DNA from: a virus
Taxonomy: Duplodnaviria; Heunggongvirae; Uroviricota; Caudoviricetes
Direction: 5' to 3' (one strand)
Length of the DNA stretch: 45,237 nt
Virus record (IMG/VR): IMGVR_UViG_3300035034_002090
Location: 1-45,237 of that record
In this document: one piece after another, positions 1 to 45,237 of the stretch
Layout: the number at the start of each line of letters is the position of its first letter
Numbering within the stretch: the stretch's first letter is position 1
Translations under genes and position numbers: made by a program
The notes under the pieces: model-generated
Told to the model about the DNA's origin: nothing
What the model saw: only the letters and a program-made list of their open reading frames with translations
The model's database searches: none

Positions 1-24
1 CTCCGGGCGCTGATGAGGCAGGCC
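1..24 (+). ncRNA. Hammerhead ribozyme, type II, 3' part only (truncated by window start) (HH0)
   Basis: CTGATGA (10-16), GGC (17-19), AGGCC tail, then AGGGAG SD; same layout as the 3' half of the complete copies downstream. Confidence 0.6.
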
Positions 25-48
25 GACAACAAACCAAAGGGAGATGCT

Positions 49-398
49 ATGCGACTTTCAACCAAGAGAAGATTTCACAACGCGCTCAGCGAAATGGGTG
101 GACCTGCGTCGAGAAAACAGAGTCCGATGAATTTGAGCACCATTGTGGCGAGTACGCCAACTATCGATTCATCTCAGAGAGAGGTGAGCCACTGAAAGCC
201 CAGATAAGCTACAGGTTCCGAGATCCTCATGTAGATGATCTTGTCGATGAAGATTGTGAGGACTGGACGGTTCTCATCTTCAGCGATGACAGGACGGGAA
301 CTGCTGGCAAGATGATCTACGACGAACATGCGTTAACGCAGAAGGAAGTCACCGCTCTCACCAAAGAAGCTCTTGGCAACTTTCAATGTGACGAGTAG
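49..398 (+). pseudogene. Hypothetical ~116 aa protein with a 1-nt frameshift at the start (or assembly error)
   Basis: SD AGGGAG 38-43 and ATG 49, but the long open frame (ATFNQEKISQRAQRNGWTC...FQCDE, TAG 396-398) is offset by one base; ATG+GCG share one G. Confidence 0.5.
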
Positions 399-464
399 CC
401 GAAATGCCCCGGTCCAACGGGGCATCTGGTAGGGGTGGCCTCCTGCCACTGAAGAGGCAGGCCA
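398..464 (+). ncRNA. Hammerhead ribozyme, type II with pseudoknot (HH1); predicted cleavage after C426 (AUC)
   Basis: GCC-GAAA; stem III TGCCCCG/CGGGGCA; TC; stem I TGGTAGG/CCTGCCA; CTGAAGA; GGC; loop TGGCC pairs with tail GGCCA (460-464). Confidence 0.92.
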
Positions 465-488
465 TTTAATTTACATCAGGGAGGTATC

Positions 489-1124
489 ATGGATGAAGAG
501 ACACTAAGAAAATTCGGCACCAAGCACACGGTGTTCTGTAGTCCCGGAGCGGATTGCAGATATGTAGAAGGGCTGGGGGAGTTCAAGAATACCGAGGAAG
601 CTTTTTTAGCTGCGGCAAAGGCTGTGGGTAACGGGCTAAAGGATGTGGCCATGGCAACTGTCATGTTCGGATCTGACTTGATTGGATGTTTTCTGAATCG
701 CAACGGAAACCCTGTGCCGGTGACGGGAACGTTTGCGAATGACGAGCACCTGAACATGGCGGTTCAGGCGCAGTACAAATTCATCCTCCATCGCACCCGG
801 CAAGGGAGTAAGGATTGGGCCAAGGAGTATCTGTCTGAGGTCGGGCAGAAGGTCGGATTCGAGTTCGATGGCGAGCCTCACGAGTCCGATGTGTACGACG
901 ACGGATTCGATCTCGACATGATCGTTGGATGGAAGGGTACGGGACTCACCCTGTCCATCGTGTTTGAGGAAGGCAACCCTCACCTCTATGCTACAGAGTC
1001 TGGAGGTTCGGTGGGCCACCCTTGGCATGATGAGTTCTACGACATCGAACTCACTGAAGCTGTCGAGCTGCAAGAGATCGTCGATGAGATCACGTGGGCG
1101 TTCGAGAAGCCTCGGGATCTCTAG
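489..1124 (+). CDS. Hypothetical protein (211 aa, acidic)
   Basis: ORF with AGGGAGG SD; TAG overlaps first base of the next ribozyme. Confidence 0.85.
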   Translation: MDEETLRKFGTKHTVFCSPGADCRYVEGLGEFKNTEEAFLAAAKAVGNGLKDVAMATVMFGSDLIGCFLNRNGNPVPVTGTFANDEHLNMAVQAQYKFILHRTRQGSKDWAKEYLSEVGQKVGFEFDGEPHESDVYDDGFDLDMIVGWKGTGLTLSIVFEEGNPHLYATESGGSVGHPWHDEFYDIELTEAVELQEIVDEITWAFEKPRDL

Positions 1125-1198
1125 CCGAAACGCGAGTGCACACGATTGCACTCGCGTCTGACTGAATTAACCATCAGTCACTGATGAGGCAGGTTAAT
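1124..1198 (+). ncRNA. Hammerhead ribozyme, type II with pseudoknot (HH2); cleavage after C1158 (GUC)
   Basis: GCC-GAAA; 10-bp stem III CGCGAGTGCA/TGCACTCGCG; TC; stem I TGACTGA/TCAGTCA; CTGATGA; GGC; loop ATTAACC pairs with tail GGTTAAT. Confidence 0.95.
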
Positions 1199-1216
1199 CA
1201 CACAAGGGAGGAACTA

Positions 1217-1522
1217 ATGTTTATCATCGCGCATGACGGACAGACCACGATCATGAGAGTGCAGCGCTACCGGAATCACTCAGGGCGGTTCCTTATGCTG
1301 AAAAAGAGCGCTTCCAGCAACGCCATGTATAGCACGAGTAGCGAGTTCGGAAACCTTTCCGATGCGAAGAGGCGTCTACTAGATCGAACCAAAATTACCG
1401 GGCAAAGAAACCCGATGGATGCGCTCTTCGACATGCTCACTCAGGACATGTGGATCTACGACAGCAAGAGTGAGTCGGCCAAGAAGATCTACGACATCGA
1501 AGACCAATGGGTCGATGGCTGA
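1217..1522 (+). CDS. Hypothetical protein (101 aa)
   Basis: ATG 1217 after AGGGAGG; the ORF-track start at 1184 lies inside the ribozyme core. Confidence 0.8.
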   Translation: MFIIAHDGQTTIMRVQRYRNHSGRFLMLKKSASSNAMYSTSSEFGNLSDAKRRLLDRTKITGQRNPMDALFDMLTQDMWIYDSKSESAKKIYDIEDQWVDG

Positions 1523-1535
1523 TTCATGGCCTGAA

Positions 1536-1597
1536 GTCGAAACGCCCTTCGGGGCGTCTGCCAGAAGGCAACCGAGCTGGCACTGATGAGGCAGGTT
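1536..1597 (+). ncRNA. Hammerhead ribozyme, type II (HH3); cleavage after C1558 (GUC)
   Basis: GTC-GAAA; stem III CGCCC-TTCG-GGGCG; TC; stem I TGCCAG/CTGGCA; CTGATGA; GGC (one G-U in stem II); loop AACC pairs with tail GGTT. Confidence 0.92.
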
Positions 1598-1618
1598 AAT
1601 CACACAAGGGAGGACGCA

Positions 1619-2083
1619 ATGTCTTTACAAAACCAGTACAACGATTTCAAGCGACACGCCGAATCAGGCGCGTTGTCCGACCCCGACCCACGGCGCTGCA
1701 AGTGTCATGGTGGAGGATGGATTCTTTCCGACTTCGACACGTTCCATAAGTGCCCCTCGCACACCGGTCGATACCATCCCGAGAACGACCACATTGAGGG
1801 CAGGACCTATGAATGGTTCGGAGGCTGCCAATGGGAGCGCGTCGGAGAGAACGTCTGGCTTCTCAGGGCGTACTACCATGGATACGGCAAGGACGCTTAC
1901 CATGAAGCTGTGGAGCGCGGAGAAGAAGTCGTCGATGATGCCCCGACATGGGTCGAGTACACCGTTGACGAAAACGGCCGAGCCTACATGAAGTCGGGCT
2001 GGCACGAAGGCGTCAAGGAATGGGAGAGTGTCAAGGTGCTTCGCAAGATCGTCTCTTGGCAGTTCAAAGAAAACTTGGGGTAA
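1619..2083 (+). CDS. Hypothetical protein with Cys/His cluster (CKC...HKCPSH)
   Basis: ATG 1619 after AGGGAGG SD. Confidence 0.8.
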   Translation: MSLQNQYNDFKRHAESGALSDPDPRRCKCHGGGWILSDFDTFHKCPSHTGRYHPENDHIEGRTYEWFGGCQWERVGENVWLLRAYYHGYGKDAYHEAVERGEEVVDDAPTWVEYTVDENGRAYMKSGWHEGVKEWESVKVLRKIVSWQFKENLG

Positions 2084-2639
2084 GTGATGTTGAGCAGAGA
2101 TTCTGAAGTAAAGGACTTTCCGATTCTTGAGAGCCTCATCGACGGCGAACACATCTTGGTCAAGGAGGACCTCGAAGGGCAGAATGTAGTGGACGGTTCA
2201 GTTGTGCTTGGCATGAAAGCTGGGCCATCAATCTGCGTCGACAACGCCTGTCATGAAATGGCGCACCTCATCGAAATAGATGAAGCCCGCATCACTTCTG
2301 TGAATTGGGGGTGATCGTGTGGAGATACCGGGCTTACGAGCTTACAACGAGTTCCGTTCGTCAGATCACATCGATCGCGAGATTCGCGTCTGGGCCATCC
2401 AGTGGCATATCCAGCAGTACATCGAAAAGCCCGTGACCTTCGATAAGCTAGGAAGGGTGGGTTACTGGCTTCCTGATATTTTTAGGCTCAAAAAGCGGGG
2501 CCTAAAAAGCACACTCGATAGGGGCACGGTGACGTCTTGGTTCGCCGAGGCCATCGAAAGAGAGAGTGAATCCCACACCATAGAAGGGATCCTTGAAGAG
2601 CTGGAGAGACGCAGAAGCATCATTGCCTCTCGAAAGTAA
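2084..2639 (+). pseudogene. HEXXH metallopeptidase-like gene split by a frameshift near 2307-2318
   Basis: ORF 2084-2314 has HEMAH; ORF 2319-2639 (other frame, no SD) carries a candidate third-ligand E (DREIRVWA); G5 run at the junction. Confidence 0.5.
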
Positions 2640-2642
2640 GGC

Positions 2643-2670
2643 TTGACACGCCCTTTCATTTAACTAGTAT
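2643..2670 (+). promoter_or_regulatory. Sigma70-like promoter
   Basis: TTGACA-16 nt-TAGTAT; shares TTGACACG...TTTC...TAG with 6098 and 9970. Confidence 0.6.
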
Positions 2671-2701
2671 TGACGTAACTCAGGAATGGAGATCAAGGAA
2701 G

Positions 2702-2995
2702 ATGTCAACGAAGGGAGAACGAAGGGTGCGAGGAATGAAGCTCGCCGCGATGAATGGTGGCAGGCGATGGACCAGCACCGTCAAAATCAAGGCCATCCTC
2801 GAAAACGATGAGCTTGAACCGCAAGAGTCGATGAACCTGATCGCCAAGAAGATCAAACGCTCTGGGGCGTTCTCTGAGATTCTATGCGAAGAGATCCAGA
2901 CAGCAGCAGACGAGAACGACGTCGAATGGTTCGATGACGTTCTGTCTGCCGCATATGAAGAAGCTGACGAGAAAGGCATCTGGATGGGTCCCTGA
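2702..2995 (+). CDS. Hypothetical protein (97 aa)
   Basis: ORF with AAGGA SD downstream of promoter. Confidence 0.75.
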   Translation: MSTKGERRVRGMKLAAMNGGRRWTSTVKIKAILENDELEPQESMNLIAKKIKRSGAFSEILCEEIQTAADENDVEWFDDVLSAAYEEADEKGIWMGP

Positions 2996-3009
2996 CTCAA
3001 AGTAGCTTA

Positions 3010-3072
3010 GCCGAAACGCCCTCCGGGGCGTCTGGCGAGCATTGACCAGCTCGCCATTGATGAGGCAGGTCA
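3010..3072 (+). ncRNA. Hammerhead ribozyme, type II, C3U core variant (HH4); cleavage after C3032 (GUC)
   Basis: GCC-GAAA; CGCCC-TCCG-GGGCG; TC; stem I TGGCGAGC/GCTCGCCA; TTGATGA; GGC; loop TGACC pairs with tail GGTCA. Confidence 0.88.
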
Positions 3073-3096
3073 CACATTCATTCAAAGGGAGGAAAG

Positions 3097-3621
3097 ATGA
3101 CCATTTATTCAATCGGAAGCGGCGGGCTCAAACCATGCAAGAAGCTGAGCCTCCACGAGAACATCGAGTGCTACATGGGCGATTCGGATAGTCCCAAGCA
3201 CATCGTTATCACTCGCGTAACCGAGGACCGGGTGTATTTCACTCAACGCTACAGTGACTACCGGGAAGAGCGATTCGAGTCTCGGCCCATCATTGACGAT
3301 CTCATCAAGAACGGAACCACAACGTGGCTGGAGGGCTACGGCCCGAAGCATTTCCCGGAGCTTGCCGAGAGCCTTAAGCGCTTGCTCGATGGTGGCGAGC
3401 CAGACAAGGTTGACCCGAAGGACTTCGAGTTCGTTACGGCAGCAATGGCTCCGGCCGAAGGCGACGAGCACGCTGTCTGGAGGGCGGCCAAAAGCTACGG
3501 GGTGATGCACGGCTACAACGAGGATGAGGGTTACTTCTCAGTGAGGTGCTCTCGCCAAGTCGTCGAGGACATCCGAGAAGACGAGCAATTCACTGACGTC
3601 CGTATCATCAAGGACGCATAA
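3097..3621 (+). CDS. Hypothetical protein (174 aa)
   Basis: ORF after AGGGAGG SD in ribozyme tail. Confidence 0.85.
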   Translation: MTIYSIGSGGLKPCKKLSLHENIECYMGDSDSPKHIVITRVTEDRVYFTQRYSDYREERFESRPIIDDLIKNGTTTWLEGYGPKHFPELAESLKRLLDGGEPDKVDPKDFEFVTAAMAPAEGDEHAVWRAAKSYGVMHGYNEDEGYFSVRCSRQVVEDIREDEQFTDVRIIKDA

Positions 3622-3624
3622 CCA

Positions 3625-3699
3625 ACCGAAACGCGAGTGCACACAATTGCACTCGCGTCTGCCCAACACTGACCGGTCGGGCACTGACGAGGCAGGTCA
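3625..3699 (+). ncRNA. Hammerhead ribozyme, type II (HH5); cleavage after C3659 (GUC)
   Basis: ACC-GAAA; stem III CGCGAGTGCA/TGCACTCGCG; TC; stem I TGCCC/GGGCA; CTGACGA; GGC (2-bp stem II); loop TGACC pairs with tail GGTCA. Confidence 0.9.
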
Positions 3700-3719
3700 C
3701 ACAAATCAAGGGAGAACAG

Positions 3720-4097
3720 ATGGAAAACGAATTCAATTATCGAATTGCTGAGGTCACGTCGTTAGCGAAAATCACACTCAGATGGAAGCGTCATCTGCTT
3801 CTGGCAATTACCGAGGATGTCAGGGAGAATATCGAAGGCATCGAACACACCCATGTCGCCGAAGACCAGAACCAAAATCACACCGTGTGGTTCGAGTTCG
3901 ATGACGGCACGAAGGTCTATGCAGAGCACGGTGGATTCGCCGAGAGGTTCGACACTTGTATCGGCTTGAGTAAGAAAGAGAAGGGCGACTACGACACAAG
4001 CTGGGGACGCTTCAGGTATGACATCGAGGACGACTGGCAAGAGGTTGCCCGGAAGTTCACAAACTACCTTCGTGAGCAACGCAACAAACTGAGTTGA
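3720..4097 (+). CDS. Hypothetical protein (125 aa)
   Basis: ORF after AAGGGAG SD. Confidence 0.85.
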   Translation: MENEFNYRIAEVTSLAKITLRWKRHLLLAITEDVRENIEGIEHTHVAEDQNQNHTVWFEFDDGTKVYAEHGGFAERFDTCIGLSKKEKGDYDTSWGRFRYDIEDDWQEVARKFTNYLREQRNKLS

Positions 4098-4109
4098 GTC
4101 GAAACTCAG

Positions 4110-4370
4110 GTGCTCTACACGCTTGAAGACTCAACCAATGGATACCCAATGGAAGACGCAAACTATACCGTATTAACTGGCTCCGAAGGCGCAGCAGACT
4201 TCACCCTGTACGAAGATGCCGTAGACTTCGTTAACAACGAGGCTGACGAATACGAAGATGATGGATACGAATGCGATCGATCTTTGGCATCGGCCAATAA
4301 TCTTTACGCGGTTCGATGTGAGAAGAAAGGGGAATCGGTCGACATCCAGATCATTCTCAAAGAGGACTAA
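4110..4370 (+). CDS. Hypothetical acidic protein (86 aa; start uncertain)
   Basis: ORF fills the gap between 4097 and HH6; GTG start without a clear SD. Confidence 0.65.
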   Translation: MLYTLEDSTNGYPMEDANYTVLTGSEGAADFTLYEDAVDFVNNEADEYEDDGYECDRSLASANNLYAVRCEKKGESVDIQIILKED

Positions 4371-4376
4371 TCAAAA

Positions 4377-4442
4377 GCCGAAACGCTCCGGGTAACCGGG
4401 CGTCTGGCTGAGTTGACCACCAGCTACTGAAGAGGCAGGTCA
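4377..4442 (+). ncRNA. Hammerhead ribozyme, type II (HH6); cleavage after C4404 (GUC)
   Basis: GCC-GAAA; stem III CGC(T)CCGG-GTAA-CCGGGCG; TC; stem I TGGCTG/CAGCTA; CTGAAGA; GGC; loop TGACC pairs with tail GGTCA. Confidence 0.93.
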
Positions 4443-4466
4443 CACATTCATTCAAGGGAGGCCGCC

Positions 4467-4880
4467 ATGCAGCAAGACAACAAACAGCCAATCAGCCTCA
4501 AGGGATTCGAAGGACAAACCGTCCAATTCTTTGATCCTTGGGAACTCGGCCGAGATGCCGACTACTTCTACTTGGTTCGATTCGTCGGATCGATGACCAA
4601 CTACGTTATCCCGAGCGACAACAACCACGAAGACGGATACCAAGAGGTTACCGAGGATGTCTTCAGGACTCCGGAAGGCGAACGCTATCGCATCATCGAG
4701 GGCACTCCTGAGTACGATGACTATCAAGAGGACATCGACAAGCATATCATCGGCGAATGCGATCGCATTCGCTATCATGAAGATGGATTCTACTACGACA
4801 CCGAAACCATCGAGGTCACCCAACGTGTCGATCGTGGGGACATCACGTTCGAGCTTGCTGAGGTGAGGCCCATTCGATAG
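4467..4880 (+). CDS. Hypothetical acidic protein (137 aa)
   Basis: ORF after AAGGGAGG SD. Confidence 0.85.
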   Translation: MQQDNKQPISLKGFEGQTVQFFDPWELGRDADYFYLVRFVGSMTNYVIPSDNNHEDGYQEVTEDVFRTPEGERYRIIEGTPEYDDYQEDIDKHIIGECDRIRYHEDGFYYDTETIEVTQRVDRGDITFELAEVRPIR

Positions 4881-4889
4881 GAGCACGAG

Positions 4890-5108
4890 ATGAGCTACAA
4901 ATGCGAAGACGTGAACAGATATGGGCACGCCATGTATGACTACTGCTGGCAAAACAAGCATCAGTCAAAAGGCACAGCTCATAAGGTAGACCCCGACACA
5001 GGGCTACCAGCTTGCGGGAGAGTAAGGGATTTGGGGTCGCTAGAATTCACAGATCACCTCCCCGGCGAACCACACTGTAAGATATGCTTCAAAGGCAAGG
5101 ACATCTGA
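4890..5108 (+). CDS. Small putative zinc-binding protein (72 aa)
   Basis: AGGAG SD; H...CG...HCKIC motif. Confidence 0.75.
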   Translation: MSYKCEDVNRYGHAMYDYCWQNKHQSKGTAHKVDPDTGLPACGRVRDLGSLEFTDHLPGEPHCKICFKGKDI

Positions 5109-5539
5109 GCCGAAACGCCCTTAGGGGCGTCGTCACCGGGTGCGTTCCGGTGGCATTGCTGATCGTGCCCGTTTCGGACGTGTCCAGTGGAGGGGTTGGC
5201 GTCTTGACGGTACGTCGAGGTATCGACCCCCAAAAAGGAAAGCTCGCCCTCCCGGGAGGTTTCATCGAGACCGGAGAAACATGGAAGTCGGCCGCTGTTC
5301 GAGAGCTACAGGAAGAAACGGGCCTTCACTATCCAGCTAGCTCTGTAACATCATTCGACATCAAGGATGGTCGATCCACGGTGCTTCTTTTCGGACTACT
5401 ATCAGATGAGGTGCGCTCGTCTGAAATAGTCGAGCAATTCACGCCCAACCGTGAAGTAACAGGACTTGAGATCATCACCGAACCCCGCGAACTGGCTTTT
5501 CCTTCGCACACCGAAGTCATCAAACAGTTTTTCGATTGA
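5084..5539 (+). CDS. Nudix hydrolase (ADP-ribose pyrophosphatase-like), apparently N-terminally truncated
   Basis: Nudix box GGFIETGETWKSAAVRELQEETGL preceded by GKLALP; the first 16 codons of the ORF-track start overlap the upstream gene and the ribozyme half, with no SD. Confidence 0.75.
   Translation: MLQRQGHLSRNALRGVVTGCVPVALLIVPVSDVSSGGVGVLTVRRGIDPQKGKLALPGGFIETGETWKSAAVRELQEETGLHYPASSVTSFDIKDGRSTVLLFGLLSDEVRSSEIVEQFTPNREVTGLEIITEPRELAFPSHTEVIKQFFD
5109..5154 (+). ncRNA. Hammerhead 5' half / degenerate copy (HH7)
   Basis: GCC-GAAA-CGCCC-TTAG-GGGCG-TC right after TGA, then hairpin GTCACCGG/CCGGTGGC, but no CTGANGA-GGC follows. Confidence 0.7.
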
Positions 5540-5572
5540 GCACGTCAACCATTCTAACACCAAGAGGCCATT

Positions 5573-6085
5573 ATGTTGCCCTACTGGAAGCCCAAAGAAA
5601 CATGGCAAGAGCTACAGTCCGAAGAAGCAAATGGCTTTGATGCACTCACTCAGGCCATCTCGCTGTCAGCCAAGTGTTGCCGGTTCTATTACGTCTTTGA
5701 TAGCGATCAGCTGACCGAAGAGAACCGAAGCAACTGGCTTCTCTGGGGCAGCATGGCTCACGACATCCACGCCATCGATGATGACGGCCCGCACCCCAAA
5801 GATTGGTCTCTTCGGGACGGGTCATGCGCATTCGTGGCAGGACAGTTCGACCTCGTCAGTGAAGGCGACTCCACCACCTCGCCCATCAGTCTGTCTGTAT
5901 ATGAGGTGGTCGAGCATGATGAATGGTCCAAAGACAGACCCATCTTCAGCGTAAGCAGCTCTATGAAGGCAGGAGAAGGGCTCATTAGCCTGTACAAATG
6001 TCTATTCAATCATGAGGTGAGCCGCAAGAAGCTCATCGTGGGCAGCGCGGTAGGCATATTGCGAGAGGTCCACGACCGAAGATAA
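5573..6085 (+). CDS. Hypothetical protein (170 aa)
   Basis: ORF with GAGG SD. Confidence 0.7.
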   Translation: MLPYWKPKETWQELQSEEANGFDALTQAISLSAKCCRFYYVFDSDQLTEENRSNWLLWGSMAHDIHAIDDDGPHPKDWSLRDGSCAFVAGQFDLVSEGDSTTSPISLSVYEVVEHDEWSKDRPIFSVSSSMKAGEGLISLYKCLFNHEVSRKKLIVGSAVGILREVHDRR

Positions 6086-6097
6086 ACAACAACACAT

Positions 6098-6126
6098 TTG
6101 ACACGTCAGTTTCGTTATGTTAGGTA
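6098..6126 (+). promoter_or_regulatory. Sigma70-like promoter
   Basis: TTGACACGT...TTTC...ATGTTAG, aligns base-for-base in spacing with 9970-9998. Confidence 0.55.
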
Positions 6127-6225
6127 AGGTGAGGCCGGATAAGGAAGTCCGGCCCAGCGGGGACACTATCGACCATACGGAGGTTGGCATGAAGCCTGTC
6201 AAGATGGATCACTCTCTACCGCGAC

Positions 6226-6264
6226 ATCCCCGCATGGTTGCTGGGGATCTGATGAGGCAGACCG
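6226..6264 (+). ncRNA. Hammerhead 3' half / degenerate copy (HH8)
   Basis: Stem ATCCCC/GGGGAT directly followed by CTGATGA-GGC-AGACC; loop TGGTT can pair with GACCG; preceded by GAC rather than GUC and no GAAA upstream. Confidence 0.65.
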
Positions 6265-6291
6265 CGATTTATTTTACAAAAAGGAATAGCC

Positions 6292-7731
6292 ATGGAAGAG
6301 CTTAAAAAAAATATCCACCAGAAGGTTGAAGAAATTCAAGAGATTCAGTCCGAGTATGAGGCCCTAGTCGATAAGATGAAGGCAGCAGGACCAGCAAAAG
6401 CAAGCCAGATGGCGCAAGAGTTCAGCACGCTGGCTGAATCTCAGCAGAATCTTTCAACTGAAATTGGTGAAATGATTGTCGAGTGGGTTTCACAAAGCGG
6501 CACTTTGAGCTTGTCTCATGGCGACGAAGAAAGCAGCACACAATCGCCAGAAGTCGCAAACATGAAGAAGCCTGCGCGACGGGTCTACACACCTTCCGAC
6601 GATGAACCAAGGGCCAAGAAGCTCGGAACTGTACGGCATCATGCCTCCAGCTCCAACAGGGATCCGGACCAGCAGTGGACGCAGAAAGATTCGAACAGGA
6701 TGATTCATGCCTACTCCGAGGTCTTTCCGGACATCATTGAGAAGCTCGGTGAGCCTGAGAAAGATCTGGGCTCAATGACTCCCATCAGCAACGAACTAAG
6801 GGTCCTTACTCAGGTTGTAGACGGGAGAGAATCGTGGCGCTGGCTTCCCACAGCTGCCCAAAAGGCACTCGTAAGTTACATCGTTGCACGGGGCAGGCGT
6901 CTTCAAGATCAGGCGGATCGTGGAACCCTCAGCCTCATCAACGGACAAGACAAGCTCGACGCCCTGTTTCCGAGGCTTACGGCGTTCACGAAGACCGAGA
7001 TGAGGGAGTTCATTCACGGTCTTGCCCGAGGTCACGATCCGAAGCGAGGCTCGTGGCTCGAAGATGCGCGTTACTGGCTCGAAGAGATCAACCGGCTTCT
7101 CGACAGGGGTGGATCCGAAGAGCAGCAGTTCAACCCGGACATCGCCCTGAACGCGCTCGACGAATTTATGGAGACTCGTCAGCCGAACAGCGGCAAGATC
7201 AAAGAGTACGTCGCTGATATGATCGAGTCGGGTATGCCTGTTGATGACCCCAGATTTCTGAAGCGTCTCGACGAGCATAGAAACATTTTCAGGGGCTCTA
7301 AATTCAAAACCCTTAGAGATGCTTTCAGGGAGCAAGAAAAGACCGAAGAAGAGGTGGAGACGCAGTCCCTGATGACGCACTGGCCCTACCTGTCGGAGAC
7401 CCTCGGCAAGCGCGCCTTCATGACTGGAGGCGAGCCCCGGGAGGATGCCCGACGAAACATCGAGGACGCGTTCGGATTCGACAGTCTGGACTGGTGCCCG
7501 TCTGACCAGCACAGGAAGATGAAGTCCTACGCTAAAAGGATCATTGGTGAGAACTATGACATCGCCATCCTGCTGACCAGCCTCATGGGCCACGATACCA
7601 ATGTCATCAGAGACGCGTGCAAGCGTGTCGGTATCCCGTGCGTCTTTGTCGCGCAGGGGTATGGGCCGTCTCGTATCGCGCATTCGATCGAGAAGAACTT
7701 CGCTCACGCGGAGGCAGCTGTAGCAGGTTAA
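6292..7731 (+). CDS. Coiled-coil protein with C-terminal DUF2325-like domain
   Basis: N-terminal heptad-like helix; C-terminus AFMTGG...DIAILLTSLMGH...DACKRVGIPCVFV resembles DUF2325. Confidence 0.75.
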   Translation: MEELKKNIHQKVEEIQEIQSEYEALVDKMKAAGPAKASQMAQEFSTLAESQQNLSTEIGEMIVEWVSQSGTLSLSHGDEESSTQSPEVANMKKPARRVYTPSDDEPRAKKLGTVRHHASSSNRDPDQQWTQKDSNRMIHAYSEVFPDIIEKLGEPEKDLGSMTPISNELRVLTQVVDGRESWRWLPTAAQKALVSYIVARGRRLQDQADRGTLSLINGQDKLDALFPRLTAFTKTEMREFIHGLARGHDPKRGSWLEDARYWLEEINRLLDRGGSEEQQFNPDIALNALDEFMETRQPNSGKIKEYVADMIESGMPVDDPRFLKRLDEHRNIFRGSKFKTLRDAFREQEKTEEEVETQSLMTHWPYLSETLGKRAFMTGGEPREDARRNIEDAFGFDSLDWCPSDQHRKMKSYAKRIIGENYDIAILLTSLMGHDTNVIRDACKRVGIPCVFVAQGYGPSRIAHSIEKNFAHAEAAVAG

Positions 7732-7785
7732 CCCAAATGCACCCTCTGGATTTTCTGGCGGGTGCCCAATCTACCGGAGGACGGC

Positions 7786-7983
7786 ATGAATGAAGATGAG
7801 CTATGTATGGGTAGTGGCCGAACTTTGGCCATGACTCAGGCGGACGTTGAACGTCACAAGAAGGGCGTCAAGCTAAAGTGCCCGGTTTGCGGCCGACGAC
7901 TAACCCCGACGCTTATGAGGGATCCAAGCGGCAACTACGAAGGCGAGCTGCCGGATCACAAAGCCAAGGAGGCTGCATCATGA
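7786..7983 (+). CDS. Small zinc-ribbon protein
   Basis: GGAGG SD; CMGSG...CPVCGRR...H. Confidence 0.7.
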   Translation: MNEDELCMGSGRTLAMTQADVERHKKGVKLKCPVCGRRLTPTLMRDPSGNYEGELPDHKAKEAAS

Positions 7984-8357
7984 AAAAAGTTATTGGCTAT
8001 ACACGCATACCGCCGGGAGGCGATGAAGCCCTTCTCCAAAAGCAGGCTAGCGACATCGAGTTATTCTGCAAGAATTGGGATTTCAAGCTTCTTCGCATTG
8101 AAAGTGACATCGCCGAGGGTGTCGGCAAAACAGGGGGCCGACCTGAAGGCATGAGAGCGGTCCTAGAATCGATCGCCAGAAACGAGGTCATGCATCTCGT
8201 CATCGCCGACCTCGTGTGTATTTCAGATTCATTTGAGGGCGCGCTGGACTTCAGGGACCGTAACTTTGGATACGGCCCACGAGGAATCTGGGTGGTTAAC
8301 TCACACGGAAACCTCCCATGGGCGTTTCAAGGAAAGGAGGGATTTGCCGATGTCTGA
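7980..8357 (+). CDS. Resolvase-like catalytic-domain paralogue lacking the nucleophile serine
   Basis: KKVIGYTRIPP (cf. YARVST), LLRIESDIAEG..GRPEG, HLVIADLVCISD (cf. TKLDRLTR); AAGGAGG SD; ATGA overlap. Confidence 0.7.
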   Translation: MKKVIGYTRIPPGGDEALLQKQASDIELFCKNWDFKLLRIESDIAEGVGKTGGRPEGMRAVLESIARNEVMHLVIADLVCISDSFEGALDFRDRNFGYGPRGIWVVNSHGNLPWAFQGKEGFADV

Positions 8358-9063
8358 AAAAGCAATTGGATACGCACGCGTTTCGACTGAAGAGCAATCT
8401 TCTGAAGGCGTCAGCTTGGAAATGCAGGCTGAAAAAATCTCTAGCTACTGTGGCCTGTACGATCTCGAACTTATTCGCATCGAAGAGGATGCAGGCATCT
8501 CAGGTAAGAGCACGAGAAAGCGCAAGGGCCTTAAGAAGGCCATGGATGCCATCAAGGCAGGTGAGGCGACCCATCTAGTTGTCACCAAGCTCGATCGCCT
8601 CACTCGATCGCTCATGGACTTCAACAGAATGCTCGAAGAGTATTTCTCGGACAAGTACACACTTCACTCCGTGGCAGACAGGCTCGACACCAAGTCCGCA
8701 AACGGAAGGCTTGTCGTCAACATTTTGATGAGTGTCTGCCAATGGGAGCGCGAGGTCATCTCAGAGCGCACACGCGAAGCGCTTCAGCACAAGATCTCCA
8801 AAATGGAATACGTTGGAGGCAATGTCCCTTATGGCTATGTCCTGTCAGACGACGGTGTAATGCTGGAACCGATCCCTGAAGAACAATACACCGTTGACTA
8901 TATCTACGAGTTGAGAGAAGATCTCGACATGAGCTATCGGGCCATTGCCGATCAGCTCAAATCCGAAGGTATCTATGATCGAACGGGCGACCCCTTTGGT
9001 CATAACCAGATACGGCGGATTGTGGTGAGCAGTTATCACAAGCAGTACCGCCAAGCTTCGTGA
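8350..9063 (+). CDS. Serine recombinase (resolvase family, short recombinase/HTH C-terminus)
   Basis: AIGYARVSTEEQ, DAGISGK, KLDRLTRS, WEREVISERTREAL, GGNVPYGY; AAGGAGG SD. Confidence 0.93.
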   Translation: MSEKAIGYARVSTEEQSSEGVSLEMQAEKISSYCGLYDLELIRIEEDAGISGKSTRKRKGLKKAMDAIKAGEATHLVVTKLDRLTRSLMDFNRMLEEYFSDKYTLHSVADRLDTKSANGRLVVNILMSVCQWEREVISERTREALQHKISKMEYVGGNVPYGYVLSDDGVMLEPIPEEQYTVDYIYELREDLDMSYRAIADQLKSEGIYDRTGDPFGHNQIRRIVVSSYHKQYRQAS

Positions 9064-9127
9064 CGCCAGTTTTGTGATCGGCTCGATGTCCTATCGGCCG
9101 CTCTCCGAACCTCCCTGCGTCACGAAA

Positions 9128-9166
9128 GGGTGAAGGAGTTGGTATGCCTCACTGACTCCTTCACCC
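9128..9166. terminator. 16-bp hairpin between convergent genes (bidirectional terminator or recombination site)
   Basis: GGGTGAAGGAGTTGGT / ACTGACTCCTTCACCC. Confidence 0.6.
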
Positions 9167-9179
9167 ACTTTACCCCCCT

Positions 9180-9887
9180 TCAATTAGATTCGCTCATCTC
9201 TTCTAATACGATGCCTTGTACGTCTTTGAATAACGGGTCCTCTAAAATCCCCCCACTCTCAATTCGTAAGCGCTCCTTCTCAAGGCGACGTCTCACAAGC
9301 CCCTTGAATGGCCACATAAAAAGGTAGTCGGGGCCGGTAAATTTTCGCTCGACAAACCTCATGTAGGCCCAATCAATGCTCCCGCGTCTCCAGTATCTTG
9401 CAGCCATCGACATCGTGTATCCACGAAACTCAGCCCAAGCCCGGACGGGGGATGGAAGAGGAAGCAAAAACAGAAGTGCCAGAAGACACCATAACATCGG
9501 CAGATACCAGAACGCTCCAAGCGCCCCTAGCGCAATCATAGCGAAGATCTGCGGTACGATGTACCCGAGGTCAAAAAGATGGAATGGGATTCTGTCTCGG
9601 TCCCGCATATGAACTAACTCGTGCGCCAGTATCACCCAAGCTGATGACGACTCGATGTATGCGCGTGTTGGAAACCAGATCGTCTTTCCAATGACCGATG
9701 TGTAAGTCGTAAGGTATCGGTGCACGCGGTCGCCGTTTTCATCATCGCTCCAGAGCCAGAACGCAAGCCGCTCTCCAACGAACCTATGAAACTTTGACTC
9801 TTCTTTGAACTTGATCTCCATGTCCGGAAATCTGCGTCGGCCCAAGCTTAAAACCCTCGTGTAAATTCTGTCGTCTACGCTACTCAT
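9180..9887 (-). CDS. Membrane-associated HEXXH zinc metallopeptidase-like protein
   Basis: ILAHELVH, hydrophobic hairpin, then AWAEFRGY. Confidence 0.75.
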   Translation of the reverse strand: MSSVDDRIYTRVLSLGRRRFPDMEIKFKEESKFHRFVGERLAFWLWSDDENGDRVHRYLTTYTSVIGKTIWFPTRAYIESSSAWVILAHELVHMRDRDRIPFHLFDLGYIVPQIFAMIALGALGAFWYLPMLWCLLALLFLLPLPSPVRAWAEFRGYTMSMAARYWRRGSIDWAYMRFVERKFTGPDYLFMWPFKGLVRRRLEKERLRIESGGILEDPLFKDVQGIVLEEMSESN

Positions 9888-9969
9888 AGTGTGCCCCCTT
9901 AAGGCTTTATAGGGTGCTATTTACCCATTGTTTTCAGTTGGATTCACCCTTTAGGTGGAAATAGCTCTC

Positions 9970-9998
9970 TTGACACGTGCCTTTCTATATGTTAGATT
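9970..9998 (+). promoter_or_regulatory. Sigma70 promoter with extended -10
   Basis: TTGACA-17 nt-TAGATT with TGn immediately upstream of the -10. Confidence 0.7.
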
Positions 9999-10066
9999 GA
10001 TCTAGCGTGAGGATGTGCCTTGCGCGGATTGAGGCAATTAACACAGAACCTAAAGGGAGGTTCACG

Positions 10067-11512
10067 ATGGAATGGTTTCACGTAGACAAGGAAGGTCTGA
10101 GGAAAGTTCTAGAGCGAAGAGGCAAAGAGTTCGTCGCTCTTGAGCTTGTTCAAAACGCGTGGGATGAGGACGTCCAGCGCGTAGACGTCACCCTGTCGTC
10201 CATTGAGGGGCGACGAGGACGAGCTGAGCTGGTAGTCCGAGACGATGACCCGGATGGGTTTGTTGAACTCTCTCATGCTTGGACGCTCTTCGCTGAGAGC
10301 GAGAAGAAATCCGACCCCGAGAAACGAGGTCGGTTCAATCTCGGAGAGAAGCTTGTCTTGGCACTTTGCGAAAAAGCCGAAATAACAACCACCACGGGTC
10401 GGGTCATCTTCAGCGAGAAAGGTCGGACCCACGGACGTAAGCGCACAGACGAAGGGTCGGTGTTCGAGGGTGTCGTCTTGATGACGAAGCCCGAAGTCGA
10501 GAAGACCGTCGAAGCTCTACGGACCCTTCTTCCGCCCGAAGGCATCAGCACGTACATCAATGGCGTCCTGCTCAATCGCCGAGAGCGGCTGTCAGAATTC
10601 GAAGCCACACTGGCCACGGAGATCTCTGGAGACGAGGGCCTTCTCAGGCCCACGCGAAGGAAGACGATCATCGAGGTCTACGAGGTCAACGAAGGGGAAG
10701 AGGCAACCCTTTACGAGATGGGCATTCCCGTTGTTCCGACCGGAGATCGGTGGCACATCAACATCTTGCAGAAGGTCCCTCTCAATATGGACCGGGACAA
10801 CGTAACGCCCAGCTACCTTCAGAATGTTCGGGCGCTCGTTGTTAACGAGATGGCCGACAACCTCAGCGATGAGGACTCGGCAGAGGGCTGGGTCACCGAC
10901 GCTATCAGTCATCGCGACGCAAGCCCTGACGCCGTCAAGAGGGTTATCGAAAAGCGCTTCGGAAAGAAGACCGTTATCTTCGACCCGAGTGACCCGGAAT
11001 CCAACAAGCGCGCTGCATCTGAGGGATACGCAGTCGTCCACGGCGGCACGCTCCCCGGGAAAGCTTGGGAGAACATCAAGAAGCACAACATCATCCGACC
11101 GGCGAGCAAGGTCACACCGTCGTCCTCTCCTTACAGTGACGACCCGAACGCAAAGCCTGTGAAGGTCTACGATAAGGACGAATGGACAGACGGTATGCGA
11201 CGGGTTCACGACTACACTGAGCGTGTGGTCAAGGCCGCGCTCGGTTTCACCATCGACATCAGGTTCGTGCTCGGCCCAATCCACTGGAGCGCCTGCTTCG
11301 GCGGACGTCGATTGGACTACAACGTGCGATCGCTCGGCAAGGCTTGGTTCAAGAAGGTCTCACGAGAGAAACTCGATGATCTCATCATACACGAGCTGGG
11401 CCACCACTACTGTGGGGACCATCTGTCCAGCGAATACTACAAGGCACTGACTAGAATCGGCTCCAAATTCATTACGGCAGCACTCGAAGACCCTGAGCTT
11501 TTTGAACTGTAA
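10067..11512 (+). CDS. GHKL (HSP90/MORC-like) ATPase fused to C-terminal HEXXH domain
   Basis: ELVQNAWD (N box), VRDDDPDGF, RGRFNLGEK, EGSVF; C-terminal IIHELGHH...HLS; AGGGAGG SD. Confidence 0.85.
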   Translation: MEWFHVDKEGLRKVLERRGKEFVALELVQNAWDEDVQRVDVTLSSIEGRRGRAELVVRDDDPDGFVELSHAWTLFAESEKKSDPEKRGRFNLGEKLVLALCEKAEITTTTGRVIFSEKGRTHGRKRTDEGSVFEGVVLMTKPEVEKTVEALRTLLPPEGISTYINGVLLNRRERLSEFEATLATEISGDEGLLRPTRRKTIIEVYEVNEGEEATLYEMGIPVVPTGDRWHINILQKVPLNMDRDNVTPSYLQNVRALVVNEMADNLSDEDSAEGWVTDAISHRDASPDAVKRVIEKRFGKKTVIFDPSDPESNKRAASEGYAVVHGGTLPGKAWENIKKHNIIRPASKVTPSSSPYSDDPNAKPVKVYDKDEWTDGMRRVHDYTERVVKAALGFTIDIRFVLGPIHWSACFGGRRLDYNVRSLGKAWFKKVSREKLDDLIIHELGHHYCGDHLSSEYYKALTRIGSKFITAALEDPELFEL

Positions 11513-11521
11513 CCTACCGAT

Positions 11522-11553
11522 CAAACGAGGGCGCTACCTCGCGCCCTCGTTTG
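11522..11553. terminator. Perfect 13-bp hairpin
   Basis: CAAACGAGGGCGC-tacctc-GCGCCCTCGTTTG; no long U tract. Confidence 0.55.
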
Positions 11554-11566
11554 CCAAGGAGATCCC

Positions 11567-11956
11567 ATGATCCTTCAACTCCAGCCATCCAATTTCATCA
11601 ACAGATCAAACGGCTTTCAGGCCGGAACGCCAAACCCGTTCTATGTTCAGCTAAGAGACCTGAGAAAAAGCACCGAATTCACATGCTACTTCACGAGGGT
11701 TCAAGTCGAGACTGATCAGGGTGTAAAAGTGCTGGTAGACCGAGGTCACGACCTCGACTCAGATGCCGTATTTGTCATGGATGACACCATGGAGACAATG
11801 CGTCTGGACTATGGCCCTATCACCAAGGAGGACGCTTGGCACCTCAAGTCGATGCTTCCATTGCTTGATGGCCTTGGCATTAAGCTTGAGATTGATGGTG
11901 TTTCTATCCTTCGGCTCGACCTTGACCTCGGCCAGAAACCGAGGGGTGACATCTAA
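11567..11956 (+). CDS. Hypothetical protein (129 aa)
   Basis: AAGGAG SD. Confidence 0.75.
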   Translation: MILQLQPSNFINRSNGFQAGTPNPFYVQLRDLRKSTEFTCYFTRVQVETDQGVKVLVDRGHDLDSDAVFVMDDTMETMRLDYGPITKEDAWHLKSMLPLLDGLGIKLEIDGVSILRLDLDLGQKPRGDI

Positions 11957-12116
11957 GTTAACGTAGTATAAGGTTCCACAGAATTTCGACTAGGCATCGA
12001 ACATTCATTTAGGCGCGCCTCTAGGAAGGAGGCCAAGGAAGCGAAACTAGATCCTGTTCAGTTTTCAACGAGCTGTCGCTGAGCGTGCTAACATACCCTA
12101 TGCCGACGAGGATTAA

Positions 12117-12755
12117 ATGAAATCCAACCCAAGCACAGAACCCTTGCCGGGGGTCCAGATCAAAGCGATCCGGGAATCTATGGGGCGCTCTCAGGTCGAC
12201 TTCGGCCTGCTGCTCGATGCTCATGTCCAGACGATACATCGCTGGGAGCATGAGAAGATGGGTGGAAGTAAGGACCAACCCGTGAGTGGACTCACCGCGC
12301 TGGTCCTCAGAAATCTCAGCGTGATGATTGCGCTGGATTCCAATGAAGAAGATCGGGCAAAGCTGTTTAGTGACATGCCTCCCGAGGAAGTAGAGAAAAG
12401 GCGTAAGGGTCACGGGCTTTCACAGGCCGCGCTGGCCACTCTGTTTGGATTGAGCGGACCCTCAGTTGTATCCAGATGGGAGACCGGCAAAACCGCCTGT
12501 ACTGGACTCTCTGCCTACGCCATGCGACATCTCGACTTCTTTATGACGTCATATAACGCACCCGAAGACCGTCGCGCCCCGGACGAACCAAAAGCTAGTA
12601 AGACGCAAGTCATCGAGGCCCTTGAAGAAAGCGAGTCTCTCGACGAAGCAGCCCTGAGATTAGATGTGCACCGGCGCACGCTCAACCGCTATCTCAATAG
12701 GTACGCCATCAACAAAAAAGAACTGCTCGAAGAGCAAACAAGGACGCAACCATGA
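12117..12755 (+). CDS. Transcriptional regulator: two XRE/Cro HTH domains plus a Fis-like HTH
   Basis: IRESMGRSQVDFGLLL...TIHRWE; GLSQAALATLFG...VVSRWETG; EAALRLDVHRRTLNRYL. Confidence 0.85.
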   Translation: MKSNPSTEPLPGVQIKAIRESMGRSQVDFGLLLDAHVQTIHRWEHEKMGGSKDQPVSGLTALVLRNLSVMIALDSNEEDRAKLFSDMPPEEVEKRRKGHGLSQAALATLFGLSGPSVVSRWETGKTACTGLSAYAMRHLDFFMTSYNAPEDRRAPDEPKASKTQVIEALEESESLDEAALRLDVHRRTLNRYLNRYAINKKELLEEQTRTQP

Positions 12756-13522
12756 GTCAAGACGACCAAACGAGCATCACACCTGCCGCACTACTTGCCG
12801 CCAGTAGGTTCTTGGGGTCGGGCGATGAGACAGACGCCCAAAACATGATAGCAGCGATGACACCCGGCGGTATCGAGCGTCAAGAGGCAGAAGGTCAGGC
12901 GCAATTCGTATCAAACGAACAGCTCCCACTGGAGATCTCAGGAGGGAGGGAGTTCCCGAGCTGCCGTGCCAAAGGGTGCTTCGTCGGATTCATGCGCGAT
13001 GACAACTACGAATTCCTCGAAGACGAAAAAGGTAATCGTATCCCGTGCGAGAACTGCAAAGGGACTCAAACCACGCCCGAGACGTGGGCATACCTCGAAA
13101 GCCTCGGGTTTGAGTTCGGAAAGCAGATCGATGACCTGTTCATTCAGGCGAAGCTCCCTGTAGGATGGACCAAAGAGCGTAGCAGCCACAGCATGTGGTC
13201 CTACATTCACGATGAGAAGGGTCGCGAGAGGATGGCTGTCTTCTACAAAGCAGCATTCTATGACCGCAGATCCCAAGCCAGCATCTCTAAGAGATTCGGC
13301 GTGAAATCTGACTTCGAAGCAGAAGAGGAAAGGGGCGTGTTCCTTCACCACGTCACCGACAAGTGCATCGACGGCTACGCCTTCAGCTCGGAACCCGTTG
13401 AAATCACGGACGACAAACAGTATCACGAACTCAATGACGAGTCGTCTGAACAGTGTTACAAATGGCTCAAAGAAAACTACCCCAACTATGAAAATCCCTC
13501 TGCTTATTGGGATGAGGACTGA
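12752..13522 (+). CDS. Hypothetical phage protein with DnaJ-like Cys insertion
   Basis: ATGA overlap; GGIERQEAEGQ, CRAKG...CENCKG, FYKAAFYDR. Confidence 0.8.
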   Translation: MSQDDQTSITPAALLAASRFLGSGDETDAQNMIAAMTPGGIERQEAEGQAQFVSNEQLPLEISGGREFPSCRAKGCFVGFMRDDNYEFLEDEKGNRIPCENCKGTQTTPETWAYLESLGFEFGKQIDDLFIQAKLPVGWTKERSSHSMWSYIHDEKGRERMAVFYKAAFYDRRSQASISKRFGVKSDFEAEEERGVFLHHVTDKCIDGYAFSSEPVEITDDKQYHELNDESSEQCYKWLKENYPNYENPSAYWDED

Positions 13523-13523
13523 T

Positions 13524-13646
13524 ATGCATTTTTGCCCCCAAGAGATGATGGTCATCATGGCCGCCTTTGATCCCGCCATGGCCATATTTGTGAACGTTGC
13601 ATGTCGCCGGTTCTTTGGGCAGGTCACCTCACTCATAAAGGGATAG
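13524..13646 (+). CDS. Possible 40 aa hydrophobic peptide
   Basis: GAGG SD; starts just after the previous stop. Confidence 0.35.
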   Translation: MHFCPQEMMVIMAAFDPAMAIFVNVACRRFFGQVTSLIKG

Positions 13647-13707
13647 ACATCCCTGCACGCTTCGTGTATGAACCCTTCCTTTATCAACAGCTCACAAAGA
13701 GGGAGCC

Positions 13708-13926
13708 ATGAAGGACGCTCGAAGCGTGCAGCCCATAACCACCTGCCGGACCCTTCCGGACCTCGAAAGGGCGCACAACAACAACCTGATCAACGCCGAT
13801 GAGTACAGCACTCTGTTCCGGAGAGTCCGGGGCACGGCCTCTCCGCTGGAGCTGAAGATCTACACAGATCGCATCGAAGAGTACCGTCTTGGCAGATTCT
13901 ACGAAACCCATCCCCGCCCACTATAG
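13708..13926 (+). CDS. Hypothetical protein (72 aa)
   Basis: AGAGGGAG SD. Confidence 0.6.
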   Translation: MKDARSVQPITTCRTLPDLERAHNNNLINADEYSTLFRRVRGTASPLELKIYTDRIEEYRLGRFYETHPRPL

Positions 13927-14100
13927 GCGCTGCTTCCGCACATATATCGCGCTACCCACCCGGGCAAAACTCTTAGCCCTAAAAAACTGTAAATTCCTCT
14001 TGATGGCCTAGTTTCACTGGTGTAATGTCGGCCTTCCCAACCGGGGACAACCTAGAAACGGGCACTGCCCTTAGCATTACTAGTCCAAGGAAGGTCTACC

Positions 14101-14577
14101 ATGCAGTCTGCTGTTAGCGAGACTTTTTTTGCTCGCGTCACCAAGATCATCGATCACCCACGCCTCGCACTGATCCATCCCTTCGATAGGAAGACGCCGT
14201 TCGCGCTCAAGATCCATTCGAGCGACCTTTACGCCGAACACCTCAAAAACCTCAAGGAGCGCCGAGTTCTCCGAGTGATACGAGAGGGCCTCGACGTAGC
14301 GGCGTCACCCTCAGGTTCACTCGGCTCATTTCAGATCCGATGCTGCCACACGTGTTGGTCGAGCGAGTCGGGCTGCGATACCTGTAGAGGTCACGGTCGT
14401 ATCTTCGTCTCAACTTCGACGGGATGCATCTGTTGCGGAGGGACCGGAATTAAGCTTGACGAGACCTTGAGCCCCTGCCAATGTTCCACGGTGCTCGGGC
14501 CTGCGGAGGCAAGCGAAAAAATGATAGGCAGTCACATTCCGCATTCGCCCGATAGAAGACAGACCTACATCACCTGA
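14101..14577 (+). CDS. Cys-rich protein with CxxCxGxG zinc-finger repeats
   Basis: CHTC, CDTCRGHG, CICCGGTG. Confidence 0.7.
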   Translation: MQSAVSETFFARVTKIIDHPRLALIHPFDRKTPFALKIHSSDLYAEHLKNLKERRVLRVIREGLDVAASPSGSLGSFQIRCCHTCWSSESGCDTCRGHGRIFVSTSTGCICCGGTGIKLDETLSPCQCSTVLGPAEASEKMIGSHIPHSPDRRQTYIT

Positions 14578-14593
14578 CAAAAGGAATAAGGAA

Positions 14594-14983
14594 ATGACCG
14601 CTAGTCCCGTCACGCAAGACAACGAATCCGAAGTTCAAAGCCCAGAGGGTCGCAACGCTGATAACGATGTGATCGAAGATATGGAGGATTCGGTCGCTCG
14701 GCTCTTCAAAAAGTTCCTCTGGAATCTCGTTCCGGATGAGTTCTACCAAGAGGGCTCGAATCGGCCGGTATCCGAGGTCAGGGACATCTACTACACCGCC
14801 ATCGACCAATCCACGTCAAGGCTGGTCAAGGAGTTTCTTAGCGAGTCTGAAGAGCTTATCACTAAGCTCCAACAGGCAGATCGCATGACCGATCTTAAAA
14901 AGCGACTCGACGCAGCATTTCAGGATGGGGACCTCGACACCCTCGAAGAAATCGCCAGCGTTCTCGAAGGCAAAGCGGAATAA
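14594..14983 (+). CDS. Hypothetical protein (129 aa)
   Basis: AAGGA SD; helical acidic ORF. Confidence 0.8.
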   Translation: MTASPVTQDNESEVQSPEGRNADNDVIEDMEDSVARLFKKFLWNLVPDEFYQEGSNRPVSEVRDIYYTAIDQSTSRLVKEFLSESEELITKLQQADRMTDLKKRLDAAFQDGDLDTLEEIASVLEGKAE

Positions 14984-15006
14984 CCCCACGTGGGGATCTT
15001 AATCAG

Positions 15007-15038
15007 AAGCGCCTCAGATTCCTCTGGGGCGCTTTTTT
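15007..15038 (+). terminator. Intrinsic terminator
   Basis: AAGCGCCTCAGA-ttcc-TCTGGGGCGCTT followed by TTTT. Confidence 0.75.
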
Positions 15039-15049
15039 CTGGAGGCACT

Positions 15050-15574
15050 ATGAAGCTATATCACATCGCCGCAATCGGCCGTAACAATGCTATCGGGAAG
15101 GACGGAGAGATTCCTTGGAAGCTCTCGTGCGATCTCATGAGGTTTGCTGAAATAACCAAGCATCACGCCTTGATTATGGGGCGCAAGACCTACGAGGGTC
15201 TAGGAAAGCCGCTGCCGAATCGAACCAACATCGTACTGACCCGAAATCGAGCTTGGGATGCCGGTAAGCACAAAGGAGCAGCCAACCTTAAGGTTGTGCA
15301 CTCGATTGCACAGGCCATGGATGAAGCTTTTTCCCTCCATGAAGAAGTGTACATCGGTGGTGGTGAGGGATTGTACCGGGACACCCTCGATCAAGTCGAT
15401 TGTTTGCGAATCACCCACGTCAACCAGACGCCCGAAGCCGATACGTTCTACCCCGAAATCGATGCTTCCATTTGGGTGCCGTCGCACGTCATAACGCGCA
15501 GCGGATACGCGTACGTGGACTACGTCAGGCGTGAAACCACTAACCAAGCCCTCCGCCTTTTTCCCGGCAAATAA
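15050..15574 (+). CDS. folA: Dihydrofolate reductase
   Basis: IAAIGRNNAIGKDGEIPW, IMGRKTYE, PLPNRTNIVLTR, YIGGGEGLY, ADTFYP; GGAGG SD. Confidence 0.95.
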   Translation: MKLYHIAAIGRNNAIGKDGEIPWKLSCDLMRFAEITKHHALIMGRKTYEGLGKPLPNRTNIVLTRNRAWDAGKHKGAANLKVVHSIAQAMDEAFSLHEEVYIGGGEGLYRDTLDQVDCLRITHVNQTPEADTFYPEIDASIWVPSHVITRSGYAYVDYVRRETTNQALRLFPGK

Positions 15575-15642
15575 ACCCATCTGTTGAATCGCGGTAAGAT
15601 ATGAGGTAGCGACCATGCTCATGCGCACGACAAGGAGACGCC

Positions 15643-16143
15643 ATGAGTATGATCAAAATCCTTTTTCTTATCGCGATGATACAGTCCGGGGATGCCGACC
15701 TTCCGGACATACATACCCCTCCTGTTCAGCAGAGCGGATGGTCGACCTACTACGACCTGAGCGACGCCAGTATGAACGGGGATATAATGGCCAACGGAAA
15801 AGAGTTTGATCCGTCCGCCATGTCGATAGCCCATCGGAGTATTCCGCTGGGTACAATGGTTTTGATCGAGCACGCTCATACCGGAAACAGGGTTTGGGCG
15901 GAAGTCACGGATAGAGGACCTTATGGGGCCATACATGATGGAAGGTGGGTACTGAAGCTGAACCGTAGCGACCCCGGGAGGTGGAGAGGCGTGGCAGATT
16001 TATCGTACGGCGTTGCAAAAGCTCTTACCAATGCGGAGGGCCGACCTCCTAATTCCGACATTAAAATCAGGTACTGGAAACAAGCCTCGTTACGCAGACC
16101 CATTGTGTTTCTGGAGACCAGAAGGTACGTTTCAGTCTATTAA
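15643..16143 (+). CDS. rlpA: RlpA-like (double-psi beta-barrel) lytic transglycosylase with signal peptide
   Basis: GWSTYY, MANGKEFD, SIAHRSIPLGT, VTDRGPY, DLSYGVAKAL. Confidence 0.85.
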   Translation: MSMIKILFLIAMIQSGDADLPDIHTPPVQQSGWSTYYDLSDASMNGDIMANGKEFDPSAMSIAHRSIPLGTMVLIEHAHTGNRVWAEVTDRGPYGAIHDGRWVLKLNRSDPGRWRGVADLSYGVAKALTNAEGRPPNSDIKIRYWKQASLRRPIVFLETRRYVSVY

Positions 16144-16182
16144 TTGACCTGATGCCAAACACAAAACCTAGATGAGACAGTC

Positions 16183-16527
16183 ATGAATGACGAATCTTTT
16201 GCCAAAATTATTATCGTTGTTTTCCTAGTCTTCGCTTTTGGTGGGTGCGGTGCTGCATACGTAAACAGCAAGGATGCTGTAAATGTAAAAGTCACCGACA
16301 AAACAGTGAAGAGGTACGGTAAAGACGGTGACAAATTTCTCATCTTCACCGACAAGGAGTCGTTTGAGAACGTAGATTCCATGCTCTTTGGGAAGTTTGA
16401 CAGTGCAGATGTGTATGGGAAGATTGAAAAAGGGAAGTGTTATACCTTCACGGTCGCCGGTTGGCGGATCCCCTTCTTTAGCTCTTACCGGAACGTCCTT
16501 GCCATCAAGAGCAGAGACTGCAAATGA
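16183..16527 (+). CDS. DUF1523-like membrane-anchored protein
   Basis: N-terminal TM; FENVDS..GKFDSAD, GWRIPFFSSYRN. Confidence 0.75.
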   Translation: MNDESFAKIIIVVFLVFAFGGCGAAYVNSKDAVNVKVTDKTVKRYGKDGDKFLIFTDKESFENVDSMLFGKFDSADVYGKIEKGKCYTFTVAGWRIPFFSSYRNVLAIKSRDCK

Positions 16528-17096
16528 ATCTCACTAAAAGCATCTCAGCAGCGAAAGAGAATCCACGCAGAATAGATCTGTTGGTTTCTAGCGTGGCGGA
16601 TAGGATTCTCCGAGGCAGGCCGGAAGAGGTGACGCTCGCCTACCTTGATGACCTCCTTGCTGATCACTCCGAGCTGGTGAGAGATACCGCTAGATTTTGC
16701 GTGGCCTGTGTACCCTTCCTTCAGGGGGCAGTAGAGACCGTCGAGCATAACGAATCCTATAACCTAGCTACAGACGAACACATACGAAAATGGATTTCTG
16801 GGCTGGCATGGGCCATCATCACATCAGCTCAATGTGGAATTCCGGCTACGGGCATTCATGTTTGGCTGGACACGGGCTACGAGGACGCCACTCAATCATC
16901 GACTTGGATAAGCTTTCAATTTGGTGAGGTGAAAGTAGAAAGACGAAATTGGCAGGGGGCGATCTGGCAATGTAACTTTGATGCTGCTGTCGCACCGGCG
17001 GCCCCGGAGGATCAGGCTAACGGCTTCTGGGACTTGAGGTATATGAGCTGGCGAAGTGAATGCTTTCAGGAAGGTATAGACAATAACAGCTCATGA
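16524..17096 (+). CDS. Hypothetical protein (190 aa)
   Basis: ATGA overlap with upstream gene. Confidence 0.7.
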   Translation: MNLTKSISAAKENPRRIDLLVSSVADRILRGRPEEVTLAYLDDLLADHSELVRDTARFCVACVPFLQGAVETVEHNESYNLATDEHIRKWISGLAWAIITSAQCGIPATGIHVWLDTGYEDATQSSTWISFQFGEVKVERRNWQGAIWQCNFDAAVAPAAPEDQANGFWDLRYMSWRSECFQEGIDNNSS

Positions 17097-17114
17097 GATA
17101 AGGCCCTTGAAGAA

Positions 17115-17891
17115 ATGCGGATCGGACTGTTCATCCGCAGCGGTGGAAGGATGCTTCAACTAAGGAGTGGCTGTATGTTCAACAAGCTACCTGTCGACAA
17201 ACCGCCTGAGATAACCTCAAGCGAGTACGATGCTCTGACTCAGTCGCACCCTTGGCCGACTAGGCTAGCGGATGTGAACGCAGGAGTTGTATCTGGGCTT
17301 CTTAAGCGTGGACTACTTAACGAATCTGAAGGCGTATATGCCGCTACCGTCAGGGGCAACCGTGTCGCGAACAGGTGCAGGAATCGCCTATGGCTGAAGT
17401 CACTTGGATCTGATAGCTACGTTCTCTATATCGGATGGACGTCCATTGGGATGTTCGAGCGCATACCATCTAAGTCAGAAGAGCTTTGGATTGCGTCTGA
17501 CTCCGCTGACACATCCCTTCAGGAGTTCAATAGCGCAGATGATGCCATTACCTACCTCATCAATAGGCGTGAAGAGAGCAAGCCTGATGGATGGACCCTT
17601 GAGGGCAAGTCAGAAAAGGGGTTCCCTGAATACTCAAAGCAGATGACTTTCGCAAAGCTCATCATCTGGTCAACATCGAACGGGGCCTTTGGCAAAATAC
17701 GAACGGCCGATAAGAGCTGGGTACTCACTGCACAGAATGTTCATGAGTGCGCTTCGATGCTGGTAGATGATTACAAGACTGTGCTCAGGCGTGAGCTTAA
17801 GTCTCTAAGTGATAGCGGCGGACTGAGAGTCATTACTGACAACGATCCCTGCCTTGGTCTCCATTGCAGCACGTTAATTCCCGCAGAGTGA
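17115..17891 (+). CDS. Hypothetical protein (start may be 17175)
   Basis: Long ORF in operon context. Confidence 0.7.
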   Translation: MRIGLFIRSGGRMLQLRSGCMFNKLPVDKPPEITSSEYDALTQSHPWPTRLADVNAGVVSGLLKRGLLNESEGVYAATVRGNRVANRCRNRLWLKSLGSDSYVLYIGWTSIGMFERIPSKSEELWIASDSADTSLQEFNSADDAITYLINRREESKPDGWTLEGKSEKGFPEYSKQMTFAKLIIWSTSNGAFGKIRTADKSWVLTAQNVHECASMLVDDYKTVLRRELKSLSDSGGLRVITDNDPCLGLHCSTLIPAE

Positions 17892-17892
17892 A

Positions 17893-19299
17893 TTACTTCT
17901 TATCCTTTCCGAGATCCTTGATTGTAAGGAGCTTTCCAATAGCCGACCTCTGTTTTCTGTCCTGAGTCCCCTGAGAGTCCTCCTTCCACGGCTTGTACTC
18001 GTAGGACTCTTCTTCTGTAGAGGCAGACCTGCTAGTCGTCCCCAGATACTCACCCTCCGATGCAATTGTATCCAACCCGATGTCACCAGTAATCTTACCG
18101 AATGTAATATCATCCTCGGGCGGCCGGTAATCCATACCCTGTACCGCCATCCTTCGGCACACCTCTTTTGTCCCAGCACCGGCGTAAGCCCTGTGAACAT
18201 CGCACATGAACTCTAGAGCATCCGGTGGCACAGAGTCTCCGACCTCTGCTATCAAATCGGCGTCCGCCATGTACTGGCGCACCTCCCTCTCGATGGCTTC
18301 TTCTTCAGACGTCTTCATAGCCAGTATCTGGTCGATTCTACCGGGGCGTCTTGCAGCCGCTGGAAGTGCGAGGTAATTATTAGCTGTAATGAGGGTTAGC
18401 GGCACTGAGTACATGCCGTCCTCGAACAGCCAAAGGTGCCTTGAAAGAGAAGAGGCGATGTAGTCGATGTCGTCAATTATCACCATCGTGGGCTTGATCC
18501 AGAACATAATGTCCTGCCACATCACCTTGTTGATATTGGGGAGGACGGAGTTGGACACGATGAGGGTTTTCTTAGACAGTTCTCTCCTTACGTGATGAAC
18601 AAAGGTAGTCTTACCTGTTCCCTGACGACCCTGAAGAAGAACGGTGCGCTTTTCTCCCGCATCCATGAACTGCTTCCACTCTTCGATATATTCTAGCTTC
18701 TCGCCCTTAAATTCCTCTCTGTCTTCCTCTGTCTCTATCAGGACAAGATCTTCTACATCCCAATCCAGAAGCATCGACTCAGACTCAGACCAAATACACT
18801 GCGATATTGAGCGCCTGAATTCCTCGCGGCCATCCAAGGGCGCAAACATAAGATCGACATGAGGGTGACCACTCGTATAAAATAGAGACTGGCCGCCTCC
18901 TATGGGTTGCCTAAGAAGAAGGAAGTTGTCGAACTCCTTTTCTATTTTGGACTCACCATGGATGCTTTCTGCGTAGTGGATGGCCTCCCACGCCACCCAC
19001 TTGAATTCCTCCCCCGCCAGAGCATACTTCCTATCTGCCATATAGCTAATCACGCTGGGAAGCGTATCTTTCGAATTCCTTTGAAGGACTTCACGAGTGA
19101 AATTCAGCGCGAAGGTTGCAATCGTGTGCGGCTTAGATAGATCCAGATCTTTAGTGATGTCTACCCAAGACTTAACCTCATCAATCGCTTCTAGGGCGAA
19201 CTCAGCTTTTTCAGATGGCAAGTCCACACCATCAACAATAACCCTAGAAGCCGCGAGCTGCCCGAGACCTGTTGCGATAACCTTCCAAACCGGAAGCAT
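17893..19299 (-). CDS. AAA+ ATPase
   Basis: Walker A GRQGTGKT, Walker B MVIIDDID, sensor ITANN, arginine finger RRPGRID. Confidence 0.9.
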   Translation of the reverse strand: MLPVWKVIATGLGQLAASRVIVDGVDLPSEKAEFALEAIDEVKSWVDITKDLDLSKPHTIATFALNFTREVLQRNSKDTLPSVISYMADRKYALAGEEFKWVAWEAIHYAESIHGESKIEKEFDNFLLLRQPIGGGQSLFYTSGHPHVDLMFAPLDGREEFRRSISQCIWSESESMLLDWDVEDLVLIETEEDREEFKGEKLEYIEEWKQFMDAGEKRTVLLQGRQGTGKTTFVHHVRRELSKKTLIVSNSVLPNINKVMWQDIMFWIKPTMVIIDDIDYIASSLSRHLWLFEDGMYSVPLTLITANNYLALPAAARRPGRIDQILAMKTSEEEAIEREVRQYMADADLIAEVGDSVPPDALEFMCDVHRAYAGAGTKEVCRRMAVQGMDYRPPEDDITFGKITGDIGLDTIASEGEYLGTTSRSASTEEESYEYKPWKEDSQGTQDRKQRSAIGKLLTIKDLGKDKK

Positions 19300-19373
19300 G
19301 ATGGAACCTTGTGGTATGATGCATCTTGGTCAAAAATGCGAGTTGACCCGTATGCAAAGATACTGTTAGCTAG

Positions 19374-19679
19374 ATGGCGCATATGAAGGACGCTTCCATT
19401 CACACCAGTACACTACCTGATGGAACCATCTTCCAATGGAAGGTGGTTGGTAAGCAAGGTTCTTTTGGTTGCGTGTTCGGGTTTCATGACACGATAAAGG
19501 ATCGAGAGACCGAGACATTCATCTATACGAGATGCGATAGGTGTGAGCAAAGAATCGTGAGGCTAAAATCTTTCCTTTCGAAGGAAGTTCAGCCCGACAA
19601 GATGTGGCTAGCTAACGGTACGTTTGCAGACCATATCAAAAGAAGACGACCAGAGGATCCCCCGAGCATCAAGAGATAA
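19374..19679 (+). CDS. Hypothetical protein (101 aa)
   Basis: ORF divergent from the AAA gene. Confidence 0.6.
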   Translation: MAHMKDASIHTSTLPDGTIFQWKVVGKQGSFGCVFGFHDTIKDRETETFIYTRCDRCEQRIVRLKSFLSKEVQPDKMWLANGTFADHIKRRRPEDPPSIKR

Positions 19680-19750
19680 ACATAGTTGGAATGCGTAGTG
19701 AGGATGCCTAAGAATCACCCCGGCATGACTCAACTAGCAACGAGGACCCT

Positions 19751-20038
19751 ATGAAATCTCTTATTGAGCGTATCAAGATGTTTGTCGAGGCCAATCCTTG
19801 GCACTCTTCTGGCGGCAAATTCTCCAGTGCAAAGAAGCTTGCTAAAAATGGTAAAGGCTCTTATTCGAAAAAGGGCAAAAAATACGCCGTTGGAAAAGGA
19901 TCCAGCGGGCCTTACGCCAAAAAAGTTAATAAGGACTGCGGTCGAGATGACCGGCCGCAGGACGCCACAAGATGTCGAGACGAGAAGGTCCCCGAGTGGT
20001 CCAAGGAGCGCTACGGAGATTCTGATAGATTCAAATAA
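19751..20038 (+). CDS. Small basic phage protein with NPxHxxxGKF motif
   Basis: GAGG SD; EANPWHSSGGKFSS; Lys-rich. Confidence 0.75.
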   Translation: MKSLIERIKMFVEANPWHSSGGKFSSAKKLAKNGKGSYSKKGKKYAVGKGSSGPYAKKVNKDCGRDDRPQDATRCRDEKVPEWSKERYGDSDRFK

Positions 20039-20055
20039 CCCACCAGAGAGTCCTG

Positions 20056-20787
20056 ATGTATAAGTATCAACTTACGAAGATGGACGCCGTTGACTTCCTT
20101 AAGGAGTTCCCTGACGAGTCTGTCAACTGCATCGTCACAGACCCCGCCTACGAATCCCTAGAAAAGCACCGAAGCAAGGGAACTACGACGAGGCTCAAGG
20201 AGAGCGACGGCTCATCTAATCAGTGGTTCCCTATTTTCCCAAACAGCCGTTTCGATGAGTTCTACCGGGAATGCCACAGGGTCCTCAAGAAAGATAGTCA
20301 CCTCTACACCTTCAGTGACTGCGAAACCTTGTTCATCATGAAGCCTGTCGGCGAGAACGTGGGCTTCAAGTTCTGGAAGGACCTGATCTGGCTCAAGATG
20401 ACAAAGGACATGAAGAAGATCCGCATGGGAATGGGCTACCACTACCGGAACACCAATGAACGAGTGCTTTTCTTCGAGAAGGGAAAGCGAAAGCTTAAAG
20501 ACCTGTCGATGATCGATGTCTTCCAATACCCGAGACCGCCGCGTGGAGGATACCCCACCGAGAAGCCTTGGGAGATTGCCCGGGACGTCATATCTCAATG
20601 CACTGACGAAGGGGACCTCGTCATTGACCCATTTATGGGTGGAGGATCTACGGGATATGCAGCTCTTACCCTCGGCAGGAACTTTATCGGTAATGACAAA
20701 GTCGATTTTGCACTCAAATACTCTCAAGAGAAGCTAGGACCTCGGGGTGTGAAGAGCAACCTCTTGGAAAATCTTCAGGGTGCGTAA
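20056..20787 (+). CDS. Orphan beta-class N6A/N4C DNA methyltransferase
   Basis: VTDPAY (motif IV) precedes YPTEKP and DPFMGGGST (motif I). Confidence 0.92.
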   Translation: MYKYQLTKMDAVDFLKEFPDESVNCIVTDPAYESLEKHRSKGTTTRLKESDGSSNQWFPIFPNSRFDEFYRECHRVLKKDSHLYTFSDCETLFIMKPVGENVGFKFWKDLIWLKMTKDMKKIRMGMGYHYRNTNERVLFFEKGKRKLKDLSMIDVFQYPRPPRGGYPTEKPWEIARDVISQCTDEGDLVIDPFMGGGSTGYAALTLGRNFIGNDKVDFALKYSQEKLGPRGVKSNLLENLQGA

Positions 20788-21323
20788 TGAAAGTCGTAAT
20801 CGCTGGAAGCAGGGGGGTTACGGATTTCGAAACGGTTTGCCAAGCCATCACCGAGTCAGGGCTGGACATCTCAGAGGTAGTATCTGGAACAGCTCGTGGC
20901 GTTGACCGTCTTGGTGAGCGCTGGGCCAGAAAAAACAACCGGCCCATTAAACCATTTCCGGCGGACTGGAAGAATCTAGGGCGAGGTGCTGGACATATCA
21001 GAAACAGGCAGATGGCTGAATATGCAGACGCTGTTATCTGTGTGTGGGATGGGAAAAGCAAGGGCACGTGGAGCATGATTAAATATGCTTCTGACAAAGC
21101 AATGCCACTGTACATACATCTCGACAATAGTCTTGCTGAGATGGGATGGAGGGCGCTTCTTACCGGCCTGCCTCCGCAGTGGTGGCGCTCAAGTGGCTTA
21201 GAGGCGCTCTCTATTGCCTGCTGGCTGAACGGGTGCGCAAGCATGACCGCTGGGGAGATAACGGCTGAGGATGTGTTTGAGTCAATATGTGAGGAAGGCT
21301 CTCGGATAAGGGAGGTGTTGTGA
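20787..21323 (+). CDS. SLOG-family protein (DUF2493/YspA-like)
   Basis: VVIAGSR, VVSGTARGVD, FPADW, AGHIRNRQMA, WDGKSKGT. Confidence 0.9.
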   Translation: MKVVIAGSRGVTDFETVCQAITESGLDISEVVSGTARGVDRLGERWARKNNRPIKPFPADWKNLGRGAGHIRNRQMAEYADAVICVWDGKSKGTWSMIKYASDKAMPLYIHLDNSLAEMGWRALLTGLPPQWWRSSGLEALSIACWLNGCASMTAGEITAEDVFESICEEGSRIREVL

Positions 21324-21517
21324 GGGTTTTGGTGGACATTGAAGTGAGCATGGAAGAGCTTGAAGCGATTGCGTATGCGCGATTCAAGGATGGAGCTGAA
21401 GAGGTCAGCGTAAGCACCATACAGCAGGTTATGCGATCCGCTGTGAAGTCCAGAATAGATGAGTTGGTCCGAAGATACCGAGAAGCAGAGTCGGCAATGC
21501 CTAAGGAGAAGCCCTGA
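21320..21517 (+). CDS. Hypothetical protein (65 aa)
   Basis: GGGAGG SD; GTGA overlap. Confidence 0.65.
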   Translation: MRVLVDIEVSMEELEAIAYARFKDGAEEVSVSTIQQVMRSAVKSRIDELVRRYREAESAMPKEKP

Positions 21518-22170
21518 TGTACAGCATCCTATTGATACTAGTCACCCTATCCAGCCTCGCCTTTGTCGCTGGGTACTGCCTATCTCTCCGAAGGGTGCGC
21601 GATCTTCAGGCAGCTCAAGGCGATCTCGAAGAGGACCTTCGTCGCGCCAAGGCAGCCATTCAAAAGAACGACAGCGTCCCTTCGCAGAACTCCGTTCCCA
21701 CTGTGGCCGATCTTGTCCGTCTGGCTCGCTCCGTAGAAACTACGGTCCTTCCGCACCAATGCCCCGAGTTTCAGCTACACTCCATTCGTGGCTTCGACGA
21801 TAAAATGGGCGGAAATATATTCAACAACGGAGCCGAAGTTGAGACGCATAGCTTCAAAGAAGAGGCCGTAGCCTACCGAAGCATCCTCCCCATCGACCCC
21901 ACATTCAGTGAGCACCTCCAAGCTAAGCTGGGTATGTACCGCCAACACGGTCAGGTTCGCGTCTGCGTAGAGGAAGGGCTTCGTGGGGGCGTAGAACTTA
22001 CCCTCAGAGCGCACCCATTCATATACAATGGCCCTGTGCTCCTAACCATATGCGATCTTGACGGGGAGCTTATGGAGTCTGTCGTGAGTGAGGCAGAGAA
22101 AATCATCTATGAAGATCAGCTTCATAGAATGCCGGGGGGATCGCCATCTAAAACTGGAAATGAAGCCTAA
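21517..22170 (+). CDS. Membrane-anchored hypothetical protein
   Basis: N-terminal TM then coiled coil; AAGGAG SD. Confidence 0.75.
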   Translation: MYSILLILVTLSSLAFVAGYCLSLRRVRDLQAAQGDLEEDLRRAKAAIQKNDSVPSQNSVPTVADLVRLARSVETTVLPHQCPEFQLHSIRGFDDKMGGNIFNNGAEVETHSFKEEAVAYRSILPIDPTFSEHLQAKLGMYRQHGQVRVCVEEGLRGGVELTLRAHPFIYNGPVLLTICDLDGELMESVVSEAEKIIYEDQLHRMPGGSPSKTGNEA

Positions 22171-22223
22171 AGCCTCTTAGCCTCTGCTTGTAGTAGGGCA
22201 GACCACAACTAGGAGGAAGGACC

Positions 22224-22811
22224 ATGCAAGAACAACTCACAGAAGCGTCCCTGAGCAGAATCATGAGTCATCTTGATTCTGGCGCGTCATGGGGCATTGT
22301 CAGCGCTTGGCGAGGCGAAGATTCTCAGGAAGTCAAAAACGCTCAAACTGAGCAGCTAAAAAAAGACCTCAAGAGGCTTCGTCACGGCTTTTTCAAAATG
22401 AAGGGCAAGTGGGAAGAGACGAACCGCGAAACCAATGAGAAAGAAGTATTAGAGGAAAGGTCTTTTTTCGTCATCGGCATAACCAGAAGTGAAATTGTCA
22501 GCCTGTGTCGCAGATACCACCAAGAGGCAGTCGTATTTGGTGAGCCGTCTGACGGAAATCTGCAACGGCCTGAAAAAGGTCCGATGGTTCTAGTCCTAGG
22601 GCCATCCAATCAAGTCCTTGAAATTCATGGACCCAACGAAAGCGAGACCATGCGCCCGATGCAGGTGGCTAAGGTTTACTCCGAGTACAAAGGAAGGCCC
22701 TTTAAGCTAGGTGAGTCGGTAGTGCTTCCACCTCCGCTACCTTCCGAAGAAAGCATCATGGCCGAGAATAAGATGCATGATCGCATCTGGTCGGCTGTGA
22801 AAAGGAGGTAG
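22224..22811 (+). CDS. Hypothetical phage protein
   Basis: AGGAGG SD; EASLSRI...GIVSAWR...EERSFFV pattern I recall from large-phage proteins. Confidence 0.8.
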   Translation: MQEQLTEASLSRIMSHLDSGASWGIVSAWRGEDSQEVKNAQTEQLKKDLKRLRHGFFKMKGKWEETNRETNEKEVLEERSFFVIGITRSEIVSLCRRYHQEAVVFGEPSDGNLQRPEKGPMVLVLGPSNQVLEIHGPNESETMRPMQVAKVYSEYKGRPFKLGESVVLPPPLPSEESIMAENKMHDRIWSAVKRR

Positions 22812-22813
22812 GG

Positions 22814-23284
22814 GTGTCCATGCTCACTGTAGAAATCAAGGGCTCTGATTATCATCTGTCTTACGATGCTGACATTCGAATATCGGCTACTGAAGATGGA
22901 TGGTTTGTGGTCGATGCTTTTGAGGTCTCTGACGAGACCACGGTGAATGGGGAAATACCCGGCATAGAACACGTTCATATTGTTGCCGGACCATTTGATT
23001 CTGAGGATCCCGCCAGATGGTTCTCAGAAATGGTCAAGGAGGCACATTCTTCTGTGATAAGGTCTCTCAAAACCATGTCAGATAGGCTCGAATCTATCAT
23101 CTCAGACCTTCAGGATGCACGAGATCTGACCAAAGATGTCAGGGGACATGCGAGGCACCACGATGAAGACGAGGTCTGTATCGAATCCGCCAGATCTCTA
23201 GAAAGAATGGACCGGCACATTTATCTTTCGACCGTAGACGCTCTTAGCATGAAGAGCCTTATCGATTCGAGGTTGGGTGAATAG
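22814..23284 (+). CDS. Hypothetical protein (156 aa)
   Basis: AGGAGG SD. Confidence 0.75.
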   Translation: MSMLTVEIKGSDYHLSYDADIRISATEDGWFVVDAFEVSDETTVNGEIPGIEHVHIVAGPFDSEDPARWFSEMVKEAHSSVIRSLKTMSDRLESIISDLQDARDLTKDVRGHARHHDEDEVCIESARSLERMDRHIYLSTVDALSMKSLIDSRLGE

Positions 23285-23411
23285 CAGCCCCTTGTATTCA
23301 TCTAAAGGTTGTTTCCCTCCCGTGCACTAGTAGCATGTTACAGGAGTTGATCGGAACTCATCAGGCCGATTGGCTCTACTTGGCGCAGCCAAGTCACTCC
23401 TTTGGCAAGGA

Positions 23412-23447
23412 AGGCAGAGCGTCGGGGAGTTCCTCGGCGCTCTGCCT
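23412..23447. terminator. Long GC-rich hairpin, probable terminator
   Basis: AGGCAGAGCGTCGGGG / CCTCGGCGCTCTGCCT. Confidence 0.6.
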
Positions 23448-23458
23448 GTTGAGAGTAA

Positions 23459-23968
23459 ATGGATAAAATTACGCTAAAAATAAAGTCGTTTACCAATGCC
23501 GAGACCTCCCGAAAAACTGAGGGTGGGTCTCCGCGCTTGGCCTCTGCTGGCGTGCTTCCGTTGTGTCCAGATACGGGAAGAGTTCTCTTAAACCTCAGGA
23601 GTCAGAAGGTAAGCAGCCACAAAGGAGAGTGGTCTGTGTGGGGTGGTGGTCTGGAAGACAACGAGACGCCTGAAGAGGCTGCCATACGAGAGCTTGCCGA
23701 AGAGGCTGGCTACAGCGGTCCCATCAGACTTGTTCGTGCGTACAGATTCATATCTCCCGATAAGGTGTTCTCTTACCACCACTTTCTAGGCATCGTAAAA
23801 GAAGAGTTTAGGCCCGCCATCAATTGGGAGAGCGACGCGTGGAGATGGATCAAGCCTGCTGACTTCGAAATACTAGATAGCCCTATGCACCCGGGATTCT
23901 TGGAGTTCATAGAAAATAGCAAGGGGTTGATCGAGCTTTATACTGGAGCGCCTGCAAGGCTTCCGTAA
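23459..23968 (+). CDS. Nudix hydrolase
   Basis: GGGLEDNETPEEAAIRELAEEAG Nudix box. Confidence 0.9.
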   Translation: MDKITLKIKSFTNAETSRKTEGGSPRLASAGVLPLCPDTGRVLLNLRSQKVSSHKGEWSVWGGGLEDNETPEEAAIRELAEEAGYSGPIRLVRAYRFISPDKVFSYHHFLGIVKEEFRPAINWESDAWRWIKPADFEILDSPMHPGFLEFIENSKGLIELYTGAPARLP

Positions 23969-24045
23969 ACAGCACGACTTTTTGCTTTCGAGAAAGCGCC
24001 GCATTATTAATATGTAGATGAATAACGCAGATCCACAACCACTTG

Positions 24046-27000
24046 ATGGACGAGTTACCGATGGACGTTCTGAGTAAAATTGAATCGACGCTTCAAAAGA
24101 AAAGAGACCTACTCGTTGAGCGCGGCGACCTCAAGGACGTTGTAGGCAACATTAAGGACCCCGAGACAAAGAAGGCATTCATTGACGACCAAGTCGATGA
24201 ATCTTTCTCTATTGAGGCCGGTAGATCTCTGAGAAGGGAGTATTCGCGAAAGTCTTGGCCTTACTTCGAAATGTACGGACGCCTACGACTTGCGGCTATG
24301 GGTCTACCCTCCATAGAAAGAAGTCACGTCGAAGAGTTCATCAAAGCGGCTAGCCTAATTGAAAAGCAGATCAGAGGTGCCTTCGTCACAGGTGAGATGT
24401 CCCAGCTAACCCAGCAAGCTCTTCGGAGCATGAAAGGCATCTCTCAGAACGAAGGTGATAAAAGAAATGCAAAAAGAGCCGCGTTCGCTGCTGAGAAAAT
24501 TCTGCAAGTGACCATGGTTTTGGCCGGAGAGAAAAACATCTCTCTCGATACCCAGCGCGATCCCGATGGCGTCAGTGGATTCGTGAAGTTGGTCGCGGGT
24601 ACGGGAACGGCTCAATTGAGTGACGAAGAGCAGAACGCAATCCTCAAGGGAATTGGAGAGACATACTCCACCACTATTGAGCCTGCACTGAGGCGGACTT
24701 TCAAGCCCGATGGGATGCCGTTTTTCAACATGTACGCTCGACTAAGGATGTGGGAAAAAGGGTTAAATTCAATCCGTAGAAACGAAGTTGAGGAATTCTT
24801 CTACGCGATTCAATTCATCCGAAAAAAGCTTGATGATGCCATCATCAGCGCCGATCTTCGAGATGCTAGGATCGACCTCAGGAAGCATTTCAGGCGAATA
24901 CTAAAGGGACCAGAGGGCACTCGCAAAAAGAAAATTGCCAGAGAGGCAGGCCAGTATCTCTTGGAGCTAATGACCGATGTCGCTAAATCTCAGGACATCT
25001 ACTTTAGACGCAGAAAGCTGAGTCCATTCTGGTTCAAGCTCAACACGGCACGATCAGAGAATGCTAAGCTTCAGGACATCTCAGATGAAGATCCCGAACA
25101 TTACGCCTTGGAGAAGAAGAAGAAAGCTCTTTATAAGGCGCTCGAAGATGACATCACCAGAAGGATCGTAAACGATGGCCTGAAGCCCAAGAAGGATCAC
25201 ATCTGGAGAAGACCAGTCATGCTCGGTATCGATCCCGCCACCGAGGGAGAGGGTACTGAGACAGAGCAGATAGTTTATGACACGGATGGTGAGAAGCTCT
25301 CCATGGACGAGTACATGGAGAAAAGAAAGAGGGAGAGAAAGGCTTACAACAAGCTTAAGAAGAAGGACTTGGGAGTCTTTCCTCAATCACTCGAATCTCT
25401 AGATCGGGTGCCCAGCGAGGACATTGAACAAGCCATTAGAGACGGCGCAACCGTCGAGTACATGGCTATTACCGACGATGCCGACAAGCAGAATGCCCTC
25501 ACGCGAAACTTCCCATGCGTTGAGATTGACGGAAAGAAGGTGGTTGCGGGTAACGTCACCACTAATGAAGAGGGTGAGATCGAGCTTATGCCTGACCGGT
25601 TCACCGGTATGGAGGTCGATGACATGGTGAATATGTCGGGCCGCCTGATTGAGGGCGTTGCTTACAACTACAGCCCTCAAACCGGAACTACTCCCATGGA
25701 GGTTAAGGCTAAGGGTGGTCTGGTAGTGACATCAGATAGAGAGCCTTACGTCACTATTGCTGATGACGGAAAGTTCTACTTGAGGATTCCGTCTGGAGAC
25801 GACTACACGTACCATCGGAATGCCGTCCGAGCCATTGAGAAAAACCCGATGGTTGAGTACGTCAAAAAGATCGAGGGCCTCGGTGATGTCGTAGGCCAGA
25901 AACAAGACTATACGTACCAGACGGTCTTTAAGTTTGAGGACGAGGCGCTTCCGCTCGTCATTGAGAAGCTCGGCGGGTTCGTCATGAGTGAATCCGCCTC
26001 CAAAAAAGCAGATAACTACTATCGAGATGCGAAGGTTCGCGATGACGCCGTCCGGGAGCAGAGGCTGCGTTCCTTCAAACCGGACATGCTCGGCGGATTC
26101 AAAGAGTCTCGCATGGTCAAAGGGGAAGAGAAGCAGTTTAAGTTGAACTCTGCCCAATTGGAGGCCCTCTCTTACCTTGACTCAAACGGCGGACGAGGAA
26201 TTGCCGCCCTCGAAACCGGCGTCGGCAAAACCGTGCTTACGCTGGCGTACATTCAGGACCTAAAAAGAAAGGGTCTTCTAGACAATGGAAAGAAGGTGCT
26301 CTTCGTTGCACCCAAAAGCCTCAAGGGTAACTTGGGCAACCAAGCGGAGAAGTTCATCAGCGACCCTGAAGAGTTCATGTCACATGTCGAGGTCATGGCA
26401 CCGGGAGAGTTCCGCAACGACGCCAAAAAGTCAGCTCCCGGAGAGCCGCTGGAACTCAAAGAAGACTACATGGACCAGTGGGCCGCCGTTATCTTCGATG
26501 AAATCACAGACTACGGAGTAGGTGGTGAGAATATATCTTCTTCTCAGATCGCTCAAGCTATCAACATGCCGCACCCAAGAAAGGTCATGTTGACAGCCTC
26601 TCCGCTGGAGAGCAGCCCGAAGCAGCTGTATGCACTGTGGGCTCACGTAAACAACGTAGATGTGTTCAACACCGGAGAAGAGCGCACACGAATGCTCAAC
26701 TTCGTAAAGAAGCACTGCGAGCGTCTGGGTAGTCGTGAGATTGCTCTGTCTGAAGATCCGGACATCAGAGAGACCTTCCAGCGCTGGGCTAAGAAGAACA
26801 TGTACTACGCCAGCAAGTCGAGCGTTGAGGGCTACGACCTCCCTGAGCTGAAACCTACTCAAGAATTGATTGAAATGGATGACGAGGTCGCCAAGAAGCA
26901 CAGGCGTATTATTAAGCGCTTCAGCAAGCGCATGGCAAAGTACGCTCGTGATCTTGAGTCCATTGAAAACTCCGAAGGGCCTTTCAAAATTGGGCACTCC

Positions 27001-27876
27001 GAAGTTAGCAGGGAAGAGTGGATCGAGCACAGAAAGCTAAAGCTCATCCAAAACGTACGAAAGAAGAGGATCGGACACGAGGATATGAAGATCGCCCAAG
27101 AGCTGTCCCTCATTCCTAGCAAGCATGTCAAGGGCGCTAGAAACCCCAAGATCGATCGGTGCGTAAGTATCGTCGACGAGGGCATGGGTAACGGTAAGCG
27201 ATTCGTTATTTTCACAGACAATAACGACGCCGCTGGCATTGCTGTCAAAGACCTTTGCAGCAAGATACCGGGAGACAAACACGCCGTAGCATATAGTGAC
27301 CGCTGGGAAATCTGGGCTAATGGCAAAAAGCTAGAGACCTTCAAGGAGAAGGCATACGAGATAGATGGGCGTGAGTACAAAAAGGAAGAGTGGGTTGATT
27401 ACATCATCGACAATCATGTCAAGCCCGCCGAAACCAATGTCCGAAGTGTCGTCCTCACACAGAACTACTCTCACGGCGTCAACCTTCAGACCTTCAGCTC
27501 GGTCATCCACCTCGACAGAGATGACTGGAACTCTGAAGTCATGAAGCAGAGGTCTGCTCGCGTTCACCGTCAGGGGCAGCAAAATGCAGTTGATCAGCAC
27601 ACCCTCGACTCGTCATATGAGCAGGACGATAGTGATCTCGACTTCACGCTAGACCAAGCGATGGAGAAGTGGCAGGACTACGATGCCAACCTCTTCAATC
27701 AGATTGTCATCCAAAGTCAGGACGCAGACCTATCAAAAGGAATTGGTGACATCGAGAAAAAGAGGTCGTCATTTTACGCTCTCGATTCCAAGCTGATGAG
27801 GATGGAGCTATCGCCCTACATCAAAAACCTCAGTCAAGACCTAGAGAACACCGACCAGCTAAAGTCAGTGGGCTAA
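24046..27876 (+). CDS. Large SF2 (SNF2-like) helicase/ATPase with ~690 aa unknown N-terminal region
   Basis: Q motif LNSAQ, ALETGVGKT, FVAPKSL, IFDEIT, LTASP, SHGVNLQ, QRSARVHRQGQ. Confidence 0.88.
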   Translation: MDELPMDVLSKIESTLQKKRDLLVERGDLKDVVGNIKDPETKKAFIDDQVDESFSIEAGRSLRREYSRKSWPYFEMYGRLRLAAMGLPSIERSHVEEFIKAASLIEKQIRGAFVTGEMSQLTQQALRSMKGISQNEGDKRNAKRAAFAAEKILQVTMVLAGEKNISLDTQRDPDGVSGFVKLVAGTGTAQLSDEEQNAILKGIGETYSTTIEPALRRTFKPDGMPFFNMYARLRMWEKGLNSIRRNEVEEFFYAIQFIRKKLDDAIISADLRDARIDLRKHFRRILKGPEGTRKKKIAREAGQYLLELMTDVAKSQDIYFRRRKLSPFWFKLNTARSENAKLQDISDEDPEHYALEKKKKALYKALEDDITRRIVNDGLKPKKDHIWRRPVMLGIDPATEGEGTETEQIVYDTDGEKLSMDEYMEKRKRERKAYNKLKKKDLGVFPQSLESLDRVPSEDIEQAIRDGATVEYMAITDDADKQNALTRNFPCVEIDGKKVVAGNVTTNEEGEIELMPDRFTGMEVDDMVNMSGRLIEGVAYNYSPQTGTTPMEVKAKGGLVVTSDREPYVTIADDGKFYLRIPSGDDYTYHRNAVRAIEKNPMVEYVKKIEGLGDVVGQKQDYTYQTVFKFEDEALPLVIEKLGGFVMSESASKKADNYYRDAKVRDDAVREQRLRSFKPDMLGGFKESRMVKGEEKQFKLNSAQLEALSYLDSNGGRGIAALETGVGKTVLTLAYIQDLKRKGLLDNGKKVLFVAPKSLKGNLGNQAEKFISDPEEFMSHVEVMAPGEFRNDAKKSAPGEPLELKEDYMDQWAAVIFDEITDYGVGGENISSSQIAQAINMPHPRKVMLTASPLESSPKQLYALWAHVNNVDVFNTGEERTRMLNFVKKHCERLGSREIALSEDPDIRETFQRWAKKNMYYASKSSVEGYDLPELKPTQELIEMDDEVAKKHRRIIKRFSKRMAKYARDLESIENSEGPFKIGHSEVSREEWIEHRKLKLIQNVRKKRIGHEDMKIAQELSLIPSKHVKGARNPKIDRCVSIVDEGMGNGKRFVIFTDNNDAAGIAVKDLCSKIPGDKHAVAYSDRWEIWANGKKLETFKEKAYEIDGREYKKEEWVDYIIDNHVKPAETNVRSVVLTQNYSHGVNLQTFSSVIHLDRDDWNSEVMKQRSARVHRQGQQNAVDQHTLDSSYEQDDSDLDFTLDQAMEKWQDYDANLFNQIVIQSQDADLSKGIGDIEKKRSSFYALDSKLMRMELSPYIKNLSQDLENTDQLKSVG

Positions 27877-27889
27877 CAAGGAGACAATT

Positions 27890-28225
27890 ATGGAAGACAA
27901 CGTATCGGAAGAACAAGGTCCGCAGACCGTAGGCGAGTGGCTCTCCTACATCAACCTGCTAGAAGGTGAGGAATTTACAAACAAAGCCTTTGCCTTCAAC
28001 ACCCCGAACTTCATCCAGCACCTAAGGGACGAAGAGGGGTACTCCGCCGAAGAGATCAGTATGATCCTTAACGGCTTCGCCAACAGGTTCGTGCAGCTAG
28101 GCATGGTTCTACCCAGAAGAATGAGAGGCCAGTATTGCTCCTACGCTGGAGTTTTCGACACCTTCTCAAAATACGATCTCCCTTTTACCCCCGAAGAGGC
28201 CGAGGCGAGAAATAGGGAAGAGTAG
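27890..28225 (+). CDS. Hypothetical protein (111 aa)
   Basis: AAGGAG SD. Confidence 0.8.
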   Translation: MEDNVSEEQGPQTVGEWLSYINLLEGEEFTNKAFAFNTPNFIQHLRDEEGYSAEEISMILNGFANRFVQLGMVLPRRMRGQYCSYAGVFDTFSKYDLPFTPEEAEARNREE

Positions 28226-28254
28226 GCATAACAGCCGTTGATTAAAAGGAATCG

Positions 28255-28289
28255 GGGCGTGTTGGAGACTTCCAGCGCGCCCCTTTTTT
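28255..28289 (+). terminator. Intrinsic terminator
   Basis: GGGCGTGTTGGA-gact-TCCAGCGCGCCC plus T run. Confidence 0.8.
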
Positions 28290-28335
28290 CGTTATGCTCG
28301 GAAGGTACTACTTCTAGCTCTTTTCAGGGGACCCT

Positions 28336-29388
28336 ATGGACACAACAACATTTCTACGCAAGACGTTCTCAATGACATACAAGGAGGACACCTACCCGCT
28401 CGTAAGGCTTGGCGCGAGAGTCATATCCGACCACGTCGGCGGTGTTCTCATATCTCACGTTTCCGATGATCTCTGGAGGTACTTGAAGAGCCCTAAATAT
28501 TGGGGTCTTTTTACGAGGGAGGCCCTAAGAGACCCAACAATAACCCCACGGGTCAAAGACTTGGCAGCACGCAAACATATCCGCTCCTGTGGAGACATAG
28601 ATCCAGAGCAAGAACCGGGTCCGGGACTTTTCGAGTCCGCATCTCACCTCGCCTCACGAGGCAAACTAACAAGAGAGGATATACTCTCCTTCAGAAAGGC
28701 CCTCATAAGAGCTGCGCGCCTGAAGCAGACATACCTCTCTCCCGTCAGCGAGATTAATCAGGCACTAAGCGCGATAATGTGGTTTGGCAAGCTCTCCAAT
28801 GCGCAAAAAGAAGACATTCTGATCATCGCCCTCATGGCTGAAGAGATGCTTGGAAACCAGAGCAGGTTTGTCTACAACCACCTCATGGGCATCGAAGGCC
28901 ACAAAGATCTGAAGAGATCCCTGTGCGAAACCATCGTTTATGCTCCAGTGCCATTTGAAAGAGGCGATTACGACTTTCCTTTTCCAACCTCTCCAGAAGA
29001 GAAAGACATCCTTGGAGTTCGGTTCATGCCCGGGGAGGTGCGTCGCATTGCTGTGACTTGGCTAGGAGAGCTTGGGGGAGATCCTCACGATATTCTAAAA
29101 AGAGTAATCAGGTCCTCTCTTGCTAGAGATTTTGGAGGAACATCAGTTCTGTCCGGCGCAATAGATCTCCTAGACAGCAAATGGGATGTTCTCGACAAAA
29201 AACAACGCGAGAGAGCGCTGTCGAAAGCTATCGCCATGCCAGACATCTCCATCCGAAAGCGGGCTTATTTGATCGGCGAGCAACACCTCGGCATCTCCTT
29301 TCTAAAGAAGTCCCTAAAAGACAAAGCCAAGAGTTTAAGAAAGTGGGGTAGATCTCGCATAGAGACTCCCCATATTGACGTTGTATAG
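28336..29388 (+). CDS. Hypothetical helical protein (HEAT-like C-terminus)
   Basis: 350 aa ORF; C-terminal DISIRKRAY / DKAKSLRKW repeats. Confidence 0.75.
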   Translation: MDTTTFLRKTFSMTYKEDTYPLVRLGARVISDHVGGVLISHVSDDLWRYLKSPKYWGLFTREALRDPTITPRVKDLAARKHIRSCGDIDPEQEPGPGLFESASHLASRGKLTREDILSFRKALIRAARLKQTYLSPVSEINQALSAIMWFGKLSNAQKEDILIIALMAEEMLGNQSRFVYNHLMGIEGHKDLKRSLCETIVYAPVPFERGDYDFPFPTSPEEKDILGVRFMPGEVRRIAVTWLGELGGDPHDILKRVIRSSLARDFGGTSVLSGAIDLLDSKWDVLDKKQRERALSKAIAMPDISIRKRAYLIGEQHLGISFLKKSLKDKAKSLRKWGRSRIETPHIDVV

Positions 29389-29430
29389 TTATAAGCAGTT
29401 ACACCAAGACCGCTAACAACCGGCGAGGAT

Positions 29431-29694
29431 ATGTCAGACAAACAGAGAGGGTTTCCTATCATGGGAGGGCTACGAGTGCCTTGGGAGGCTGGTGAGAAGG
29501 CTTACGCTCAATACAGGGCGCAGTGCGGGGACAGCCAATCTATTGAAAAGATAGCCAGAAGGGGAGGCTTCGGACTGAAAGAATTCTGCCTTCTGTACCG
29601 AGCAATGCCGCCCACGGCTTATATGCATGAGTGCGATGTCAGTAGAACTTTGGCCGAAGCTCTTGGTCAACTGAAGTCTGGAGATGAGCTATGA
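29431..29694 (+). CDS. Hypothetical protein (87 aa)
   Basis: GAGG SD; AYAQY..QSIEKIARRGGFG. Confidence 0.7.
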   Translation: MSDKQRGFPIMGGLRVPWEAGEKAYAQYRAQCGDSQSIEKIARRGGFGLKEFCLLYRAMPPTAYMHECDVSRTLAEALGQLKSGDEL

Positions 29695-30077
29695 ACCGAG
29701 AGACCATTAACAAGAACTGCAACGAGCTTATAGGGGAAGTGTGGTGCTGCGGAGGATGTAACGCCCCAACTGGTTTTGAAGAGCATTCCTATTGCAAAAA
29801 CTGCGAGAAAAGCTATGGGAACTTCAGTGATGATGTGGATTGGTGCCACCCATATGCCGCTGTTTTTATGGTGCAGAAATGCTCGCGCCTCTTCAACAAA
29901 GGCAACTGGAAGGAAACAGTCGAGCTTTATCCTCTACAGACTGGTGAGTGGAGAGCCTCTACTGGAACTGTTATGGCTGTTTGCGACAGCTTTTACGAAG
30001 CTCAGGCAGAGGCTCTGTCCCGGGCATTTGAGGCAGGCTTCAAAATACGAAAGCCGCAGACACGAACCACCTACTAG
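29691..30077 (+). CDS. Hypothetical protein with CxxC pairs
   Basis: ATGA overlap; CGGC...CKNC. Confidence 0.7.
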   Translation: MNRETINKNCNELIGEVWCCGGCNAPTGFEEHSYCKNCEKSYGNFSDDVDWCHPYAAVFMVQKCSRLFNKGNWKETVELYPLQTGEWRASTGTVMAVCDSFYEAQAEALSRAFEAGFKIRKPQTRTTY

Positions 30078-30123
30078 TCTATAAGTTGTTTCTAGCGCCA
30101 TCTCAGATAATCTAAATAGCAGC

Positions 30124-30582
30124 ATGGACCTAGATTGCCCGGAGGAACCTTTGAGAGGTGACCTAAAACTTTGCGAACGCATTCGAGAGTTTACGTCCTC
30201 GCCACTCAACGGCGCGAACATGACTTGCACCCTAGATACCATGGTCCAGCACGAGGCCCGCTCCATTGGCTTGGAAGGTTGGGCAGGCAGTTATGCCACG
30301 AATGAGGTTATTGCACGCTGTAATGACTTCAAAATTAGACTCGTGGATACTGTATCTAGGTGGTCAAGCAGAGAGGGTGTTGGAACCCTGACGGGAAACC
30401 CTGATGGTCTGGTTGAATGGGCCTACGAAACCCTCAGCGGCTCGTCTGGAGGAATCTTCCCTGAGTCCTTAAATTCAGCTAAGTCGGTGCGACTCAAGGA
30501 GTTTCTATCCCTAGAGGTAAGGGCGGAGCATCAGGCTCTCCGTGATGAAATAATCGGAGCCGCCTTTGACACAACGAATTGA
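30124..30582 (+). CDS. Hypothetical protein (152 aa)
   Basis: ORF in same-strand run. Confidence 0.65.
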   Translation: MDLDCPEEPLRGDLKLCERIREFTSSPLNGANMTCTLDTMVQHEARSIGLEGWAGSYATNEVIARCNDFKIRLVDTVSRWSSREGVGTLTGNPDGLVEWAYETLSGSSGGIFPESLNSAKSVRLKEFLSLEVRAEHQALRDEIIGAAFDTTN

Positions 30583-30585
30583 ACA

Positions 30586-31230
30586 GTGAGATTTATGATG
30601 AGCAGCACACACCTTATTGAGAGCTACCTTAACGACCAGTTGCCGCGACCGGTTAGTCTCGCCCACCTGTTTGAGGATGCTGAAGTCTGGAAGGAGACAG
30701 CGCTCACAGAATCGACAGGCTCGTTCATTGACAGAGCTATACCGTCTGTGTCTGAAATCACCAACAAGGTTCGAGATGTTTCCGAAGACGTTGTTGGCGG
30801 GATAAGAGGTTTCATCTCAGGCTTCTTTACTAAGCTGTTCGAGTCGTTCAAAAAGTCTGGTAAGGTGGTGTGGAGGAACCTCCCGTCACTAAACATCCGA
30901 TTCTCCCCGCCTGCAAAGCTTGTGATCACCGCCGTAATGCCAAGGAACAGTGACCTAGATTACAGCTTGCACGTGGATCTTTATGTGGACCTCATTGAGA
31001 GAAGGGTGGACATAGAGGTGTCTGGTCATATCGGAAAGCACATCGATTTCAGCATCTCTAAGTTTCGTGCCTATGAGGCCGATCAGGAAGATCCAGAAGA
31101 TTACGTCCGGGACGTAGAGAAATCAGTTGACCGGGCCGACACCGTGGTTGTCCCTAAGTACGCTGAAGAGTACACAGATGACGACTATGACCGACAAGGG
31201 GGATCTCCATTCGCCCTTCTTCCAGCTTGA
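30586..31230 (+). CDS. Hypothetical protein (~214 aa)
   Basis: ORF in same-strand run; start may be 30595 or 30598. Confidence 0.7.
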   Translation: MRFMMSSTHLIESYLNDQLPRPVSLAHLFEDAEVWKETALTESTGSFIDRAIPSVSEITNKVRDVSEDVVGGIRGFISGFFTKLFESFKKSGKVVWRNLPSLNIRFSPPAKLVITAVMPRNSDLDYSLHVDLYVDLIERRVDIEVSGHIGKHIDFSISKFRAYEADQEDPEDYVRDVEKSVDRADTVVVPKYAEEYTDDDYDRQGGSPFALLPA

Positions 31231-31242
31231 GAAGGTATAGCA

Positions 31243-31425
31243 ATGCCTAGTAGCACAGATAATACAAAGACCCCGGACAAAGGGAAGTCTAGCAAGCACG
31301 AAAAAGCTCTATCAAAGGCAAAGGCCAAGCGCGTCAAGAGATCAAAAAGCCTAGCCTTCACGAACCCGAGCGCCACACCTTCCATGTATCAGCGTATAGA
31401 TACCCTCCTTACGGAGGAAATATAG
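31243..31425 (+). CDS. Small basic protein (60 aa)
   Basis: GAAGG SD; Lys-rich. Confidence 0.55.
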   Translation: MPSSTDNTKTPDKGKSSKHEKALSKAKAKRVKRSKSLAFTNPSATPSMYQRIDTLLTEEI

Positions 31426-31533
31426 TGTAGGGGCGACTCAAATAAACATTAAATCATCGCAGCATTGTTGAATCTGACAAACTTCCGGCACACCATCTCA
31501 TGTGAGTCACTTTGATCGCAGCGAGGGTTTGTC

Positions 31534-32130
31534 GTGGAACTTACTCCAAATACATACACTCCACCACTCAGATTGTATGCTGGGGCGGCTTGGAGAAAAA
31601 GTTGGGTAGCATGGGTCTTTTTCGTACTCGTGTTCGCCGTGACTGTTGCCATTTCTCTGGACCTAGGCATTGGCGGAGAGGGCGTATGGGCAATGTACGC
31701 CCTGTCATCGGTGGTGCTGGCTATATCTGCTTATGCGTCCATATGGGGATATAGAAGGGGGGCTCTCAAATATCAGATCAGGGGGATAACCTTTCTGTTC
31801 TCTGATCGATCTCTGTACGTACCTCCGGGACATATGGAGGATTTCATTGAAGAGAACGTTTGCTCCAAGTTCCGGCCTCATACTCAGACAGAGCCCTGGG
31901 AGTTACTTGATGGTGTGGCTGTGCATCTGGTGAGTCACGACCTCAAGCTGGGGGATCATGATGCCTTCGGAATGACATACCCACGAAACAAATATAGCCT
32001 AGTAGAGGCTGATAGGGTTCTAGACGCTGGAGTTATGGGGTGGGAGCTGAAACTGCAAATTATGCAGCGCATTTTCCCGGGACAATCTGAAGCTCTCGAC
32101 ATCAAGTGGATCAGAGCAAAAGGCATTTAG
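31534..32130 (+). CDS. Two-TM membrane protein
   Basis: Two hydrophobic segments; GAGGG SD before GTG. Confidence 0.7.
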   Translation: MELTPNTYTPPLRLYAGAAWRKSWVAWVFFVLVFAVTVAISLDLGIGGEGVWAMYALSSVVLAISAYASIWGYRRGALKYQIRGITFLFSDRSLYVPPGHMEDFIEENVCSKFRPHTQTEPWELLDGVAVHLVSHDLKLGDHDAFGMTYPRNKYSLVEADRVLDAGVMGWELKLQIMQRIFPGQSEALDIKWIRAKGI

Positions 32131-32151
32131 TAGCGGGGGAGGGCCATCACT

Positions 32152-32556
32152 ATGGATCAAGAAACTTGGAGCTTTATAACGACCCTGATCACCGGCGGTG
32201 GTGGCGCAGGTATCATCCTATTCCTCAAGTGGCTTTACGAGAGATTCGTAGCAAAGAATCGCCGCAATTGGTCTGATGCCAACGACATAAGAAACGAGCT
32301 TAAGGAGTCCCGAGATTATTGGAGAGATGAAGCCAAAAGTCGGCAAATGCTCATTGAGCAGCTACAGAAGCAAATTAGCACACAAGAGGAATGGATCCTT
32401 GAGCTTAAAACACAGAATGCCGAGCTTAAATCCCTGAACAACTCTCTGGAGACAGAGATTCAAGAAATAAGAAGGCAGAACAAAATCCTTCTTGAGACTC
32501 GGGACTCAGCACTAATGGAACTAAAGAGGCTTCGCAAAAAGCACGGCGAACTCTAG
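32152..32556 (+). CDS. Single-TM coiled-coil protein (holin-like candidate)
   Basis: LITGGGGAGIILFLKW then long heptad repeat; GGAGG SD. Confidence 0.7.
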   Translation: MDQETWSFITTLITGGGGAGIILFLKWLYERFVAKNRRNWSDANDIRNELKESRDYWRDEAKSRQMLIEQLQKQISTQEEWILELKTQNAELKSLNNSLETEIQEIRRQNKILLETRDSALMELKRLRKKHGEL

Positions 32557-32571
32557 GGTAAGGGTAACATC

Positions 32572-32964
32572 ATGTACGTGAATATCTTGCAAAATATGGC
32601 AGCTGGGAATCAGTTCTCAGATGCTGCTCCGTCAGGCGGGACCGACGTTGAGAAGGGAAAAAGGGTTGATCACAAAGAGATTACAGCGGGCGGTCGATTT
32701 GACTTCGACTCTCTAACTCCCGTCCATGGAGAGAGGATACTTCTGGATGTAGGTGATGCAACGGATTGGTCACTTAAGCTCAAGGTAGTCGACCTGAATG
32801 GCAACGCAAAGCTGTTTTCTCTTTACGAGAAGGGCGACTTTTCTGCTAACTCCGTAGTGATCACAGGCGAGTCCCTGTTCATGCTCAAACCCAACGATCA
32901 GCTGGTGCTTTCGACGACTGGCTCTACTACTGAGATGTTTGCTGAGGTCACTGTATCCGCATAA
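32572..32964 (+). CDS. Hypothetical beta-rich protein (possible virion protein)
   Basis: 130 aa ORF, alternating hydrophobic pattern. Confidence 0.7.
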   Translation: MYVNILQNMAAGNQFSDAAPSGGTDVEKGKRVDHKEITAGGRFDFDSLTPVHGERILLDVGDATDWSLKLKVVDLNGNAKLFSLYEKGDFSANSVVITGESLFMLKPNDQLVLSTTGSTTEMFAEVTVSA

Positions 32965-32980
32965 CCTTGAGGACTTAATA

Positions 32981-33295
32981 ATGAAATCTGTATGGCTCTG
33001 GATAAAGCGCTGGTGGTGGGCTGTGGTAGCTGGCTTGGGGTTGGCTGCTGGGCTCGCACTGTCTGCACTCTTGAGGAAGGATAGGAGTTCCGATGATAGC
33101 CTTATAGCAGACGGGTCATTGACCTCTCTAGCCAAAGAAGAGTACGATCGAGCCAAAACAGAGATTGATATAGAGCGCTCCAAGAAGAAGGTAGAGACCG
33201 AGGTTCAGCGTAGGATTCTTGAGGACATCGCCAGTGAGCCCGACATCAAAACTCAGCGTGAAAGGTACTCTAAGTGGGCGACCTCGAATCTTTAA
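32981..33295 (+). CDS. N-terminal TM helical protein (i-spanin-like candidate)
   Basis: WLWIKRWWWAVVAGLGLAAGLAL then charged helix; GAGG SD. Confidence 0.7.
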   Translation: MKSVWLWIKRWWWAVVAGLGLAAGLALSALLRKDRSSDDSLIADGSLTSLAKEEYDRAKTEIDIERSKKKVETEVQRRILEDIASEPDIKTQRERYSKWATSNL

Positions 33296-34095
33296 GGCAC
33301 GGTGCAACTGAACTTCGGGTGGGTGACTTTTTCAGGGTTGATAGAACGGGAAGGACGATCTGCTACGTGGGCTCAGCCAACGTTGAAGGAAAGCATCTTC
33401 CGGCGTTTGTTGAGGTGGACCAGAGTCGAGGATTTTTGCTGGTTCATGATGACATCATTGTAACTGATTATAAGCACATAACCCCCATCCCAAGGGATGA
33501 CGGAGAGAGAAGCGTTGACCATATGCGCCCTCTTCTTAAGTCCCTAAACCAAGCCGAAAAACTTCAAGTCTGGAGCCTCCCTAACTTTGACGCCTACTCG
33601 GGACATATCGTTGCAGGACGTATTGTTGATACCGTCTCTCCGTGCTCAGGTGATGTTGTAGCAAGCAGTCGATTGAAGAGGGCTCTCATATACTGCGGCG
33701 AGTTCAGGGGCGAATGGGTCCTATGTGAGATTGGGGACGATGAGGGAAGGTATGTGTTCAGTAAGCCCCATCCTGTCGACGTTATTGATGTCGAAGTCGT
33801 AAAGGAATTTGCTGACAAGGTTTTTAGTAGCATCCAAAAACAACCACTGCCGGGGGCTTCTGTTCACTTCGGAAGCGGCAAAAGAGCCATCTATCTTGGT
33901 AAAACGAACCGACTGTCGGGCAATCACTTCGTTGCAGTAGAAGGCGACAGCTCTATTGACGGTATAAACTTCTCATTCAAGGAAAAGAGATGGAGAATTC
34001 AGACGCTTCTTCCAGAGCTTATGACAGCTCACGAGCTTCCAGAGGACGACGGAGTGGAACTTCTCTTACACATACGTGGATTGCTGTCTCATTAG
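33274..34095 (+). CDS. Hypothetical protein (273 aa)
   Basis: Long ORF overlapping both neighbours. Confidence 0.65.
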   Translation: MGDLESLRHGATELRVGDFFRVDRTGRTICYVGSANVEGKHLPAFVEVDQSRGFLLVHDDIIVTDYKHITPIPRDDGERSVDHMRPLLKSLNQAEKLQVWSLPNFDAYSGHIVAGRIVDTVSPCSGDVVASSRLKRALIYCGEFRGEWVLCEIGDDEGRYVFSKPHPVDVIDVEVVKEFADKVFSSIQKQPLPGASVHFGSGKRAIYLGKTNRLSGNHFVAVEGDSSIDGINFSFKEKRWRIQTLLPELMTAHELPEDDGVELLLHIRGLLSH

Positions 34096-34574
34096 TCATC
34101 GCACTCGTGTGCACGCCAGCGTGTGCGACCACGTCTAAAAAAGAAGATACTAAAAGGCCGGAGGTCGGACTAAGCGAGATAAATCCTCCCCCCGATAAGG
34201 GCGAGGGCGCAGTTCTCGGCGTAACGGCTACCACTGATGAGGATGTAGCTTGCTTACGTCATCTTGAGCTTCCCGTAGAGGGGGGATATTTCCTGTCCGA
34301 CGCCAAGCTAAAGGCCGCTGTAGAGCTTCGCCTGTACGCCGAGGATACCTACGTTGATGCGACCTTAAACAACAAGCTGTGTAAAATGAACGCTAGTATT
34401 GTCTGGGATAAGCTCGCTATCGCGGACGAAAAGCTCAAAGAGGTTGAAGATGAGCGATCAAGCTGGTGGTATCAAAACAAAGGGACTGTGTTTACCGGTC
34501 TCGGGTTCATTTTAGGCGCTTCTACGACCATCCTCATTGTGTACGGCGTCAATAAGGTCAGCGACACACCCTAA
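33990..34574 (+). CDS. Putative lipoprotein with C-terminal TM helix
   Basis: WIAVSLVIALVCTPA-C lipobox-like site; SWWYQNKGTVFTGLGFILGASTTILIVYGV TM. Confidence 0.7.
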   Translation: MENSDASSRAYDSSRASRGRRSGTSLTHTWIAVSLVIALVCTPACATTSKKEDTKRPEVGLSEINPPPDKGEGAVLGVTATTDEDVACLRHLELPVEGGYFLSDAKLKAAVELRLYAEDTYVDATLNNKLCKMNASIVWDKLAIADEKLKEVEDERSSWWYQNKGTVFTGLGFILGASTTILIVYGVNKVSDTP

Positions 34575-34616
34575 AAAATAAGGGTCAATCACTTTGTCTC
34601 AGACAATACAGGCACC

Positions 34617-34862
34617 ATGAGCAAGCCAGAACTTACAGAACGTCAGTCGGAAGTCCTAGAGGCTATCGGTAATCTAATCGAAGACTTTGGAGAGTCTCCA
34701 ACGCTTCGAGAAATTGCTGAGTATTTCGGCCAGCCCCGGGCTTCTTCGGTCAGGTACACGGTGGAAGCACTCAACAAAAAGGGCTATATCCACAGACGAG
34801 AAGACCCAAAGCGCGACAGGTATGCCGCCCGGGGAATTTCTCTTGTGGAAGACTCCGAGTAA
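34617..34862 (+). CDS. LexA-type N-terminal DNA-binding domain only (no peptidase domain)
   Basis: LTERQSEVL, SPTLREIAEYFG, EALNKKGYIHR, ARGISL; ends at 81 aa. Confidence 0.88.
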   Translation: MSKPELTERQSEVLEAIGNLIEDFGESPTLREIAEYFGQPRASSVRYTVEALNKKGYIHRREDPKRDRYAARGISLVEDSE

Positions 34863-34951
34863 GAGAGGGTGTTGCAGTATCGGATCCGGAGCTATACCCT
34901 TCTTTGTGCTAGGTGTATTCAATCTAGCGTAGGGATGATCCTAACGAGGGT

Positions 34952-35233
34952 ATGAATATGACAAAAAATGATATTGCAAAGCACATTTCCACCACCTTTG
35001 GCTTTACGGAGAAGCAGGCCAAGGAAGTAGTAGGGGAGACCCTAGACTTCATCGTGGGTAAAGTTCAGGAAGGCAAAGAGGTTCGCCTGAACGACTTTGG
35101 TGTTTTTGAGCCAAGGGAAAGAAGTGCGCGTACGGCGTACCACCCCGGAAGCGGTGAGCCAATCGATGTCCCCAAGCGAACTGTTCCTTATTTCCGACCC
35201 TTCAAGTATTTCAAAGAAGCAGTTGATCAATAA
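34952..35233 (+). CDS. hup: HU/IHF family DNA-binding protein
   Basis: MTKNDI, VRLNDFGVFE, RTAYHPGSGEPIDVP, PYFRP. Confidence 0.93.
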   Translation: MNMTKNDIAKHISTTFGFTEKQAKEVVGETLDFIVGKVQEGKEVRLNDFGVFEPRERSARTAYHPGSGEPIDVPKRTVPYFRPFKYFKEAVDQ

Positions 35234-35927
35234 TATTATGAGCTGAGGGGGCTTCCCTCTCAGCTTTCTCTGATGCCCTAGACTCATGCACCCCACCCCT
35301 ATCCCGCGTCGGGATGTTGTTCACGACCATAAACTTCCGAACGGCTTCATAGCTTACGTTGAACACGTGACCCACTTCCTCAAGCGTTAGGTTAAGGTCC
35401 CAATACATACGCCTAATCTGCTCAGGATCAGCGCTCTTTAGTGAACCAATATGGGATTTCTTCCGGACCCCTAGTCTGTTCGCCCGTCCAGACACACTCA
35501 TCCTAGACCTATTAAGCGACGAGGCTACATCCATACCCTCTTCAGGATACCTTTCTCTAATGACATCGTCCTCTTCGGGGGTGTATGGCTTCCTGCTTCT
35601 GCTTTTTAATGGCGTGAGAGTTATGAGAGCCTTCCTGCAAAAATCCACGATGTACTCAACACCAAACTCGCCATCTAACTCTTCTGATATTTCTCTGGCG
35701 TCTAGACCCTTCTCTGCTAAACCCTTAACTTCCTCCACCAACTCCCTCCGACGCTCCCTTTGATAATCCCTCCTACTCAACCCTAACTGCTTAGACCGGT
35801 AATATATTGAGCTGTCTGACTTGTCTTTGAGCAGCCCTTTCTCCCTCACGCTTGGGAGGCCACCCTTTAGGAATACCTCTCGCATAATTTCATCATCCTC
35901 TTCCGTCCATTCTGACTGATTCGGCAT
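35211..35927 (-). CDS. Multi-HTH (Myb/SANT-like repeats) DNA-binding protein
   Basis: WTEEDDEIMRE and YTPEEDDVIRERYP...LNRSRMSVSGRANRLG; LTLEEVGHVFNVSYEAV; AGGAG SD. Confidence 0.8.
   Translation of the reverse strand: MPNQSEWTEEDDEIMREVFLKGGLPSVREKGLLKDKSDSSIYYRSKQLGLSRRDYQRERRRELVEEVKGLAEKGLDAREISEELDGEFGVEYIVDFCRKALITLTPLKSRSRKPYTPEEDDVIRERYPEEGMDVASSLNRSRMSVSGRANRLGVRKKSHIGSLKSADPEQIRRMYWDLNLTLEEVGHVFNVSYEAVRKFMVVNNIPTRDRGGVHESRASEKAEREAPSAHNIIDQLLL
35241..35265 (+). terminator. Hairpin terminator after HU gene
   Basis: AGCTGAGGGG / CCTCTCAGCT then TTCTC. Confidence 0.55.
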
Positions 35928-36049
35928 CGTTATCTCCTGATGTCGGGTTATTATTACAGTGACAGTACAAAACTGGTTGGCGGATCGTCAATAATTGTGT
36001 AGGATCCTTGCGTGTTTAGATAGGTAACAACATATCTTTCGAGAATGCT

Positions 36050-36790
36050 ATGTCGGATAAAAAAGGAACCTTAATATTATTGTCTGGGAAAGCTAGGAGC
36101 GGAAAGGATACCGCTGGGGAGGTTCTCGTAGATGTCATAGATGGGCACACAGAGATCTTAGCGTTTGCAAAGCCCCTCAAAGACGCAGCGAGGCTCATAT
36201 ACGATCTGAGCGATGAGCAACTGTACGGGGACCTCAAGGAGACTAAGATTGAGGATATGTACCAAGACAATACTGTTCGTCTCTCCAGAAACGCCCGGAC
36301 AGATGAAGAATCGCTGACTGCCTTCGCAATCTTTATTAACCCCTCCTACAAAAGATTCGTTGATGCTGGGCTTTTCGAAATCGTCGACCTGCGTGACGAA
36401 AGGGTGACTTTCAGAAAATACGCAAGCCCGAGGACCATTCTTCAGGACTTGGGGGAGGCCGCAAGGGACATCTATATTGAAACTTGGGTTCGAAAAGCGT
36501 GGAATCACGCCGTCTCGCTTCTAGAGCAGGGTCATAACGCTGTCATCACAGACTGCCGCCACGGAAACGAAGCCGAGCTTCTCCGGAAAGCCCGAGCCAT
36601 GGGGCATAAGGCGATCGGCTTATACATGAAAAGAGATCAGGCTCAATCCGTCGCGTCGCACATCTCTGAAAAACATGAGTGGCTACCTGACTATGAAGAC
36701 GTCTTCGTTGAAATGGATAATAACGGCGTCGGGGAAGAGGGCTTAAAGGACCTCAAAGTAAGACTCGAAGAGGTCCTAGGCAATGCCTGA
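36050..36790 (+). CDS. Deoxynucleoside monophosphate kinase (phage type)
   Basis: LSGKARSGKDT, AFAKPLK, SPRTILQDLGE, VITDCRHGNE, HISE. Confidence 0.9.
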   Translation: MSDKKGTLILLSGKARSGKDTAGEVLVDVIDGHTEILAFAKPLKDAARLIYDLSDEQLYGDLKETKIEDMYQDNTVRLSRNARTDEESLTAFAIFINPSYKRFVDAGLFEIVDLRDERVTFRKYASPRTILQDLGEAARDIYIETWVRKAWNHAVSLLEQGHNAVITDCRHGNEAELLRKARAMGHKAIGLYMKRDQAQSVASHISEKHEWLPDYEDVFVEMDNNGVGEEGLKDLKVRLEEVLGNA

Positions 36791-37079
36791 TGAAAGGCTT
36801 GAAGTCATCGAGATTGCCCTGAGGCTCCCTTCGAGTGGAACAGAAGCCTACCTGCCTATCCGCCTGAACATCGATTGGGCGGCAGACGAGTTTAACCCGG
36901 ACAAGAACCACTCTGGCATAGAGGCTAACGTAGCTCTTTTGAGTGAGATCAGGCGTCATCTCGAAACAGCACTGGAAGAGCGATCAATACTGTTCACGCT
37001 ACTGTCTTGCTGCGAGATGCTTCCAGATGGGAAGTCGGCTGACATTACACCGGCCCTAGAAGAATACGAGAAAAGCTGA
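36783..37079 (+). CDS. Hypothetical protein (98 aa)
   Basis: Overlaps upstream stop; GAGG SD. Confidence 0.65.
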   Translation: MPDERLEVIEIALRLPSSGTEAYLPIRLNIDWAADEFNPDKNHSGIEANVALLSEIRRHLETALEERSILFTLLSCCEMLPDGKSADITPALEEYEKS

Positions 37080-37152
37080 GTCTGACTCAGACTTGGTCTA
37101 CGGTCGATTAAGTGACAACTACACTAGTGCATAGATAACGGACGAGATCAGT

Positions 37153-38697
37153 ATGAAGAAACGGTATGATGGCTACCTTGCTTATATCTCCGAGCACTAT
37201 CCTGAGAAGAGCGTCCCAGAGATTGCTCAGCTATACAATGAGAACGAGGACGCGGAAGTCAGCCTCAGCACTATCGAGAGGGACCTGTACCGGGTCACAT
37301 CTGAGATGGAAGAGCAAGAGGCTACTCAGGAGAGCAAGGGTACGCCGGAAGAGGGCTCTGGATCCGAAGATCCCGACTGGACATGGGGTAAGGAATCCAG
37401 CGTTCCTCCGACCATGGATCCCGGGATGGAAGAGCCGCCGGAGCAAGCCATCGGGCTAACGGAGATCAAGCGGTCCTATTTCTACAACAAGGAAGACGAC
37501 GTATACATTGTCTTTCTTCGCGGCCGAAAAAAGAATATTCAGGTCGATGGTAAAACTGTCCGGGAAATGAAGACGGCTTACTCAGATCATGTTGATAAGG
37601 GTGAGACCATCAACAAAGTCTGTCATCGATTCGGATGGAGGCGAGAAGACTTCATCGATTTCAAGGTAGCTCTAGGATGGACACACGATGAAGATCCCTT
37701 CACAGACGAAGAACACGTATTACGTTCCACTCCAGACCTCGTCAGCGATATGGCGATGCAACAGCGGGGTGTCTTCGAGCGAGAATGGAACCGAAAAAAG
37801 TGGAAGCTCACAGTAGAGGACGCTCACAAGTGGAGAAACTTCAACCGAGGCGTCATTGAGCCTCTATTTGATCATGTATCTCACCACCCTCCCCGCAAAG
37901 ACGTCCAAAAATTAGACCTTCCTCAGAAGCATTTCCTAGCCGTATTTGCCCCTCAGGACCTTCACATCGATAAGCTGAACGTCGATGGGACTGGCATTAA
38001 AGAAACGAGAGAGCACCTGCTGGAGACCACAAGTCGCCTAATCTCTCAGATAACCAAAAGGGGGCGACCAGAGAGAGTCCAGCTAATATTGGGATCGGAC
38101 TGGTGGAATAGTGACAACGACCACGCACAAACTCACTCGGGCACGCCCCAAGATAACGACGGACTACCTCTGACTGGTCTAATCGCAGGCTATGAGCTTC
38201 AAATTGAGCTTATTGATATGCTCAGGTGCCTTGGCCATGTAGAGGTCCGAGTGGTTCCGGGAAATCATGATTGGAGGACGAGTCAAGTTGCTTGGTGCGG
38301 ACTTCGGCACGGCTACTCCAAGGATGACGACGTAAGTATCGTCAATACGATCCTGCCATACCAATACGACCAGTTCGGCGACGTTGCCATAGGGTTTCAC
38401 CACGGTCACGGCATCAGGGGATCTAGATCATCACGTCCACTAAAATACGGCATGATGATGGCCAAACATCGCCCTGACCTGTGGGGATCAACTAGGTTCA
38501 GGTACTGGATCGTGGGCCACCTCCACGGCATAGATGAAGTTGATGACGGCATCACGATCCTACAGACCCCCTCGCTTGCTGGAGACGACCGCTGGCACTA
38601 CCTCAATGGGTACACTACCAGAGACAGGGGTCAGGCTGCCTACATCTTCGATCGAGACTTTGGTCTTGTGTCGAGGGAGCTTGCTCTCATTCGTTAA
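37153..38697 (+). CDS. Calcineurin-like metallophosphoesterase with N-terminal HTH-like extension
   Basis: QDLH, GSDWWNSD, VPGNHD, FHHGHG, GHLH. Confidence 0.88.
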   Translation: MKKRYDGYLAYISEHYPEKSVPEIAQLYNENEDAEVSLSTIERDLYRVTSEMEEQEATQESKGTPEEGSGSEDPDWTWGKESSVPPTMDPGMEEPPEQAIGLTEIKRSYFYNKEDDVYIVFLRGRKKNIQVDGKTVREMKTAYSDHVDKGETINKVCHRFGWRREDFIDFKVALGWTHDEDPFTDEEHVLRSTPDLVSDMAMQQRGVFEREWNRKKWKLTVEDAHKWRNFNRGVIEPLFDHVSHHPPRKDVQKLDLPQKHFLAVFAPQDLHIDKLNVDGTGIKETREHLLETTSRLISQITKRGRPERVQLILGSDWWNSDNDHAQTHSGTPQDNDGLPLTGLIAGYELQIELIDMLRCLGHVEVRVVPGNHDWRTSQVAWCGLRHGYSKDDDVSIVNTILPYQYDQFGDVAIGFHHGHGIRGSRSSRPLKYGMMMAKHRPDLWGSTRFRYWIVGHLHGIDEVDDGITILQTPSLAGDDRWHYLNGYTTRDRGQAAYIFDRDFGLVSRELALIR

Positions 38698-38753
38698 ACC
38701 CATTCTTGCGTGCGCGAGGGCGCGTGCGCGTACTCCCGAGAGGACCATAGCAT

Positions 38754-39062
38754 ATGTCGCTAAATGTACGGCTAGAGAAGGCTCTTAAGGAAGCCCACAA
38801 GAGAATATCGAAAGACAAGGATCTTCTCAGAACTATCAGAAAAAAGAACTTCGATGAGCCTGAGACTTGGGATCTGAGGCGCGTGATCTACGACGAAGCC
38901 GTGGGAATGAAGTGGGACAGGCGCGTGAAACGTCCTTTCATAGATAATGCCGCATCGTCGTACAAGTCACGTGCCCTAAAAGTAGCTGAATACCTTATCA
39001 AGAAACCCAATCACGTGATCAAACTTCTAGAGCAATCTAAGGATTTCAGAAAAGGATCCTAG
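38754..39062 (+). CDS. Hypothetical basic protein (102 aa)
   Basis: GAGG SD. Confidence 0.7.
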   Translation: MSLNVRLEKALKEAHKRISKDKDLLRTIRKKNFDEPETWDLRRVIYDEAVGMKWDRRVKRPFIDNAASSYKSRALKVAEYLIKKPNHVIKLLEQSKDFRKGS

Positions 39063-39081
39063 TGCTTGCTAATTTAACGCG

Positions 39082-39516
39082 ATGCCTTTAGGCTCGCCTG
39101 AGGTAATTATGTATGACCAACGATCTATTGTGAATCTAACCCTGTTCACCCCTTCTAGGGAGATGAGAAAGCAGGGCGTGTTCGAGCTACCAACCAATCA
39201 AAGATTTCGATTGCGACAACTCCTTGAATGCGTGCCTGAAGAGCCGCCGCCGCCAGAAGAAATTGCTGGCCTAGCGAAGGCTTTATCGGAATTAGCAGAA
39301 TATTCGGGTGCTAGAGAAGCCATTGTATCAGCCCCACCTTACCTCATCTCATCGATCGAGCATGAGCTTAGAGAGAAGGACATCCAGCCGGTATATCCGT
39401 ATGGCTCTGCGAAGAGATATGAGATAGAGACCGAGGTGGAGGGAGTTTCCGCCGTGAGATGCGGTTACTGCCTGAAGGGGTTTATCAGTCCACCAGCTCC
39501 CGGATCGATCACATGA
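39082..39516 (+). CDS. Hypothetical protein (~144 aa)
   Basis: ORF in operon context; start may be internal (GAGG-ATG 39109). Confidence 0.65.
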   Translation: MPLGSPEVIMYDQRSIVNLTLFTPSREMRKQGVFELPTNQRFRLRQLLECVPEEPPPPEEIAGLAKALSELAEYSGAREAIVSAPPYLISSIEHELREKDIQPVYPYGSAKRYEIETEVEGVSAVRCGYCLKGFISPPAPGSIT

Positions 39517-39830
39517 CTTCAACCCAGATACCCTTAACCAGTGAGATGTGCAGACTAATGATGCACCTTGCTTACCATAAAGCTGAGAGGGGTGTGAGGG
39601 GTCTGGTTTTGAATAAGCTAGAGGACTTTTCCAAAGCCACAATCGATGGATGCCTGAGCCGTGGCGTCATCACTGCTGGAGAACGTAAAAGCCAGAGGAC
39701 TTACTTTCTGTCCTCTGAAGGTCGCCGGAAGGTGGAGTCTTGGGTTAACTCAGGGCTAGACGAATCCGGGCTCCCCTTATCCTCTCAGTGGCGGGCCAGA
39801 CTAAGGCCCCGTTATTGGAATGAAGATTAA
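39513..39830 (+). CDS. Small winged-helix-like protein
   Basis: ATGA overlap; CLSRGVI...RTYFLSSEGRR wing motif. Confidence 0.6.
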   Translation: MTSTQIPLTSEMCRLMMHLAYHKAERGVRGLVLNKLEDFSKATIDGCLSRGVITAGERKSQRTYFLSSEGRRKVESWVNSGLDESGLPLSSQWRARLRPRYWNED

Positions 39831-39882
39831 GTGCACCTGTGTGCATTAAGCTAGAAGACCTATATCGTGCAATCGTGTGCAC
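39831..39882. promoter_or_regulatory. Two GTGCA-N6-TGCA(C/T) palindromes upstream of the putative replication gene
   Basis: GTGCACCTGTGTGCAT (39831-39846) and GTGCAATCGTGTGCAC (39867-39882). Confidence 0.55.
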
Positions 39883-39907
39883 GCTCGTAACGCCAAAGGA
39901 GACTGAT

Positions 39908-41323
39908 ATGCTCATCATACATGAGCTAGACAATTACGTTGTTCAGAAGCACCTCAATGGGTATGGCCCAGCCTTTTCATTACTAAGTGCCATCTCACGG
40001 GTAACCGAAGCTAATGGCTTCTGTACGCTTCGAGCTGAAAAGATTGAACAGCTGGGAGGCATCTCGAAAGACCAGCGCATCAAGGCCACGAAGAGGCTTG
40101 CTAGCATCGGCTACATCGATGTCAAAGAGCGCTGGGACCCTAAGGCTCACGGCCAGCTACCTAATGTCATCTGGCGATGTAAAATCACTAAGAGCTTGCT
40201 TCAGGAGTTTGCTGATAACAGATTCGTGCCTGACTATAACAACACGATCGTGATCAGGGACAAGGATGGTAAGCTCGCCCCCGGTCTTCACGAGGACATG
40301 ATCGCCGACGATGTCCCTGATCGAATCGAGGGTCGGCCAAATGAGATTGACGTGCCCTTTATCGATACGAAGGCCCAGCAGCCCAGACCTGACCGGCCGT
40401 CTCGCGGAATCTCGCGAGTAGAGATTTACCCCACCCCAGAGGACGCCGTTTTTGAGGGGGGTTCGAGGTCCTTTTCTAGGGGGGTCGATAAACCCCGACA
40501 GAATATATACAATAAAAGAAGAGATAAGGATGATATGTCCGATCGTCTCTCAGACCCTCGCTCCGCTCGTGTCTTCGTTCCTTCGGACTCAAAGAAGGAG
40601 GGCAAGAGCCTCCGGCCCGCCTTCGGCGGCCCTCCGGCTTCGCCTTCGGAGATTCCGGCTTCGCCGGGGAGGAATAAGGTTGGGGGAGTGATTTCGAGAA
40701 AGACGTCTGGATCTGAAATTAAATCGAACGCCAAATTTGAAGATCTAGACAACCTGACGGTTGTGACGACCGAGTCAGAGACTCAGTCGTTTGTTGCCCC
40801 AACCTCCCTAATCCCTCCCTCCCCGATTGATGGGTCGAATCGCGAGGCGTATTTGTTCTCGTGCGTCCAGTACCATCATCGTGAGCAGGCGTATGCCATC
40901 ATGGCCGAGGACACGCCGGACGCTTGGAGGGAGTATGAAGTGCTTCTGGAGCTGCAAGTTCATGTGTATGGGCTCGCCAGACGCCATGACCGTGGTGTCG
41001 CCAGCGTGAAGCCGCTGCCTAGGGATACGGGACGCCTGAACAACATGATGGCAGCTGTCGATCACCTCGGTGGCATTGATGGCGCAAAAGAGTACCTAGA
41101 AATGGCATTTGAGCGCGGTCTTAGCTGGATCCAGACAAAGATCAAGCACTGGAATGACCTCGACATATGGACGCTTCTGGTGTCCGGATGCCGAAACGAA
41201 TACCTCACCCCTAACGATGGTTTCGAGAAGCCTGCGCACTTGCTTGCGGGTGAATGGAACGAGCCCAGCGCTGAGGAAAGTGACTACCAAGGACCGTCTT
41301 GGGCGTCGGGTTACCTTACTTAA
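39908..41323 (+). CDS. Putative replication initiator (N-terminal wHTH, low-complexity linker, C-terminal helical domain)
   Basis: AAGGAG SD; IEQLGGISKDQRIKATKRLASIGYIDV HTH-like segment; immediately upstream of dnaN. Confidence 0.6.
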   Translation: MLIIHELDNYVVQKHLNGYGPAFSLLSAISRVTEANGFCTLRAEKIEQLGGISKDQRIKATKRLASIGYIDVKERWDPKAHGQLPNVIWRCKITKSLLQEFADNRFVPDYNNTIVIRDKDGKLAPGLHEDMIADDVPDRIEGRPNEIDVPFIDTKAQQPRPDRPSRGISRVEIYPTPEDAVFEGGSRSFSRGVDKPRQNIYNKRRDKDDMSDRLSDPRSARVFVPSDSKKEGKSLRPAFGGPPASPSEIPASPGRNKVGGVISRKTSGSEIKSNAKFEDLDNLTVVTTESETQSFVAPTSLIPPSPIDGSNREAYLFSCVQYHHREQAYAIMAEDTPDAWREYEVLLELQVHVYGLARRHDRGVASVKPLPRDTGRLNNMMAAVDHLGGIDGAKEYLEMAFERGLSWIQTKIKHWNDLDIWTLLVSGCRNEYLTPNDGFEKPAHLLAGEWNEPSAEESDYQGPSWASGYLT

Positions 41324-41341
41324 TTCAAGGACGATATAACG

Positions 41342-42505
41342 ATGAAATTCAGCGCAAAACTGCCGGTATTCTTGGAAGCAGCCTCCAAAGCCAAGAGAGC
41401 TGTGGGGTCCAAAGACCTTAACGAAATCATGCGTTCCATGCTTGTAGACGCAAGAGAGGACGGCACCGTGGTGCTTGCTGGAACGAACACCAGCGAGACC
41501 GTAGTCGTCGAGATCGAGGCTGACGTCCACACTCCCGGAGCTTCCGCACTGATGGGCGACGATTTGTATGCACTTATCAGCCGGTTCCCAAAAGGCGAGA
41601 GCCGTGACATTAACTTCGAGCTAGATCACAAGGGCTGGTGCAACATTCAGTGCGGAAAAATCAAGAGCCGTGTCGCCGGACTGGACCCCGAAATGTACCC
41701 CAAGATTCACGACGGTTACGAGAGTGATGCAAAGTTCAAGGTCACCTGTGAGACGATCACGCGCCTCTTCGGGAAGACGATCTTCTGCATCGACAAAAAG
41801 GACACCCGGGTCCAGCTAACAGGCGTGTATTTTCAGCTCGATGAAGAGAACGAGCGGATCTTGGCCACAACAACAGATGGCCATCGTCTTGCCCTGTGTT
41901 ATGCCGAGCATGAGTTTCTCTTCGACGTCACGCCAGAGGCGAGGGAGTGGATCAAAGAGGGCGTGATCATCCCGGGCAATGTCGTTCAGGATATGCTTTC
42001 CTTTATTTCCGGATACGATCCTGAAACCGTCATCAATTTCAGCAGGTTTCGCACATCAGGCATCACCCTCCAGCATGATAAATGGAGGATGACCTCTATG
42101 CTTATTGACGCTAAGTACCCGAACCTCTTGGACGTGCTCCCTAAGGAATGGAAGCGGAAGCTTCAGTTCGATCGCGGCCAGTTCTTGGAGGCTGTCAGGT
42201 TGGTGTCACTTTTCGCCGAGGACAAGTCAAACAAGTGCCGACTTCACATCAGTGGGTCTAAAGTTTTGCTGGAGGCTACCGACAAAGGTCGTGGAGAGGT
42301 CGAGCAGGAACTGGACATCATGGAAGGGGAGCATACCGGAGATGAGGTCGTCATGGGCTATCAGGTTCACTATCTCAAGGATGCTCTGTCGAACGTCGAT
42401 GGAGCTTCTATCGAGCTTAGGTACATCGACAACACCATGCCTTCGCTTATTCAGGACACCGACGATCTGATGCTTCAGATGATCGTCATGCCTATGCGCG
42501 TCTGA
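41342..42505 (+). CDS. dnaN: DNA polymerase III beta sliding clamp
   Basis: LTGVYFQ, ATTTDGHRLA, GVIIP, LIDAKYPN, YLKDAL, IVMPMRV; 387 aa. Confidence 0.93.
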   Translation: MKFSAKLPVFLEAASKAKRAVGSKDLNEIMRSMLVDAREDGTVVLAGTNTSETVVVEIEADVHTPGASALMGDDLYALISRFPKGESRDINFELDHKGWCNIQCGKIKSRVAGLDPEMYPKIHDGYESDAKFKVTCETITRLFGKTIFCIDKKDTRVQLTGVYFQLDEENERILATTTDGHRLALCYAEHEFLFDVTPEAREWIKEGVIIPGNVVQDMLSFISGYDPETVINFSRFRTSGITLQHDKWRMTSMLIDAKYPNLLDVLPKEWKRKLQFDRGQFLEAVRLVSLFAEDKSNKCRLHISGSKVLLEATDKGRGEVEQELDIMEGEHTGDEVVMGYQVHYLKDALSNVDGASIELRYIDNTMPSLIQDTDDLMLQMIVMPMRV

Positions 42506-42521
42506 CAACGAGAAAGCAACC

Positions 42522-43280
42522 ATGGATGCTTGGAACATTTATCCACCCTACTGCCCGCCATATGATATGGAAGACAATATCAATTCCTACACGCTTCAAA
42601 TCGAAGATCGCTACGTCGGCGTCGTCGAGGACCTTCTCATCGAACAAGGTGCCAGATACATCATCGGCGTCGATGAGGTCGGCATGGGGCCTCTGGCTGG
42701 TCCCGTGACAGCAGCCGCTGTGATGATTGACTGTGACAATCTTGACGCCGAGTGGCTCTCCCGCGTCAATGACTCAAAGAAGCTTTCTGAGTCGAAGCGT
42801 GACAGCATCGTCGAGGATATTCGAGCCAATGTCGTTGACAGGAGCGTTGCCAGTCGAAGCCCAGCCGCTATCGACGCCAAGGGCCTGTCAAAGTGCCTCG
42901 AAGAGGTCATGACGCAAGTTGTGTGCGAAATCATGTCCAGCTCTGGGATTCATCCCGATGTTGTTGTTATCGATGGTACGGGCTCGAATCTTCCGGTCGA
43001 TGTGCATCAGATAAGGATCAAAAAGGGTGATGGGCTCAGCTACCATATCGGCGCAGCTAGCATCCTTGCCAAGGTGAGCCGGGATAGCCATATGTACGAT
43101 ATGCACGCACGCTGGCCCGAGTATGGTTTCTGTAGCCACAAGGGTTACGGCACCAAGCAACACATCGAAGCGATTGAACGACACGGCCCTTGCTCGGTGC
43201 ATCGGCTGACATTCGGTAAGGTGCGCCAGCACAAAGAGCGACTACGAACTTCTCCACGACCCCCAAACACAAAGGTGTAA
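42522..43280 (+). CDS. rnhB: Ribonuclease HII
   Basis: IGVDEVGMGPLAGPV, NDSKKLSE, KGDGLSYHIGAASILAKVSRD, HKGYGTKQH. Confidence 0.96.
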   Translation: MDAWNIYPPYCPPYDMEDNINSYTLQIEDRYVGVVEDLLIEQGARYIIGVDEVGMGPLAGPVTAAAVMIDCDNLDAEWLSRVNDSKKLSESKRDSIVEDIRANVVDRSVASRSPAAIDAKGLSKCLEEVMTQVVCEIMSSSGIHPDVVVIDGTGSNLPVDVHQIRIKKGDGLSYHIGAASILAKVSRDSHMYDMHARWPEYGFCSHKGYGTKQHIEAIERHGPCSVHRLTFGKVRQHKERLRTSPRPPNTKV

Positions 43281-43281
43281 T

Positions 43282-43857
43282 ATGCCGCTATTGGACAGAA
43301 TATTAGTTGTTGATCTCGAAGCGACCTGCTGGCCGCATGAGACCCCCGAGGACGAGCAACAGGAAACTATCGAGGTTGGCCTGTGCGAAGTCAGACTCGA
43401 TAGCGGCACTGTTGCACTCGGGGACCGCATCAGCTATTTGGTGGCCCCACAGCAGTCCACTGTGAGCGAGTTCTGCACATCACTCACCACACTTACTCAA
43501 GAGGATGTTGAGCAAGGTCTCCCGCTCGATGAAGTTCTATCTGAAATTAAAGAAACCCACCTTTCTTCTGAGGTCCCTTGGGCAAGCTGGGGGGCATGGG
43601 ACAGGTATTTCCTACAGGGTGAGTGTGACAGAAAGGGCATCCACTTCCCGTTTCACCACTTCCACTATAACGTCAAAGCCCTGTTCGGCCTGATGACCGG
43701 TAAGATGGATACCAACTTCAACGTGAAGTCAGCTACAAAGGAGCTGGGTATGGAGTTCGATGGCACGCTACACAGGGGCCATGATGACGCCTACAACATC
43801 GCTAGGATCCTCAAAAAGCTTGTGGTAGGCTCTAGGCCGAACTTTACCTCTACGTGA
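43282..43857 (+). CDS. DEDDh 3'-5' exonuclease (ERI-1/KapD-like)
   Basis: VVDLEATCW, IEVG, SEFCTSLT, SWGAWD, HRGHDDAYN. Confidence 0.92.
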   Translation: MPLLDRILVVDLEATCWPHETPEDEQQETIEVGLCEVRLDSGTVALGDRISYLVAPQQSTVSEFCTSLTTLTQEDVEQGLPLDEVLSEIKETHLSSEVPWASWGAWDRYFLQGECDRKGIHFPFHHFHYNVKALFGLMTGKMDTNFNVKSATKELGMEFDGTLHRGHDDAYNIARILKKLVVGSRPNFTST

Positions 43858-43868
43858 CGGAGTGAATC

Positions 43869-44147
43869 ATGGATGCAGGTGTAAAAGAGCTTTTCAAACT
43901 AGCTGGACGTTTTCTGGTTTTTGGGACACAGCGGTTTCCATCAATTGAGGTGGATGCTTACGGCATGAGAAAGGTAGAAGGTCAACCGTTGGGAATATAG
44001 CTAGCCATGACACCAGAGTATCGGGAGGCGCATCCGACCATGTCCATTCCGATTATTGATTTTGATTCTGAAGAGGATGTCGCGGAGGGCCTGAAGAGGC
44101 TAGACTCACTATTTGTTGGCATCCGAAGAAGCATGGAATGCCGTTGA
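43869..44147 (+). pseudogene. ~92-codon gene with one in-frame TAG (43998-44000)
   Basis: GGAG SD, ATG 43869; MDAGVKELF...PLGI*LAMTPEY...MECR-TGA in one frame. Confidence 0.45.
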
Positions 44148-44156
44148 TCACTAAAT

Positions 44157-44178
44157 GCCCCCGATCCTCTTCGGGGGC
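44157..44178. terminator. Hairpin between convergent genes
   Basis: GCCCCCGA-tcctct-TCGGGGGC. Confidence 0.6.
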
Positions 44179-44181
44179 TTA

Positions 44182-44197
44182 GTGCAATCGTGTGCAC
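44182..44197. repeat. GTGCA-N6-TGCAC palindrome (dispersed repeat)
   Basis: 44181-44201 is the exact reverse complement of 1132-1152 in HH2 stem III. Confidence 0.75.
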
Positions 44198-44201
44198 TCG
44201 C

Positions 44202-45237
44202 CTAGAAATCCTCGCTCCACTCCACTTCCGCCGACACGACTGTTGCACTGCCAGTATCTGGACGTGCCCAGATGACGACTGGTGTGTCCGGTGTCAATGT
44301 AGCTTTTGCCCTTATGTTTGACGAAGACATATTTTTGACCCTGTTCGAGCCTGCCGAAAGTCTTTCTAAGGGAGGTATCCTGAGGCCATCCGTGTCCATG
44401 GAAAAGCTAGCTGCCTTAGAAATCTCCGACGCAGATTCAGAGCCTACATACCCGTCAGGAAGACTAAATGTCGCTCCACTCCCAACATCTCCTGCAATGG
44501 TGGTCTTGAACGAACAGTCCTCGTTCGATTAGAAAGAGGCACCCTCTAGCCTTACGTTCACGGGGTTTGGGATGCCATTGAAAAAGTCGCGTGGCCTTAA
44601 CGCGAGAATAGGCTCCCACTCGCCTTGCGAGACAGTTAGAGAATACCCCTCGACCGTATCGGCTACATTTCTTCGGGAGGATTCCCTGAAGCCGCCGATG
44701 ATGCTGAATTTACTGCCTCCCATGAATAGACTTAAATCACCACCAGAGTTTCCATTTTCAACCTCCGCACGTATCGGGAGGTTTGCAGATTCAAGCGAAG
44801 CACCTGAGAAGTTATCGTCTTCGGCCGGGTCGTACAGGTGTGCGATGTGTCGGCACATATAAGACTCGAATTCCGAGATCTTTATCTGCTTTTGTATGAT
44901 CCAGTTGAAACTCCCGTACCCGTACCATGTGAAGTCTATGAGAAATATGTGACCGCCAAGAAGATCTGCCTGAACACCATAAGCCCCAGACCCATCGAGC
45001 TTGTTTTCCGAGAAAAAGCTTTGGTAGGTCTTGTGTACGATTTGTCCTGCTCGCCTCACGAAAACGAACAGGCCCGTACTGTCAACACCCCACCCCATCC
45101 CGTTTCTTTCGTCGAAGTAACCCCACCGAGCGACCTGATCGTCAACAGGAAGTCCGGATAGACGAACGCCCATACCGGTCTCACCCTGAGTACCAGCTTG
45201 GTATCGCCCCTTCTCGTTTGTGGTGATACTAATCGAT
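44202..45237 (-). CDS. Putative virion structural protein, 5'-partial, with one in-frame TAA (44529-44531)
   Basis: GRYQAG...RWGYFDERNG...IDFTWYGYG pattern I recall from phage structural proteins; ORFs 44529-45173 and 44202-44399 are in the same frame and the gap between them is open. Confidence 0.6.

Follow-up and report, generated by a model that had tools for sequence, protein, structure and literature searches.

A hammerhead ribozyme array in a lake phage: probable message punctuation at repeats that may double as DNA crossover points

Clustered type II hammerhead ribozymes that flank prophage genes were described by Perreault et al. 2011, who showed activity for clusters, proposed a role in mRNA processing and considered circular RNAs, of which none was detected (data not shown there; PMC3088659). 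Both the ribozyme-separated gene layout and the idea of circles have been known since that study, and the array presented here bears on the purpose of clustered phage hammerheads, a question of the same age. The PeSL cassettes of the T4-type phages RB49 and phi1 (Arbiol et al. 2010, PMC2839356) offer a second point of reference: recombination between neighbouring elements deletes or inserts genes and yields both chimeric elements and DNA minicircles. A third is provided by the retrozymes, described as retroelements that are non-autonomous, carry near-identical repeats at their ends and form abundant circles (PMC4918200, PMC7229834).

The window, the whole stretch of 45,237 nucleotides analysed here, is the start of a 173-kb record of a large, T4-like myophage from a lake. 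It holds six complete type II pseudoknot hammerheads (HH1–HH6, the ribozymes of the window being numbered HH0–HH7), a further copy truncated at the contig end (HH0) and two half-ribozymes (HH7 and a half at 6226). The copies sit on one strand and flank single genes or short gene blocks of the phage, each hammerhead following a gene's stop codon and preceding the Shine-Dalgarno of the gene after it; the genes that they separate are small and of no known family. Metagenome contigs contribute 14 further hammerheads, probably from the same phage, and the array would total about 21 copies should contigs L029 and L031 be part of it; no direct connection from L029 to the end of the record emerged. 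The features are as follows, in window coordinates.

1–48 (+): HH0, with the right arm of stem I, core (10–16), stem II arm, pseudoknot tail and Shine-Dalgarno; the contig starts inside it
398–488 (+): HH1, complete type II hammerhead, predicted cut after 426, core at 449, tail and Shine-Dalgarno (RF02276, 50.1 bits)
489–1124 (+): cassette gene, 211 aa, without a family
1124–1216 (+): HH2, predicted cut after 1158, core at 1181 (36.9 bits)
1179–1212 (+): first copy of a 34-nt core-and-tail direct repeat, containing the junction of the L031 variant
1213–1614 (+): 402-nt unit missing in L031, comprising the gene 1217–1522, stems III and I of HH3 and the second repeat copy (1581–1614)
1536–1618 (+): HH3, predicted cut after 1558, core at 1583 (40.7 bits)
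1619–2995 (+): genes between HH3 and HH4 (1619–2083; 2084–2314 with 2319–2639; 2702–2995), without a family
2643–2670 (+): sigma-70-like site, weak, as the promoter scan gave fewer sites than shuffles
3010–3096 (+): HH4, predicted cut after 3032, variant core UUGAUGA at 3057 (39.1 bits)
3097–3621 (+): cassette gene, 174 aa; among 28 candidates it matched only itself
3625–3719 (+): HH5, predicted cut after 3659, core at 3684, stem II arm ACC (35.1 bits)
3720–4370 (+): two cassette genes, 3720–4097 and about 4149–4370
About 4091–4138 (+): hairpin with GAAA but without a complete hammerhead core
4377–4466 (+): HH6, predicted cut after 4404, core at 4427, tail common to HH4 (36.1 bits)
4467–5108 (+): two cassette genes, 4467–4880 and 4890–5108, without a family
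5109–5155 (+): HH7, a relic with a 5' half up to GUC (5131) followed by a 9-pair hairpin, without a core
5144–5539 (+): Nudix hydrolase gene, missing some 34 N-terminal residues present in its relatives, fused to HH7 inside stem I
6226–6266 (+): orphan 3' half (stem I, core, pseudoknot tail) preceding the gene at 6292
8233–9063: serine recombinase gene

HH1–HH6 match the Rfam Hammerhead_II model (RF02276) at 35.1–50.1 bits, three of the six above the gathering cut-off of 37, and have the GAAAH, NUH and CUGANGA core elements, closed stems III and I and an open stem II. HH7 and the 6226 half do not display this combination, the latter yielding a weak Rfam match (6205–6266, 20.5 bits, E 0.009). 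Loop I and the 3' tail form a pseudoknot of 4–7 Watson-Crick pairs in HH1–HH6: five in HH1, seven in HH2 and only four in HH3, whose tail pairs seven with the HH2 loop. Loop and tail covary, with a mean of 4.58 pairs in their own combinations versus 2.92 in permuted ones (0 of 5000 permutations). On these sequence features HH1–HH6 are predicted to be self-cleaving ribozymes in this phage. HH7, which the first-pass annotation numbered among the hammerheads, lacks the CUGANGA core and so is predicted not to cut; the right arm of its hairpin is Nudix coding sequence.

We consider it likely that the array combines mRNA punctuation by ribozymes with repeats that double as PeSL-like DNA crossover points. 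With respect to the first role, the hammerheads are predicted to divide a single long transcript of the phage into 1–4-gene messages, each with its own Shine-Dalgarno; a single promoter-like site was found in 1–9200 and none within the repeats. Pfam assigned no family to 12 window ORFs, PHROGs returned only one weak match, of unknown function, for 23 cassette ORFs, and the cassette ORFs have neither paralogues among themselves nor tblastn matches in other loci; the first Atlas matches of their proteins score below 0.8. Searches of viral contigs with the HH2 stem III pattern and with the serine recombinase yielded no relatives. That recombinase was rejected as the integrase of the array, its location 3 kb away being the sole indication.

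A ligase might also circularise some of the cut-out messages, with consequences for stability or translation, while cassettes move at the DNA level; we regard this as unlikely. 2H enzymes may open cyclic phosphate ends, and the 2H phosphoesterase encoded by the phage, which has both HxT motifs and scores 42.6 bits versus the family cut-off of 65.7, may do so in place of ligation. The presence of a Shine-Dalgarno on every message is compatible with circles, as are the cleavage ends, 5'-OH and 2',3'-cyclic phosphate being RtcB substrates (PMC8051266). However, circles were not detected in the earlier study of three tested clusters (PMC3088659).

The ribozymes are mosaics of three modules: stem III, stem I and tail. 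The long stem III of HH2 is common to HH0, HH5 and A1, a hammerhead of L029; for HH0 it is found in sequencing run X1, a candidate source of this DNA, which carries a copy of 1129–1158 plus 13 letters immediately upstream. Stem I, by contrast with these shared parts, differs in every window copy. The first-pass annotation had described ribozyme halves shuffled around the cleavage site, and the identities on which it drew are confirmed: 1125–1160 of HH2 and 3626–3661 of HH5 agree at 97% (35/36), 1179–1212 equals 1581–1614 over 34 nt, and HH4 and HH6 have 24 nt in common from 3062. Copies of stem III are indeed combined with stem I independently, the cut forming the boundary between the two, but the long shared blocks, which it read as 3' halves starting there, begin after the differing stems I, at the CUGANGA core: 20 nt past the cut and 2 nt before the core for HH2/HH3, and inside the core for HH4/HH6. 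Two of its supposed signatures fare less well, since the CGCCC/GGGCG 5' half recurs in 39 of 130 hammerheads from other loci (31 loci), and the 5' arm of stem II, held to be nearly invariant, is GCC in five of seven copies, GTC in HH3 and ACC in HH5.

Within this phage 4 of 171 pairs have an exact block of at least 34 nt, versus 1 of 2147 pairs with other phages, and long shared blocks therefore exceed the expectation from consensus. Among the same 171 pairs, 13 of 16 exact blocks of at least 20 nt begin no more than 5 nt from the core. No block of at least 20 nt extends more than 3 nt across the cut, where the conserved stretch is only 5–7 nt. The identity of A1 and HH2 stops at cut+1, and a 45-nt block common to another phage record begins at cut-6. 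All three pairs with at least 30 identical core-and-tail bases are neighbours, a result matched by 169 of 100000 shuffles. The arms of stem I show a weak correlation with tails (rho 0.20, p 0.03) and none with stem III (rho 0.005). Cross-locus mapping of breakpoints over 154 distinct hammerheads gave 11 pairs, two of which are the L031 event described below; the other nine share the whole ribozyme and so cannot place the crossover.

Comparison with the near-identical strain L031 bears on where such crossovers lie. L031 is identical to the window over 10–1212 and resumes at 1581, lacking the 402-nt cassette between HH2 and HH3, with the join within the 34-nt repeat; a gene appears to have been gained or lost at a junction inside a repeated intergenic element. 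It retains stem III of HH2 together with the stem I of HH2, whereas a cut-to-cut loss would have put HH2 stem III on HH3 stem I, which argues against such a unit. At a second junction, L031 becomes identical to the window precisely from the HH0 core onward, and upstream of that core it carries a stem III and stem I other than those in run X1 (the comparison resting on short letters of that run); the resulting chimera forms two Watson-Crick pseudoknot pairs versus 4–7 in HH1–HH6. The third junction is the fusion of HH7, inside stem I, to the truncated Nudix gene: for 98 of 119 relatives the alignment starts at query residue 21 or 22, with a median start at residue 35 of the relative, and hairpins of at least 8 pairs occur at 0.55% of control positions. 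An insertion at the cut that separated HH7 and the 6226 half of a single ribozyme was also considered; it was rejected on the grounds that a stem I arm of its own is retained by HH7 and that the Nudix join lies 8–15 nt past the cut. The three junctions mapped, two of them from one 4-kb contig (L031), fall in core-and-tail twice, in stem I once and never at the cut. This bears out the proposal that cassettes are gained and lost by DNA recombination between repeats and tells against the cut-to-cut segment as the mobile unit.

Collapse of the assembly over the 34-nt repeat could account for the 402-nt loss. Extending this, the mosaic might reflect short gene-conversion patches and rapid divergence of stem I in an array whose order is largely fixed, with the L031 loss an artefact. 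The copy-by-copy difference of stem I would agree with this, as would the collinearity of contigs L029 and L033 (99.98%) and of L032 (99.2%) and the presence of the 1217 gene in run X2, which nevertheless has the 11-nt insertion of L031 at 2309. Two small-share runs, X5 and X6, were compared with L029 alone and do not enter the habitat assignment. However, the HH0 junction shares too few exact bases for k-mer collapse, if the X1 form is correctly read, and the Nudix fusion is a rearrangement. Furthermore, several upstream cassettes stand at depth 7–8 in run X1 versus 17 for the flank, and the array of another phage contains a 237-nt tandem duplication bounded inside the ribozyme. We accordingly think gene conversion in a fixed array quite unlikely.

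Under the preferred reading of repeats as DNA crossover points, cassettes would be lost, gained and reordered by recombination over short homologies, chiefly within the CUGANGA core plus tail, the longest conserved block. Core-to-core DNA units may be excised and re-enter at the best-matching tail, which would account for the adjacency of identical tails, and selection may remove crossovers inside a hairpin, leaving module boundaries at conserved blocks, the cut site included. As the L031 join lies in the conserved core and not at the cut, the repeats are likely to be DNA joints rather than ends of mobile RNA circles. The phage record itself encodes a RecA-like protein.

The RNA route raised in the first-pass annotation has cut-to-cut cassette RNAs circularise by self-ligation, host RtcB or the phage 2H protein, undergo reverse transcription in trans and re-enter the array. 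Its placement of the circle junctions (1158 to 427, 3659 to 3033) agrees with predicted cuts after 426, 1158, 1558, 3032, 3659 and 4404, and the HH1–HH6 cassettes do start with a 3' half and end with a 5' half, with stem II arms able to pair across copies. Yet the two cleavage products would be joined by only 2–3 stem II pairs, which may disfavour self-ligation. Stem II base-pair probabilities are near zero in cut-out cassettes, linear or circular, but equally so in precursors (0.000–0.106), and therefore do not discriminate. RtcB is frequent in hosts (10 of 14 control genomes), whereas the phage 2H gene (87395–88315 of the record) lies about 82 kb from the array, among virion genes, and scores below its family cut-off. 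The lack of a visible reverse transcriptase, noted earlier for the window, extends to the full phage record (84% complete) and 17 other array-bearing records (four at least 90% complete), in which neither RVT_1 nor RtcB was matched.

Block boundaries are divided on this point. The stem III/stem I boundary coincides with the cut, and in 17 other arrays (158 pairs) 4 of 13 blocks of at least 22 nt end at the cut or cut+1, with one beginning 3 nt after it; furthermore, if a reverse-transcribed circle integrated by homology of its tail, the junction would likewise fall in core and tail. Against this stand the mapped junctions, the island shared with virus record G018, which retains a stem III upstream of the first of its cut sites and, past its second gene, displays no 5' half, and the failure of Perreault et al. 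to detect circles (data not shown there; PMC3088659). We judge the RNA route very unlikely, what credence it retains deriving from the stem III/stem I swaps at the cut. Comparably improbable is the reading of these arrays as RNA-assisted gene capture, in which hammerhead-closed circles would be copied by a host or co-infecting reverse transcriptase, integrate by tail homology and move halves between unrelated phages, thereby creating stem III/stem I chimeras bounded at the cut. The DNA and RNA routes can be told apart by their products, core-to-core DNA circles versus cut-to-cut RNA circles.

Like the clusters of Perreault et al., as represented in the available text, this array has type II topology, a loop I–tail pseudoknot and copies that flank single genes or short blocks of variable identity. 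It differs in size, the tested clusters being triples against some 21 copies if L029 and L031 belong, and in belonging to a T4-like myophage rather than prophages, with a strain-level cassette loss mapped to core and tail; ribozymes as recombination sites are not treated in that text (PMC3088659). It is thus unusually long, its cassette content appears variable within one sample, and full and empty alleles with mapped junctions are at hand. Tandem hammerheads able to release unit-length RNA recall the retrozymes and viroid-like circles (PMC4918200, PMC7229834), but here the flanking ribozymes differ, the units are protein-coding and none of the three mapped junctions lies at a cleavage site, although paralogue blocks do end there. 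As in integrons, small one-gene units form an array of variable content; in contrast, no integron tyrosine integrase was matched by Pfam among 63 + 119 + 30 scanned proteins of a partly missing genome, the nearby recombinase is a serine enzyme, and the junctions occur at several positions of the repeat. The closest parallel is PeSL, in which expression signals are likewise repeated in the intergenic spaces of small genes that have no homologues. PeSL consists of a promoter and terminator stem-loop, whereas the repeat here is a ribozyme with a Shine-Dalgarno, in which no sigma-70 promoter was found; of the two, DNA minicircles are documented for PeSL. The array would work like PeSL but is not PeSL. 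If the preferred reading holds, one element would give a new gene a processed message and a ribosome-binding site as well as a safe crossover point for its acquisition, a ribozyme counterpart of PeSL shuffling.

Six complete copies in the window match the Rfam family Hammerhead_II at 35.1-50.1 bits, three of the six above the cut-off, and no comparable match occurs elsewhere in the 173,237-base linear virus record (completeness rating 84%), of which the window forms the initial 45,237 bases. The record encodes portal, capsid, sheath, tube and baseplate proteins of T4-like type, and also has a RecA-like gene, a tmRNA gene and 29 tRNA genes.

Complete hammerheads of the window: start of the match in the Rfam search of the record, and predicted cleavage site
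HH1: starts at 397, predicted cleavage after 426
HH2: starts at 1123, predicted cleavage after 1158
HH3: starts at 1535, predicted cleavage after 1558
HH4: starts at 3009, predicted cleavage after 3032
HH5: starts at 3624, predicted cleavage after 3659
HH6: starts at 4376, predicted cleavage after 4404

At each copy a stop codon is followed by the ribozyme, its tail, a Shine-Dalgarno sequence and a start codon, and no known family was found for any gene between ribozymes. Loop I forms a mean of 4.58 Watson-Crick pairs with its own tail in 19 copies versus 2.92 with permuted tails (0 of 5000 permutations as high), which indicates that the fold is under selection; 113 copies of other phages behave likewise. 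HH7 lacks a core. An orphan 3' half at 6226-6266, preceding a 479-aa gene of no family, is intact in stem I, core and pseudoknot tail but has neither GAAA nor stem III. Two cassette genes are separated by a hairpin (4091-4138) that contains GAAA and a stretch resembling UUGAAGA, a possible hammerhead relic. The start codon past the tail of HH0, the copy opened by the contig start, opens just 48 codons (to 195), and the longer frame 3-398 has no start codon at that place, as also in L031, a contig from a near-identical strain; 49-398 is possibly a frameshifted gene.

The contig start falls within a ribozyme, and the array is longer than the window shows. A metagenome scan with HH2 stem III as query yielded five contigs, of which L029 bears 12 hammerheads within 4.7 kb (11 of 12 with Rfam matches) and L031 two further ones. 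Lake-water metagenome runs, among them X1, which may be the source, contain DNA near-identical to the window. X1 covers L029:1-7000 in 30 of 30 bins, at a flank depth of 17.2 (the window's long piece has 16.8), and in this run the first array ribozyme of L029 appears as a loose end of window position 1159. We infer that L029 and L031 belong to this phage and make up what the record lacks, with about 21 copies altogether. Several upstream cassettes have a depth of only 7-8 in X1, suggesting that some members of the population lack them or that the run mixes two strains. On the minus strand of L029 (about 4250-5200), the array is preceded by a GC-rich, hairpin-rich and probably non-coding leader of ~0.9 kb. 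A sigma-70-like site is present, the first hammerhead is atypical, and Rfam matched nothing else there; an inverted match to the leader (38 nt, 95%) lies at window 12037-12074.

The first-pass annotation had proposed that ribozyme halves are shuffled around the cleavage site. The shared blocks are real and exceed the consensus: exact blocks of at least 34 nt join 4 of 171 pairs within the array (19 copies, excluding HH0, HH7, the orphan half and the last L029 copy) but just 1 of the 2147 pairs formed with copies from other phages. They delimit three modules, namely stem III, stem I, and core plus tail, rather than two halves. Among 16 exact blocks of at least 20 nt, 13 have their first base no more than 5 nt from the core and one begins in stem I; the remaining two span stem III and stop at the cut, and none extends more than 3 nt across it. 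The 3' halves said to be common to HH2/HH3 and HH4/HH6 comprise core and tail only, and the short CGCCC/GGGCG 5' half is a generic stem found in 39 of 130 other copies. All three pairs with at least 30 identical core-and-tail bases are neighbours, which shuffling 17 copies reproduced in 169 of 100000 trials, and unrelated genes follow them. Stem III identity stops at the cut in HH2 and the L029 copy A1, and in HH0. L029 shares a 45-nt block with G018, a record of another large phage; the block begins 6 nt upstream of the cut and extends across stem I and the core to include the pseudoknot tail, and the stem III ahead of it differs. The correlation of stem I arms with tails is weak (rho 0.20, p 0.03, 18 copies), and there is none with stem III (rho 0.005). 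Of 13 blocks in 17 other arrays (158 pairs), four, mostly short generic stems, finish at the cut or one base past it. Joining of RNA ends would fit these patterns, and so would selection against crossovers within a hairpin and for loop I staying with its tail.

Related arrangements occur elsewhere. A two-gene island in G018 (L051 5290-6420) carries modules matching this array: stem I and core are identical to L029 copy A8, stems III resemble A6 and A2, and GAAA is missing from the first ribozyme. Another phage has a 12-copy array in which a ribozyme-gene unit of 237 nt is exactly duplicated in tandem (L073 3438-4000), and in related small phages (L048, L028, L055, L083) one identical hammerhead joins differing upstream and downstream genes.

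Three junctions could be mapped. L031 equals window 10-1212 exactly and resumes at 1581, 402 nt being absent; it retains stem III and stem I of HH2, whereas a cut-to-cut loss would import HH3's stem I. Collapse of a 34-nt repeat during assembly could also account for this junction; another run, X2, shares L031's 11-nt insertion at 2309 and still has the gene absent from L031 (at this point the window has two ORFs, 2084-2314 and 2319-2639, resembling one broken gene). The second junction, which rests on short letters from X1, is at base 10, where the HH0 core begins and identity with L031 starts; upstream, L031 has a stem III and stem I other than those X1 shows for HH0, and the pseudoknot of the resulting copy is reduced to 2 Watson-Crick pairs. 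At the third, HH7 leads into a Nudix gene that is truncated at the N-terminal end: in 98 of 119 relatives the alignment begins at query residue 21 or 22 (base 5144-5147) and at median residue 35 of the relative. A 9-pair hairpin, its right arm being Nudix sequence, begins one base past the cut; hairpins of 8 or more pairs occur at 0.55% of control positions.

None of the three lies at a cut, which does not support the proposal that the cut-to-cut unit may be that of gene gain or reordering; the part of that interpretation invoking DNA recombination is supported, in that the junctions fall in ribozymes. We consider it probable that they reflect DNA recombination at core and tail: crossover would take place there between ribozyme repeats, with crossovers inside a hairpin selected against and loop I kept with its tail. 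Mobile RNA circles appear improbable. A reverse-transcribed circle integrating via tail homology would likewise leave a core-and-tail junction, so that gains by the RNA route are compatible with the data; cassette losses must be DNA events. As had been noted for the window, no reverse transcriptase is visible: neither RVT_1 nor RtcB matched in the full record, in 17 other array-bearing records (four at least 90% complete), or, by Pfam, in 30 ORFs of L029 and L031. A predicted LigT-like 2H phosphoesterase with two HxT motifs is encoded among the virion (head/tail) genes (record 87395-88315), and might ligate or hydrolyse cyclic-phosphate ends. A serine recombinase (resolvase and recombinase domains) lies at window 8233-9063, preceded by a shorter paralogue (7878-9063 for both; 31% identity over 93 residues). 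Elsewhere the record has a helicase with an intein-like homing endonuclease (52244), a TrfA-like gene (122517-123521) and a large tRNA cluster with the tmRNA gene (126011-146952).

The same ribozyme type, by one pattern, occurs at 97 viral loci, frequently in arrays. Perreault et al. 2011 (PMC3088659) describe type II hammerheads with a pseudoknot in clusters flanking prophage genes, report that three clusters cleaved, and did not detect spliced or circular products. In T4-type phages, recombination between PeSL repeats, an intergenic element, yields gene loss, gain and DNA minicircles, according to Arbiol et al. 2010 (PMC2839356). Mapping of cassette junctions to phage hammerheads was not found in a literature search covering few subscription journals. 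The array layout is already known; added here are the array size, its apparent polymorphism and the mapped junctions.
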